Of a stretch of DNA of 64,000 nt, positions 1 to 64,000 are shown in pieces. The notes under the pieces are model-generated. The model did not search any database. It was not told the DNA's origin and saw only the letters and a program-made list of their open reading frames with translations. A program made the translations under genes and the position numbers. Source of the stretch: an uncultured delta proteobacterium. GTDB lineage: Bacteria; Myxococcota; Myxococcia; Myxococcales; Myxococcaceae. Where the stretch lies: assembly GCA_963796055.1 (NCBI GenBank), contig CAWCKH010000003.1, positions 448,001 to 512,000 on the forward strand, in the 5' to 3' direction. The first letter of the stretch is position 1; each line of letters begins with the position of its first letter.

Positions 1-920
1 ATGTAGATCAGCCGCTTGTCGGGCGAGAGCGCGACGGTGGGCTTCTCCACCTTCACGTTGAGGAACCCACGATCGTAGTAGGCGGCCTCGATGATCGCCA
101 GGTCGCGCTGGAAGGCCTCCTCGCGGAAGGTGCCCTCACCGGTGAGGAATCCGAAGAAGTTCCCCTCCCGGGTGATCATCAGCGCCTTGAGCTCGTCGGA
201 CGAGACCTTCTCCGCGCCGATGAGGTTCACCTGCTTCACCATCACCTTGGCGTGCTCGTTGATCACGAACACCACGTCGGCCTGGTTGGTGCCCTGGACG
301 GGGACGACCTTGAAGGTGACCTCGGCGAGGAAGAAGCCCTTCTCGACGTACTTCTCCTGGATCTTCTTTTCGTTCCGCCTCACCGCGTCCAGGTCGAGGA
401 TCTGGTACGGCTTGAGGTCGATGACGTCCTTGAAGTCATCCTTGTTGAGCTCCTCGTTCCCCTGCAGGAGCCACTGGCGGATCGACGGCCGCTCCACCAC
501 CCGCACCACGTAGGCGATGCCCCCGTTCGGGAGCCGCTGGGTGAGCAGCTGGATGTCCTGGAAGTAGCCCAGGCTCCAGAGCGACTGGATGTCGGCGCCG
601 GTGAGCGTGGGGTCGAAGGGACGGCCCAGCTTGTTCTTCAGCGCGCGCTTGATGACCTCCGGCTCGACCCGGCGGTTCCCCTCGATGCGGATCTCGGAGA
701 TGACGTCCGAGCCGCTGGCCACCGGGACGTCGGTCTGGGTCGCCGCGCCCGGGGTGCCGGCGTCGGGTGCGCTGGCGCCCTCGGCGGCAGTCTCGGGGCT
801 GGCGGGCGCCACGGTGCCCGCGTCTGCTTCCTGACCGCGCGAGGCGGAAGGGAGGACGAGCACGAGCAGGGCGGCGGCCAGGAGCCAGGTGGCGGTCGTC
901 TTGCGTGCGGAAACGTTCAA
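1..920 (-). CDS. bamA: Outer membrane protein assembly factor BamA, N-terminal part (runs off the window start)
   Basis: Manual translation from a TTG at 920 gives a signal peptide (LNVSARKTTATWLLAAALLVLVLP), an Ala/Pro linker and POTRA repeats (IRIEGNRRVEPE, LWSLGYFQDIQ, YVEKGFFLAEV, YYDRGFLNVKV). It follows lolD. Start codon is inferred. Confidence 0.92.
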   Translation of the reverse strand, partial: MNVSARKTTATWLLAAALLVLVLPSASRGQEADAGTVAPASPETAAEGASAPDAGTPGAATQTDVPVASGSDVISEIRIEGNRRVEPEVIKRALKNKLGRPFDPTLTGADIQSLWSLGYFQDIQLLTQRLPNGGIAYVVRVVERPSIRQWLLQGNEELNKDDFKDVIDLKPYQILDLDAVRRNEKKIQEKYVEKGFFLAEVTFKVVPVQGTNQADVVFVINEHAKVMVKQVNLIGAEKVSSDELKALMITREGNFFGFLTGEGTFREEAFQRDLAIIEAAYYDRGFLNVKVEKPTVALSPDKRLIY

Positions 921-956
921 CCTCGTCGAGGAGCGGCGGCCGTTGGAAGGGCGCGC

Positions 957-986
957 ACTGTAGGGGAGGGAGGAGGACAGGGACAA
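957..986 (-). promoter_or_regulatory. Putative sigma70-type promoter for bamA
   Basis: Minus strand reads TTGTCC-18 nt-TACAGT, followed by a GC-rich GCGCGCCC. Confidence 0.4.
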
Positions 987-998
987 TGGTGAAAAGCT

Positions 999-1673
999 CT
1001 ACGCCGGCTCGACCTTGCCCCCTGCGAGCCGCAGCCTCCGCGGCATCGAACGGGCCAGCGCCTCGTTGTGGGTCACCACCACGGCCGTGATGCCCAGGTC
1101 GCGGTTCACCTCGCGGAGGACCTGATGGATGCCCTCGCCGGTGACTGGATCCAGGTTGCCGGTGGGCTCGTCGGCCAGCAGCAGCGCCGGCTCGAGCACC
1201 AGCGCCCGGGCCAGCGCCACCCGCTGTGCCTCCCCGCCGGACAGCTCGCCCGGACGGTGGTCCACCCTGGCACCCAGCCCCACCCGCTCCAGCAACCCCC
1301 GGGCGCGCCGCAGGGCCGCCGAGCGCTCCATCCGCTGCACCAGGGCGGGGATGGCCACGTTCTCCAGCGCGGTGAACTCCGGGAGCAGGTAGTGGCTCTG
1401 GAAGACGAACCCCACCGTCCGGTTGCGGAAGCGGGCCAGGTCGGCGTCGGGAAGCGCGAGAACGTCCACCCCGTCCACCGACATCGTTCCTGCCACCGGC
1501 GCATCCAGCGTGCCCAGCACGTGGAGGAAGGTGCTCTTCCCCGACCCGGACGCGCCCACCAGGCTCACCAGCTCGCCGCGCTCGATGTCCAGCGATAGCC
1601 CCCGCAGCACGTCGATGCGCGCGCCGTGGAGCCAGTAGCTCTTGGAGAGCTCGCGGATCTCGACGAAGGCCAC
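999..1673 (-). CDS. lolD: Lipoprotein-releasing ABC transporter ATP-binding protein
   Basis: Walker [48 protein letters not shown]; lies between lolC/E and bamA. Confidence 0.93.
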
Positions 1674-1680
1674 GGGTCCC

Positions 1681-4024
1681 CTACTCTCCCTTCAGCCCTT
1701 CCACCGGCTCGACGCGCGAGGCGCGCAGCGCGGGGTAGATCGATGCGAGGTAGGTCACCAGGATTGCGATGAGCACGGTGAGCGCCGTCTGCAGCGGCTC
1801 GACCTTCACCGGCAACGAGGGGATGTAATAGACCTCCGGGTCGAGCCGGAGCCCCACCTTCTCGATGAAGAGGCACCAGGCCAGGCCGGAGATGAGCCCC
1901 AGCAGGCCTCCGGCCACGCCGATCTGCAGGCCCTCGGCGAGGAAGATCTTCACGATCCCCCCCTGCGGCACGCCCAGCGCCTTGAGGACCGAGATCTCCT
2001 TGCGCTTCTCCAGCACCAGCATGGTCACCGTGGCGACGATGAGCCCCGCGGCGACCACCACGATGATGGAGAGGATGATGCCCATCACCAGCTTCTCCAG
2101 CCGCAGCGCGGAGAAGAGGTTCCGGTTCATCTCCCCCCAGTCCTTGGTGCGATAGGGGTACCCCTCCAGGGTGTTGAGCACGGTCGAGGCGATGCGCCGG
2201 GCGTCGTCCACGTCCTTGACCTTGAGCTCGACTCCGGTGGCCCCGGGGATGCCGAAGAAGGACTCGGCCGCCTGCAGGCCGACGTAGACGAACTTCGAGT
2301 CGTACTCGAACATTCCCGTGTAGAAGATGCCGGCCACCCGGAAGGCCTTCGACTTGGGGATGGGCCCCGAGGGCCCCACGCCGCCCCCGAGCGGCGAGAC
2401 CACCGTCAGCGGGTCGCCCACCAGGACACGGAGACTCGAGGCCAGCTCGCGGCCGAGCAGGATGCCGGGGAGCGGCGGCCCCGCAGGCGCCTCCTTCGGC
2501 ATCTGGATGACCTCGTCGTCCTTCGGCTGGTCCATCTTGTAGCGGCTGCGGACCGGGATGTCCTCGGGGTGCGCGAGCCAGCGGATGTCCCCGCCGGGCA
2601 GGACATTCTTCGGGAGGTCCGTCACCTGGCCGGTGGTGGCCGGGTCGACGCCCTTGATGATCGCCCCGTCCACGTTGGCCTCGCTCGCCACCATCACCTG
2701 GCCCAGGAGGAACGGGGTCTCGCCGACGACGCCAGGCACCTGGGCGACCTTCTTCATCACCTCGGGGTACTCGGGCATCCCGGCCTGCGGGTCGCCGTAC
2801 TTGAGGACCACCACGTGGGCGTTGGTGCCGAGGATCTTCTTCTGGAGGTCCACCTCGAAGCCGCTCATCACGCTGAGGACGATGATCAGCGCCATGACCC
2901 CCACCCCGACCCCGCCCACGCTCAGCGCGGTCATCATCTCGGTGGGGGACTGGCTCCGCTCCTGCGCCTCGTGGAGCGCCTTGGCCGCCGCCAGCGGATC
3001 GCGCCGCCCCAGCGCGCGGATGCGCGTCCGCTCCACCGCCGCGTCCGCCGCGCGGAGGATGCCCAGGACGATGAGTGGCGGGATGATGCCCAGCAGCAGC
3101 ACCACCAGCCCGCCGAGCAGCAGGCGGGGGCGGAAGATGTGGACGTGTCGCCGGGCGACGAACAGCTCGAACCCGGTGCGTACGTCGAGCCGGCCCGAGG
3201 CGTTGGCCACGAACCCGGTGAGGATGCCCAGGGTGAGGGCCAGCACCAGCAGGCTGAAGACCAGCCAGTACCCCAGCTCGGGCCGGCCCAGGAGATTCGC
3301 CAGGTAGATGATCTCCCGGAACCGCGGCCCCAGGGTGGCATCCAGCGCCGGGACGGAGGGGAGCACCGTGAGCAGCGCCGGGAGCGGAACGCCGAGGTAG
3401 AGGACGGCGATGGTCGCCTCGGGCGCGGAGCAGCTTGCGGGCGCGAGCCGCGCCGACGAATCCTCCGAGGAACGCCACCCCCGCCGCGGCGGTGAGCGCC
3501 ACGCCGAACGCGGCCGGCGGTCCCCACCCCACCCCGCGGGAGGCGGAGGCCAGGGCGGTCTGGAGCAGCACCAGGACCAGCTCCGCCCCGAGGATGCCCA
3601 CCCCGTAGGCGGCCAGGGTCCCCAGGTGAAAGTCACGCCAGCCGGCCAGCGGCGCCGACAACCCGCCGCCGGTCTGCTCGGCGCGCACCGGCTCGGTGCC
3701 TGCCTTGCGTGCGCTCCCGAGCGCCACCAGCGCCCAGCCGACGAGCCAGGCCCCCGCCGCCGGGCCGAGCAGCCACACCGCGGGGCTGGGCGCCGCAGTC
3801 CGCCGCGCTTCCAGCACGCCCTTGACCGCGCCCACCAGCGGGCCCCAGCCGAAGGCGCCGAGCCCCAGCCGGGCCAGCACCGGTCCCCAGGCGCCCACGC
3901 GCCCCACCTCCACCGCGGCGAGCACCGCGCCGGTGAGCAGCAGCACCGCGCCCACGCCACGGAGCAGCCACCGGGCGTGGGGCCGGGCAGGGGCCGCGAC
4001 GCCGAGGGCGAGCGGCTCGTCCAT
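1681..4024 (-). CDS. lolE: Lipoprotein-releasing ABC transporter permease (LolC/E family) with a long N-terminal membrane extension; one +1 frameshift at about 3430
   Basis: C-terminal LolC/E motifs (GVMALIIVLSVMSGFE, GMFEYDS, WGEMNRNLFSALRLEK, YPALRASRVEPVEGLKGE). ATG at 4024 overlaps the lysS TGA. The hydrophobic N-terminal frame changes at AAG CTG C TCC GCG (3433-3427). Confidence 0.85.
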
Positions 4025-5538
4025 CAACGCTTCTCGGGCTTGAGCAGCGGGAAGAGGATGACGTCGCGGATGGAGGGGGTGTCGGTGAGGAGCATCGCCA
4101 GCCGGTCCACACCCAGGCCCTCCCCGCCGGTGGGCGGCATGCCGTGCTCGAGGGCCCGGATGTAGTCCTCGTCGTAGTCCATCGTCTCGGTGGCCCCTCT
4201 CCGCTTGGCCTCCAGCTGGGCCTCGAACCGGCCCTTCTGGTCCAGCGGGTCGTTCAGCTCGCTGAACCCGTTGGCGATCTCCCGGCCGACGATGAACAGC
4301 TCGAACCGGTCGGCGATTTCGGGCCGGGCGTCGTTCCGGCGCGCCAGGGGGCTGATCTCGGTGGGGAACTCGGTGACGAAGGTGGGCTGAACCAGCCGCG
4401 ACTCCACGGCGTGCTCGAAGAGGACCGCCAGCATCGCCCCCGGCCCGAAGGCGGCCAGGTGGTTGCGCTCGCCCTCCGGGAGCCGGGGGCCGATCTCCGC
4501 CCGGAGCCGGTCGGCGTCCTTCAGGTCGGACTCGTTCAGCGCGGGGAATGCCTGGCGGACCGCCTCGGCCATCGGGAGCCGCGGCCAGGGCGGGGTGAAG
4601 TCGATGGACTGACCCTGGTAGGCGACCTTCATCGAGCCGGTCACCCGCTCGGCCGCGCCCGAGAGCATCTCCTCGGTCTGGACCATCATGTCCTCGTAGG
4701 TGGCGTAGGCCTGGTACCACTCGAGCATCGTGAACTCGGGGTTGTGCCGGGTGCTGACCCCCTCGTTCCGGAAGTTGCGGTTGATCTCGTAGACCCGTTC
4801 CAGGCCTCCGACCACCAGACGCTTGAGGTACAGCTCCGGGGCGATGCGCAGGAAGAGCGGGATGTCGAGCGCGTTGTGGTGGGTGGTGAAGGGCCGCGCC
4901 GCCGCGCCGCTCACCAGGCTGTGCATCATCGGCGTCTCGACCTCGACGAAGCCCCGCCGGTCGAGGAACTCGCGGAGGTAGCGGACCAGCGCCGTCCGCT
5001 TGAGGAAGGCCTCCTTCACCTCGGGGTTCGAGACCAGGTCCAGGTAGCGCTGGCGGTACCGCGTCTCCACGTCGGCCAGGCCGTGCCACTTCTCGGGGGG
5101 CGCGCGGAGCGCCTTGGTGAGGGGCAGGTACTCGGTCGCGGCGAGGGTGAGCTCTCCGGTCTTGCTCCGGAACAGCGTCCCCTGGACCCCCACGAAGTCG
5201 CCCAGGTCGGTGAGCTTGAAGAGCTCGAACCGATCTCCGAGCGCGTCCTTCTTGACGTGGACTTGGATCTCACCGCTGCGGTCGCGGAGCTTGATGAACG
5301 CCGCCTTGCCGAAGCTCCGCAGCGCCACCACCCGGCCGGCGATGGAGTACGTCGGCCGCGACGCCTCCAGCTGCTCGGCGGTGTCCGAGGCGTGCTTCCG
5401 GGCGATGTCGCCGGCGAGGTCGGCGGGGCGAAAGCCGTTGCCGAAGGGGTTGCACCCCAGGCTGCGCCAGCGCTCGGCCTTCTCCTGGCGCTGCGCGTAG
5501 AGCTCGTGCTCCTTCGCCGATTCGGTGTCGTCGCTCAC
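4024..5538 (-). CDS. lysS: Lysyl-tRNA synthetase (class II)
   Basis: RYRQRYLDL, FVEVETPMM, LRIAPELYLKRLVVGG, NFRNEG..HNPEFTMLE, GMPPTGGEGLGVDRL. Confidence 0.98.
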   Translation of the reverse strand: MSDDTESAKEHELYAQRQEKAERWRSLGCNPFGNGFRPADLAGDIARKHASDTAEQLEASRPTYSIAGRVVALRSFGKAAFIKLRDRSGEIQVHVKKDALGDRFELFKLTDLGDFVGVQGTLFRSKTGELTLAATEYLPLTKALRAPPEKWHGLADVETRYRQRYLDLVSNPEVKEAFLKRTALVRYLREFLDRRGFVEVETPMMHSLVSGAAARPFTTHHNALDIPLFLRIAPELYLKRLVVGGLERVYEINRNFRNEGVSTRHNPEFTMLEWYQAYATYEDMMVQTEEMLSGAAERVTGSMKVAYQGQSIDFTPPWPRLPMAEAVRQAFPALNESDLKDADRLRAEIGPRLPEGERNHLAAFGPGAMLAVLFEHAVESRLVQPTFVTEFPTEISPLARRNDARPEIADRFELFIVGREIANGFSELNDPLDQKGRFEAQLEAKRRGATETMDYDEDYIRALEHGMPPTGGEGLGVDRLAMLLTDTPSIRDVILFPLLKPEKR

Positions 5539-5554
5539 GGTCGTGCAGGCTCTC

Positions 5555-6674
5555 CTACTCCGGAACGGCCCGGTTGGGGTTCTTCACGCCCAGCAGCTGG
5601 GCGGTGACGAAGTCGTCCAGCTTGCCGTCCAGCACCGCGTCCACGTTTCCGGTCTCCACCCCGGTCCGGAGGTCCTTCACCAGCCGGTAGGGGGCGAGCA
5701 CATAGCTGCGGATCTGCGAGCCGAAGGCGATGTCCTTCTTCTGCGACTCGGCCTCGTCGCGGGCCTGGTTCCGCTTCTGCAGCTCGAGGTCGTAGAGCCG
5801 GGAGCGGAGGATCTTCCAGGCCATGTCCCGGTTGGCGTGCTGGCTGCGCTCGTTCTGCATCGCCACGGTGATCCCGGTGGGGACGTGGGTGAGGCGGACG
5901 GCGGACGAGGTCTTGTTCACCTTCTGGCCCCCCGCCCCGCTCGCCCGGTACACGTCGACCCGGACGTCCTTCTCCGGGATGTCGATGACGATGTCGTCGT
6001 CCACCTCGGGGTAGACGGTGACCGAGGCGAAGGACGTTTGGCGGCGGGCGTTGGCGTCGAAGGGGCTGATGCGGACCAGGCGGTGCACCCCGTTCTCCGC
6101 CCTGAGGTAACCGTAGGCGTTCTCGCCGGTGACCTTGATCGAGACGTTCTTCAGGCCCGCCTCCTCGCCGGCCACGAAGTCGTTGATCTCCACCGTCCAG
6201 CCCTTCGACTCGGCGTAGCGCGTGTACATCCGCAGCAGCATCGCCGCCCAGTCCATGGACTCGGTGCCCCCGGCGCCAGCGTTGATCTCCATGTAGGCGT
6301 TGGCGTGGTCGTTCTCACCGGAGAGCATCCGCTGCAGCTCGAGCGCCTCCACGTCGCGCTCGACGGCGTCCAGCGAGCCCTCGGCCTCGGCCCGGGCGGC
6401 ATCGTCCCCGGCCTCCTCGGCCAGCTCGAGCAGGGTGCGGGCGTCGTCCAGCGCCCGCTCCACGCGCTCGAACCCCTCCACCTGCGCGGCCAGCCCCGCC
6501 TTTTCTCGTAGCAGGCCCTGCGCCTTGACCTGGTCGTTCCAGAAGTCGGGCTGGCCCGCGTCCCGGTCGATCAGCGCGATGCGTGACCGCTTGCGGTCGA
6601 GGTCAAAGATGCCCCCGGAGCGCGTCCAGGCGCGCCTGCAGGGAGCCGAGTCGTTCCGTCGCGTCGATGGGCAT
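5555..6674 (-). CDS. prfB: Peptide chain release factor 2, with programmed +1 frameshift
   Basis: ATG at 6674 gives MPIDATERLGSLQARLDALRGHL, then CTT TGA C at 6608-6602. The +1 frame contains SPF (RISPFDANARR) and GGQ (ASGAGGQKVN). Confidence 0.97.
6602..6617 (-). promoter_or_regulatory. prfB +1 ribosomal frameshift cassette
   Basis: Minus strand reads CGGGGG CAT CTT TGA C: an internal SD-like G run, a 3-nt spacer and the CTT-TGA shift site. Confidence 0.95.
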
Positions 6675-6677
6675 GAG

Positions 6678-8411
6678 TCAGGAGTGTCCGAGCGGACCGG
6701 CCCGGCGGAAGCGGAGGCGGACCAAGGCCACCAGCCCCGAGAGCCCGGCAAAGAGCGCGGCAAGGTACGCGGGAATGTCGCCGATGACAACGTACGGCGT
6801 GCTGCCCTCCATCAAGGGGAGCTCCGCCATCCGCCACTCCGGCCCGGTCAGCTCCGCGGCCGAGACCGACAGCCGGTCGCTGGGGACGATGCCCACCTCG
6901 GTCGCGTCGAATACCCTGCCCACCGGGTCGATGAAGGCGCTGACCCCGGTGTTCGCCGCCCGGGCCACCGGCCGCCCCGTCTCCACCGCCCGGGTCGCCA
7001 CCATGTGGAGGAACTGGAACGGCGCCGAGCTGAAGCCGTACCAGGCGTCGTTGGTCATGTTGACCAGCACGTGGGCTCCGTTCCGGGCGTAGGTCCGGGA
7101 GATCTCCGGGAAGATGGCGTCGAAGCAGATCTCGATGCCCAGGCGGACCGGGGGGCCGTCGGGCCGGCGCAGCACCGCCGGGCCGAGGTCGTTCCCCGGG
7201 GCGAAGCTCGCGCCCACGATGTTGCCCACGCCCAGCAGCTCGTCCAGGCGCCACGGCACGTACTCGCCGAACGGCACCAGGTGGTTCTTCACGTAGTGGT
7301 GGGCAATGCCCAGGGTGGGGTCGAGGAGGAAGGCCGCGTTCTCGTTCCCCTTGCGGAGGTTCCTGGGGTCGAACACGTCCACGCCGACCAGGAGACCGGC
7401 ACGGTAGCCGCCCGGGCGAAGGCCGGCCTCGGTGAGCCGGGTCACCCCGGTGGGGAACGCCAGCGGGTAGCTGCCCTCCGGCCAGACGATGAGCTCGGCG
7501 CCCGCCTGCTCCGCGGCGGCGGTGGGCGGGAGGTAGCGGCCGAGGATGGTCGCCGCCCGCGAGCTGCCCCGGGACATCTTGAGCTTCTGGTCGACGTTGC
7601 CCTGCACCACCGCGGCCTTGACCCGCGGCGCCGCGGCCGCCGCCCGGTCCATCGCCCGGACGTGGAATGCCCCGTACGCGTGCCCGAGCACCAGGACCGC
7701 CGAGGCCAGGGCGAGGAGCGCCCGCGGCATCGGACGCTCGCGGAGCCGCCACCACCGCCAGACCTCGTAGAGCGCTCCGTTCACCACCGCCACCGCGAGG
7801 GCGACACCGTAGACCCCGCCGAGGCTCGCCAGCTGGTGGAACCACAGATTCCGCGTCTGGGTGTAGCCGAGGTTGGCCCAGGGGAAGCCGGAGCAGAAGT
7901 AGTTCCGCATCAGCTCGGTGGCCATCCACACCGGACCGACGGTCCACCCCATGCTCCAGCCGAGGCCGCGCTCGAGGAGCCGCAGCAGGCCCGTGGCGAT
8001 GGCCCAGTGGAAGGCGCACCAGGCCACCAGCAGCTCGAGCGCGGGGATGCTGAGCCAGTTCGGCATCCCGCCGAAGGTCACCATCGCCACGTTCACCCAC
8101 CAGAACGCCCCGGTGAAGAACACCATCCCGGCGAGCATCCCTGCGCCGAATGCCCGCCACGGCGAGAGTCGCCGGATGGCGAGGAGCATCGGGACGAGAC
8201 AGAGGAAGGCCAGCGGCTCGAGGATGCCGGAGGCGAACAGCTCGCGCCGGGGGCCAACCGGGAAGGCGATGGGGAACGCCGCGGCGCCGAGCAGTCCGGT
8301 GAGGACGAGGGCCCCGATGCGCCAGGGCACGAGGACGCGCTCGCGCCGGCCGGGCACGGCGGTGAGGGCCAGGGGGGCCCCGGGAGAGGGAGGGAGGGCG
8401 ACGGCGGACAT
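6678..8411 (-). CDS. lnt: Apolipoprotein N-acyltransferase
   Basis: GFPWANLGYTQ, VVQGNV, IVWPEG, KNHLVPFGEYVP, ICFDAIFP, NMTNDAWYG, RAANTGVS. Start ATG at 8411 is inferred. Confidence 0.96.
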   Translation of the reverse strand: MSAVALPPSPGAPLALTAVPGRRERVLVPWRIGALVLTGLLGAAAFPIAFPVGPRRELFASGILEPLAFLCLVPMLLAIRRLSPWRAFGAGMLAGMVFFTGAFWWVNVAMVTFGGMPNWLSIPALELLVAWCAFHWAIATGLLRLLERGLGWSMGWTVGPVWMATELMRNYFCSGFPWANLGYTQTRNLWFHQLASLGGVYGVALAVAVVNGALYEVWRWWRLRERPMPRALLALASAVLVLGHAYGAFHVRAMDRAAAAAPRVKAAVVQGNVDQKLKMSRGSSRAATILGRYLPPTAAAEQAGAELIVWPEGSYPLAFPTGVTRLTEAGLRPGGYRAGLLVGVDVFDPRNLRKGNENAAFLLDPTLGIAHHYVKNHLVPFGEYVPWRLDELLGVGNIVGASFAPGNDLGPAVLRRPDGPPVRLGIEICFDAIFPEISRTYARNGAHVLVNMTNDAWYGFSSAPFQFLHMVATRAVETGRPVARAANTGVSAFIDPVGRVFDATEVGIVPSDRLSVSAAELTGPEWRMAELPLMEGSTPYVVIGDIPAYLAALFAGLSGLVALVRLRFRRAGPLGHS

Positions 8412-8476
8412 CGGGATGCGGGTGCTCCTACCAGAACCCTCGGCGGGACGGGTGTCGTCCCGGCACCGAACGTCGG

Positions 8477-9031
8477 TCACCGAGGGGGAACCATCCCCGG
8501 CCGGCCCAGGAGCCTCGCCTCGAGGGCGGCCATCCGCTCGGCATCCCGGCGGCGGTGGTGGTCGTGGCCGAGCAAGTGGAGCAGCCCGTGCGCGAGGTAC
8601 AGGTCCAGCTCCTCGGCGAGTGCGCGCCCGCGGGCCCGGGCCTGCCGACGGGCGGTGTCGAGCGAGAGGATGACGTCCCCGAGGTGGTGCGGGCCAATCG
8701 TTCCGGAGGGCGGCTCCCCGGCGGGGAAGCTGAGCACGTCGGTGGGCCGGTCCTTCCGGCGCCAGCTGCGGTTGAGCTCCTGGATGCCAGGGTCGGTGGT
8801 GAGGAGGACGGAGAGCTCCACATCCTCGAGCGCCAGCGTGGCAAGAAAGGCCCGGGCCCGGGCCCGAAGGCGGGACAGGTGTCTTCGGCCGGATGGCATG
8901 TCGGCTCGGGCCTCGACCAGCGGCCGGCGGGAGCGGGCAGCGGAGGAGCGGCTACGCGGAGCGCGCTCGGCCTGGGTGGGCCGCCTCCCGGCGGCTACAC
9001 CGCCCACCCGGGTTCGCACTTGACGAGGCAT
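8477..9031 (-). CDS. ybeY: rRNA maturation endoribonuclease YbeY
   Basis: LNRSWRRKDRPTDVLSFP, LGDVILS, HGLLHLLGHDH. Start uncertain (9031 or 8899). Confidence 0.93.
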   Translation of the reverse strand: MPRQVRTRVGGVAAGRRPTQAERAPRSRSSAARSRRPLVEARADMPSGRRHLSRLRARARAFLATLALEDVELSVLLTTDPGIQELNRSWRRKDRPTDVLSFPAGEPPSGTIGPHHLGDVILSLDTARRQARARGRALAEELDLYLAHGLLHLLGHDHHRRRDAERMAALEARLLGRPGMVPPR

Positions 9032-9074
9032 TGCCGTATCGACGTCTACCCCTTCTCGCTGCCGTTGGGAGGCG

Positions 9075-10205
9075 TCAGCGAAGGACGTCGCCACCAGCGC
9101 TTCCGTCCGCCGGCAGCTCGAGGATGAAGGTCGTCCCCTCCTCGGCCGTCGAACGGACGCGGACCTCGCCACCGTGCCCCACGGCGACCTGGCGCACGAT
9201 GTACAGCCCGAGCCCGATGCTGCCGCCGAGCGCGCCGGCGTGCAGACCGCGCTGGAACGGCTCGAAGAGACCCGGGAGCAGCTCGGTGGGAATCGGAGGG
9301 CCGTGGTTGTGCACCGACAGCTCCGCCCTGTCCTCCCGTGCCGACAGACGGACCGTCACCGGAAGCTCGGGGTCTCCGTGCTGGAGCGCGTTGCCCACCA
9401 GGTTCCCCACCGCCTGGGCGAGCCGCTCGGGGTCCCAGAAGCCGGTCGGGCGGGCCAGCGCCTCCCACTGGACCCGGCGCACCTGGTCCTCGGGCATTCC
9501 GTCGAGGACGCGGGTCACCACTGCATCGAGCGCCACGGGTTCGGGCGCGAGCGGCAGGCCCTGCCCCCGCCGGATCCGGGTGACATCGAGCAGCCCGGAG
9601 ATGATGGCCTGCATCCGGTCGGTGGAGCGCTCCATCCGTTCCACCGTCCGGACGTGTTCCCCGGGGACGCCCCGCCGGCGCATCGTCTCCAGCCCCAGCC
9701 GCACCGAGGAGAGCGGGTTTCGCAGGTCGTGGCTGACGATGCCCAGCAGCTTCTGCTCGAACTCGGCGGCGGCCTCGAGCTTCCGCCGCTCCACCTCCAC
9801 CGCTGCTCGCACCAGCGCCGCTTCCCTCTCCACTCTCCGCCGCGCGGTGACGTCCCGTCCCACGCAGGTCACGTGCTCCAGCCGGCCGGTCGGGGAGGGG
9901 ATGGGCGACAGGGTGTACTCGAACCAGCGGGTTTCCTGCCCGTCGAGGAAGCCCAGCTCGTTCCGCGCCGGCGCGCCGGTGACGAAGACCGCCCGCAGCT
10001 GCACCCGGAACTCGGGAAAGGTGGCGGTCCCGAAGACCTCGTCCATGGTTCGCCCGAGCATCTGCGCCGGGGTGAGCCCCATCGCCGCCGCGCCGAGCTG
10101 GTTCACATAGACGTACCGGATGTCGCGGTCGAGGATGTAGACGTTCTCCTGCACCACCTCCAGCGCCCGGCGGAGCAGCTCCAGCTCGTCCGCCCTGGTC
10201 GGCAT
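9075..10205 (-). CDS. Orphan cytoplasmic PAS-domain sensor histidine kinase
   Basis: PAS domain (YILDRDIRYVYVN...GRDVTARR), H-box SHDLRNPL, N-box NLVGNALQH, LFEPF, GLGLYIV. Confidence 0.9.
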   Translation of the reverse strand: MPTRADELELLRRALEVVQENVYILDRDIRYVYVNQLGAAAMGLTPAQMLGRTMDEVFGTATFPEFRVQLRAVFVTGAPARNELGFLDGQETRWFEYTLSPIPSPTGRLEHVTCVGRDVTARRRVEREAALVRAAVEVERRKLEAAAEFEQKLLGIVSHDLRNPLSSVRLGLETMRRRGVPGEHVRTVERMERSTDRMQAIISGLLDVTRIRRGQGLPLAPEPVALDAVVTRVLDGMPEDQVRRVQWEALARPTGFWDPERLAQAVGNLVGNALQHGDPELPVTVRLSAREDRAELSVHNHGPPIPTELLPGLFEPFQRGLHAGALGGSIGLGLYIVRQVAVGHGGEVRVRSTAEEGTTFILELPADGSAGGDVLR

Positions 10206-10305
10206 CGTCGCCGCACGCTAGCGGCCGTCCGTGGCCCCACGCCGGCTCCGTTCGGACGGGACGTCCACCAGTGAGCGTCCCGCCACCCGTGCGGACCGTA
10301 ACCCT

Positions 10306-12661
10306 TCACCTTCGCTGGACGGTCCGGGTCTCCGAAGCGAGCGCCAGCGCCGTGGGCCGGGCTCCGCCGACCGCGCCGGGCGGATACACCGGCCGCGAGT
10401 GGTAGATGCCCTCCAGGGTGTGGATGAACGAGCGCGAGATGGCGTTCAGGTCCCGCAGGGTCAGGTCGCACTCGTCGAGCTGCCCCTCGGTGAACACCGC
10501 GGTGATGATCCGCTGCACCAGCGCCTGGAGTCGCTCGCGCGTGGGCTCGGGCATGGCCCGGCTCGCCGCCTCCACCGCGTCGGCCAGCATCACCAGCGCC
10601 GCCTCGCGGAACTGCGGCCTGGGCCCGGTGTAGCGGAACACCGCATCCTCCACCTCCGCCTCGTGCCCCCCGGCGTCGGCGAGCGCCTTGTGGTGGAAGT
10701 AGCCCACCAGCCGGGTGCCGTGGTGCTGGGCGATGACGTCCTGCACCGCGCGTGGCAGCTTGTACCGCCGGGCGAGCTCGAGCCCGTCGGTGACGTGGCG
10801 CTTGATGATCACCGCGCTCATCCCCGGTGCCAGACAGTCGTGGGGGTTCTCACCCTTCTGGTTCTCGCCGAAGTAGAGCGGGTTCTTCCCCTTGCCGATG
10901 TCGTGGTAGTAGGCGCAAGTCCGGCCCAGCAGCGGGTTGCAGCCGGTCACCTCCGCGGCCGCCTCCACCAGGCTCCCGACGATGATGCTGTGGTGGTACG
11001 TGCCCGGGCTCTGGACGATGAGCTCCTTGAGCGCCGGGTGGTTGAGATTGGCCAGCTCGAGCAACTTCGAGATCGCTGGCGTACCCGAAGGCCAGCTCGA
11101 GCAGCGGGGTCAGGGCGAGCACCAGGGTGGGGACCAGGAGCGTGGAGCCCAGGCCGGCGAAGCTGGCGGCCAGGAGCGCGTCCCGGGCCGGCGCCTTCCC
11201 CGCCGCCAGCCCGAACGCCAGCACCACCCCGGCGTTGATCAGCCCGACCCAGACGCCGCTCCGGAAGAGCGATGCGCGGTCCCGCGCCCGGGCCACCTGC
11301 GTCGCCGCGACCAGGCTCCCCAGGATCCCGTAGACGGCGAAGAAGAGCGAGTTGCCGAGCATCACCCCGACCAGGGTGGAGAGGACCAGGCCGAAGAAGA
11401 GCGCCAGCTCCTGGTTCAGCAGCAGCCGGACCAGCATCGCCCCCGCCGCCACCGGCAGCAGCACCAGCAATGCCTGCAACGGAAGGGCGGGCCAGCGGTC
11501 GTGGAGCGCCTCGGCGACGGCCGTCGCCATCCGGAAGGCGCCGAGGAAGCCCACCAGCAGCACCCCCAGCAGCAGCCCGTCCCGCCGGGTGGGCCGGAAC
11601 CGCCGGAACGCCCGCCGGTGGAAGGTCCAGATACCGGCCAGCAGCAGCGCGACCAGCGCCGCGGTTCCGGCGCTCGCTTCCACCACGTCGAACCGGTCGG
11701 TCTGGGCACGCATCGCGGCGAGCATCCGGAGGTGTTCCGGGGTGACCAGCTCGCCGTCGCCGATGATCTTCTGGCCCTTCTTGATCTGGATGACCGCCCC
11801 CTTCACCGCGGCGGCGGCGATGGCCCGACGACGCTCGGTCTCGGCGATGTTCGCGGTGAGGTTGGGCCTGAGCGCGCGCTTGGCGAAGCGCAGCACGGCG
11901 CGGCGGAGCGGCGCCGGTGACTCGGGCAACAGATTTCCAGGGAGGGTGGCCCAGCGGTCCATCTCCGCGCGGGCCTCGCGGACGTCGAGCACGGCCGGCG
12001 GGAGCACCGCGCTCGGATGTTCCACGCCGTCGTTCAGGTCGCGGATGGTGAGGAAGCTGCCGGCCGGTCCGAGGTCCTCGCGCGCGCCCACCACCGGGGC
12101 GAGGAAGCCACGCGACAGCACCGAGAGCACGGCGTGCTCCACCTCGGGTGCCCCCCGCGCCTCCACCAGGGCGGCCCAGTCCTCGTCGTCCAGCTCGAAC
12201 AGCCGCGCCTCGAAGGTCTGACGGGCCTGGGTGATGGCCGAGGTGTCCACCGGCTCGGCCTTCCGCCTCGCTTTCCCTGGGGGCGGCTTCGCCGGCGGAT
12301 CCATCCGGGCGAACGTCGCCCGCAGCACGCCGAAGCTTTCCTGGATTCCCCTCTGGATCTCGGGAACCACGGCGGGGTTGAAGTCGAAGACCGGGCGAAC
12401 GCCGGCCCGGGCCTCCTGGCGGCGCCGGTCGGTGAGCGCTGCGTCGGGCAGGTCGTAGTCGCGGGTGGCCTTGAATCCCGCCGCGGAAGGGCTCTCGAAG
12501 GGACGGCCGACATCCTCGGGGCGCAGCTGCGGAAGCGTCTGCACCGCGAACCCCGGAGCGACCAGGAGCCCCGCGAGCACCGACACCACGCCGAGCAGGC
12601 TCAGCGCGGGGAGGGCGCGCCGGAGGGCGTCCACCGACCGGCTCTTCGCGTCGTCGTCCAA
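10306..12661 (-). CDS. 7TM-HD (HDIG) membrane phosphohydrolase, PgpH-like; one +1 frameshift at about 11068
   Basis: Extracytoplasmic domain (IKKGQKIIGDGELVT) and a multi-TM block, then in the next frame LLELANLNHP, PGTYHHS, YYHDIGK, QHHGT, MLADAVEAA. Junction reads GAT CTC G AAG TTG. Usual phoH-HD-ybeY context. Confidence 0.9.
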
Positions 12662-12793
12662 GGGCGGGGAACGCTAGGGTCCGGGGCCGACGCAGGACAA
12701 GCCGCGGAGGCCTGCCAAGCAGCCGGCGACGTACTCCCCGCGCACCGGGGGTATGTCCTGGGGTGGGCAGTCCGTACCGGCGCTCACCGGTGC

Positions 12794-15235
12794 TCACTCG
12801 GCGCGGAGCGTCTCCTGCGGGTCGACGCGGGTGGCGCGGTTGGCCGGCAGGAGTGCCGCGGCAACGCTGACCACCGTCAGCACCGCCGCCGCCCCCAGCG
12901 CGGTGGGCGGGTCGGAGGGCGCGACACCGTAGAGCAGCTGCTTCAGCGAGCGTCCCAGGATGAGCGCGCCGCCGAGCCCGGCGACGATCCCGATGCCGGC
13001 CAGGGCCAGAGCGCGGCGGAGCACCCACCACCGCACCGAGCGGGCCGAGGCGCCGATGGCCATCCGGATGCCAATCTCCCGGGTGCGCTGGGCCACGCTG
13101 AAGGCCAGCACCCCGTAGACGCCGGCCGCGGCGAGGACCACCGCCAGGCCGGCGAACAGCCCGAGCAGCATTCCGGCCGAGCGCGTGGCGGCGACGGAGT
13201 CCGCGACCCGGTCCTCGAGCGTCTTCACCTCGAACAAGGAGAGCCCGGGATCCACGGAGGCGAGCTCTCGCCGGGCGGCGGAGGCGAGCGGCGCCAGCGC
13301 CTCGCGGCTGCGGAGCACGAAGGTCAGCCGGCTGGAGGTGTCCTGATCGAGCGGATAGTACATCTCGGGTCGTGGCTTCACGCCCAGGCCGTCGTGGTGG
13401 ACGTCACCCACCACCCCCACGATCCGCCGCCACGGCTCGTGGTCTTCGCTGTCGCCGGGGCGGATCCGCGCCCCCAGCGGTGACCTCCCTGCCCAGAAGC
13501 GCCGCACCGCCTCGACGTTGACCAGTGCCACCGGCTCGGCGCCCGACCGGTCAGAGTCCTCGAACGAGCGGCCTTCCAGGAGGCGGATGCCCATCGCCTC
13601 GACGTAGCCGGGCGAGGCGAACCGGTACTCGATCGCCGGCTCGTGGGCCTTGTCGAAGGTCTGCCCCTCGATGGAGAAGTTCCCGTTGGAGTTGCTCCCG
13701 TTGAGCGGGAGGTCGTTGATCGCTCCGGCATGGCTCACTCCGGGCAAGGCCCTGAGCCGCGGCAGGAACGAGGCGAGCATCGCCCGCTTCGACGGATCGT
13801 CCTGGTACCGCTCCGGGGGCAGCTGCACCCGGAAGGCGACGGCCTGCGCTGGACGGAACCCCGGGTCCTGGTGCAGCAGCCGGTCCACGCTCTCGAGCAC
13901 CAGGGCCGCGCCCAGCAGCGGGGCGAGCGCGAGCGCCACCTCGAAGATCACCAGCCCCGACTGCAGCCACTGGGTGCGGTGGCCGAGCGCGCTCCGCATC
14001 TCCCCCCGGACCGCGGCGAGGTCGCCCCCGGCCAGGAGCAGCGAGGGCAGGACACCGAAGAGCGCGGTGGTCAGCACGCACAGCCCCACGGAGAAGGCCA
14101 GCACCCGGACGTCGAGCCCCACGGCGGTGGCCAGCGCCGGGGCGCGGATGGGCAGCGCGCCGCGCAGCACCGCCGACCCCATCCACCCCACCAGGAGCCC
14201 GAGGGCGGTCCCGGCGACCGACAGCACCGCCGCCTCGACGAGGAGTGCCCGGGCCACCCGCCAGCGGTCGGCCCCCAGCGCCATCCGGACCGCCACCTCG
14301 CGCCGGCGCGCCGCTCCGCGGGCGAGCAGGAGATTTGCCAGGTTCACGCAAGCGATGAGCAGCACCAGCCCGACCACCGCCCCGAGGGCGCCGAGCGAGG
14401 TGCGCGCCTCGCCGAGCAGCTCGTCCACCCAGGGAACGACCAGGATGCCGTGGTGGACGTAGTCCGGGTGGTCGGTCGCGATCAGCTTCACCACCGACAG
14501 GAGATCCTTCTGTGCCGCAGCCACCGTCACCCCGGGCGCGAGCCGGCCGACGGCGCTCATGAAGTGCGTCCCCCGCGGGGAGGTGGCCGGGTCGTTCTGC
14601 AGCGGAACCCAGATGTCGGAGTCGCCGAGCCAGTGCGGCTGCTCCCGGACCACCCCGAGAACCGTGTGGTCGCGGCCGTCGAGCCGGAGGGTGCTCCCCA
14701 CGACGTCGGGGCGGCCGGCGTAGTGCTTCCTCCAGAAGCGCTCCCCGATCATCGCCACCGCTGGCCCACCGACCCGGTCCTCGTCCGGGGCGAACTCGCG
14801 CCCCAGCAGCGGCGGCAGGCCGAGCACCCGGAGCGCGCCCGCGTTCATCCGCTGGGTCGAGACCCTGATCGGCTCACCGTCGCCGGAGAGGCTCTTGTTG
14901 GTCTGGGCAAAGAGCGCCAGCCCGCTGAGGCTCCGGGAGTGGGTGACCCAGTCTCGGGCGTCGGGGACGGAGACCGACGCCCGGGCCACGTCCGGCTGGA
15001 CGTCGTAGATCCGCACCAGCTCCTCGGGTGCGCGGTACGCCAGCGGGCGCAGCAGCACCGCGTTGACCAGGGTGAAGACGGCGGTGGTGGCGCCGGTGGC
15101 CAGCGCCAGGGTGAGGATCGCGGTGGCAGTGAAGCCCCTGTCTCGGAGGAGGCGGCGGACGGCCACCCGCACGTCCTTCCCGACGCCCGCCAGCAGCGGG
15201 GGATCCGGCGGTGGGCGGAGGGAATGCTGGGACAT
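12794..15235 (-). CDS. Duplicated MacB/FtsX-type ABC permease (ADOP-like), no adjacent ATPase
   Basis: DRGFTATAILTLALATGATTAVFTLVNAVLLRPL, LLIACVNLANLLLARG..RRREVAVRMALGA, second repeat QRTREIGIRMAIGA, PANRATRVDP. Confidence 0.92.
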   Translation of the reverse strand: MSQHSLRPPPDPPLLAGVGKDVRVAVRRLLRDRGFTATAILTLALATGATTAVFTLVNAVLLRPLAYRAPEELVRIYDVQPDVARASVSVPDARDWVTHSRSLSGLALFAQTNKSLSGDGEPIRVSTQRMNAGALRVLGLPPLLGREFAPDEDRVGGPAVAMIGERFWRKHYAGRPDVVGSTLRLDGRDHTVLGVVREQPHWLGDSDIWVPLQNDPATSPRGTHFMSAVGRLAPGVTVAAAQKDLLSVVKLIATDHPDYVHHGILVVPWVDELLGEARTSLGALGAVVGLVLLIACVNLANLLLARGAARRREVAVRMALGADRWRVARALLVEAAVLSVAGTALGLLVGWMGSAVLRGALPIRAPALATAVGLDVRVLAFSVGLCVLTTALFGVLPSLLLAGGDLAAVRGEMRSALGHRTQWLQSGLVIFEVALALAPLLGAALVLESVDRLLHQDPGFRPAQAVAFRVQLPPERYQDDPSKRAMLASFLPRLRALPGVSHAGAINDLPLNGSNSNGNFSIEGQTFDKAHEPAIEYRFASPGYVEAMGIRLLEGRSFEDSDRSGAEPVALVNVEAVRRFWAGRSPLGARIRPGDSEDHEPWRRIVGVVGDVHHDGLGVKPRPEMYYPLDQDTSSRLTFVLRSREALAPLASAARRELASVDPGLSLFEVKTLEDRVADSVAATRSAGMLLGLFAGLAVVLAAAGVYGVLAFSVAQRTREIGIRMAIGASARSVRWWVLRRALALAGIGIVAGLGGALILGRSLKQLLYGVAPSDPPTALGAAAVLTVVSVAAALLPANRATRVDPQETLRAE

Positions 15236-15581
15236 GGAGTGGCCCCCTCAGCGAAGGGCGTGCCACCCGGGAGGCCGGCTGGATCACGGGGAGAAGCGCC
15301 GCCCTGGCTCCAGCGGACGAAGCAGGCTCGGGACCGGGAATCCCATATCCGGACAGGCAGGTGCAGAGCGGCCCCGGGGTGGACGCGGGGGCGAGACCAT
15401 CGAGGCACTGCCGGCGTCGGACGGCCTGCGCGACCTTCAGCGCTCGACGCGGTCCGGAGTCACGCAGCCGGCCTGCGCGGACACCCCGCCACGGCCGGGC
15501 GACCGGTTTCGTATCTGGAAGGCCCTCCGGCATACCGAACCGGACGGAGGCAAGCGCAGGCTGTCCGCGGGGTCGCGTGGG

Positions 15582-16637
15582 CTACTTCGGCTCCGACTCC
15601 GGTGTGGGCGGCGCGGCAGAAGGCTCGTCGCGAGCCACCTCCGCCTTGGCCTCCACATCCGCCCGCTCGTAGGCCCGGATGACCTCCTGCACCAGCGGGT
15701 GGCGGACCACGTCCACCTCGCTGAAGGTGCAGAAGGCAATGCCCTCCACACCCTCCAGGATGCGGCGGGCGTGCGACAGGCCCGACGTCCTCCCCTGCGG
15801 CAGGTCCACCTGGGTCACGTCGCCGGTCACCACCGCCTTGCTGTGAAAGCCCAGCCGGGTGAGGAACATCTTCATCTGCTCGACGGTGGTGTTCTGCGCC
15901 TCGTCGAGGATGACGAAGGCGTCGTTGAGCGTCCGCCCGCGCATGAAGGCGAGCGGCGCGACCTCCACCGTCCCCTGCTCCACCAGCTGCGTGGCGCGGC
16001 CGGCGTCCATCATGTCGTGGAGCGCGTCGTAGAGAGGCCGGAGGTAAGGGTTCACCTTCTCCGCCAGGTCCCCCGGGAGGAAGCCCAGCTTCTCGCCCGC
16101 CTCGACCGCGGGCCGGGCGAGGATGATGCGCTTGACGCTCCGGTCCTGCAGCGCCGCCACTGCCATCGCCATGGCCAGGTAGGTCTTGCCGGTGCCGGCG
16201 GGCCCGATGCCGAAGACGATGTCGTGCCGGCGAATGGCGTCGACGTAGCGCTTCTGCCCCAGGCTCTTGGGTGCGACGTGGCGGCCGGCGCGGGACAGCA
16301 CCGGCCCGAGGACCAGGGTGTCCAGCCCCTGCTCCGGCGAGGCGCCCCGGCCCAGCATCTTCAGCCCCTGCTCCACGTCCTCGCGGCCCACCGACTGGCC
16401 CGCCCGGAGGATGGTCTCCAGCTGCTCGACGAGGCGGACCGCGGAAGCGACCGCATCCGCCGGCCCCGACAGGTGGAGCTCCGTCCCGCGCTGCCCGACC
16501 CGCACGCCCAGCCGGCGTTCGATGGCCTTGAGATTCTCGGCGTGGTTGCCGGAGACGCCGAGGGCGACGTCGTTGTCCCGGAGGTCCACCCGGGCGGTGG
16601 TCACGAGCGAGGTGTCACGGGGAGAAGCGGTGGGCAA
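15582..16637 (-). CDS. phoH: PhoH-like ATPase (PhoH/YbeZ) with N-terminal KH-like region
   Basis: [51 protein letters not shown]. Confidence 0.95.
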
Positions 16638-16688
16638 CGGTTCCTTTCAGGTGCGCCCGGGGACGGGACGCGGCAGCAGAGAGGGAGG

Positions 16689-17819
16689 CTAGCGCAAGGG
16701 CGGCAGAAGGATGAACTCCTGAGGCCCGACGCGGCGGTAGTAGTAACGCTCCGCCCAGGGAAACCGCACGTCACTGGACGACAGAAGCCCTTGCTCCACC
16801 AGCGCTTCCAGGGAGGCCGGGACCTCCCCGCGCTCGAGGCGGTACACCGCCAGCGCCCCCTCGATGCGGCTCACCTGCGCGCGGGTGATCTGCTGCCGGA
16901 GCACTCCTTCGGCGAATCCGGCGCCGGCGCTGGAGCGCACCGACCAGGGGTTGAGCTGGGTTCCCAGCAGGACCCCCACGATGCCGGCCAGCACCACCAT
17001 GCTCACCGCCAGGCGGCCCAGCGCTCCGCGGACCCGATCGCCGAGGCCGATGTCGTCCTCGGGCAGGTCCGGCTCGCCCACCGGCATCAGCGCCGTGACG
17101 TGACCGAGGTTGGCCAGGTTGCAGAGCGCCTTGCAGGTTTCGAACTCGCCCAGGCATGACAGGTCGATGAGCTTGCGCACGTCGCGGTAGCCGTTGACCA
17201 GCGCGTAGAGCCGACGCTCGGAGGGGCCAATGGAGGCGAACTCGCCCGCCGATTCGATCGGGCTCCCGTCCGGAGGAGGAAGAAGCTTCCCGGGGGCGAA
17301 CACCAGGTCGTAGCGCGGGATCCGCTTCCGGATCACCGGCCACTCGTCCACCATCCGGAAGCCTTCCATCAGCACCGACTCGGCGCGCACCGGCTCCAGA
17401 TCGTGCGTGTCGTGGTGGACCGGCCCCTGCTCGAACTCGTACGTCCCGGTCTTCCAGGTGAAGAGCCGGTACAGCGTCTCGTCGAACTGCAGCTGCGCCA
17501 TCCGCCGGTACTGGTCCTTGGTCAGGACGCCCTGCGAGATGAGGCAGTCACCCAGCCGCTGCAGCGAGCGCTTCTGCGTCTCCAGCGCCAGCTCCAGCTG
17601 GGTCTCGGTGATCAGCTCCGCGGCGACCAGCATGTGGCCGAAGAGGTCGCGCTTCTTCTTGTTGGCGCTCTCCGCGGAGACGATGGCCCCGTCGACGAAG
17701 CCGACCTTCACCTCCTGGTCCTTGCTCCGGAGGCGGAGGACCCCGGTCTTCTGCTGCTGGGCGATGAGCTGGAGGATGTCGGCGATGCCGAAGTCCTTGA
17801 GCGTTCCGGCGAGGGCCAT
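16689..17819 (-). CDS. DUF4388 (PATAN-like) domain membrane protein
   Basis: MALAGTLKDFGIADILQLIAQQQKTGVL, LFTWKTGTYEF, MEGFRMVDEW; one TM helix; GspG-like C-terminus (LAVYRLERGEVPASLEALV..FPW). Confidence 0.8.
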   Translation of the reverse strand: MALAGTLKDFGIADILQLIAQQQKTGVLRLRSKDQEVKVGFVDGAIVSAESANKKKRDLFGHMLVAAELITETQLELALETQKRSLQRLGDCLISQGVLTKDQYRRMAQLQFDETLYRLFTWKTGTYEFEQGPVHHDTHDLEPVRAESVLMEGFRMVDEWPVIRKRIPRYDLVFAPGKLLPPPDGSPIESAGEFASIGPSERRLYALVNGYRDVRKLIDLSCLGEFETCKALCNLANLGHVTALMPVGEPDLPEDDIGLGDRVRGALGRLAVSMVVLAGIVGVLLGTQLNPWSVRSSAGAGFAEGVLRQQITRAQVSRIEGALAVYRLERGEVPASLEALVEQGLLSSSDVRFPWAERYYYRRVGPQEFILLPPLR

Positions 17820-17829
17820 GGCTAGAGCA

Positions 17830-19998
17830 CTAGCTCCTCTCCCGTGCCAGGTGCCGGAGCGAGGCGCCCCAGGTCACCGCCAGCAGCACCAGCGCCAGGA
17901 CCAGCCACCCCACCGTGCCCGCCGAGAGCCCCGGAGTCCGGAGGAGCCCCTCGCGGTTGACGGCCACCGTGAGGCCGAAGGCGAAGACGAAGGCGTGCAG
18001 CGCGCCGCGTACCGGAAGCCCGGTGAAGAGGTGGCCGGCCCCCGACCAGAGCAGGCCGAGGGCGTACGCCCAGCGGCTCACCCAGGCCTGGTGGTGGCGG
18101 ACCTCCATCTCCTTGTTCACCCGCGCCATCGGCGCCACCTTGCCGCGACGGGCGTAGACGTTGACGCACTGGTGGCAGAGCTGACTGTCCTCCACCAGCT
18201 CGGGGTCGCAGCGCCGGCACACCGCGCGGCCGCACTTCATGCAGGCCCGGCTGACGCCCCGCCCTCCCCGGGCGAACCCCAGCCCGGCGAGCACCGCCAC
18301 GCCCGCCAGCGGCACCAGCACCGCGGCGCTCGGCTCCAGATCTCCCACCAGCGTCTGGCCGAGCTGCGCGGTGACCCGGGCCCGCCGCTCGGGGCCGTCG
18401 GTCACCGACGGCTCGGCCGGTGACAGGGCCGGAGTGAGGAGGGTGAGGTTCATCGCCGGGTGGCTGTCGGGCGGATCGGCCCGGGTCATCAGCCGCTCGT
18501 CGAGGCGCTGGGCGGCCGCGGCGGCGTTCTGCGCCCGGTCGAGCTCGGGCCCCACCGCGTCATCGGACAGCGTCCGTGCGCGCCGGCGGTAGACCCGGGA
18601 CACGTTCCACAGCGGATCGGGCAAGGTGGGGTCGGCCTCGCTGGCCTTGGTGTAGGCGGCGATCGCCTCCGGCCATCGGTTCTCGCCGAAGGCCACGTTC
18701 CCGATCAGCGTCTGCGCCCGGGCATCGCCCCCGCGCAGCCCGAGCACCTTCTCTGCATGGGACCGCGCCGGCTCGAGCTTGCCGCGCCGGAGCTCCCAGC
18801 GCGCGAGCGCGTACAGCTCGGGATAGGTCGCCCGTCCCGACTCCAGGCGGGCCTGGACGCGCGCCGCGGCGGCGGAGGCCTCCAGCCCGCCGCGCTCGAG
18901 CTGCAGCACGTCCGCCGCCGGCGTGCCGGCGAAGGTGGTGGCCTGCACCAGCGCCCCGGCGAGCGGCGCTACCAGGCACGCCCCCGCCAGGAGCACCGCC
19001 AGCAGCCAGCGCTCCTTCGCCTCGAGGTACAGCGTCACCGCGGCGAAGAGCACCAGCGAGGGGAAGAGCAGCCCCAGCCGGAACACCCACGGAAGCAGCA
19101 AGACCAGACTCAGCAGCGCACCGGCCTGCCACCGTGCCACGCCCCGGGGGAAGGCGTGGTGGACGTCGTGCACCAGCGAGGGCGCGGTGCGCAGGAGGAG
19201 CACCACCAGCGCGGCCAGGGCGGTCGCGAGCCAGGCGACGAGCAGCATCGCCCCCAGGTCGCCGAGCAGACTCCGGCTCCACCGCGGGTCGGCGAGCGCG
19301 GCATGCCCGGCGTTCCGGGCGTCTGCCCACAGCCGGCGAAGGTCGAGAGGATCGTTGCTCAGGTGCGCGCGAAAGAGGCCCCAGTGCGCGTCGGCGACGT
19401 CCGGGGAGAGCGTCACCGCCGACTTGGCCAGCTCCACCGCCCCGGCGCCGTCCTTGCCGACGGCACGGACCCGGGCCCCCCGGAGCAGCGCCAGGCTGAC
19501 CGACTCGAGGTCGGCGATGGCCAGCGTCTCCCGCAGCTCGACCAGGCGGTCGCGTGCGGCGCGCGAGGCCTTCGGATCGCGAATGCGCTCGGCCTCCCTC
19601 CACGCATCGAAGGCCTGGAGGATGGCCTCGTCACCCTCGGTCGGGACCAGCAGGGGCGGCGGGGGCGTCCGGTCGCGCGCGGGTCCGGCGGACGGGGGAG
19701 GAGACGCGGGAGCTGCCGGCGCGGTCGGGGGAGCCGGCGTGGCGGCGCGGCCGGGACGCCGGGCCGGGGTCGGGGGCCGGGGGGCCTGCTCCTGTGCCTG
19801 GGCGGCCGCCGCGTCGTCGTCCGGCTCCGGAGCCGGTGGAGGCGGCGGTTGCCGGCGGGTGCGCGAGGGGCGCGGAACCGGGCCGTCGGGGGCGAGCTCG
19901 TCCACCGGGCGAGGCGGGTCGATCTGCGCCGCTGCCTGCGCCGAGGCCAGGAGCACGAGTGTGGCGAGGAGCGCGGGGGCCGCGCGAAAAGGGGGCAT
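17830..19998 (-). CDS. TPR-containing membrane protein with a C-terminal Cys cluster
   Basis: Signal peptide, Pro-rich linker, TPR-like helices (AIAAYTKASEADPTL), TM segments, CMKCGRAVCRRC...CHQC. Start uncertain (19998 or 20019). Confidence 0.75.
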   Translation of the reverse strand: MPPFRAAPALLATLVLLASAQAAAQIDPPRPVDELAPDGPVPRPSRTRRQPPPPPAPEPDDDAAAAQAQEQAPRPPTPARRPGRAATPAPPTAPAAPASPPPSAGPARDRTPPPPLLVPTEGDEAILQAFDAWREAERIRDPKASRAARDRLVELRETLAIADLESVSLALLRGARVRAVGKDGAGAVELAKSAVTLSPDVADAHWGLFRAHLSNDPLDLRRLWADARNAGHAALADPRWSRSLLGDLGAMLLVAWLATALAALVVLLLRTAPSLVHDVHHAFPRGVARWQAGALLSLVLLLPWVFRLGLLFPSLVLFAAVTLYLEAKERWLLAVLLAGACLVAPLAGALVQATTFAGTPAADVLQLERGGLEASAAAARVQARLESGRATYPELYALARWELRRGKLEPARSHAEKVLGLRGGDARAQTLIGNVAFGENRWPEAIAAYTKASEADPTLPDPLWNVSRVYRRRARTLSDDAVGPELDRAQNAAAAAQRLDERLMTRADPPDSHPAMNLTLLTPALSPAEPSVTDGPERRARVTAQLGQTLVGDLEPSAAVLVPLAGVAVLAGLGFARGGRGVSRACMKCGRAVCRRCDPELVEDSQLCHQCVNVYARRGKVAPMARVNKEMEVRHHQAWVSRWAYALGLLWSGAGHLFTGLPVRGALHAFVFAFGLTVAVNREGLLRTPGLSAGTVGWLVLALVLLAVTWGASLRHLARERS

Positions 19999-20084
19999 CT
20001 CGAGGAACGGGTGTCCCATGATAGGCGAGCCGCGCCGGGACGCTTCAACCTGAGTCAATGACCAGGTCCCGGGTCGAGGAGGAC

Positions 20085-21224
20085 ATGGGACGCTCGGGAG
20101 ACGCCGTGGAGCGGCTGGAGGAGATCATGCGCACCCTGCGCGCCGAGGGTGGATGCCCCTGGGACCGCGCGCAGGACATCCGGACCCTGCGCCCCTACCT
20201 CGTGGAGGAGACCTACGAGGTGCTCGACGAGATGGACCGTGTGGGCGAGGGCGGGCCGTGGCGGGCGCTCTGCGAGGAGCTGGGAGATCTCCTGTTCCAG
20301 ATCGTCTTCCACGCGGAGCTGGCGGGCGAGCTGGGCGAGTTCGGCCTGGCCGACGTGGCCGACGCCATCTCGGACAAGATCGTCTCCCGCCACCCCCACG
20401 TCTTCGAGGGCAAGACGGTGGGCGGCGCCGAGGAGGTGCTACAGAACTGGGCGCGCATCAAGGCGGAGGAGCGGCGGCGCAAGCACGGCCGCGAAGGTTC
20501 GGTGCTCGACGGGGTGCCCTCCGCCGCGCCGGCGCTGCTCCGGGCCGAGCGGATGACCGAGAAGGCTTCCCGCATCGGCTTCGACTGGCCGGACCTCGCC
20601 GGGGTGCGGAGCAAGCTCTCCGAGGAGCTCCAGGAGCTGGACGGTGCGCTCGCCTCGAAAGACCCCCGGGCCATCGAGCACGAGCTGGGCGACGTGCTGT
20701 TCAGCCTCGCCAACCTTTCCCGCTTCACCGCCACGCCCGCCGAGGACGCCCTCCGCGCGGCGAACGCCCGCTTCACCCGGCGCTTCCATGCGGTCGAGGA
20801 GGGGCTCCGGGCGCGCGGCGTGCCGTTCGGAACCGCGACCCTCGCCGAGATGGACGCGCTCTGGCAGAAGGCCAAGGCCGCCGAGGCCGGCGTCCCGCCA
20901 CCGGCGTCGCCACCCCGGGCGCTCGTCGCCCGGCTCGAGCTCACCGCGCCCGAGCCGGCGCGCGCCCACACGTTCTGGAGCGCGGCCGCGCCCGCGCTGG
21001 GGTGGACCGTGGAGGTGGACGGTGGCGAGTGGTCCGTCGAGACGCCGGGGCTGTGCCTGTCCTATGCCCCCGGTCCGGCCTCGGCGGCGACGCTGGTCGT
21101 CGACGCGCCCGGCCTCACCGCCGACGCGCACACCCGCCTGCGCGAGGCCGGAGGCACGGTGGTCTCGGAGCGCCCGCTGGTCTTCCGTGACCCGGTAGGC
21201 ACGTGTATTCACGTGCGACTCTGA
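20085..21224 (+). CDS. mazG: Nucleoside triphosphate pyrophosphohydrolase MazG with a C-terminal VOC-like extension
   Basis: GCPWDRAQ, EETYEV, EELGDLLFQIVFHA, RHPHVF, GFDWP, ELGDVLF; GAGGAGG RBS before ATG 20085. Confidence 0.95.
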   Translation: MGRSGDAVERLEEIMRTLRAEGGCPWDRAQDIRTLRPYLVEETYEVLDEMDRVGEGGPWRALCEELGDLLFQIVFHAELAGELGEFGLADVADAISDKIVSRHPHVFEGKTVGGAEEVLQNWARIKAEERRRKHGREGSVLDGVPSAAPALLRAERMTEKASRIGFDWPDLAGVRSKLSEELQELDGALASKDPRAIEHELGDVLFSLANLSRFTATPAEDALRAANARFTRRFHAVEEGLRARGVPFGTATLAEMDALWQKAKAAEAGVPPPASPPRALVARLELTAPEPARAHTFWSAAAPALGWTVEVDGGEWSVETPGLCLSYAPGPASAATLVVDAPGLTADAHTRLREAGGTVVSERPLVFRDPVGTCIHVRL

Positions 21225-21244
21225 GCGGGTCTGCGCGCTCCTGA

Positions 21245-21405
21245 GTTCCCACAAGACTTGTGTGGAAACTGGGGAGAACGCTGTGGACCGTGACAGGCAC
21301 GAGACGAGCGGATGGCAACCAACCGGGCGTGCAGAAGGTTTCAGCATCGAACACCTCCGAGTCAGCACGCGAGGTTAGGGCTCCGAAAAGGCCTACTTCT
21401 CCACA
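21245..21405. promoter_or_regulatory. Cluster of degenerate DnaA-box-like 9-mers
   Basis: GTTCCCACA 21245-53, TGTGGAAAC 21261-69, TGGGGAGAA 21270-78, TGTGGACCG 21282-90, TTCTCCACA 21397-405; each has 1-3 mismatches to TTATCCACA. Confidence 0.45.
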
Positions 21406-21510
21406 AGAGGACTGATCCTTCGTCCGGGTCTCCGGGATTTTCCCGGACGACGGGGTCGCGTGGGGGTCTCTCTTGACGGCCTGGGGGCTCGCCTGTAGGG
21501 AGGGCCGCCC

Positions 21511-21777
21511 GTGGCAAATACCAAGTCAGCTCAGAAGCGGAACCGGCAGGCGCTGAAGCGCCGGGCCCGGAACCAGGCGGTCCGGACGCAGGTGAAGTCG
21601 GCGGTGAAGAAGGTCCGCGAGGCGCTGTCCTCGAAGGACCCCGCCCGCCTCCAGGAGGCGCTCCGGGCTGTGGCCCGCACCTTGGACAAGGCCGCCAGCA
21701 AGGGCGTGCTGCACAAGAAGAACGCGAGCCGCCGCATCGCCCGCCTGGCCGCTGCGGCCCAGGCCGCACACGCCTAA
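21511..21777 (+). CDS. rpsT: 30S ribosomal protein S20
   Basis: MANTKSAQKRNRQ...DKAASKGVLHKKNASRR; upstream TTGACG (21473-78) and GGAGG. Confidence 0.98.
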   Translation: MANTKSAQKRNRQALKRRARNQAVRTQVKSAVKKVREALSSKDPARLQEALRAVARTLDKAASKGVLHKKNASRRIARLAAAAQAAHA

Positions 21778-21783
21778 CCACTC

Positions 21784-22287
21784 CTACCCGGTCTGCAGCC
21801 GCGCCACCGCGTCGGCGGCGAGCGTGCTCGCCAGTCGGCGAAGGGCGGCCTGACGGTTGGCCTCGGTGGTCAGCACGTCCGCTCGCAGCGCCGGCAGGTA
21901 GTCCTCCGTCCCGTTGACGTCGCTCATCGCCAGCAGCGTCTGGCCCCGGAACAGCCGGACCCGAAGGGTGGCCGACACGCGGTAGGTGAGCGCCGCCGAG
22001 GTGCCCGGAGCCAGCTGCGCCACCCCTGCGCCGACCGCGAGCAGCTCGCCCTCGAGCCGACCCTCGCTGCCCTCAGCGCCCAGATGCCCCGAGCGCGCCA
22101 GCTGCTCGCGCAGCGCCTCGGTGAAGACGCCCTCCAGCGCGGGCTCGGTGGTGCGGTTGACGACGACCGGGGCGAACACCTTCTGGATGCCCTGGGGAAA
22201 CCCCGCCCCGCCGGCGGTGAAGTGGTAGCCGCAGCCTGACTGGGCCAGGCAGGCCAGCCACAGCAGAGCCGCGCGCGCTCGCCTCAT
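21784..22287 (-). CDS. lptE: LPS assembly lipoprotein LptE family protein
   Basis: Lipobox-like QSGC followed by GYHF; NRTTEPALE; start overlaps the leuS stop, the conserved position for lptE. Confidence 0.82.
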   Translation of the reverse strand: MRRARAALLWLACLAQSGCGYHFTAGGAGFPQGIQKVFAPVVVNRTTEPALEGVFTEALREQLARSGHLGAEGSEGRLEGELLAVGAGVAQLAPGTSAALTYRVSATLRVRLFRGQTLLAMSDVNGTEDYLPALRADVLTTEANRQAALRRLASTLAADAVARLQTG

Positions 22288-24788
22288 CCGACGACGAAGT
22301 TGATCAGCCGCTTGGGGACGAAGACCACCTTGCGCAGCGCCTTGCCGGCCAGCGCCGCGCGGACCTTCTCCTCGCTCTCGGCGGCCGCCCGGACCTCGCT
22401 CTCGCCGGCGTCGGCGGCGATGCGGATCTCCCCGCGGAGCTTCCCGTTCACCTGGACGGCGTAGGGCAGCACCTCGTCGACGACGAGCGCCGGATCGAAG
22501 CTGGGCCAGCCCTGCGTGACCGTGGAGAGGCTGCCCGCGGGCCCGTAGACCTCGGCCACCGCGTCCGCGAGGTGGGGCGCGAACGGAGTCAGCAGCCGGG
22601 TGAGGAGCCGGACAGCCTCCCCCATCGCCGCCTTCTCCGCCGGGGTCTCCGGCCGCCCGGCCTCGTAGAGCGCGTTGACGAACTCCATGATGAAGGCGAT
22701 GGCGGTGTTGAAGGAGAGCCGCTCGATGGCCTCCCCCACCCGCTTCACGGCCTTGTGGGCGGCCCGGCGGATCTCCAGCGCCTTCCCCTCGAACGGGCCG
22801 TCGTACGTCGCCGTGGCGGCCACGTCCTGGTGGGCGGCGGCGAGCGCCCACAACCGGTTGAGGAACCGGTGGGCGCCCTGCATCTGCTTGTCGCTCCAGT
22901 CGAAGTCCTGCTCCGGCGGACCGGCGAAGAGCACGTAGGTGCGGACGGTGTCCGCGCCGTACTTCTCGACGAGGGTGGTCGGGGCGACGACGTTCCCCCA
23001 GCGCTTGGACATCTTTCGCCCGTCCGGGCCGTTGACGATGCCCTGGGTGACCAGCCGGGTCACCGGCTCGTCGGTCGGGACGAGCCCGAAAATCTTCATC
23101 CATCGGCTCCAGAACCGGAAATAGAGCAGGTGCATGACGGCGTGCTCGGGACCGCCGACGTAGATGTCCACCGGGAGCCAGCGCCGTGCCAGCGCCGGGT
23201 CGAACGGCGCCCGGTCGAAGTGCGGCGAGAGGTAGCGCGCCTGGTACCAGCTCGAGTCCACGAAGTTGTCCATCGTCTCCACCTCGCGGCGCGCGGGGCC
23301 GCCGCACCGGGGGCAGGTGGTCTCCACGAAGGACTTCACCTTGGCCAGCGGCGGCTCACCCTTCCCGGTGAGCACCGCCTGGGTATCGATGTCCGGCAGC
23401 CGCACCGGGAGCTGCTCGTCCGGCAAGGGGATGCCCTTCCGCTCCGGGTCGCACCGCTCGCAGTAGACGATGGGGATGGGGGTGGCCCAGTACCGCTGGC
23501 GGCTGAACCCCCAATCTTTTTGCCGGTAAGTCACGGTGGGCTTTCCCAGTCCGCGCTGCTCGAGCGCCTGGCCCATCCGCCGGCGCGCCTCCTCGGAGGG
23601 GAGCCCCGTGTACTCGCCCGAGTCGACGAGGATGCCGTCGTCGTTGAATGACCCGGTCCAGCTCTCGACCGGGCCGAGGTCTCGCCCGTCGGCCGGCCGG
23701 ATCACCTGCTTGATGGCGAGCCCGTACGCCCGGGCGAAGGCGAAGTCGCGCGTGTCGTGGGCCGGGACGGCCATGAGCGCGCCGGTGCCGTAGTCGCTGA
23801 GGACGAAGTTGGCGACCCAGATGGGCACGGGCTGGCCGGAGAAGGGATTCGTGGCGTGGGCGCCGGTGAAGACGCCCTCCTTCGGGGCACCCTCGGCGGT
23901 GCGCTCGATCTTGCCCATCGCCGCCATCCGGGCGGCGAAGGCCTCCACCTCGGCTTTCCGGCTGGGGGCGGTGAGGCTCGGGACCATCGGGTGGTCGGGG
24001 GCGAGCACCAGTGCCGTGGCGCCGTACACGGTGTCGATGCGGGTGGTGAAGACGCGGATGGGGCGGCCGTCCGCGGTCTGGAAGTCCGCCTCGGCGCCCA
24101 CGCTCTTGCCGATCCAGTTCCGCTGCGCGGAGGTGATGCGCTCGGGCCAGGCGGTGAGCGTGTCCAGCGCCTGGAGGAGGTCCTCGCTGTTCCGGGTGAT
24201 GCGGAACGCCCACTCGGGCATCTGGCGGTCCACCACCGGCGAGTCACAGCGCTCGCAGCGGCCGTCCTTCACCTGCTCGTTGGCGATGACGGTGAGGCAG
24301 CCGGTGCACCAGTTCACCTTGCTGAACCGGCGGTACACCATGTCCCGCTCCCAGAGCCGGAGGAAGAACCACTGGTTCCACCGGTAGTACTCGGGATCGC
24401 TGGTGTTGACCTCGCGGCTCCAGTCGTAGGCGAAGCCGAGCGACTTCATGGCTGCGCGGAAGCGGTCGATGTTCTCCCGGGTGCGCACCGCCGGGTGGAC
24501 GCCGTCCTTGATCGCAGCGTTCTCGGCCGGAAGCCCGAAGGCGTCCCATCCCATCGGGTGCAGGACGTCGAAGCCGCGCATCCGGTAGTAGCGGGCGTAG
24601 ACGTCGCCGATCAGGTAGTTGCGGACGTGCCCCATGTGCATCGAGCCGCTGGGGTACGGCAGCATCTCCAGCACGTACTTCTTCGGCGCGTCGGGACGGG
24701 CGTCGGCGCGGAACAGGCCGGCCTTTTCCCAGCGCTCCTGCCAGGTGGGCTCGATGGACTTCGGGTCGTACCGCTCGCTGAGCTTCAT
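22284..24788 (-). CDS. leuS: Leucyl-tRNA synthetase
   Basis: MLPYPSGSMHMGHVRNY, GWDAFGLPAENAA, YGTGALMAVPAHD, SRQRYW, KMSKR, VQVNGKLRG. Confidence 0.98.
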   Translation of the reverse strand: MKLSERYDPKSIEPTWQERWEKAGLFRADARPDAPKKYVLEMLPYPSGSMHMGHVRNYLIGDVYARYYRMRGFDVLHPMGWDAFGLPAENAAIKDGVHPAVRTRENIDRFRAAMKSLGFAYDWSREVNTSDPEYYRWNQWFFLRLWERDMVYRRFSKVNWCTGCLTVIANEQVKDGRCERCDSPVVDRQMPEWAFRITRNSEDLLQALDTLTAWPERITSAQRNWIGKSVGAEADFQTADGRPIRVFTTRIDTVYGATALVLAPDHPMVPSLTAPSRKAEVEAFAARMAAMGKIERTAEGAPKEGVFTGAHATNPFSGQPVPIWVANFVLSDYGTGALMAVPAHDTRDFAFARAYGLAIKQVIRPADGRDLGPVESWTGSFNDDGILVDSGEYTGLPSEEARRRMGQALEQRGLGKPTVTYRQKDWGFSRQRYWATPIPIVYCERCDPERKGIPLPDEQLPVRLPDIDTQAVLTGKGEPPLAKVKSFVETTCPRCGGPARREVETMDNFVDSSWYQARYLSPHFDRAPFDPALARRWLPVDIYVGGPEHAVMHLLYFRFWSRWMKIFGLVPTDEPVTRLVTQGIVNGPDGRKMSKRWGNVVAPTTLVEKYGADTVRTYVLFAGPPEQDFDWSDKQMQGAHRFLNRLWALAAAHQDVAATATYDGPFEGKALEIRRAAHKAVKRVGEAIERLSFNTAIAFIMEFVNALYEAGRPETPAEKAAMGEAVRLLTRLLTPFAPHLADAVAEVYGPAGSLSTVTQGWPSFDPALVVDEVLPYAVQVNGKLRGEIRIAADAGESEVRAAAESEEKVRAALAGKALRKVVFVPKRLINFVVG

Positions 24789-24868
24789 GGGGTGATCCGA
24801 CGGTCCTACCCGGCACGCCCCCCGGGGTGCAACGTTTCGCCCCTGCTCGGTGGTAGAGAGCCCCTCCC

Positions 24869-26173
24869 ATGGCAACCCCCGTCGTCACCATCCGGGACAT
24901 CGCCGCGTACGAGAACCAGGAGATCGAGCTGCGCGGCTGGCTCTACAACAAGCGGAGCAGCGGCAAGCTCCACTTTCTTCAAGTCCGGGACGGCACCGGG
25001 GTCATCCAGGCGGTGGTCTTCAAGAACGACGTGCCCCCCGAGCAGTTCACCCGGGCCGACCACCTGGGCCAGGAGACGGCGCTCATCGTCCGGGGGCTGG
25101 TGCGAAAGGATGCCCGGAGCCCCATCGGGTACGAGCTCTCGGTGAAGCACCTGGAAGTCGTCTCCGAGGCCAAGGACTACCCCATCACCCCCAAGGAGCA
25201 CGGGGTGGCCTACCTCATGGAGCACCGCCACCTGTGGCTCCGGTCGGTCCGGCAGAACGTCATCCTCCGGGTCCGGGCGACGGTGGAGAAGGCCATCCGG
25301 GACTACTTCGACGGCAACGGCTTCACCTTGGTGGACGCGCCCATCTTCACCCCCGCGGCCTGCGAAGGGACGAGCACGCTCTTCACCGTCCCCTACTTCG
25401 ACCTCGGCAACGCCTACCTGACCCAGTCGGGCCAGCTGTACATGGAGGCTGCGGCGGCGGCGCTGGGGAAGGTCTACTGCTTCGGCCCCACCTTCCGGGC
25501 GGAGAAGAGCAAGACCCGGCGGCACCTGACCGAGTTCTGGATGGTGGAGCCCGAGGTCGCGTACATGACCCTGGAGGAGGACATGGTCCTCGCCGAGGAA
25601 CTGGTCTCGTTCATCGTCAGCCGGGTGCTGGAGAAGCACGAGAAGGAGCTGGTCAGCGTCCTGGAGCGGGACGTGAGCAAGCTGAAGAACGTCCAGGCAC
25701 CCTTCCCCCGCATCACCTACGAGGAGGCCATCGACCGGCTCCGGGCCGCCGGGCATCCCGCGAAGTTCGGCGACGACTTCGGCGGAGACGAGGAGACGGT
25801 CCTGGCGAGTCAATTCGACCGGCCTTTGATCGTCCACCGCTACCCGGTCGAGCTGAAGGCCTTCTACTTCAAGCACGACGCGAACGACCCGCGCCTGGCG
25901 CTCGGCATGGACGTGCTCGCGCCCGAGGGGTACGGGGAGATCATCGGCGGCGGGCAGCGCGAGGATGATCTCGAGGCGCTCGAGCGGCGCATCGCCGAGC
26001 ACCACCTCCCGCGGGAGGCGTTCACCTGGTACCTGGACCTCCGGAAGTACGGAACGGTGCCGCACGCGGGCTTCGGCCTCGGGGTGGAGCGCACGGTGGC
26101 CTGGGTCTGCGGGCTCCACCACGTCCGGGAGACGATCCCCTTCGCCCGGATGATGGAGCGGATCACCCCCTAG
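24869..26173 (+). CDS. asnS: Asparaginyl-tRNA synthetase
   Basis: [56 protein letters not shown]. Confidence 0.97.
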
Positions 26174-26180
26174 CTGGCCG

Positions 26181-27722
26181 TCACTCGAATCGGAGATCGT
26201 CCATCGGCACGGGCACCGCGTTCCAGCCCGTGTTGCAGCGGCCGCCCGGGTTGGCGTACGCGAAGTCGAACACCGGCTGGTGCGTGGAATCGAGCCCGAT
26301 GATGCGGGTGGTGGTACCACCGTCCGAGACAGCGTAGTCGACCAGCACCGACTGATCCTTGCCCTCATAGGCGCTCGAGCACACCCGCGAGTAGAGTCCG
26401 TTGTCGAACTGCCAGACGATGCGCGCGGTCATCGTTCCCGGATCGATCGCGTAGGCGGAGACGAAGCTGCGGTCACGGTTCTCGCCCTTCGGCCCGCCGT
26501 CGGGCACGTGCTGGCTGTTGAAGCCGTCGTCGAATAACAGCAACAGCCCGTCGGAGGTGATGGAGGTCGAGTGCTGGCCGATGGGGTACGGCCCGCCGTC
26601 AGGCACGTGGAGCGCTTTGGCACGCAGCGACGGGTACTTGCCCCAGAGCTTCGTGGGGTCACCGAGGATCCAGCGGACGTCGCCGCTCCCGTAGCCGACC
26701 TTGATCAGGAACTGCTCCCGGCTGGAGACGATGACCGAATCGTCACTCGGGTCGTAGGTGGCGGCGTTCAAGTGGAACCAGTCGTCGTCCGGACGCACCA
26801 GCTGGCTCGGGTCGTCGCCCCGGCTGGTCATGTAGTCGCCGAGGATCTGCACCATGTCCCAGGTCTTGATGAGCGTGCCATCGGGAGCCATCTCCGCCAG
26901 GAGCGACCCCCCGCCGCTGGTGTTGTCGACCTCGACGAGCAGTCCCTGCTTGCCGGGATCGATGTTGTGATGGAACGCCGTGACCGTGGGGTCCGCAACG
27001 GAGCCGGCCCGGAGGGTTCCGTCGAGCTCCACCCTCTGGAACGTGGGGTGCTTGGTGTCTCCGACCACGAACCCGTTGTCGGTGAAGATGACCGACATCG
27101 AGGGTGCGTTCGTCCCGACCCAGCGAATGACCGCGTCGGTGTCGATGATGACGACCGGCGCGATGTACGACTTCATGGCGAAGAAGTCGATCCCCAGCGT
27201 GCTCCCCGCTGGACGCGCCTTGAGGATGGTGGGGTGGTCGTAGATCCCGGTCGAATCCATGTAAGGAGCCGTGGAGATCTCCAGCGGCAAGCGCTGGGTC
27301 GCCCCGTCCCGGAAGGTCAGCTCCACGGAGCCGGTGTTGTCGTACCCGGCGTAGAGGCCGAAGACGGGCACCGTCACCCCGGCGTCAACGACGTAGCCGC
27401 GGGCCTGCAGGGCCCCGATGCTGTAGCTGGCGGACACCGGCTTCGAGGCCGATCCCGGCTTGGGATCGACGGTGAACGCAAGGTCGGTCACGTCGGGGAG
27501 CGAGGTCCCTCCGAGCGTGACCAGAGCGATGAACGGCGTCCGGCCGGCATCCTGGCCGAGAATCGCCACGTCGCGTGGAGCCCCAGCGTCCGGCGCGCCG
27601 CCGTCGCCGCTCACCGAAGCATCCGCCGTGGAGCCCGTCGGGGGACCGCTCGCCTTGTCGTCGCCGCATGCGGCGAGCAGCCCGAAGCACACCGCCACGA
27701 CCAGACCATTCGCCACCCGCAT
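26181..27722 (-). CDS. Aryl-sulfate sulfotransferase family lipoprotein
   Basis: Lipobox LAAC; Ig-like N-terminal region with VPVFGLYAGYDN; FHHNI, DWFHLNA, SSREQ, WILG, GQHS motifs. Confidence 0.82.
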   Translation of the reverse strand: MRVANGLVVAVCFGLLAACGDDKASGPPTGSTADASVSGDGGAPDAGAPRDVAILGQDAGRTPFIALVTLGGTSLPDVTDLAFTVDPKPGSASKPVSASYSIGALQARGYVVDAGVTVPVFGLYAGYDNTGSVELTFRDGATQRLPLEISTAPYMDSTGIYDHPTILKARPAGSTLGIDFFAMKSYIAPVVIIDTDAVIRWVGTNAPSMSVIFTDNGFVVGDTKHPTFQRVELDGTLRAGSVADPTVTAFHHNIDPGKQGLLVEVDNTSGGGSLLAEMAPDGTLIKTWDMVQILGDYMTSRGDDPSQLVRPDDDWFHLNAATYDPSDDSVIVSSREQFLIKVGYGSGDVRWILGDPTKLWGKYPSLRAKALHVPDGGPYPIGQHSTSITSDGLLLLFDDGFNSQHVPDGGPKGENRDRSFVSAYAIDPGTMTARIVWQFDNGLYSRVCSSAYEGKDQSVLVDYAVSDGGTTTRIIGLDSTHQPVFDFAYANPGGRCNTGWNAVPVPMDDLRFE

Positions 27723-28137
27723 CCCCGCCGCCCTCCGATGCTCCGGCCGGCCAGCCTGCCGGATGGCGGCAAGTTAGGTGCGGGCCTCCAGCCGACCGCT
27801 TCGGCGCGAGCGCGGTGTCATCTTTCAAACCGGATTGCGCCTGGCTCTTCCTCGGGGGGCGAGGGAGCTAGCACGGGGTGGGGGGCGCGAGGGTCAGGGT
27901 GAGGTGTACCGCCCGGTCACCGGGACACGGCCACGCAGGTCACGACCCACCTCGGTCCGGAGAACGGGCTCGGGGCCCAGGGCCACACGACGAGGACGAC
28001 CGCGACCACGGTTACTGCTGCAATCGCCCGGGTGCTGCCCTGCCAGCGCAGGTCCGCGAGTCTGCCACGCTCCTGGCATCGCGGGGCTTGCACCCAGGGC
28101 AACTCGGGATGCTGATCCGGAAGGCGCGGGAGGTGTC

Positions 28138-29295
28138 ATGAACCACTCCTGGCTGTCCGCTGCTCTGGCCGTGCTGCTTCCCTTGTCCGGGGTCGCGGCG
28201 GAGCCGGGCTACCTCCGCCTGAAGCGCACGGAGATCATCGACCGGCACGGGTTCGAGAAGCCGATGCCGGCGTTCTCTGTGCTCATCCCCTCCGACTGGA
28301 AGTTCGACGGCGAGGTCCGCTACGCGCAGCGGGTCGGGAACCCGGAGGATCTGGCGCGGCTCGCGTTCCGCGCGACGAGCCCGGACGGGCGCCTGGCGGT
28401 CGAGATGTTCCCGGGCTGGAGCTGGACCTGGGCCGACGACCCCACGATACGTCGGGCGATGCAGAGCCAGAACGCCATGACCGCCCAGATGGGGGGCGCA
28501 CGCGCCGAGATCGGCCCTCCGATGAGCGCGCGCGACTTCCTCACCCGGGTCGCCGTGCCCCGGTTCCGGCCCGGGGCGAAGGTGCTGGGGATCGAGCCCA
28601 TCCCCGACCTCGACCAGGCGCTCCAGGCCCAGGTCAAGCAGGCGCAGACGATGGCGGCACAGGCCGGCGTCCAGATGCGGCTCAAGGCGGACCAGGCCCG
28701 GGCGCGCATCCAGCTCACCTCCGGGAAAGGCCCGGCCGAGGAGTGGATCACCGCGGTGGTGTACGTCCGGGCGACGGCGATGCCCTCGATGAATCCCGCC
28801 ACCGGCCAGATGGTGCAGTCGGCGATGTACCAGTCGAGCGCCGAGTCGCTGTTCGGGCTCCGCGCCCCTCCCGGCGAGCTCCCCGCGCACGAGAAGCTGT
28901 TCCACGCCGTGGTCTCGACGGCCCGGGTCGACCCCGTCTGGCAGGCTCGCGTCACGCAGGTCCAGCTCAACATGCAGGCCGCGAACATCCAGGGGGCCCG
29001 CGACCGCTCGCGGATCATCGCCCAGTCGGCCGAGGACACCCGGCGGACCATCAAGGAGGGCTACGAGGCCCGGCAAAAGTCCGAGGACCGGAACGCCGAG
29101 CGATGGAGCGACGCGATGCGCGGCTTGCAGACCTACCGGAACCCGAGCACCGGCGAGGACGTCAAGCTCGACAACTCCTATGCCCACGCCTGGGCCAGCG
29201 GAAACGGCGAGTACGTCCTCAGCAACGCGCCCGGGTTCAACCCGGGGCAAGTGCTCCAGGGGAACTGGACGGAGCTCCAGCCGATCCGGCGCTGA
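28138..29295 (+). CDS. Secreted hypothetical protein
   Basis: GGAGG RBS, ATG 28138, signal peptide MNHSWLSAALAVLLPLSGVAA, strong GC3 codon bias. No function recognised. Confidence 0.75.
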   Translation: MNHSWLSAALAVLLPLSGVAAEPGYLRLKRTEIIDRHGFEKPMPAFSVLIPSDWKFDGEVRYAQRVGNPEDLARLAFRATSPDGRLAVEMFPGWSWTWADDPTIRRAMQSQNAMTAQMGGARAEIGPPMSARDFLTRVAVPRFRPGAKVLGIEPIPDLDQALQAQVKQAQTMAAQAGVQMRLKADQARARIQLTSGKGPAEEWITAVVYVRATAMPSMNPATGQMVQSAMYQSSAESLFGLRAPPGELPAHEKLFHAVVSTARVDPVWQARVTQVQLNMQAANIQGARDRSRIIAQSAEDTRRTIKEGYEARQKSEDRNAERWSDAMRGLQTYRNPSTGEDVKLDNSYAHAWASGNGEYVLSNAPGFNPGQVLQGNWTELQPIRR

Positions 29296-29307
29296 CCGGG
29301 CCGTGGG

Positions 29308-29337
29308 TTGACACCGGCCAATCCGCCCCGTTATTGC
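29308..29337 (+). promoter_or_regulatory. Putative promoter of the Thr leader/thrS unit
   Basis: Perfect TTGACA at 29308-13, and the only AT-rich patch nearby (TTATTGC) 17-18 nt downstream; imperfect -10. Confidence 0.5.
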
Positions 29338-29345
29338 TTCCCTCC

Positions 29346-29423
29346 GTGAGGAATCTCGTCACCACCACCACGACCACCACCCGCGAGGCGGGTCGGAGCG
29401 TCGTGTGTGCGTCGGTGGCCTGA
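29346..29423 (+). CDS. Threonine-rich leader peptide (MRNLVTTTTTTTREAGRSVVCASVA)
   Basis: GTG AGG AAT CTC GTC ACC ACC ACC ACG ACC ACC ACC CGC...GCC TGA: seven tandem Thr codons (29361-81), ending 110 nt before a ThrRS gene. Confidence 0.88.
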   Translation: MRNLVTTTTTTTREAGRSVVCASVA

Positions 29424-29488
29424 CCTCGAGCACGCCGTCCCCGTCCCGCCCGTGGTTCCGGCGGGGCGCCCTGCTCGAGGCCTTCTTC
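29379..29488 (+). promoter_or_regulatory. Ribosome-mediated attenuator (alternative hairpins)
   Basis: 1:2 ACCCGC(29379-84)/GCGGGT(29388-93); 2:3 GGCGGGTCGG(29387-96)/CCGTCCCGCC(29441-50); 3:4 CGTCCCGCC(29442-50)/GGCGGGGCG(29460-68), enclosed by CCTCGAGCA(29424-32)/TGCTCGAGG(29472-80) and followed by CCTTCTTC. Confidence 0.78.
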
Positions 29489-29533
29489 ACCGTCCTGCCG
29501 GTCACCCGGGCCTCACCACACCGGAGCTCGACC

Positions 29534-30733
29534 ATGCTGCACGACGATGATCACCGCGCCCTCGGCCACCGCCTGAGGCTGTTCCACATGCAGGAGGAGG
29601 CGGCGGGGAGCGTGTTCTGGCACCCCCGGGGCCTGCAGCTCCTCCGCGCGCTCGAGGACCACCTAAGGCGCCTCGTCCTCCGCCAGGGGTACCGCGAGGT
29701 GCGAAGTCCTCAAGTATTGGCCCAGTCCATCTGGGAGCGCAGCGGTCACTGGAGCGTCTTCCGCCAGGGGATGCTGGTGGTGGAGGGCGAGGCTCGCGCG
29801 CTGAAACCGGTCAGCTGCCCCGGCCACATGGAGCTGGTGCGCCGGATGGCGCCGCGGTGGAACGAGCTGCCGCTTCGAATCGCCGAGTTCGGGCTCGTCC
29901 ACCGCGACGAGCCGTCGGGGGCGCTGCACGGCCTGTTCCGGCTGCGCCAGTTCTCGCAGGACGACGGCCACGTCTTCTGCCGCGAGGACCAGGTCGCCGA
30001 CGAGCTGGTCCTCTTCGTGCGGAGCCTGCGCGCGCTCTACTCGGCGCTCGGCTTCGACGGCTTCCAGATCCTGTTCTCCGGCCGCCCTCCGAACCGGCTG
30101 GGCGACGAGGCGGTGTGGGACCGGGCCGAGGCGCTCCTCGCGCAGGCGGCGCGCGCGGCCGGGCTCGCGTGGAGCTCGCAGCCCGGAGAAGGCGCCTTCT
30201 ACGGCCCCAAGCTCGAGTTCGTCCTCCAAGACCGGCTGGGGCGTGCCTGGCAGTGCGGGACGATCCAGGTGGACCTGGTCCTGCCCGAACGGTTCGCGCT
30301 GGCGTTCCCCGACGGAGCCGGCGGTCGGCATCGACCGGTCGTCCTCCACCGAGCAGTCCTCGGCAGCCTCGAGCGCTTCCTCGGCATCCTCCTCGAGCAC
30401 CACCGCGGCAGGCTCCCGGCCTGGCTCGCACCGGAGCAGGCGGTGGTCGCCAGCCTCGAGGGTGGCGTTGCCCACGCCCGGAATGCGTGCCGCGTTCTGG
30501 AGCAGGCCGGGCTGCGCGTCCGGCTCGACGTGCGCGACGAGGCGCTCTCGAAGAAGGTCGCGGATGCGCACCGTCTCGCCATCCCCTACCTGCTCGCCGC
30601 GGGGCCACGCGACGAGGCCAGGGCATCGGTGCGCGTCCGCGATCCCGCGGGTCGGCAGCGCGACGTCCCTCTCGACGCGCTCGGCCCGGAGCTCGTCCGG
30701 GCCTGCGCCCCTCCCCCGCTCGAGCTGGAGTGA
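29534..30733 (+). CDS. thrS: Threonyl-tRNA synthetase, short form (catalytic and anticodon domains only)
   Basis: GGAG RBS and ATG 29534; begins directly at DHRALG; FWHPRG, SGHW, KPVSCPGH, HRDEPSGALHGLFRLRQFSQDDGH, GEGAFYGPKLEF, WQCGTIQVD, LHRAVLGSLERF, PAWLAPEQ. Confidence 0.93.
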   Translation: MLHDDDHRALGHRLRLFHMQEEAAGSVFWHPRGLQLLRALEDHLRRLVLRQGYREVRSPQVLAQSIWERSGHWSVFRQGMLVVEGEARALKPVSCPGHMELVRRMAPRWNELPLRIAEFGLVHRDEPSGALHGLFRLRQFSQDDGHVFCREDQVADELVLFVRSLRALYSALGFDGFQILFSGRPPNRLGDEAVWDRAEALLAQAARAAGLAWSSQPGEGAFYGPKLEFVLQDRLGRAWQCGTIQVDLVLPERFALAFPDGAGGRHRPVVLHRAVLGSLERFLGILLEHHRGRLPAWLAPEQAVVASLEGGVAHARNACRVLEQAGLRVRLDVRDEALSKKVADAHRLAIPYLLAAGPRDEARASVRVRDPAGRQRDVPLDALGPELVRACAPPPLELE

Positions 30734-30745
30734 GCGGGCATGGGG

Positions 30746-34419
<3,674 letters not shown>

Positions 34420-34501
34420 GGCGAGGTCCCATCCCTGTGGTCTGGACACCGGCGCGACTGGCGCGCCGGTGCGTTCCCCAGCTGCTCTCGAGTGAGGCCC
34501 G

Positions 34502-35005
34502 ATGCAGAAGGTGGCGCGCGTCATCGACCGGGTGAGCATCGCGGTCGGGCGTATCGTGGTGTGGTTCACGCTCCTGGCGGTGGTGATCATCACCTTCGAG
34601 GTGGTGGCCCGCTACGTCTTCGACAAGCCCACCAACTGGGCGCACGAGTCGATGACCCTGATCTTCGCCATGCAGTACATCCTGGCCGGGGCCTATAATC
34701 ACTACCTCCACGCCCATGTCCGGGTCGACGTCCTCTACCAGAGCCTCTCGGTGCGGAACCGGGCGCGGATGGACCTGCTGACGTCCCTGCTCTTCTTCTT
34801 CTACCTGGGAATCATGACCTGGACCGCCTGGGGGTTCTTCTGGGACTCCTGGCTGATTCGCGAGGTCTCCTTCACCGACTGGGCGCCTCCCCTCTACCCG
34901 GTGAAGTTCTCGGTCTTCGTGGGGACGCTCCTCCTGCTGCTTCAGGGCGTGGCCAACTTCCTTCGTGACCTCAAGGTCGCCCTTGGACGGGTGGCCCAGG
35001 CATGA
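34502..35005 (+). CDS. dctQ: TRAP transporter small permease
   Basis: EVVARYVFDKPTNWAHE, HVRVDVLY, four TM segments. Confidence 0.92.
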   Translation: MQKVARVIDRVSIAVGRIVVWFTLLAVVIITFEVVARYVFDKPTNWAHESMTLIFAMQYILAGAYNHYLHAHVRVDVLYQSLSVRNRARMDLLTSLLFFFYLGIMTWTAWGFFWDSWLIREVSFTDWAPPLYPVKFSVFVGTLLLLLQGVANFLRDLKVALGRVAQA

Positions 35006-36321
35006 GCATCGAGCTGATCACCCTGCTGATGTTCGGCTCGCTCCTGCTGATCCTGCTCCTCGGAATGCCGGTGGCCTTCGCCGCCGGCGGGATCGGGATG
35101 ATCTTCACCATCGGGCTCCTCGGCTGGAACGGAGCCGCGCTGGGGGTGGTGCGGACCTTCACCTTGATGAATCAGTACCTGCTGGCCGCCATCCCCCTGT
35201 TCATCTTCATGGCGTCGATCCTCGAACGCAGCGGGATCATGGAAGAGTTGTACGAGATCGTCTATCGCTGGCTGGGAGGGCTCCGTGGCGGCGTGGCGTC
35301 GGCCACGGTGGTCGCCTGCACCATCCTCGCCGCCATGGTCGGCGTCATCGGGGCCAGCGAGACCACGATGAGCATGATCGCCCTGCCCGAGATGTTCAAG
35401 CGGGGCTACGACCGCCGCCTGGCGATGGGGGCGGTGCTGGCCGGGGGCACGCTGGGCATTCTCATCCCGCCCAGCGTGTTGATGATCGTCTACGGGCTGG
35501 TGGCCAACGAGTCGATCGGCCAGCTCTACGCCGGCTCGTTTCTGCCCGGCCTGCTCCTGGCCGGTCTGTACATCGCCTACATCACCCTTCGCTGCTGGAT
35601 CAATCCCGCGATGGGGCCCGCCGTCCCCAAGGAGGAGCGCATCTCCTTCACCGCGAAGGTGAAGATGCTCCGGGGGATCATCATTCCGGCGATTCTCGTG
35701 GCCCTGGTACTGGGGGCGATGTTCGCCGGGATTGCCGCCCCCACCGAGGCCGCCGGCGTCGGCGCTGCCGGGTCGCTGATCATCGTGGTCGCTCAGCGGA
35801 AGTTCAGCTGGCGGAAGCTCTGGGAGTCGCTGGAGGGCACGCTCAAGGCGACGGCGATGGTGATGTGGACCATCTTCGGGGCGAACCTCTTCGTGGCCAT
35901 CTACGTGGCCGCCGGAGGGGCCCAGTTCGTCCAGGACACCCTGCTTGGCTCGGGCCTGGGACGCTGGGGCGTCCTGTTCATCATGCAGCTCATCCTGCTC
36001 TTCCTCGGATGCTTCCTGGACTGGGTGGGAATCCTGATGCTGACGGTTCCGATCTTCGTGCCGATCATCAAGACCCTGGGCTTCGATGCGGTCTGGTTCG
36101 GGGTGCTCTTCTCGGTGAACCTCCAGGTCTCCTTCCTCTCCCCGCCGTTCGGGTACGCGCTCTTCTACCTGGCGGGGACGGTGGGGCCGAAGCTCGGCAT
36201 CTCCACCCACGAGATCTGGAAAGCGGCCATTCCCTTCATCGGCCTGCAAGTGGTGGGGCTCGCACTCTGCATGATCTTCCCCGAGATCATCCTCTGGGTT
36301 CCCCATCTCCTCTACAAGTGA
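35002..36321 (+). CDS. dctM: TRAP transporter large permease
   Basis: LAAIPLFIFMA, GGTLGILIPPS, APTEAAGVGA, SPPFGYALFYL. Confidence 0.94.
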   Translation: MSIELITLLMFGSLLLILLLGMPVAFAAGGIGMIFTIGLLGWNGAALGVVRTFTLMNQYLLAAIPLFIFMASILERSGIMEELYEIVYRWLGGLRGGVASATVVACTILAAMVGVIGASETTMSMIALPEMFKRGYDRRLAMGAVLAGGTLGILIPPSVLMIVYGLVANESIGQLYAGSFLPGLLLAGLYIAYITLRCWINPAMGPAVPKEERISFTAKVKMLRGIIIPAILVALVLGAMFAGIAAPTEAAGVGAAGSLIIVVAQRKFSWRKLWESLEGTLKATAMVMWTIFGANLFVAIYVAAGGAQFVQDTLLGSGLGRWGVLFIMQLILLFLGCFLDWVGILMLTVPIFVPIIKTLGFDAVWFGVLFSVNLQVSFLSPPFGYALFYLAGTVGPKLGISTHEIWKAAIPFIGLQVVGLALCMIFPEIILWVPHLLYK

Positions 36322-36343
36322 GATGGGGTCCCTCCGGTGAGCG

Positions 36344-36817
36344 CTAGGGTTTCCAGGGCCTGATGAGGATGACGAAGACCAGGTAGTGCCCGACCAGCAG
36401 CAACGGAACCCAGAACGCCGGGATCCAGTATGCGGGCCCCATGTAGGGGTCGGCTCCGTACTTGTTCGACAGGACGATGGCGTTGAGGAAGTCGAGCGTC
36501 CCCTCGATGTTGAAGATCCAGAGGAGCGGACGGGCCGCCCGACTGTTCGTCACCACCGCGGCGAGCGCGAGCAGGGCGAGGACGGCCGCGGTCAGATCGC
36601 CGAAGGCCGCGGGCCGGGCGAACTCGACGGGAATCCCGGGGTACGTCGCTCCGGGAGTCAGGAACATCAGGCCGAGGTGCCGGAAGGAGTGCAGCAACAG
36701 GATCGGCACCAGCACGGTGCTGGAGCTGACCTGCCGCATCCTCGGCACGACGTAGATGCGAGCCGCGATGCCGAACACCAGCGTGCTGAAGAGGACGTTG
36801 ACGGTCAGGATGTTCAA
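36344..36817 (-). CDS. Hypothetical integral membrane protein
   Basis: Four to five hydrophobic segments (LLHSFRHLGLMFL, AFGDL, WIPAFWVPLLLVGH); GC3-biased codons. Confidence 0.7.
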   Translation of the reverse strand: MNILTVNVLFSTLVFGIAARIYVVPRMRQVSSSTVLVPILLLHSFRHLGLMFLTPGATYPGIPVEFARPAAFGDLTAAVLALLALAAVVTNSRAARPLLWIFNIEGTLDFLNAIVLSNKYGADPYMGPAYWIPAFWVPLLLVGHYLVFVILIRPWKP

Positions 36818-36909
36818 GGCCGCGGCAGGCTATGACCGCACGGCGCGGTGGACATCGCCCGGTTGGGGAGGTCAGGGACCTGCCCATTCGGGCAGCTTGC
36901 CGCCGACGG

Positions 36910-37290
36910 CTACCCGGGTGCAGCGAGCAGAGACGCCGCCGCCCGGCTCACGTCCTCGGCTTCCACCGGCTTGGAGAGGAACGCGCTCGCCCCCGCCCCC
37001 AGCGCCCGGGCGCGCTCGGCGGGGGTCCGGTCGGTGGTCACCACCAGGATCGGAACACGCGACCCGCGGGCCCCCGACCGGATGTGGTGGATCAGCTTCA
37101 GCCCGTCGAGCCGGGGCATGTGCACGTCGGTGACCACCAGGTCGTACTCGCCCGCGGCGAACCGCTTCAGCGCCTCGGCGCCGTCTGCCGCCTCGTCGCA
37201 GGTGCTCGAGCCGAGCGAGGCCATGGCCGACACCAGGACCTGGCGTGCGGCGCGCGAGTCGTCGACGACCAGGACGCGGAAGCCTCTCAT
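36910..37290 (-). CDS. Single-domain response regulator (CheY-like)
   Basis: VLVVDDS, LVVTDVHMPRLDG, VVTT, FLSKP. Confidence 0.88.
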   Translation of the reverse strand: MRGFRVLVVDDSRAARQVLVSAMASLGSSTCDEAADGAEALKRFAAGEYDLVVTDVHMPRLDGLKLIHHIRSGARGSRVPILVVTTDRTPAERARALGAGASAFLSKPVEAEDVSRAAASLLAAPG

Positions 37291-37308
37291 CGGGGACGAG
37301 ACATCAGT

Positions 37309-37743
37309 TTACAGGACCGGCCCTCTCTCCGCAGGCCGATTCGCGAGCAATCCCTGCAAATCCAGCAACCGGCACTCGTCGCCCGTCACCCCGAGCACGC
37401 CCGGGACGGCACTGCCGGGGCGGATCTCCGCCGGCGTGTAGCGGCGCACACCCGCCATCCCGTCCACGCGCAGCCCCAGCCGTCGCCGTCCGATGCGGAC
37501 CAGGATGACCTTCGGCTTGGCCGTCCGCGGCGGGTTCCCGGCCGGGAGAAGCCGCCGGAGGTCGACGATCGGCACCGCCGTGCCATGCACGTGCACCACG
37601 CCCTCCACGTGGGCCGGTGCGTCGGTGACCGGGAGCGGAACGACGCGCGGGAGGATCTCGTCCACCCGCGCCACGTCGATGCCGTAGACCGCCCCGCCCA
37701 CCCAGAAGGCGCAGACGTCCACCGCCTCGGCGTCGGCGCTCAT
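37309..37743 (-). CDS. cheW: Chemotaxis adaptor CheW
   Basis: AFWVGGAVYGIDVARVDEI, APAHVEGVVHVHGTAVPIVDLR, LGLRVD. Confidence 0.85.
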   Translation of the reverse strand: MSADAEAVDVCAFWVGGAVYGIDVARVDEILPRVVPLPVTDAPAHVEGVVHVHGTAVPIVDLRRLLPAGNPPRTAKPKVILVRIGRRRLGLRVDGMAGVRRYTPAEIRPGSAVPGVLGVTGDECRLLDLQGLLANRPAERGPVL

Positions 37744-38300
37744 CGGAGCAGCCACTCCGGATCCACCACCGTGCAGGTGGCCTCGGCGGTCTGGAGGATG
37801 CCCACCACCCCCCCGGTCGGCCCGCTGCGGGGACGCTCGAGCGCCGCCGGGCGAACCCGCTGCACGCCGCGCACCCGGTCCACCCAGAGCCCTGCCGGAC
37901 CGAGCGCGGTGCGGACCACCAGGATTCGTGCCGGGCGCGGCGGCCGTTCGCAGTCCGGACCGGCGCACGGCGGTGCGGAGCTCGCCAGCCCCAGCCGCAA
38001 GGACGGATCGTAGACCGGGGTGATGGTCCCGCGGAGATTCAGCACGCCGAGGAGCGGCGGCCTCGCCCGGGGAATCTCGGTGAGCGGCCGGGCACGGAGG
38101 ATCTCCGTCACCGTGCCCAGCGGCACCGCGTACTCGCTCCTGCCGAGGCCGAAGGTCAGCAGATTCAGATCTTCCGCTCCGGCCGGGCGCTCCGGCTCGA
38201 CGGCCGAGGTGGGGAGCTCGGCCAGTCCGGCGGAGCTCTCGTCGGGACGGTAGCGAAACCGCGCGAGCAAGGTGTCGACGGTGGACATCGGCTGGCTCAC
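37740..38300 (-). CDS. cheW: Chemotaxis adaptor CheW
   Basis: LTFGLGRSEYAVPLGTVTEI, LTEIPRA..LLGVLNLRGTITPVYD, GLWVDRV; GTG start overlaps the cheA stop. Confidence 0.88.
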   Translation of the reverse strand: MSQPMSTVDTLLARFRYRPDESSAGLAELPTSAVEPERPAGAEDLNLLTFGLGRSEYAVPLGTVTEILRARPLTEIPRARPPLLGVLNLRGTITPVYDPSLRLGLASSAPPCAGPDCERPPRPARILVVRTALGPAGLWVDRVRGVQRVRPAALERPRSGPTGGVVGILQTAEATCTVVDPEWLLR

Positions 38301-40285
38301 GCCTCCGCCACCAGCAGCGGCGGCCCGCGGAGCACCTCGTCGAGCAGCGCACCGACGTCGAGTACCAGAACCGTGTGGTGGTGACCGACCTCCGCGGCGC
38401 CCGAGATGCCGGGCACCTGGCCCAGCCGCGGCCCGAGCGCCTGGATCACGAGATCTCGCTGGCCGTGGAGCGCATCCACCATCAGCCCGAGTCGTCGCTC
38501 GGCCACGCCCACCACCACCACGTACACCGCGCCTTCGCTGCGCCTCGGCAACCCGAAGGTCTCGGCGAGCGAGACCACCGGGATGCTGTATCCCCGGACG
38601 GAGAGGAACCGCCGTCCATCCTCCGTCATCCCGTGCTGGCCGTCGTGCGCCAGGACGTCGAGCACGCTGCTCAGGGGCACCGCATAGACCCGCCCGCACA
38701 CACCCACCAGCAGGCCGCGCACGGTCGCCAGGGTCACCGGCAACGTCACCCGGAAGCTGGTGCCCTCCCCTGCCCGGCTCTCGACGTCGATGACCCCCGA
38801 GAGTCCGGCGATGTTGGTCTTCACTACGTCCAGGCCCACGCCGCGGCCGGACATCGGGCTCACCGCCGAGGCGGTGGAGAGGCCCGGGCTGAAGAGCACC
38901 GCCTGCAGCTCGCGGTCGTCGGCCGCCCGGGCCCGCTCCTCGTCGAGCAACCCCCTCTGGATGGCCACCTGGCGCACCCGCGCCCAGTCCACCCCGCCGC
39001 CGTCGTCGGTGAGGGCGAGCACCACCCGCGCTCCCAGCTGCTCGGCGGAGAGGAGGATGCGCCCGGCGCGCGGCTTGCCACGGCCCTCGCGCAGCCCCGC
39101 CGGCTCGATGCCGTGGTCGATGGCGTTGCGCACCAGGTGCACCAGCGGATCGCTCAGCTCCTCCACCAGGCGCTTGTCGATCTGCACCTCGGCCCCGGAG
39201 GTCTCGAGCACCACCTCCTTGCCCGCCTCGCGCGCCATCCGCCGGACCAGCCGCTGCATGCGGTCGAACAGCGGACGGAGCGGCACCATCCTTGCTTGAA
39301 GGAGCCGGTCCTGGAGGATGTCCAGCCGGCGCACCAGTCGCCGGTGCTCCCGGAGCAGCTCCACCGTCCAGGCCCGCGGCGACAGCTCCCGGGCGTCCGA
39401 CAGCCCGCGGATGGCCTCGCCGATGAGCCGCAGCTCGCCCACGTCGTCCATGAGGGCATCGAGTCGTGCGATGTCCACCCGGAGCGTCCGCGCCACGGCG
39501 CCGGACTCCCCGCCCTCGGCCTGGCCCGCGCGCGCCGCCTCGGGGGCGGGGCGGCCCTCCTTCCGCACCGGCACTGGCCGCAGCTCGACCGCCACGCCGC
39601 CGAACGCTCCGCGCAGCCCCGCCTCGCCCGCGCCCGAGCCGACGAGTAGCAGGAACGAGAGCACGTCGAGGCGATCTCCCGCCGGCCCCGGCAGCGTCGA
39701 GACCAGCTCGCCCACGCCCCGGAGCCGTGCCTTGAGCTGCTCCAGCTCGCGGTCGAACGTCTCCAGCGGGTATTCCACCCGCGCCGCCCAGACTAGGTCG
39801 CCCCGGCGGAGCGTCTCCCGCAGCCGGTGCTCCTCGAACTCGGTGAGCACCCGGCGCATCTCGGGGGCGAGCTCGAGCCGCTCCAGGGGATCCTCGCCCA
39901 TCCGCTCCGGCCCCTCCTCGATGGCCGAGAGCCGGGCGGCGAGCGACCGCGCCTCGTCGTCCGCGCTCCCCGGCTCTTCCGCCAGGCGCTGGAACAGCTC
40001 CACCGCCTCGAGCAGCAGATCCAGCCGCGCCGGGGTGAGCCGGGCCTTGCCCAGGCGGAACCGGTCGAGGAGATCCTCCGCGGCATGGGCCAGCTCCGCC
40101 AGCCGCTGCTGGCCGAAGGTCGCCGCCAGCCCCTTCAGCGAGTGCGCCTGGCGAAAGACCGAGTTCAGAACCTCGGGGTCGGGGTCGGCCGCGCACTTCT
40201 CCAGCAACAGGAGATTTCGGCCCAGCGCCTCGGCGGTCTCGACGGCCTCGGACGAGAACTCTGCCGGGGGGCGGTCCGGGCTCAC
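38297..40285 (-). CDS. cheA: Chemotaxis histidine kinase CheA
   Basis: HPt FRQAHSLKG, TLRVDIARLD, DPLVHLVRNAIDHGIE, DDGGG, SGRGVGLDVVK, C-terminal CheW domain. Confidence 0.95.
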   Translation of the reverse strand: MSPDRPPAEFSSEAVETAEALGRNLLLLEKCAADPDPEVLNSVFRQAHSLKGLAATFGQQRLAELAHAAEDLLDRFRLGKARLTPARLDLLLEAVELFQRLAEEPGSADDEARSLAARLSAIEEGPERMGEDPLERLELAPEMRRVLTEFEEHRLRETLRRGDLVWAARVEYPLETFDRELEQLKARLRGVGELVSTLPGPAGDRLDVLSFLLLVGSGAGEAGLRGAFGGVAVELRPVPVRKEGRPAPEAARAGQAEGGESGAVARTLRVDIARLDALMDDVGELRLIGEAIRGLSDARELSPRAWTVELLREHRRLVRRLDILQDRLLQARMVPLRPLFDRMQRLVRRMAREAGKEVVLETSGAEVQIDKRLVEELSDPLVHLVRNAIDHGIEPAGLREGRGKPRAGRILLSAEQLGARVVLALTDDGGGVDWARVRQVAIQRGLLDEERARAADDRELQAVLFSPGLSTASAVSPMSGRGVGLDVVKTNIAGLSGVIDVESRAGEGTSFRVTLPVTLATVRGLLVGVCGRVYAVPLSSVLDVLAHDGQHGMTEDGRRFLSVRGYSIPVVSLAETFGLPRRSEGAVYVVVVGVAERRLGLMVDALHGQRDLVIQALGPRLGQVPGISGAAEVGHHHTVLVLDVGALLDEVLRGPPLLVAEA

Positions 40286-40656
40286 GCGATCTTCAGGTAT
40301 TGCCGCACCAGCTGCGTCAGGTGGTCGGGCTGCAGCGGCTTGATGAGGAACTCGGAGGCGCCGAGCTGGATGCCGCGGTCGCGATCGTGCTGCCGGCCCT
40401 CGCCGGTGACGATGATCAGCGGCGTCTCGCGGTAGTTCGGGTTCATCTTCACGAAGTTGATGAGCTCGAGCCCGTTGATGTCCGGCATGTTGATGTCGGT
40501 GATGATCAGGTCGAAGCGGTAGCGCGGCAGGAGCTTCAGCGCGTCGAAGCCGCTACCCGCGCAGACGACCTCCGCACCCTCGATCTGAACGATGGTCGAG
40601 GCAATGAACTCCCGCGACGCGGTCGAGTCCTCGACGATGAGAACCTTGTACCCCAT
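40282..40656 (-). CDS. cheY: CheY-like response regulator
   Basis: VLIVEDS, IITDINMPDINGLE, IVTGE, LIKP; overlaps the cheA start. Confidence 0.9.
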   Translation of the reverse strand: MGYKVLIVEDSTASREFIASTIVQIEGAEVVCAGSGFDALKLLPRYRFDLIITDINMPDINGLELINFVKMNPNYRETPLIIVTGEGRQHDRDRGIQLGASEFLIKPLQPDHLTQLVRQYLKIA

Positions 40657-40703
40657 TCCCCGGCCGGATCTGCGAGCCTAGCAGGAAGCCGACGCCCGGG
40701 AAC

Positions 40704-41183
40704 TCACCGGGAGGACCGAACGGGTCCGTCCGCCAGCAGTGTGACCCGGGTGCCCCGGAACGCGGGGATGAACGCCTCGTCGAAGGCCGAGGTCCGCTCC
40801 GGGGCGGGCATCGCTCCGCGGCCCGGTAGCTCCAGGGCAACGCTGTCCACCCGTGCACGGTTGAGCACGTCCGCAGCCTGGGAAAGCGCGCTTCTCAAGA
40901 CGGCCTCGTGGAGCGACTCGCCCCCCGGCCCCAGGCCCAGCACCACCACCCGCGGCGGCCCGATGCGGCCGTTGGAGGGCAAGAGCAGCGACTCGCCCCG
41001 GGCGCCCTTGAAGAAGCCGTCCACCAGCAGGCGCGAGAGCTGGCCGCAGAGCCGCCAGTCCACGTATCCGGCGGCACCGGTGAGCGGCCGCTCGTCCTCC
41101 GGCACGAAGAGGCAGAGCGTGTCCGCCGGGAGCGGATCCAGCGCGTCCAGTGTCAACGGCACGGTGCTCACCGCGGCGCTCAT
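40704..41183 (-). CDS. Stand-alone peptidase M17 N-terminal-domain protein
   Basis: FVPEDERPLTGAAGYVDWRLCGQLSRLL..FKGARGESLL..VVVLGLG; no catalytic domain; start overlaps the nusB stop. Confidence 0.75.
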   Translation of the reverse strand: MSAAVSTVPLTLDALDPLPADTLCLFVPEDERPLTGAAGYVDWRLCGQLSRLLVDGFFKGARGESLLLPSNGRIGPPRVVVLGLGPGGESLHEAVLRSALSQAADVLNRARVDSVALELPGRGAMPAPERTSAFDEAFIPAFRGTRVTLLADGPVRSSR

Positions 41184-41602
41184 CGCTGCTGCTCCACGTC
41201 CAGCGCGATGCGGTCCAGGAGCCCGTTGACGAACGCCGAGGAGGCCTCGGTGCCGAACGCCTTGCCCAGCTCGACCGCCTCGTTGAGCGTCACCTTCTTC
41301 GGGATGTCCGGCCGCCACTTCAGCTCGAACACCGCCAGCCGGAGGACGTTGCGGTCCACCCGCGCCATCCGGTCCAGCCGCCAGTTGTGGCTGTGTTGCT
41401 CGATGAGCCCGTCGATCTCGTCGCGATGCTCGACGACGCCCTGGACCAGCTCCAGCGCGAACCGCTGTGCCTCGGGATCGGGCGGGCCCTCGGGCTCGGC
41501 GTTCCAGGCGGTCTCCAGCGCATCCTCCGGACGCAGCGCGCTCATCTCCATCTGGTAGAGCGCCTGGAGCGCCCGCTCCCGACCGATGCGGCGAGCCCCC
41601 AT
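41180..41602 (-). CDS. nusB: Transcription antitermination factor NusB
   Basis: RRIGRERALQALYQ, NWRLDRMARVDRNVLRLA, NEAVELGKAFG, FVNGLLD. Confidence 0.97.
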   Translation of the reverse strand: MGARRIGRERALQALYQMEMSALRPEDALETAWNAEPEGPPDPEAQRFALELVQGVVEHRDEIDGLIEQHSHNWRLDRMARVDRNVLRLAVFELKWRPDIPKKVTLNEAVELGKAFGTEASSAFVNGLLDRIALDVEQQR

Positions 41603-42087
41603 CAGCGCTTCTTTCCGACCTCCGCCATCCGGGCGTACAGGTTGACCATCTCCAGGCACGCCATCGCCGCGTCCGCCCCCTTGTTGCCAGCCTTCACCCC
41701 GGCCCGATCGACGGCCTGCTCCACGGTGTCGCAGGTGAGCACCCCGAAGCTGACCGCGCAGGCGGCGGTGAGGGCAATCTGCCCGATGCCCTTGCTGACC
41801 TCGCCCGCCACGTACTCGAAGTGCGGCGTGCCCCCGCGGATGACGCAGCCCAGGGCCACCACCCCGGCGTACTGCCCGCCCTCGGCCACCCGGCGCACCA
41901 GGCCCGGCAGCTCGAAGGTGCCCGGGACCCGGAACACGTCGATGTCGGCCTCCGCCACGCCGTGGCGAAGCAGCGCGTCCTGGGCGCCGTGGAGCAGGTG
42001 CTCGGTGATGAAGCCGTTGAAGCGCGACACGCAGAGCGCAAAGCGCCCCTGCGGCGGCGTGAGAAAGCCCTCGATCACCCGTGCCAT
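41602..42087 (-). CDS. ribH: 6,7-dimethyl-8-ribityllumazine synthase
   Basis: SRFNGFIT, VPGTFELP, LGCVIRGGTPHFEYV, FGVLT, GNKG. Confidence 0.97.
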   Translation of the reverse strand: MARVIEGFLTPPQGRFALCVSRFNGFITEHLLHGAQDALLRHGVAEADIDVFRVPGTFELPGLVRRVAEGGQYAGVVALGCVIRGGTPHFEYVAGEVSKGIGQIALTAACAVSFGVLTCDTVEQAVDRAGVKAGNKGADAAMACLEMVNLYARMAEVGKKR

Positions 42088-42088
42088 G

Positions 42089-43252
42089 TCAGCTCGCTGT
42101 CCCCTGCCGGCGGTGGATTCGCGGCCGGGTGAGGGGAATCTGCTCCACGACCTCGAGAGTGTAGCTCTCCAGGCCCACGATCTTCTTGGGATTGTTGGTC
42201 AACAGGCGCAGCCGACGCAGGCCCAGGTCCTTGAGGATCTGCGCCCCCACCCCGAACTCGCGGAGCCGGCTCCGGTCCCCCCCGGGCCCGGCCTCCTCCG
42301 CCTGCTGCCGGGTGCAGGCGAGCGAGGACGACGGGCGCACCGCCTTGTGGAGGTAGACCAGCACCCCCCGGCCCGCGTCGGCGATGGCCTTGAAGGCCTG
42401 CTCGAGCTGGCTGCCGCAGTCGCACCCGGCGCTCCCCAGAAGGTCGCCCACGGGACAGGCGCGGTGCACGCGGGTGAGCACCGGCATCGGGCCAGTGATG
42501 TCCCCCTTCACCATGGCGATGTGCACGTCGGAGTCGACGTCGCTCTGGTAGGCGTGGGCCGTCCAGGTGCCCTGGTGCGGGCGGCGGAGCTCGGCGCTCG
42601 CCACCCGCTTCACCAGCCGGTCGTTCTGGAGCCGGTAGCGGATGAGGTCGGCCACGCTGAGGAGCGTGAGCCCGTGCTTCCGTCCGAAGCGTTGCAGCTC
42701 CGCGCGCCGGGCCATGCTGCCGTCGGGGTTCATCACCTCGCAGATGACGCCGGCGGGGAACAGGCCCGCCAGCCGCGCGAGATCGACCGAGCCCTCGGTT
42801 TGCCCGGTGCGGACCAGCACCCCACCCTCGCGGGCCCGGAGCGGGAAGACGTGCCCCGGCCGCACCAGATCGCCCGGCTTGGCCCTGGGGGCGACCGCGG
42901 CCTGGATGGTGCGCGCCCGGTCGGCGGCGGAGATGCCGGTGGTGACGCCGCGGGCGGCCTCGATGGACACGGTGAACGCGGTCCCGAAGGGCGAGGTGTT
43001 GTCCTGGACCATCAAGGGCAGCGCGAGCTGGCGAATCCGGTCCTCGGTCAACGACAGGCAGATGAGGCCCCGGCCGTGGGTGGCCATGAAGTTGATGGCG
43101 GTGGGCGTCACCTTCTCCGCGGCCATCACCAGATCTCCCTCGTTCTCGCGGTCCTCGTCGTCGGTGAGGATGACCATCCGGCCCTTGCGGATGTCGGTGA
43201 TGGCCCGCGCGACCAGGGCGATGCTCCCCACCTCTTCCAGACGCCGTGCCAT
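42089..43252 (-). CDS. ribBA: DHBP synthase fused to an apparently degenerate GTP cyclohydrolase II domain (RibBA/RibBX)
   Basis: [37 protein letters not shown]. The C-terminal domain keeps C..CDC and LLTNNP but lacks QEGRGIGLxNK. Confidence 0.92.
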
Positions 43253-43908
43253 CAGTCCAATCCGAATCCGGCGGCGCGGAGCATGTCCAGGGTGAGGCCT
43301 TCCGAGGTCGCCGGCCGGCGGGCGTGCGCCGCGTGGAGCCGCGCCACGTACTTGCCGATGACGTCCGCCTCGACGTTGACCCGCTCCCCGATCCGACGCT
43401 CGCCGAGCGTGGTCCTGGCCTGCGTCTCGGGAATGAGCTGCACGCCGAACCGGTCGTCGCCGACGGTGTTCACCGTGAGGCTGACCCCGTCCAGGGTGAC
43501 CGATCCCTTCTCGATGAAGAGCGGGGCGAGCTCCGGGGTGAGGCCGACCTCCAGCACCAGCGATCCGCCCTCCTGGTCCCGGCTGAGGAGGGGGAGCACC
43601 CCGTCCACGTGGCCCAGGACCAGGTGGCCTCCCAGCCGATCGGAGAGGCGGAGGGCGCGCTCCAGATTCACCTGGCACCCTGAGCGCAGCTCGCCCAGGG
43701 TGGTCCGGCGGAGGGTCTCCGGGGCGGCGTCGACCCGGAAGTGGTTCCCCTCGCGCTCCACCACGGTGAGGCAGGCGCCGCTGACGGCGATCGACTCCCC
43801 GAGCGCGAACTCGCTTGCCGGAAGCGCGGTCCGGATCCAGAGAGTGGTCATGGGTCCGGGGAGGACGCGCTCCACGGTGCCCACGTCCTGCACCAGGCCA
43901 GTGAACAT
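43252..43908 (-). CDS. ribE: Riboflavin synthase (alpha chain)
   Basis: [49 protein letters not shown]. Confidence 0.96.
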
Positions 43909-43948
43909 GCTCGCCGGTCGCTTATAAGGCCCTCCGAGCCAACCCGCC

Positions 43949-45868
43949 ATGACCGACACCACCCCCGAGACCCTCCTCGCCGACACCCGTGCCGCCCTGG
44001 CCACCGCCCGCTCCGAGCTGGAGACCCTGCTGGCGGTGACGGGGGCTCGCACCGAGGCCGACACCCTCGGCCCCTACCAGCGTCTGCAGCTGGCGCTCTC
44101 CAACGCGGGGCACCGTGCGGGGCTCCTGTCCGAGGTGCATCCGAACAAGCCGCTGCGGGAGGCGGCCGAGGCCGCGGTCCAGGAGATCAGCGCCTACGCG
44201 ACCGAGCTGTCGCTCCATCGAGGGCTGTACGACGCGCTCGCCTCGGTGAAGGCGGAGGGGCTCGCGCCCGACACCCGGCGGTTCCTGGAGCACACCCTGC
44301 GCGACTTCCGCCGGGCCGGCGTGGACAAGGACGAGCAGACGCGGTCCCGCCTCCGAGAACTGGCCGACCGCGCGGTCCGGCTGGGCCAGGACTTCGACCG
44401 GGCCATCCGCGAGGACGTGCGGAGCGTGTCGCTGCGGCCCGAGCAGCTGGCCGGCCTCCCGGAGGATTACCGGGCCAAGCACAAGCCAGGGCCGGAGGGG
44501 AAGGTGGTCATCACCACCGACTACCCCGACCTGCTCCCCTTCCGGACCTACGCGCGCGATGGCGAGGCACGGCGGCAGCTGTACCTCGAGAACACCTCGC
44601 GGGCGTACCCCGGGAACGAGAAGGTGCTGCGAGACATCCTCGAGGTTCGGGCCGAGCAGGCGCGGCTCCTCGGGATGGCGTCCTGGGCGGACTACGTGAC
44701 CGAGGACAAGATGGCCAAGTCGGGCAGGACGGTGGCCGAGTTCCTGGCCCGGGTGGCGGCGGTGAGCGAGGGCCCGGCGAAGCGCGACGTGGAGCGGCTG
44801 CTCCGGCGCAAGCAGAAGGACGTGCCCTCCGCCACGCGGGTCGAGGACTGGGAGAAGGCGTATTACGAGGAGCGGGTGAAGCAGGAAGAGCTGGGCTTCG
44901 ACTCGCAGTCGGTCCGGCCCTACTTCGAGTTCAACCGGGTGCGCGACGGCCTGCTGACCATCACCTCGCGGCTGTTCGGCATCCGCTACGTCCCGATCAA
45001 GGACCCGGCGGCGTGGCACCCGAAGGTCGAGTCCTACGACGTCTTCCGTGGCGACGAGCGGCTGGGGCGCATCCACCTCGACCTTCACCCGCGGCCGGAC
45101 AAGTACAAGCACGCGGCGCAGTTCCCCATCGTCTCCGGCGTCGCAGCCGTGCAGCTCCCCGAGGGCGCGCTGGTGTGCAACTTCGCCGATCCCGCGGTGC
45201 ACAGCCCGGCCCTGCTCGACCATGACGACGTGGTGACCCTGTTTCACGAGTTCGGGCACCTGATGCACCACGTGCTCGGGGGGCAGCAGCAGTGGCTCGG
45301 ATTCTCGGGCGTGGCGACGGAGTGGGACTTCGTGGAGGCCCCGAGCCAGATGCTCGAGGAGTGGGCCTGGGACCCGGAGACCTTGAAGCTCTTCGCCCGG
45401 CACGTCGAGAGCGACGAGCCCATCCCCGCCGAGCTGGTGCACCGGATGCGGGAGGCGAACGAGTTCGGCAAGGGCGCCCACACCCGGCATCAAGTGTTCT
45501 ACGCCCAGCTTTCGCTGGCACTGCACAGCCAACCGCCGGCGGACATCGACGTCACGCGGACGATGGTGGAGCTGCAGAAGAAGTACAGCCCGTTCCCGTA
45601 CGTGGAGGGCACGCACTTCTTCGCGAGCTTCGGGCATCTCAACGGGTACTCGGCGATGTACTACACGTATCTGTGGTCGCTGGTGATCGCGAAGGACCTG
45701 CTCGGCGAGTTCCAGCGGAACGGCCTGCTCGACGACGCGACCGCGACCCGCTACCGTGACACGGTGCTGGTCCCGGGAGGGAGCAAGGACGCGGCGGATC
45801 TAGTGAAGGACTTCCTCGGGAGACCCTACGGGTTCGAGGCGTTCCAGCAGTGGCTGGAGAAGGTCTGA
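43949..45868 (+). CDS. M3A family metallopeptidase (thimet oligopeptidase-like)
   Basis: LDLHPRPDKY, TLFHEFGHLMH, DFVEAPSQMLEEW, FGHLNGYSAMYYTYLWS. Confidence 0.94.
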   Translation: MTDTTPETLLADTRAALATARSELETLLAVTGARTEADTLGPYQRLQLALSNAGHRAGLLSEVHPNKPLREAAEAAVQEISAYATELSLHRGLYDALASVKAEGLAPDTRRFLEHTLRDFRRAGVDKDEQTRSRLRELADRAVRLGQDFDRAIREDVRSVSLRPEQLAGLPEDYRAKHKPGPEGKVVITTDYPDLLPFRTYARDGEARRQLYLENTSRAYPGNEKVLRDILEVRAEQARLLGMASWADYVTEDKMAKSGRTVAEFLARVAAVSEGPAKRDVERLLRRKQKDVPSATRVEDWEKAYYEERVKQEELGFDSQSVRPYFEFNRVRDGLLTITSRLFGIRYVPIKDPAAWHPKVESYDVFRGDERLGRIHLDLHPRPDKYKHAAQFPIVSGVAAVQLPEGALVCNFADPAVHSPALLDHDDVVTLFHEFGHLMHHVLGGQQQWLGFSGVATEWDFVEAPSQMLEEWAWDPETLKLFARHVESDEPIPAELVHRMREANEFGKGAHTRHQVFYAQLSLALHSQPPADIDVTRTMVELQKKYSPFPYVEGTHFFASFGHLNGYSAMYYTYLWSLVIAKDLLGEFQRNGLLDDATATRYRDTVLVPGGSKDAADLVKDFLGRPYGFEAFQQWLEKV

Positions 45869-45877
45869 GGCGAGCGC

Positions 45878-46330
45878 ATGAACGTCTCTCTCCGTGCTGC
45901 CGTCGACGCCGACTTCGAGGCCTGTCGCCGGACGTACTTCGCGGAGATGGACTGGGTCAACGAGCGCCTGGGCCTGAAGCGAGACGATCAGGAGTCGATG
46001 TTCCGAAAGCTCTGGGATCCCGCCCAGGTATGCATCATCCAGGCGGACGGGGTCGACGTCGGCTGGCTTCAGACCGTCGTGAGCAAGAGCGAGCACATGC
46101 TCGGGCAGATCTTCGTGGATGCTCCGTTCCAGAGAAGAGGCATCGGGACCGAGGTCCTGCGCCGGATCATCGAGGAGGCTTCAGGGCGGGGATTGCCGGT
46201 CCGTCTGGCCGTTGTGAAGTTCAACCCGAGCCGGCGTCTGTACGAGCGCCTCGGGTTCCGCGTCACGCACGAGGACGAGCGCAAAGTCTACATGTCCCGT
46301 GACCCGGACACGGCGCACGACATGCCGTGA
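45878..46330 (+). CDS. GNAT family N-acetyltransferase
   Basis: FQRRGIGT motif A; NPSRRLYERLGF. Confidence 0.88.
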   Translation: MNVSLRAAVDADFEACRRTYFAEMDWVNERLGLKRDDQESMFRKLWDPAQVCIIQADGVDVGWLQTVVSKSEHMLGQIFVDAPFQRRGIGTEVLRRIIEEASGRGLPVRLAVVKFNPSRRLYERLGFRVTHEDERKVYMSRDPDTAHDMP

Positions 46331-46552
46331 CTCCTCGCCACGAGGACAGCGAGTCACCGGGCACCTGTTCGTCATCCGCGGGCTGACGGGCGGCCGCTAG
46401 GCAAGTCTGGGCTCGGAAGGGCGCGCCATTTGCGCGGCGAACATGCCGGGGCGCAATGCATTCGGGATTCAATGCAAAGCCTGCGGCCCTCGGGCCCTTC
46501 CTCGGCCTGCGCATGACCATTGCATCGCGGACCGTTCGAGCGGAGGTAAGCG

Positions 46553-46825
46553 ATGACCATTTTCGCGCTTCTGGGTTGGCAGGTGCTCGGGGTGGTGCTC
46601 GGCGCCGCTATCGCAGTGATCTGGAAGGTCCGTGGCCTCACGGTGATCTCGGGGATCGTCGCGGGCGGCGTCGGCGGGGTAGTGGGCGGACTTCTTGCCA
46701 GGACCCTCTTGCCCGCCGGAACCCTCTTCGAGGTACTGGCCCTGGCCGCCGCCGCCCTGGGCGCGATGGTGGCCCTGTTCATCGTCCGGGCCAGCATCGA
46801 AAGGCAGCGCCAGGGCACCGCTTGA
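46553..46825 (+). CDS. Small membrane protein (GlsB/YeaQ/YmgE-like)
   Basis: GGAGGT RBS; three Gly-rich TM helices (IVAGGVGGVVGG, AALGAMVALFI). Confidence 0.65.
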   Translation: MTIFALLGWQVLGVVLGAAIAVIWKVRGLTVISGIVAGGVGGVVGGLLARTLLPAGTLFEVLALAAAALGAMVALFIVRASIERQRQGTA

Positions 46826-46851
46826 GCTGATGCCCGAGGGCACCCGCCGGG

Positions 46852-48855
46852 TCAGGCCCGGACGTCGATCCGGTTGTCGTAGAACGTGCTGCCGCCACCC
46901 GAGTCGCTCAGCCGCTGCGAGGTGAGCCCGTTCACGTTGCGCGCGTTCCCGGCCTGGATGGAGTGCACCCCCTCTGCGACGGCGATCCCCGTAGGCACCG
47001 CCTCGGTCACCTCGAGCACGAACGAGACCTCACCCTGCGCGTTGAATGCCGTGACCCGCTGCCCGCTGGTGAGGCCGCGCGAGGCCGCGTCTGCGGGCGA
47101 GAGCCGGATCGTCTGTGGGCCCAGCTTCGCCGCCAGCTCATGGCGCTCGGTGAAGGAGGAGTTCAGGCGGTAGAGCGATGGCGCGGTCTGGAGCCGCAGC
47201 GGTAGCCCGTTCGTCTCCAGATCGGAATGGGTCGGCACGTGGCGTGGGAGCGGCTCGTCGAGCTGGTCGTTGCGTAGCTGGATCTTACCGGTCGGCGTGA
47301 ACCAGACGCCGCGCGGGGGGTTCAGCCGGACCGCGCGTCCCGCCGCCAGCGCCTCGCGGTCCACCCCCTCGAACCAGGAGGACGAGGCTCTGGAGAGGAG
47401 GAGGTCGATGTGCTCGTCCGCCGACATCGAGAAGACGTCGTCCTTCAGCCCCAGCGCCCGGGCGAGGGTCTGGATGGTGTCCCAGTTGGACCGCGACTCT
47501 CCCAGCGGCGCGATCACCGGCCGAGTGCGCTGCACGTAGAACTGCCCGTAGCTCCGGTACAGGTCCGCGGTCTCCAGCATCGTCGGCGCGGCCAACACCA
47601 CGTCGGCGTAGAGCGCGGTGTCGGTGAGGAAGCGCTCGTGCACCACGGTGAAGAGGTCCTCGCGCGTCAGGCCCTGCAGCACCGCGTTCTGGTCCGGGGC
47701 GACCGCCGCCGGGTTCGAATTGGCCACGAACAGCGACATCACCCTCGGACCGTCGAGCGTGTTCAGGGCGTGACCGAGCCGGTTCATGTTCACCATGCGG
47801 GTCGGCCCGGGGAGCAGGTCGGGGCGGGTGAACGACGTCATGTCGAACGCCACCGCCGTCCCGGTGCTGGACAGGAAGCCTCCACCGTTCTTCGCCCAGG
47901 CCCCGACGGCAGCGGGCAGGCATAGCAGCGCCCGGGTAGAGATCCCCCCGTTGGCGTAGCGAGAGGGAGCGCCTCCCACGCGGATGAAGGGCGCCCGCGC
48001 ACTGCCGTACTCCCTTGCCAGGAGGACGATGTCCTCGACGGACAGCCCGGTGATGGCGGCGACGCGCTCCGGAGCGTGCTCGGGCAGCACCTGCCGCTCG
48101 AGGTCCGTCCACCCGACGGTCTCGCGCGCGAGAAACTCGCGATCGATGAGCTTCTCCCGGGTCATGACGTGCAGCATCCCGAGCGCGAGCGCCCCGTCCG
48201 AACCCGGTCGCACCAGGAAAACGCGGTCCACGTGCGCTGCCGTCGCTTGACGGTGGGTGTCGATGAGAAACGCGCGACCTCCGGCACGGCGCGCGGCCTT
48301 CACCTGCGAGAGAAAGTGGATGTTCGTGGCCAGCGCGTTGATGCCCCAGAGCACCACCAGATCACTCTGCGCGGCGTCGTCGGGATCCGACCCGGGCGTG
48401 GTGCCCATCACCTGCTCCCATCCGGCGTTCTGCGCCGCGGTGCAGATCGTCCGGTCGAGCAGCGAGGCCCCCAGCTTGTGGAACAGCGGGTCCTGGGCAT
48501 TGCGCTGGATGAGCCCCATGGTACCCGCGTAGGTGTAGGGGAGGATGCACTCGCGGCCGTGCGTGGCGATCAGCGCCTGCCAGCGGTCGGCGACGAGCGC
48601 CGCGGCCTCGTCCCAGGACGCGCGGCGGAACGCCCCCTGCCCCTTCGGCCCGGTGCGGATCAGCGGGGTGAGCAGCCGGCCGGGGGCGTGGACCGTCTTC
48701 TCGAATCCATTCACCTTCGGGCACAGCGCTCCGCGGGTGTAACCGTGCTCGGGGTCACCGCGGACGGACCGGACGCTGCTCCCGTCGGTCTCGACGAGCA
48801 GACCACAGGCGTCAGGACAGTCGAACGGACAGGTCGAGCGGTGCGTCACGAGCAT
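46852..48855 (-). CDS. Molybdopterin (bis-PGD) oxidoreductase of unknown substrate
   Basis: TCPFDCPDACG...LCPK Fe-S motif, SWDEA, YAGTMG, RTIC, PGSDGALALG, NSNP, ERFLTDTALYADVVL. Confidence 0.92.
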   Translation of the reverse strand: MLVTHRSTCPFDCPDACGLLVETDGSSVRSVRGDPEHGYTRGALCPKVNGFEKTVHAPGRLLTPLIRTGPKGQGAFRRASWDEAAALVADRWQALIATHGRECILPYTYAGTMGLIQRNAQDPLFHKLGASLLDRTICTAAQNAGWEQVMGTTPGSDPDDAAQSDLVVLWGINALATNIHFLSQVKAARRAGGRAFLIDTHRQATAAHVDRVFLVRPGSDGALALGMLHVMTREKLIDREFLARETVGWTDLERQVLPEHAPERVAAITGLSVEDIVLLAREYGSARAPFIRVGGAPSRYANGGISTRALLCLPAAVGAWAKNGGGFLSSTGTAVAFDMTSFTRPDLLPGPTRMVNMNRLGHALNTLDGPRVMSLFVANSNPAAVAPDQNAVLQGLTREDLFTVVHERFLTDTALYADVVLAAPTMLETADLYRSYGQFYVQRTRPVIAPLGESRSNWDTIQTLARALGLKDDVFSMSADEHIDLLLSRASSSWFEGVDREALAAGRAVRLNPPRGVWFTPTGKIQLRNDQLDEPLPRHVPTHSDLETNGLPLRLQTAPSLYRLNSSFTERHELAAKLGPQTIRLSPADAASRGLTSGQRVTAFNAQGEVSFVLEVTEAVPTGIAVAEGVHSIQAGNARNVNGLTSQRLSDSGGGSTFYDNRIDVRA

Positions 48856-48928
48856 CGGTTCTCGGAGTGTGCCCGAGCGCCGCTGCCTCTGCCAGACAGA
48901 GGCGTTTCGCAGGGACGAGCACAGCTGC

Positions 48929-49357
48929 TCAGCGCTGCGGAGCGAGGCCTCGAAGGTCCTCATAGCCGCCGTTGGTGAGCACGGTGACGTCCTTCCAGCC
49001 CTCGGCGACCAGCATCTCTGCCGCCCGGCCCGCGCGGCGGCCGCTGGCGCAATAGAGGAGCACCGGCCGGTCCTTCGGGACCTTCCCGTGCTCGCGGGCG
49101 AAGACGCCGCTGGTGTACGGCATCAGCTCCGCACCCTGGACGTACCCGGCAGCCGTCTCGTTTGGCTCGCGCACGTCGAGGAGCGTGAGCTTCCCGGACA
49201 CACGCGCCCTCTCCAGCTCCGCCTTGAACTGCGCCGGCTCCAGCTTCTTGAGCGGGGCCACGGCTGCCGCCCCGTGCGCGCCTGCATCGGCGGAATCCTT
49301 CGCCCACGACGGCGCGGCGGCGATGATGCCCAGAACAGCCAGCCAGCGCGCCCGCAT
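48929..49357 (-). CDS. Exported single-domain rhodanese
   Basis: Signal peptide MRARWLAVLGIIAAAPSWA; LLDVREPNE; active-site loop LYCASGRRA; GGY. Confidence 0.85.
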   Translation of the reverse strand: MRARWLAVLGIIAAAPSWAKDSADAGAHGAAAVAPLKKLEPAQFKAELERARVSGKLTLLDVREPNETAAGYVQGAELMPYTSGVFAREHGKVPKDRPVLLYCASGRRAGRAAEMLVAEGWKDVTVLTNGGYEDLRGLAPQR

Positions 49358-49890
49358 CAGTACGCCTCCACCACGAACGAGCTCTGTTTCACGATGGTGG
49401 AGCCCGCGCCGTCCTCGAGCCGGAGCGCGACCCCGTAGCGCCCGGGGGGCACCCCCAGCGCGGCCTGGACCTGCGAGGTGCACATGCAGCCCTCGCCGCA
49501 CGGCGTGCCCTCGACCGTCTCGAAGAAGTTCACCTGTTCCTGGGTGCGCTGCACGTAGATCGTCGCCTTGGTGCAACAGGCATGGGTCAGGTTGTGCGCC
49601 ACCCAGACACCCGCCTGTTGGGTGCCGAGCTGCACCTCGGTCGCCGACGGCGCCCGGCTCCCCTGGACCATCGGGGGGAATGCCACCGCATCCTGCTCGG
49701 AGGGGTTCGCAGAGTCGGAGCAGCCGATCACCTTCGCCATGGACTGGTCCGGGCCGAGCGGCGGGGGACGCGGGAGCGGGGGCGGCGGTGGAAGCTGCTG
49801 CTGGGCCGTGTCCGCCCCGGGGTCGTACTTCGCCGACTTGCCGCTCGAGCAGGCCACCGCCAGGACGAAAAGTGGAATCAGACGGCGCAT
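49357..49890 (-). CDS. Hypothetical Cys-rich lipoprotein
   Basis: Lipobox AVAC, poly-Pro linker, HACC and PCGEGCMC; stop overlaps the rhodanese ATG. Confidence 0.72.
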   Translation of the reverse strand: MRRLIPLFVLAVACSSGKSAKYDPGADTAQQQLPPPPPLPRPPPLGPDQSMAKVIGCSDSANPSEQDAVAFPPMVQGSRAPSATEVQLGTQQAGVWVAHNLTHACCTKATIYVQRTQEQVNFFETVEGTPCGEGCMCTSQVQAALGVPPGRYGVALRLEDGAGSTIVKQSSFVVEAY

Positions 49891-50224
49891 GGGATGAGAA
49901 CTCTCCGACATGAGCGAATGGCGGTCCATGTGTGTCCTTCCGGGCATACCGATGAAGAAACGTATGGGTGGGAGTCAAACGCAGCGAAACGCCGAAACCT
50001 TCATCATGAATGCGCGTCCAATCGGCACGTCCGTTGCCTAGGACCTTCGACATGCACCGCTCTCATCTCTGCAGCCACTGCCTCCGCCGCCGGATTCTCC
50101 TCTGGGCGAGCGCGTTCTTCGTCACCGTCGGCGCCGCCGGAGCGGCCACCTCGGCCGGGTCACACCCCGCGGTCCGGGGTCAAACCGCCCCAGGGCCAGT
50201 CCAGACCGCGTCGCGCTAGGCCGG

Positions 50225-51394
50225 TCAGGCCGGTCCGAACAGGGCCCGGACCTCGAGGTCCTCGCCCAGCCACCGGACCGACTCGACCCTGACCGAGCGG
50301 GCCCCGGCCATCCGGTCCAGCCCCAGCGGACCGAGCCAGGAGAGCCCGTCACCGCCCACCAGCCTGGGCGCCAGGTGCAACACCAGCGCATCCGCCAGCC
50401 CCGACCGGACGAACGCCGCGAAGACCCTGGGGCCCCCCTCCACCAGCACGTGCAGCACGTCGCGCCGGAGCAGCGCCCGCAGCGCCGCCTCGAGGTCCAC
50501 CTCGCCGGGGCGCCCCGGGACGGCCAGGAGCTCGGCCCCGGCCAGCTCCAGCGAGCCGGCCCGCTCTCCCCCCTGCCCCTCCACGTGCACGAGGAGCGTC
50601 CGCGCGCTGGACGACAGATGGAACAGTTGCCGCCCGGGCGACAGCTGTAGCGCCGAATCCAGCACCACCCGCAGCGGGTCGCGTCCTCCACCCTCGGGAA
50701 GCCGGGTGGTGAGCGATGGGTCGTCCGCCTGCACCGTCCCCGCCCCCACGAGCACCGCGTCGACGACGTTCCGGAGTCGGTGCACCTCGGCCCGGGCCGC
50801 CTCCCCGGTCACCCACCGGCTGTCTCCGGAGGCGGTGGCCAGCTTGCCGTCGAGCGACACCGCCGCCTTCAAGGTCACCCACGGGAGGCCGGTGCGCATC
50901 GCCTTGAAGAAGGGCCGGTTGAGCGCATCCGTCTCCTCGGCGAGCACGCCCGTCCACACCGAGATCCCGAGCTCACGCAGCCGCCGCACCCCGCGCCCGT
51001 CCACCAGCGGATTGGGATCGGCGGAGCCGGCGAACACCCGGGCGACCCCGGCGGCGAGGATGGCCTCGGTGCACGGCGGCGTCCGGCCGAAGTGGTCGCA
51101 CGGCTCCAGCGTGGTGAAGAGGTCCGCGCCTCGGGCCCGGGGCCCGGCGTCGGTGATGGCCCGCACCTCGGCGTGCGGTCCACCGGCCGGCGCGGTGTGA
51201 CCGCGGCCGACGATCTGCCCATCGCGCACCACCACCGCGCCCACCGCGGGGTTGGGGTGGGTGCGGCCCAGGGCGAGACGGGCCTCGGCCAGCGCCTCGC
51301 GCATCCAGGCCTCGGCGCCGGGGGGGAGCTCGTCCCGGCGTTCAGTCTTCGAGCCGCCCGCGGGGTCTCCGCGCGGCGTCGGCGCCGTGTTCAT
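50225..51394 (-). CDS. ribD: Riboflavin biosynthesis deaminase/reductase
   Basis: [49 protein letters not shown]. Start could be 51304. Confidence 0.96.
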
Positions 51395-51839
51395 CGAGTA
51401 GGCCCTTCAGCTCGTCCATGAACTCCTCGATGTCCCGGAAGCTCCGGTACACCGATGCGAAGCGGACGTACGCCACCTGGTCGAGCGCGCGCAACCGGCG
51501 CATCACCTCCTCACCGACGAGGCTGGAAGGGACCTCCTTCTCCCCCCGCTCGAGAATACGTGCTTCCACCTCGGCCACCAGCAGCTCCAGCTGCTCCATC
51601 GACACCGGCCGCTTCTCCACCGCCTTCTGCAGGCCGGAGATGAGCTTCTCCCGGTCGTACGGCTCGCGCCGGCCGTCCTTCTTCACCACCAGCGGCATCA
51701 GCTCCTCCACCCGCTCGTAGGTGGTGAAGCGCTTGTGACAGGCCAGGCACTCGCGCCGGCGCCGGGTCACCGTTCCCTCGGCCGACTCGCGCGAGTCGAG
51801 GACCTTGCTGTCGTCGCGCTTGCAGAAGGGACAGCGCAT
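51342..51839 (-). CDS. nrdR: Transcriptional repressor NrdR
   Basis: [38 protein letters not shown]. Confidence 0.98.
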
Positions 51840-51860
51840 TCAGCTCCTGGTGCCTCGGCA

Positions 51861-53114
51861 CTAAAGCCGCGAGGCGTAGAGCGGGAAGCTCTTCGCCAGC
51901 TCGTGCACCTTTCCCGCCACCCGCGCCAGCACCGCCTCGTCCGTGGGGTGATCCAGCGCCTCGACGATCAGCCCGCCCACCGTGGCCATCTCCGCCTCCT
52001 TCATCCCGCGGGTGGTGAGGGCCGGCGTCCCGATGCGGATGCCCGAGGTGACCATCGGCTTCTCGGGGTCGAAGGCGATCATGTTCTTGTTCACGGTGAT
52101 CGCCGCCTTGCCCAGCACCGCCTCGGCGACCTTTCCAGTGAGCTTCTTCGGGCGGAGATCCACCAGCATGAGATGGGTGTCCGTCCCGCCCGAGACCAGC
52201 CGCAGACCACCCCGCTGCAGCGCCTCGGCCAGCGCCTTGGCGTTGGCCACGATCTGCCGCTGGTAGGCCGCGAATTCCGGCTGGAGCGCCTCGTGCAGGG
52301 CGACGGCCTTCCCGGCGATGACGTGCATCAGCGGCCCGCCCTGGATGCCGGGGAAGATGTTGCTGTTCACGCCCTTGATGAATGGCTCCTTCGCCAGGAC
52401 CATTCCGCCCCGCGGCCCCCGGAGCGTCTTGTGGGTAGTCGTGGTGACCAGCTCGGCCAGCGGGACCGGCGAGGGGTGGAGCCCGGTCGCCACCAGCCCG
52501 GCGATGTGGGCCATGTCCACGACGAGGACGGCTCCGACCGAGTCGGCGATCTCGCGGAAGGCCGCGAACTCGAGCACCCGTGGATAGGCCGAGGCGCCGA
52601 CCACGATGATCTTCGGACGATTCTCGCGGGCGAGCGACTTCACCTGCCCCAGGTCGATTCGCTCCGTCGCGCGGTCCAGCCCGTAATGCACCACCTTGTA
52701 GAGCTTTCCGGAGAAGTTGAGCGACATCCCGTGCGTCAGATGCCCGCCGGAGTTCAGGTCCAGGCTGAGCATCGTGTCGCCCGGCTGCATGACCGACATG
52801 TACGCGGCCATGTTGGCCTGGCTGCCGGAGTGGGCCTGGACGTTGGCCGCCTCGGCGCCGAAGAGCTTCTTCGCCCGCTCGATGGCCAGGGTCTCCACCT
52901 GGTCCACGACCTCGCATCCGCCGTAGTAGCGCTTGCCTGGGTACCCCTCGGCGTACTTGTTGGTCAGGGTCGACCCCACGGCCTCCATCACCGCCGGGCT
53001 GACGAAGTTCTCCGAGGCGATGAGCTCGAGCCCCTCCTCCTGGCGCTCGGTCTCCTTGCGGACCAGGGCGGCGATCTCCGGGTCCACCTGGGCGAGGGTG
53101 CGGGTGTTCTCCAT
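51861..53114 (-). CDS. glyA: Serine hydroxymethyltransferase
   Basis: [53 protein letters not shown]. Confidence 0.98.
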
Positions 53115-53196
53115 GGCCGGCCTCATAGCAGAGGCCCCGGACGGCTGCCGCCCCGCTCGCAGGCGGCCGTCCAGCAATGCGAGACTCCGGGACCCC

Positions 53197-54069
53197 GTGG
53201 ACGACCAGGACGCCGAGCTCGCCCGCATCCGCCAGGCCATCGAGGCACTGGACCGCTCGCTGCTGGCGCTGCTCCGCGAAAGGCAGCTGCTGGGTCAGCA
53301 GGCCGCCCGCGCGAAGATCGCCGCCGCGGTGCCCCTCCGCGACCCGGTGCGAGAGGAGGTCGTCCTGCGCCGCGCGCGGGAGACGGCGACCGAGCTGGGG
53401 CTCGATGCGCACCAGTCGGAGCGGCTCTACCGGCTGATCATCGACATGTCGGTCTCGCAGCAGCAGACCCACCTGCTCGAGCTGGAGACGGTGCCGCTCC
53501 GGGTGGCCTTCCAGGGGGTGGAAGGCAGCCCGGGACAGCGGGCGGCGCAGGCGCGCTACGGGGGGCGGCGCGGGGGAGCGCTGCTCGAGGGTCACCCCAC
53601 CCTGGCCGAAGCCGTGGAAGCGGTGCGCTCGGGACGGGCAGACGTGGCGCTCTTGCCGCTGGAGAGCACCGAGGAAGGCTCGACCCGGACCATGGACCTC
53701 CTCGCCGAGGCAGGCCTGGTGATCAGCGGCGAGCAGCTCCAGCACGGTGGCGAGCACTACACCCGCTACGTCGAGATCGGCCGCGAGCCGCCCGCGGTTC
53801 CCGAGGACGTGCCCTGCAAGACCTCGGTCATCGTGACCCTGGCCGACCGCGCCGGCGCCCTGGGGGAGGTGCTCCAGTCGTTCGCGCGGCAGGGCGTGAA
53901 CCTCACCCGGATCGAGTCGCGACCCATGCCGGGCACGCCGCCGCGGTTCCGCTTCTTCATCGACATGGAGGGACACGCCGCCGGGCAGCACGTCGCGCGG
54001 GCGCTGGAAGAGGCCCGGGCACACGCCGAGGTCCGGGTGGTGGGCTCGTATCCGGCGCACGGGGGCTGA
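53197..54069 (+). CDS. pheA: Chorismate mutase - internally deleted prephenate dehydratase - ACT protein (PheA-like)
   Basis: AroQ domain ([24 protein letters not shown]); first PDT subdomain ([17 protein letters not shown]); no SHPQA subdomain; YTRY; ACT domain ([36 protein letters not shown]). Confidence 0.82.
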
Positions 54070-54070
54070 G

Positions 54071-54607
54071 GTGAAGGTCGCGTACGCCGGGGAACCGGGA
54101 GCGTTCGGAGAGGAGGCGGCGCGGATGCTGCCCTCTGCCGAGCCGGTGCCCTGCCCCAGCTTCGCCGCGGTGTTCGAGGCCGTCGAGCGCGGCGAGGCGG
54201 AGCGCGGAGTCGTCCCCTTGCACAATTCTCGCGCCGGAATGGTCGAGGAGGTGGTTCGGCTACTCGCGAAGTCGCAACTTCAAGTCATCGACCGGCTCGC
54301 GCTCCGCGTCCGGCAGTCGTTGCTCGCGATTCCCGGGGTGCGCCTCGAGGACATTCGCCGCGTCGCCTCGCACCCCCAGGCGCTCGCCCAGTGCAGCAAG
54401 CTCGTCCAGCAACACGGCTGGGACCTCGTTGCGCGCCGGGCAACGTCGAGTGCGGCGCGGCAGCTCTCCGAGGAGCGCGACAGCGCGTGCGCCGTCATCG
54501 CCAGCGCGGCGGCGGCCGGACTCTATGGACTGTCGGTGCTCGCCTCCGGAGTCGAGGACGACCCGGAGAACACGACGCGGTTCGCCGTTCTGCGTCGGCT
54601 GGGCTGA
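54071..54607 (+). CDS. Stand-alone prephenate dehydratase catalytic domain (no ACT)
   Basis: VAYAGEPGAFGEEAA, FAAVFEAVE, GVVPLHNS, SHPQALAQC, AVIAS, ENTTRFAVL, then stop. Confidence 0.85.
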   Translation: MKVAYAGEPGAFGEEAARMLPSAEPVPCPSFAAVFEAVERGEAERGVVPLHNSRAGMVEEVVRLLAKSQLQVIDRLALRVRQSLLAIPGVRLEDIRRVASHPQALAQCSKLVQQHGWDLVARRATSSAARQLSEERDSACAVIASAAAAGLYGLSVLASGVEDDPENTTRFAVLRRLG

Positions 54608-54669
54608 AGAGTCCGGTCGGCGCAGGGGAACAAACCCCGTCCCTCGTGCGTCCAACCGCGCGGGACGAG

Positions 54670-55165
54670 ATGCGTATCGCACCCACACAACCCGACGCTG
54701 AAGGCATCCGGATCACGCTGGACCAGGGCCCGCGCCTGGCGCTCTGGCCGCTGTTCGAGCTCGCCGACGACTCGCCGGTGGCCATTCGCCAGTACCTCGA
54801 CCTGGGTCTGGTGCACGTGGCGCGGACCGGGGGCGTGCCGATCGGCCACGCGCAGATCGATCCCCCACGACGTCCGGGTCTGGGAGCTGAAGAGCCTCGC
54901 CGTGCTCGCGGCGTACCGTGGACTCGGCGTCGGGACGGCGCTCGTGCATCGGTCGATGGTCTGGGTGCGCGAGCACGGCGCCGAGCGGCTCCTGGTCGCC
55001 ACCGCCACCGCGGACCTGGACAACCTCGGTTTCTACCAGCGGCTCGGGTTCCGGATGCTGCGCATCGAGCGCGACGCCTTCACGCCGGAGGGAGGGTACC
55101 CCGAGGGGCTCTCCGTCCGGGGCGTGCCCGTTCGCGACCGGGTGTGGCTCGACCGCCGGGTCTAG
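54670..55165 (+). CDS. GNAT family N-acetyltransferase; one +1 frameshift at about 54859
   Basis: LFELADDS..IGHAQ in one frame and WELKSLAV..YRGLGVG..NLGFYQRLGFR..RDAF in the next; junction CAG ATC G ATC CCC. Confidence 0.8.
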
Positions 55166-55674
55166 TCCCCCGAGCGCAGGCTCAGCTTCCCGATGTAGTC
55201 GCGCTTGCCCAGGTCCACGCCGTTGTGGCGGAGGATCGCGTAGGCCGTGGTGAGGTGGAAGAAGAAGTTCGGCAGGGCCTGCTCGAGGAGGTAGTCCGTC
55301 GCCCGCATCCACTTCCCTTCCCAGCGCGGGCGCTTCACCACCCGCTGGTCCGTGCCCTCGAAGTCCGCAGGGGTGAAGGTGCCGAGGTACTCGATGACCG
55401 AGGCGATGCGGGTTCGAATCTCGGCGAAGGTCTGCTCGGTGTCCGGATGGGACGGCGGCTCCTTGCCGGCGGTGAACGCGGCGGCGAACTTCGCGGTGTC
55501 GCAGGCGTTCTGGAACTGACGGACCAGCGGGAACATGTCCGGCGCGAGCCGCGCCTGGAGCAGCACGGTCGGCTCGTAGCTCTTGGCCGCGGCGTGCGCT
55601 TCGGCCTTCTCGATCCAGACGTTCATCTGGCCGAGCAGCTTCTTCATCTCGACGACGATCGGGTAGAGAGCCAT
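55162..55674 (-). CDS. DUF1993 family protein
   Basis: LLQARLAPDMFPLVRQ, LPNFFFHLTTAYAILRHNGVDLGKRDYIG. Confidence 0.9.
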   Translation of the reverse strand: MALYPIVVEMKKLLGQMNVWIEKAEAHAAAKSYEPTVLLQARLAPDMFPLVRQFQNACDTAKFAAAFTAGKEPPSHPDTEQTFAEIRTRIASVIEYLGTFTPADFEGTDQRVVKRPRWEGKWMRATDYLLEQALPNFFFHLTTAYAILRHNGVDLGKRDYIGKLSLRSGD

Positions 55675-55695
55675 GTCGGGATGACTGTAACCAGG

Positions 55696-56412
55696 ATGCC
55701 CCGCCCGCGGCTGACCATCCGCCCTCTGACCCCGGACCTCTGGCCGGCGCTGGAAGATCTCTTCGGGGCGCACGGGGCGTGTGGCGGCTGCTGGTGCATG
55801 TTCTGGCGGATCGGCAGCGCCTACTCCCGGCGCCCCCACGAGCAGAACCGGGCCGCCTTCCGTTCCATCGTCCACCGGGGCCCATCCCCCGGACTCCTCG
55901 CCTTCGACGGCGACACGCCGGTGGGCTGGTGCCAGCTCACCCCGCGCTCGGTGCTTCCCGCCCTCGAGGCGAATCCCCGCTACCCGCGGGTGGACAACCG
56001 GCCGGTGTGGTCGATCTCCTGCTTCTACGTGCGCCGCGGGCACCGGGAGCGGGGCATCAGCGCGCAGTTGATCGCCGCGGCGGTGAAGGTCGCCCGGCAG
56101 GCCGGAGCACCGGCGCTCGAGGCCTATCCGGTCGACACCACCCAGCCGGAGTCGACGACGAATCTCTTCACCGGGCGTGCCTCGACCTTCGTCCGGGCGG
56201 GGTTTCGGACGGTGGTGGACCGGAACCCGCGCCGACCGGTGATGCGCCGGGAGCTGTCGCGTCGGAAGGGCGCGAGATCGCCGTCTCGAGCGCGCAGCGG
56301 CGGAAGTCCTACGTCCCCGCCCTCGGCTCGGGCCGGGCGCAGCTCAGCATCCACGGGACCCGGAAGCGGTCGACCACCATCCCGAAGCGCTCGGCCCAGA
56401 AGGTCTGGGTGA
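55696..56412 (+). CDS. GNAT family N-acetyltransferase
   Basis: GACGGCWCMFWR, PVGWCQLTPR, WSISCFYV, HRERGIS, LEAYPVD. Low-complexity tail overlaps the next gene. Confidence 0.85.
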   Translation: MPRPRLTIRPLTPDLWPALEDLFGAHGACGGCWCMFWRIGSAYSRRPHEQNRAAFRSIVHRGPSPGLLAFDGDTPVGWCQLTPRSVLPALEANPRYPRVDNRPVWSISCFYVRRGHRERGISAQLIAAAVKVARQAGAPALEAYPVDTTQPESTTNLFTGRASTFVRAGFRTVVDRNPRRPVMRRELSRRKGARSPSRARSGGSPTSPPSARAGRSSASTGPGSGRPPSRSARPRRSG

Positions 56413-56737
56413 GTGGGAGGATGACGTCGCCACCCTCCGAGAGAGCGGAGAAGACGCGCTCCGCCTCTGCTGCCGTCCCGGGCTCGAGCAGCACCGAGAA
56501 CCCGGTCGGCGCGACGTACCCCTCCTCGGCGCTGACGTCCGCCCCGGTCAGCCGCGTGCCGCCGACGTCCAGGGTCGCGTGGAGAATCTTCTCTCGCCAG
56601 GCCGGGGGCACCCGGTCGGCGAGCGGCGTGCCCTCGTACCGGACCAGCGCCAGGAGCTCCCCGCCGAGGACCTCCCGGTAGAAACGGAAGGCCTCCTCGC
56701 AGCGGCCGTCGAAGGTGAGATGCGGATTGAGGCGCAC
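56309..56737 (-). CDS. VOC family PhnB-like protein
   Basis: LNPHLTFDGRCEEAFRFY, ILHATL, LSEGGDVILPLTQTFWAERFGMVVDRFRVPWM. Confidence 0.9.
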   Translation of the reverse strand: MRLNPHLTFDGRCEEAFRFYREVLGGELLALVRYEGTPLADRVPPAWREKILHATLDVGGTRLTGADVSAEEGYVAPTGFSVLLEPGTAAEAERVFSALSEGGDVILPLTQTFWAERFGMVVDRFRVPWMLSCARPEPRAGT

Positions 56738-56740
56738 CGA

Positions 56741-58000
56741 CTACTTGCTGTAGCGCTTCAGAAGAAGCACCGCGTTTGTCCCGCCGAACCCGAAACTGTT
56801 GCTCATCACCGCGTCCACCCGGACCTCGCGGGGCTTGTTGGGCACGTAGTCCAGGTCGCACTCCGGATCGGGCGTGGTGTAGTTGATGGTCGGGGGAATC
56901 ACCCCGCGGGTCAGCGCCAGCACCCCCACCACCGCCTCCGCCCCGCCCGCCGCGCCGAGCATGTGCCCGGTCATCGACTTGGTGGAGCTGATCAGCATCT
57001 TCTTCGCGTGCGGCCCGAAGACCGTCTTGATCGCCTTGGTCTCGTTGGCGTCGTTGAACGGGGTCGAGGTGCCGTGCGCGTTCAGGTAGCCCACGTCCTC
57101 GGGCCGCATCCCTGCGTCGGCCAGCGCCAGGCGCATGCACCGTGCGGCGCCCTCGCCCTCGGGGGCCGGGGCAGTGACGTGGTGCGCGTCGGAGTTGGCG
57201 CCGTACCCGGCAACCTCCGCCAGGATGTTCGCTCCGCGGCGGCGGGCATGCTCCAGCTCTTCGAGCACCACGATGCCCGCGCCCTCGCCCTCGACGAAAC
57301 CGTCGCGGTCCTTGTCGAAGGGACGGCTGGCGCGCGCCGGGTCGTCGTTCCGGGTGGACAGCGCCTTCATCGCCGCGAAGCCGCCGATGCCCAGCGGGGT
57401 GATGGCCGCCTCGGCGCCGCCGGCGATCATCGCGTCGGTCTCGCCGATGCGCACCGACTTCACCGCCTCGCCGATGGCGTGGGCAGAAGTCGAGCAGGCC
57501 GACACCGGCGACCAGTTCGGACCCTTGCACCCGTACTTGATGGTCACCAGGCCCGGCGCCATGTTGATGATCATCTGCAGGATGAAGAAGGGGGAAAGCC
57601 GATCGAAGCCCTTCTCCAGGGCCTTCTTGTGCTGCTCCTCCAGAGAGCCCAGGCCGCCGATGCCCGAGCCGATGATGACCCCCACCTTCTCCGGGACGTA
57701 GCCATTCGGCTTGTCCGTCCCGACCGGGAGACCGCTCTCCTTCATCGCCATGTCGGTGGCCGCCATCGCGTACTGCGCGTAGAGGTCCATCCGGCGGACC
57801 TCCCGGCGGTCGATCCACTCCTCGGGCACGAAGTCCTTCACCTCGGCCGCGATGCGTGCGTCGATGCCGCTGGCATCGAACCGGGTGATGGAACCCACCC
57901 CGGACTTGCCGGCCAGCATGGCTTGCCAGTTCTTCTCCACGCCGGTTCCCAGCGCGGTGATGAGTCCGGTTCCAGTGACGACGACGCGACGGTTCGGCAT
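56741..58000 (-). CDS. fabF: 3-oxoacyl-ACP synthase II
   Basis: [55 protein letters not shown]. Confidence 0.97.
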
Positions 58001-58035
58001 GGGCAAAAGACCTAGCTCCGGCCCCGGGGCCAGCG

Positions 58036-58278
58036 CTACTTCTTGTGGGTGTTGATGTAGTTGATGGCGTCCCCGACGGTCTTGATGTTCTCGGCCTCCT
58101 CGTCCGGGATCTCCACCTCGAACTCCTCCTCCATCGCCATCACCAGCTCGACGATGTCCAGGCTGTCCGCGCCGAGATCCTCGATGAAGGAGGACTCGGG
58201 CTTGATCTCGTCCTCACCGACGCCCAGCTGGTCGGCGATGATCGACTTGACCTTGGCCTCGATTGCACTCGTCGCCAT
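58036..58278 (-). CDS. acpP: Acyl carrier protein
   Basis: [28 protein letters not shown]. Confidence 0.98.
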
Positions 58279-58410
58279 CTGATTCCTCCGGTTCCTTCTC
58301 TGTCGAAGTGCTGCCGAACGTGTTCGGGGAGACGCGACCGGGGGACCTGGAAGACGCTTGGCAGGTCCCGCGGGCAACCCCCGGGCGCGCGCGGTATAGC
58401 CCACGCCCCT

Positions 58411-59145
58411 TTACATGTACATGCCGCCGTTGATCTTGAGGATTTCACCCGTCACGTAGGACGCCGCGTCACTGGCGAGGAACAGCACCGCCCTTGCCAC
58501 CTCGTCCGCCGTGCCCAGTCGGCCCAGCGGAATGGCCTCGGTCATCTTCGCTTTCAGCTCGGCGGATAACCCCGAGGTCATGTCGGTGTCGATGAAACCG
58601 GGCGACACCGCGTTCACCCGCACGTTCCGGCTCGCCAGCTCGCGGGCCAGCGACTTGGTGAGCCCGATGAGCCCGGCCTTGCTCGCCGCGTAGGCGGCCT
58701 GGCCCACGTTCCCCGTCTCCCCCACGACGGAGGTGAGGTTCACGATGGCGCCCGAGCGCTGCTTCATCATCGGGCGCGCCGCGGCGCGGCAGAGCGCGAA
58801 CGCGCCCTTGAGGTTGGTGTCCAGCGTTCGGTCCCAGTCCTCGTCCTTCACCCGCACCGCCAGAGCGTCGATGGCGACACCGGCGTTGTTCACCAGCACG
58901 TCCAGCCGCCCGGCGCCCTTCACCACCTCGTCCACCGCCGCCGCACAGGCCCGGGTGTCCGCCACGTCGAACTTCATGCTCCGGGCGTTGGGACCGCTCG
59001 CCGCCACGGCCTCGGCGGCCGCGGTCTCGTTCCCGGCGTAGGTCAGCACCACCGTTGCCCCGGCCTTGCCGAACGCCACTGCGCAGGCCCGACCGATGCC
59101 GCGCGAGCCGCCGGTGACCAGGACGACCTTTCCGGTGAAGTTCAT
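58411..59145 (-). CDS. fabG: 3-oxoacyl-ACP reductase
   Basis: [34 protein letters not shown]. Confidence 0.97.
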
Positions 59146-59156
59146 CGTCCTGTCCC

Positions 59157-60107
59157 TCAGGCCCCCGAGCGGCCTCCGGCGGCGGCGAGCGACTTCTCCA
59201 GGCTCGCCGGGTCCTCCACGTTGAGCACCTCGATCTCCTTGCAGATGCGCTTCACCAGACCGCCGAGCACCCTCCCCGGCCCCAGCTCCACCACCCGGGT
59301 GACCCCGGCGGCGGCGAGGGCGCGGATGGACTCCACCCACCGCACCGGCGCGCTCACCTGCGCCAGGAGCAGCGGCACCACGCGGGCCTTGTCGGAGTTC
59401 GGCGCCGCCTCCACGTTGGAGACCACCGGAATGCGCGGGGCGGACACCGTGCAACGGGCGAGCACCTCGGCCAGCCGCGGCTTCACCGGCTCCATCAGCG
59501 CGCAATGGAAGGGTGCGGACACGCTCAACGGCAGCACCCGCTTGGCGCCGGCCTCGCGCAGCTTCGCCGAGGCGCGCTCCACCGCCGCGGTGTCCCCGGC
59601 GATGACGGTCTGCTCGGGCGAGTTGTAGTTCGCCGGCGAGACCACCTGGTCCTGGGCGACCTCGGCGCAGATGCGCGCCACGACGTCTGCCTCGAGCCCG
59701 AGCACCGCGGCCATGGCGCCAGTCCCCGCCGGCACCGCCTCCTGCATGAGGGTCCCGCGCGCCCGCACCGCCCGGACGGCATCGGCCAGGGAGAGCGCGC
59801 CCGCGACCACCAGCGCCGAGTACTCGCCGAGCGAGTGCCCGGCAACGAACACTGCTCCTGGCCCGCCGCGGGCAGCCCACACCGCGTGCGCGGCGATGGA
59901 CGTGGTGAGGATGGCCGGCTGGGCGTTGCGGGTGAGCACCAGCTCGGACTCGGGGCCCTCGAAGCAAAGCCGGGACAGCGGCTCGCCCAGCGCGTCGTCC
60001 GCGGACTGGAAGACGCCGCGGGCCTCGGGAAATGCCTCGGCCAGGGCCTTGCCCATCCCGACCAGCTGGCTGCCCTGCCCGGGAAAGAGGAATGCCGTGG
60101 CTACCAT
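59157..60107 (-). CDS. fabD: Malonyl-CoA:ACP transacylase
   Basis: [31 protein letters not shown]. Confidence 0.97.
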
Positions 60108-61084
60108 CGGATGACGCCGGCTCCCCAGGCCATCCCCGCGCCGATGGCCATGGTGGCGATGATGTCGCCGGGCTGGAGCCTGCCGGCGCGGTTCGCCTCG
60201 TCCAGCGTCGTGGGCAGCGATGCCGAGGAGGTGTTGCCGTAGCGGTGGATGTTCACCCAGCACTTCTCCAGCGGAATCCCCAGCCGGTGGCACACCGACT
60301 CGATGATCCGGAGATTCGCCTGGTGACCGACGAGGTGCGTGACGTCCGCGGGGGTCAGCCCCTGCTTCCCGAGCACCTCCAGGACTGCCTCGGGCAGCGC
60401 GCGGACCGCGTACTTGTAGACCTCGCGGCCGTTCATCGCGACCTTGTTCAGCTTCTTCTCCAGCACCTCGATGGACTGGGGGTGGAGACTTCCGCCGCCG
60501 GGGATGGCGAGAGCGCCCGCGGCGTCGCCGTCCGCGTGCAGCTGGATGCCGAGGATGCCGCGTGACTCGTCGGGTGAGGGGCCGAGCACCAGGGCCCCCG
60601 CCGCGTCACCGAAGAGCACGCAGGTGTTCCGGTCGGTCCAGTCGACGATGCGGCTCAGGAGCTCCGCCCCGATGACCAGCGCCCTGCGCACGCTCCCATT
60701 GCGGATGAACTGATCGGCGATGGACATCCCGTACAGCGACCCGGCGCAGGCCGCCGAGAGGTCGAAGGCAAAGGCCTTCTTCGCTCCCAGCTTGGCCTGC
60801 ACCATCACCGCGCAGGACGGCATGGGCATGTCCGGGGAGATGGTTCCGACGATGATCATGTCCAGCTCGTCCGCCCGGGTGTGCGCCATCTCCAGGGCCC
60901 GGATGGCGGCCTTCACCGCCATGTCCGAGGTGACCTCCCCCGGAGCGGCGATCCGGCGCTCCTTGATGCCAGTGCGCTCGGTGATCCAGGCGTCCGACGT
61001 CTCGACCATCCGCTCGAGATCCGCGTTGGTGAGCACCTTCTCCGGCGCGTAGGCACCGGTGCCGAGGATGGCGGTCCGTGTCAT
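60101..61084 (-). CDS. fabH: 3-oxoacyl-ACP synthase III
   Basis: WITERTGIKERR, AACAG, LFGDAAGA, HQANLRII, YGNTSSAS. Confidence 0.97.
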   Translation of the reverse strand: MTRTAILGTGAYAPEKVLTNADLERMVETSDAWITERTGIKERRIAAPGEVTSDMAVKAAIRALEMAHTRADELDMIIVGTISPDMPMPSCAVMVQAKLGAKKAFAFDLSAACAGSLYGMSIADQFIRNGSVRRALVIGAELLSRIVDWTDRNTCVLFGDAAGALVLGPSPDESRGILGIQLHADGDAAGALAIPGGGSLHPQSIEVLEKKLNKVAMNGREVYKYAVRALPEAVLEVLGKQGLTPADVTHLVGHQANLRIIESVCHRLGIPLEKCWVNIHRYGNTSSASLPTTLDEANRAGRLQPGDIIATMAIGAGMAWGAGVIRW

Positions 61085-61190
61085 GCGCGGGTCACCATGG
61101 CGCATGCCCGCCCCGATGTCCTGCGTCGAACCCCCGCCGGATTTTGCTCACAGCGGAATTGAGGCTGTGCGTCGTCCACGGTGCGGGCAG

Positions 61191-61373
61191 CTACTTGGTC
61201 GCGACGACCTCGCGCCCGGCGTAGTGGCCGCAGCTACTGCATGCCCGGTGGGGAAGCACCGGCTCCTTGCAGTTGGGGCAGGAGATGACCTGCACCGCCA
61301 CACGGAGGTTGTTGTTGGCAGCGCGCCGGCGGTCGCGGCGCATCTTGGACGTCCTCTTCTTGGGAACTCCCAC
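61191..61373 (-). CDS. rpmF: 50S ribosomal protein L32
   Basis: [32 protein letters not shown]. Confidence 0.97.
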
Positions 61374-61386
61374 GGCGTTGTCGCTC

Positions 61387-61950
61387 CTAGTTCAGCTTGA
61401 AGTTCTTCAGCGCGGCGAGCCGGGGATCTACCTGGGTCTGCGCACAACCGCACTGCCCTTCGTTCAGGTTCTGGCCGCAAGTGCCACACAGGCCCTTGCA
61501 GTCCTCGCCGCAGACGGCGTGCATCGGCAGCGCCAGGAGCACCTGTTCCCGTACCAGGGGGTCCAGGTCGATGGTCTTGCCATCGAAGAGCTCCTCGTCG
61601 GCGCGCTCGAGGTCGAAGCTCCCCGCGCGCTCGACTTGTTCGTCGTCCGCCCCGTCCTCGCCGCCGCACAGCGCAGCCCTGGAGACGAGATTCAGGGTGA
61701 AGGTCACCGGGACCCGGAGGTGCACGTCGGCCAGGCAGCGCCGGCAGGGGGTGTGGACCGCCACCTCGGTCGAGCCGCGCAGGAGCACCCCGCTCCCGGT
61801 CTTCTGGAGCTTCACGCGCAGCGGCGCCGGGCCATCCGGGCGGAAGCCGGTGTCCTTGATCTCGGCGAGGGCGTGGGTGAGGAAGCTCTCCGAGAGGGTC
61901 TCGTCGAGGGAGAGACCCCCCTCGCGAATCTGATCGACGGTGACGACCAT
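61387..61950 (-). CDS. yceD: DUF177 / YceD family protein
   Basis: [47 protein letters not shown]; upstream of rpmF. Confidence 0.93.
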
Positions 61951-61973
61951 GGGGCGGCGGGAAAAGGGCGCGG

Positions 61974-62002
61974 ACTTAATGGCACAGCCTATCCCCTGTC
62001 AA
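61974..62002 (-). promoter_or_regulatory. Putative sigma70-type promoter of the yceD-rpmF-fab operon
   Basis: Minus strand TTGACA-17 nt-TTAAGT, followed by a GC-rich CCGCGCCC. Confidence 0.55.
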
Positions 62003-62021
62003 CGAGAGGAAGGTTCCCTGC

Positions 62022-62050
62022 CCGTCATGACCCCGACACCCAAGCGTCAC
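62022..62050 (+). promoter_or_regulatory. Pho-box-like direct repeats
   Basis: CCGTCAT (62022), CCGACAC (62033), GCGTCAC (62044) at exact 11-bp periodicity, upstream of phoB. Confidence 0.6.
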
Positions 62051-62124
62051 CCGTCCCGTGGGAGGCGTCTGGTACAGGCGTCCTCCCGGGTCGTCGGCAT
62101 AGCCCCCCGGAGGTTTCCCCACCC

Positions 62125-62817
62125 GTGTCGCGCATCCTGATCGTCGAGGACGAGCAAGATCTCGCCAACCTCCTCACCTACAACCTGTCCGCCGCCGGCT
62201 TCGAGACCGAGACCACCCACAGCGGGGCGGCCGCGCTCAGCCGGGCCAAGGTCTTCAAGCCCGACCTGGTCCTGCTCGACCTCATGCTCCCTGACCTTCC
62301 GGGCAGCGAGGTCCTCCGGCTGATCAAGGAGGACCCGAACCTGCGCCGCACGGCGGTGGTGATGGTGACCGCCAAGGGACAGGAATCGGACCGGGTGCAG
62401 GGTCTGGAGCTCGGGGCCGACGACTACGTGGTGAAGCCGTTCAGCGTCCGCGAGCTGGCGCTCCGGGTGAAGGCCGTCCTCCGCCGGATGGCCCGCGACT
62501 CCGAGGGGACGGGGGTGCTGGCCGCAGGAAGCATCCGCCTCGACCCGGCCCGCCACGAGGTGACGGTGGCCGGCAACGAGGTGGCCCTCACCGCGCTCGA
62601 GTTCCGGTTGCTCAAGACGCTGCTCGAGCGGCCCGGCCGGGTTCAGACCCGCGAGGTGCTGCTCTCGGACGTCTGGGGAATCGAGGCGGAGATCACCACC
62701 CGCACCGTGGACACACACATCAAGCGGCTGCGGGAGAAGCTGGGGAGTGCAGGGGACATCATCGAAACGGTCCGCGGGGTCGGCTACAAGCTGGCCAGCC
62801 CCGACAAGGACGCGTGA
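62125..62817 (+). CDS. phoB: OmpR-family response regulator PhoB/PhoP
   Basis: ILIVEDE, LLDLMLP, GADDYVVKPFS, RTVDTHIKRLREKLG, ETVRGVGY; GGAGG RBS. Confidence 0.9.
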   Translation: MSRILIVEDEQDLANLLTYNLSAAGFETETTHSGAAALSRAKVFKPDLVLLDLMLPDLPGSEVLRLIKEDPNLRRTAVVMVTAKGQESDRVQGLELGADDYVVKPFSVRELALRVKAVLRRMARDSEGTGVLAAGSIRLDPARHEVTVAGNEVALTALEFRLLKTLLERPGRVQTREVLLSDVWGIEAEITTRTVDTHIKRLREKLGSAGDIIETVRGVGYKLASPDKDA

Positions 62818-64000
62818 ACGACCGACCCCACCCACGACGACTCGCCTTCCTGCTCCTCGCCACCCTGGTCCCCGGCATCGCCGCGGGCGCGGGGGCAAGC
62901 GTGCTCGCCGGGGTCCAGACCGGGCTCCTCGCCGGCGGGCTGAGCTCGCTGGTCGCCTTCCTCATCGCCCTGGCCAGCGAGAGCGAGGCTGCGCGGGCGC
63001 TGGCCCGGGTGGAGACGTCCGCCGAGGCGCAACAGCGAACTCTGGCCGAGGAGCGCAACGGGGCGCTGCTCGAGGTGCAGACCCTGGCCGCGGCCATCGA
63101 GGGGATGGACGAGGGGATGTGGATCACCGACGCCAACGGCGTGGTGCTCCGGCACAACGAGGCCCTGCGCGCCATCCTCGGCACCGACCAGGAGCTGGTC
63201 GGGCAACGGCCGCTGTTCCTGGTGCGGCGCACCGACCTCCACGACGCCGTCATCCGGGCCTGCCGGGAGGGGGTCACCTCGAAGGTGGAGGTGTCGATGG
63301 ACGCGCCCCGGAGCAAGACGCTGGAGGTGCACATCGCCCCGCTGGGGGGCTCTCTGCCCGGGAGCTCGGCGGTGTTCCGCGACGTGACCGAGCGCAAGCG
63401 GCTGGAGCGGGTTCGGCAGGACTTCGTGGCCAACGTGAGCCACGAGCTGCGGACGCCCATCGCCGCCATCCTCGGGTACGCCGAGACGCTCCGCTCCGGC
63501 GCGCTGGCGGATACCAAGCACGCCCCGCAGATGGTGGAGATCATCCACCGCCAGTCAGAGCGGCTGGGAGAGCTGGTCTCGGACCTGCTCGAGCTCTCCC
63601 GGCTGGACGCCGGGGAGCGGCCGCTCTCCTCCGCCTCGGTCTCGCTGGCCGAGGTCGCGCGTCAGGCGAGCGAGGCGATGGAGCCCCGGGCCACCGGCAA
63701 GCGCCTGTCGGTCCAGCTCCGGGTTCCGGGGGATCTCACTGCCCGCGCCGACCCCAAGGCGCTGGAGCAGGTGCTCCTGAACCTCCTCGACAACGCCATC
63801 AAGTACACCCCCGAGGGGGGAACGGTGGAGCTCCTCGGGGAGCGGGTCGGGGACCGGGCGCAGCTGTCGGTGAAGGACACGGGGCTGGGCATCGAGAGCA
63901 AGCACCTCCCCCGGCTCTTCGAGCGGTTCTACCGGGCGGACCGGGGCCGGAGCCGGGACATGGGAGGTACGGGGCTCGGCCTGTCCATCGTCCGGCACCT
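62814..64000 (+). CDS. phoR: PhoR-like sensor histidine kinase (runs off the window end)
   Basis: Manual translation from GTG 62814: two TM segments, PAS domain, RQDFVANVSHELRTP, NLLDNAIKYTP, DTGLGI, RLFERFYRAD, GGTGLGLSIV. Confidence 0.9.
   Translation, partial: MNDRPHPRRLAFLLLATLVPGIAAGAGASVLAGVQTGLLAGGLSSLVAFLIALASESEAARALARVETSAEAQQRTLAEERNGALLEVQTLAAAIEGMDEGMWITDANGVVLRHNEALRAILGTDQELVGQRPLFLVRRTDLHDAVIRACREGVTSKVEVSMDAPRSKTLEVHIAPLGGSLPGSSAVFRDVTERKRLERVRQDFVANVSHELRTPIAAILGYAETLRSGALADTKHAPQMVEIIHRQSERLGELVSDLLELSRLDAGERPLSSASVSLAEVARQASEAMEPRATGKRLSVQLRVPGDLTARADPKALEQVLLNLLDNAIKYTPEGGTVELLGERVGDRAQLSVKDTGLGIESKHLPRLFERFYRADRGRSRDMGGTGLGLSIVRH

Follow-up and report, generated by a model that had tools for sequence, protein, structure and literature searches.

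Leader-peptide attenuation is a textbook mechanism, as known from thrL of Escherichia coli, and in ermC an upstream signal reshapes hairpins to free the Shine-Dalgarno sequence (SD). The myxobacterial leader described here, which lies in front of a short threonyl-tRNA synthetase (ThrRS) gene, shares with the classical attenuators (E. coli thrL and pheST, Streptomyces trpS and leuS) a short ORF, tandem cognate codons and the 1:2/2:3/3:4 pairings, but it has no U-tract terminator, carries two extra segments that reach to the SD and has no Rfam match. With the ermC and cat translational attenuators and the SD-sequestering ileS T-boxes of Actinobacteria it shares an upstream signal that would rearrange hairpins and free the SD; unlike in these systems, the signal here would be stalling at cognate codons and the modelled relay comprises six segments. 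Leader control is also reportedly found for trpRS1 of Streptomyces, which Vecchione and Sello are said to have described in 2010 as transcriptional attenuation. The available text of PMC1262725 covers both the classical leader attenuation of the synthetase genes pheST, trpS and leuS and the sequestration of the SD by the ileS T-box of Actinobacteria.

A thrL leader preceding thrS has been described in Streptomyces lividans (Droste et al. 2021; available text of PMC8079986). As in myxobacteria, it is a leaderless Thr leader followed by a hairpin without a U-rich tail; it has two Thr codons compared to 5-10 in the myxobacterial leaders, and its mechanism is left open in that text. The two elements show no sign of homology. 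Regarding the enzyme, trpRS1 is likewise a second synthetase that is induced on inhibition of the first; however, this indolmycin-resistant auxiliary TrpRS is full-length and its resistance has been shown (PMC9437257, in excerpt), whereas the myxobacterial ThrRS is short and its resistance putative. Second ThrRSs used under stress are also known as T2 of Anabaena, which edits poorly, and ObaO (PMC4787780 and PMC11252418, both in excerpt). In contrast to the short ThrRS, T2 is under Zur control and still has a degenerate editing domain (PMC4787780), and ObaO has a Ser at position 463 that the short ThrRS family lacks (PMC11252418). Finally, biosynthetic enzymes show a cognate bias, a protein needed during shortage of an amino acid avoiding that amino acid; here the protein is a tRNA synthetase, and in the available text of PMC4209129 the only "synthetase" is tryptophan synthetase.

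No paper on the myxobacterial element or on the short ThrRS clade was found in a search of an open-access library. The abstract of Lopatovskaya et al. (2010) reportedly names thrS among predicted attenuation genes and is said to cover delta-proteobacteria, and may thus contain a prior prediction of myxobacterial thrS leaders. The supplements of Korolev et al. (2016), as far as available, list myxobacterial genomes but not thrS, their leader-gene tables being external. The principle is textbook and a thrS leader is already in print for Streptomyces.

The window, which is the whole 64,000-nt stretch of DNA that was analysed, contains a conserved Thr-sensing leader in front of a spare, editing-less and Thr-poor ThrRS, and this arrangement is real. 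Its features are as follows.

29308..29313, + strand: predicted -35 box TTGACA, placed 38 nt ahead of the start codon of the leader and accompanied by a weak -10 box
29346..29423, + strand: leader ORF of 25 codons, with no purine-rich stretch ahead of its GTG
29361..29381 (core 29376-29384), + strand: segment 1, the Thr-codon run doubling as a pairing strand
29387..29420 (core 29387-29396, GUG-rich extension 29400-29411), + strand: segment 2, partner of segment 1 or 3
29424..29450 (core 29441-29450), + strand: segment 3, 5' arm of a long hairpin
29458..29480 (core 29458-29468), + strand: segment 4, 3' arm of the hairpin, partner of segment 3 or, over 11 bp, of segment 5
29481..29488, + strand: pyrimidine tail CCTTCTTC, 4 U of 8, no consensus U-tract
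29491..29501, + strand: segment 5, anti-Shine-Dalgarno arm that can instead pair with segment 4
29520..29526, + strand: segment 6, containing the SD GGAG (29523-29526) 7 nt before the ATG
29534..30733, + strand: short ThrRS paralogue of 399 aa, catalytic core and anticodon-binding domain only, with one Thr

The leader ORF reads from GTG 29346 to TGA 29423 and its sensor run (29361-29381) consists of seven Thr codons in tandem, six of them ACC and one ACG, as the first-pass annotation had found for a 25-aa ORF upstream of thrS. No such run arose when the intergenic region was dinucleotide-shuffled 5000 times. Furthermore, short ORFs with a start 34-39 nt downstream of TTGAC were collected throughout the genome, and of the 20 that passed a homopolymer filter the window leader was the sole one with seven Thr. 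A consensus promoter scan of the region gave 0 sites; across the family, a -35-like word is found 34-39 nt before the in-frame start codon of 79 of 88 leaders, and this fixed distance suggests leaderless translation. The leader ORF is thus probably translated leaderless, judging from its sequence. Elsewhere in the genome, another probably leaderless ORF of 34 codons, Met-rich and ending in Cys codons, lies at about 139476 on the + strand of contig C5, about 220 nt before a 430-residue ORF that we take to resemble O-acetylhomoserine sulfhydrylase, and it is a possible sulfur-amino-acid leader.

The distribution of the leader was examined in 254 loci, 91 of which were classed as short ThrRS. Using five or more Thr in a 12-codon upstream window as criterion, the leader was found before 88 of the 91 short loci, so that homologues lacking Thr-rich leaders, which the annotation had named as grounds for rejecting its reading, are not the case. 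The three exceptions are truncated or misclassed: one has a flank of 120 nt, and the other two are fragments at 44-47% identity. Three more short loci set aside by the classifier carry the leader on inspection. These loci are not independent, the 87 with a usable start reducing to 37 at under 85% identity. Near-identical loci are present in Myxococcus xanthus. As a control, an ATG-started Thr-rich short ORF was found upstream of 0 of 19 Myxococcota full-length thrS genes, and 3 of the 19 had five or more Thr in some upstream window.

Across the family, the in-frame stop is kept and the third bases of the Thr codons vary (ACC, ACG, ACT). Towards the C-terminus of the peptide the reading frame differs between genera and the RNA remains similar; segment 2, being kept across different reading frames, is therefore conserved as RNA. 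Within one genus, the leaders L217-L218, L241, L242 and L252 have their 3' half in two frames, ending in GGSGLVRGVS or AGVDSCVK, hence the peptide tail is not conserved. We also considered that the ACC repeat is a mere RNA pairing strand or a protein-binding site, the leader being untranslated as a sensor. The run does pair extensively with segment 2, and for the leuA LEU element codon changes are reported to have no effect on regulation (PMC1262725, in excerpt). However, across the family the start codon is in frame and at a constant spacing from the -35 box, a stop follows in frame and the Thr codons differ in their third base; the gene product itself is a Thr-poor ThrRS. This makes such a role highly improbable. 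Control of the short thrS by a Thr-sensing leader is, to our mind, very probable.

A covariance model built from 24 leaders had one strong hit in the own genome. Run against 151 genomes, it had hits in 25, of which 23 lie at short thrS loci also returned by the phylum-wide search described below. The other two are a weak one (E 0.002), which looks like a chance match, and one before a lone anticodon-binding domain. The latter locus (L282, G038:C19, 1165-1503, - strand) has the same Thr leader before a 113-residue stand-alone domain without catalytic core (PF03129, 24.8 bits for a cut-off of 21), which is present in 1 of 9 genomes of its family and has three short homologues in the protein database; its product could be a remnant or a separate tRNA-binding protein. 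At two further loci, L248 (G351) and L249 (G356), the short thrS match begins at residues 31 and 87 with the leader intact, and these thrS frames may be broken near their start.

Outside the short family, Thr-rich ATG-started short ORFs were also seen upstream of full-length thrS in Xanthomonadales and Burkholderiales (L019-L078). A short ORF that has at least three Thr among its first eight codons precedes 35 of 80 full-length thrS loci, that is 35 of the 61 outside Myxococcota, and the eight printed examples have a hairpin with a U-tract; these are likely classical Thr attenuators on housekeeping thrS.

The enzyme itself contains, according to Pfam, only the core and the anticodon domain, the TGS and editing domains being absent. 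Its TIGR00418 match starts at profile position 170 of 565 with 378.6 bits for a cut-off of 383.65, and the alignment to E. coli ThrRS begins at residue 243 of the latter. On contig C2 the same genome encodes a second ThrRS of 642 residues with the tRNA_SAD domain, 42% identical over the core, which supports the annotated back-up role of the short form beside a full-length enzyme. Among 61 related genomes the short form is present in 11, the own one included, and all 11 contain a further match at about 43% identity. A search of 401 genomes of the phylum gave 103 matches at E up to 1e-108, 94 of them in the window's own family, and the last four look like full-length ThrRS. Named carriers are Myxococcus, Corallococcus, Stigmatella, Sorangium, Nannocystis and one Steroidobacteraceae genome. 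A metagenome scan gave 80 loci, nearly all of the full-length type. A midpoint-rooted tree built from 37 short cores and 150 full-length ones places the short forms in one clade with a support of 0.998.

With one Thr in 399 residues, the short ThrRS has the lowest Thr fraction in a filtered set of 1736 ORFs with at least 300 codons (mean 5.0%). The housekeeping ThrRS has 15 Thr in the corresponding region and 15 more in its N-terminal part. The median of 115 near-full-length homologues of the short ThrRS is 3 Thr, and the one retained here, T482, is invariant in 37/37 short and 150/150 full-length sequences. The depletion is weak or absent in some branches, with 6-17 Thr in 10 of 37 sequences: Nannocystis and Kofleriaceae have 6-12, and in the Steroidobacteraceae protein, with 17, it is absent. 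Apart from Thr, no residue of the short ThrRS falls below the 12th percentile of the genome. Lys, Asn, Tyr and Ile are also depleted when compared with the housekeeping core; this was rejected as a signal, these residues being at the 12th-22nd percentile and hence in the normal range of the genome.

The residues expected of an active ThrRS core were compared in E. coli numbering. The Zn ligands C334, H385 and H511 as well as R363, Q381, D383, Y462 and Q484 are each kept in 37/37 short forms. Of R609 and R583, which we take to be conserved anticodon-domain residues of ThrRS, the former is kept in 34/37 and the latter in 3/37 short forms as compared with 148/150 full-length ones. Besides the loss of R583 in 34/37, the changes specific to the clade include, in the pocket, M332V in 36/37 short forms (M in 150/150 full-length), Y313F in 35/37 (F in 17/150 full-length) and N333S in 29/37. 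A single-sequence structure prediction was set aside given its mean pLDDT of 39.

No conserved gene neighbourhood was found by eye in 19 loci. In the window, a di-haem cytochrome c peroxidase-like gene (MauG/MbnH-like by weak matches; 30746 onward, - strand) is convergent with the short thrS, from which it is separated by 12 nt that contain no terminator, and some close relatives have the same neighbour. Within 5 kb upstream lie asnS (24869-26173, + strand) and, divergently, a probable leuS (22284-24875, - strand, assigned by sequence), and at locus L082 the short thrS directly follows asnS.

We next turn to the RNA. In the unconstrained fold of the window leader, segment 1 pairs with 2 and segment 3 with 4 (z = -2.2; 2 of 200 shuffles equally stable), the long hairpin being closed by a perfect 9-bp stem between 29424-29432 and 29472-29480. 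Segments 1-4, this stem and the tail lie at the positions given by the first-pass annotation, whose view that the tail is not a strong U-tract is also shared here (CCTTCTTC having 4 U of 8). Segments 5 and 6, absent from that first description, extend the element beyond the 3:4 hairpin to the SD, and the 4:5 duplex of the window leader comprises 11 pairs. Against Rfam, the region gave five weak unrelated matches up to E 10, none at gathering score, and no match to the Thr_leader and T-box covariance models.

Two sets of leaders were used for modelling. In the 32-leader tests (duplex, control-gene and U-tract), the anchor shortened segment 3 in some leaders and left out 5 of 37; the stall and opening-cost tests on all 37 used corrected anchors, with which 2:3 forms without a ribosome in 5/37 leaders compared to 2/32 before. 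With the RNA extending to the end of segment 3, a ribosome stalled in the middle of the Thr run leads to 2:3 pairing in 37/37 non-redundant leaders in the folding model, as compared with those 5/37 without ribosome and 2/37 with a ribosome over segment 2. The proposal that stalling on Thr codons favours 2:3, and the folding with and without the ribosome-covered segment that was suggested to check it, are thus borne out in silico. Once the RNA reaches the end of segment 4, 3:4 is formed in 36/37 leaders without ribosome, in 37/37 with the ribosome over segment 2 and in 16/37 with the stalled one. With the RNA ending just before the SD, stalling gives 2:3 in 22/37 and 4:5 in 22/37; 4:5 is also still formed in 9/37 leaders, the window included, when the ribosome is past segment 2, which is the wrong direction for a relay. 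In the window, stalled nascent RNA forms 2:3 first and then 2:3 together with 4:5. This ON state is the best fold up to segment 5 and lies at full length 4.9 kcal/mol above the OFF state, hence it would be a kinetic state.

Duplexes between neighbouring segments are more stable than shuffles, with mean z of -2.5 (1:2), -2.1 (2:3), -2.8 (3:4) and -1.9 (4:5), and the 5:6 duplex is weak (mean z -1.0); non-neighbour duplexes are no better than shuffles (z -0.1, -0.6 and +0.9; n = 32 for all). The covariation in homologous leaders that had been called for was found as double changes in both sets of helices. In 24 of the 37 leaders, picked because alignable, the ON helices (2:3, 4:5) are 91% paired with 9 double changes, matched by 3/500 shuffles, and the OFF helices (1:2, 3:4, 5:6) 87% paired with 25 double changes, matched by 0/500, with helices defined from the same sequences and related sequences being able to beat such shuffles. 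Taken singly in these 24, 4:5 is 90% paired and shows compensatory changes in 3 of its 11 pairs; 5:6 is 76% paired and covaries weakly. The consensus fold of a loose leader alignment has only 5 pairs. In its 1:2/2:3/3:4 part the leader, as modelled, is ordinary attenuator logic.

Two outputs of this switch were weighed. In the one, transcription terminates at the 3:4 hairpin, either by a U-poor intrinsic mechanism or with Rho, segments 5 and 6 being secondary. This would agree with 3:4 exceeding the other helices in stability (mean about -30 kcal/mol in 32 leaders) and in covariation, with cognate 3:4 pairing exceeding heterologous pairing in 31/32 leaders and with the clear U-tracts at the end of Thr leaders of full-length thrS in other phyla. 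However, the terminator scan of the window gave no site with a U-run, so that the "complete attenuator" of the first-pass annotation does not hold as an intrinsic terminator. On a strict count, 0/32 leaders have at least five U among the 8 nt that follow the hairpin, and a lenient one near the hairpin gives 5 U in 8 nt in 3/32, the few that would suit termination. Moreover, termination leaves segment 5, complementary to both segment 4 and the SD, without a role. One raw RNA-seq run on a Myxococcus-type locus, apparently from an unstranded library, gave 467 reads on both strands with a mild rise over the leader (depth 74-84 compared to 48-62 in the flanks), no step and no clustered read ends; the rise could be read as termination, but it runs to the SD and not to the hairpin base. 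Altogether, termination as the output appears somewhat unlikely.

The other output is translation initiation through a 4:5/5:6 relay, which is favoured over termination since the U-tract is missing in most leaders and segments 5 and 6 reach the SD. In the folding models, the cost of opening the ribosome-binding site in 37 leaders is 13.8 kcal/mol in the OFF state, 8.9 in the ON state and 11.6 with segment 4 shuffled (14.5, 6.4 and 9.9 for the window leader). The ON cost is below the OFF cost by over 1.5 in 30/37 leaders and below the shuffle in 27/37. In the default fold, the GGAG is unpaired under 0.3 in 29/32 leaders and almost fully paired (unpaired under 0.05) in 59% of the 32 compared to 13% of the 243 genes used as control. 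Other models speak against the relay. These genes cost only a little less to open than the OFF state (12.2 vs 14.0). In full-length leaders at equilibrium, stalling at the first or middle Thr codon raised SD accessibility by >0.2 in only 1/26, at best in 4/26, and in a truncated leader model in 5/32. On all this modelling, we hold it slightly more probable than its opposite that the output is translation initiation.

The sequence of events for initiation control would then be as follows. Given the spacing to the -35 box, transcription would start at or near the leader GTG. With ample Thr-tRNA, or without a ribosome, segment 3 is predicted to pair with 4, leaving segment 5 to bind the SD region, and thrS would be poorly translated, with Rho polarity perhaps as a secondary effect. 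With scarce Thr-tRNA, a ribosome would stall on the Thr codons and cover segment 1, and the emerging segment 2 would pair with 3; the freed segment 4 could then capture segment 5 and make the ribosome-binding site cheaper to open, as a kinetic state. The resulting ThrRS, which is almost without Thr codons, may thereby be translatable during the shortage that induces it, and from its residues and domains it should charge tRNA-Thr without editing of its own. Of the first interpretation, the conserved Thr leader, the 2:3 pairing on stalling and the back-up ThrRS are thus retained, and termination as the output is not supported in the form proposed.

As for the purpose of the spare enzyme, the likeliest benefit is restored charging when the housekeeping ThrRS is inhibited or outpaced. 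An inducible ThrRS resistant to borrelidin, obafluorin or a similar inhibitor would fit either output. The clade-wide M332V and Y313F changes are at inhibitor-contact positions: Met332 and Tyr313 contact or move for obafluorin (PMC9880928, in excerpt), and the human equivalents of 332 and 313, with an inferred offset, are among the borrelidin contacts altered in resistant archaeal enzymes (available text of PMC4389257). An extra enzyme would also be of little use without free threonine and useful if the main one is blocked; the genome has two thrC matches above cut-off and so probably makes threonine. On the other hand, G463, which confers obafluorin resistance when changed to Ser (PMC11252418, in excerpt), is kept in 36/37 short forms, and the borrelidin-resistance sites of E. 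coli (PMC4389257, in excerpt) are mostly unchanged (H309 in 37/37, L489 in 30/37). No biosynthetic cluster was seen at the locus. We regard inhibitor resistance as a real possibility that falls a little short of an even chance, roughly on a par with simple relief of starvation; a higher affinity is a further candidate.

Alternatively, the enzyme could serve deliberate mistranslation, placing Ser on tRNA-Thr in starvation and letting ribosomes pass Thr codons. It has no editing domain, its pocket carries M332V and N333S, and a ThrRS stripped of its N-terminal domains does not edit (PMC4787780, in excerpt). The genome has two tRNA_SAD domains, that of the full ThrRS and another in a frame of 961 codons (probably AlaRS), and since both are in larger proteins there is no free-standing editor of that family. 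However, the housekeeping ThrRS of Anabaena can edit Ser-tRNA-Thr in trans (PMC4787780, in excerpt) and the pocket changes could equally tighten selectivity, hence we find this purpose improbable. The widest reading is an emergency translation module in which a leaderless Thr sensor and a six-segment relay would drive a Thr-purged, editing-less and pocket-remodelled (M332V, N333S, Y313F) ThrRS, which would keep tRNA-Thr charged where the main one fails, via resistance to prey inhibitors or via purposeful Ser loading; as a whole, we consider it unlikely.

The Thr-purged ThrRS offers a clear example of a tRNA synthetase that avoids its cognate amino acid, and with its altered pocket it may be naturally resistant to ThrRS inhibitors or take part in regulated mistranslation. 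If the relay is true, the leader would represent cognate-codon attenuation acting via translation initiation without a terminator, a type overlooked by terminator-based searches. For the myxobacteria, it is an uncatalogued amino-acid sensor that can be tested in a model lineage where starvation sensing drives development.
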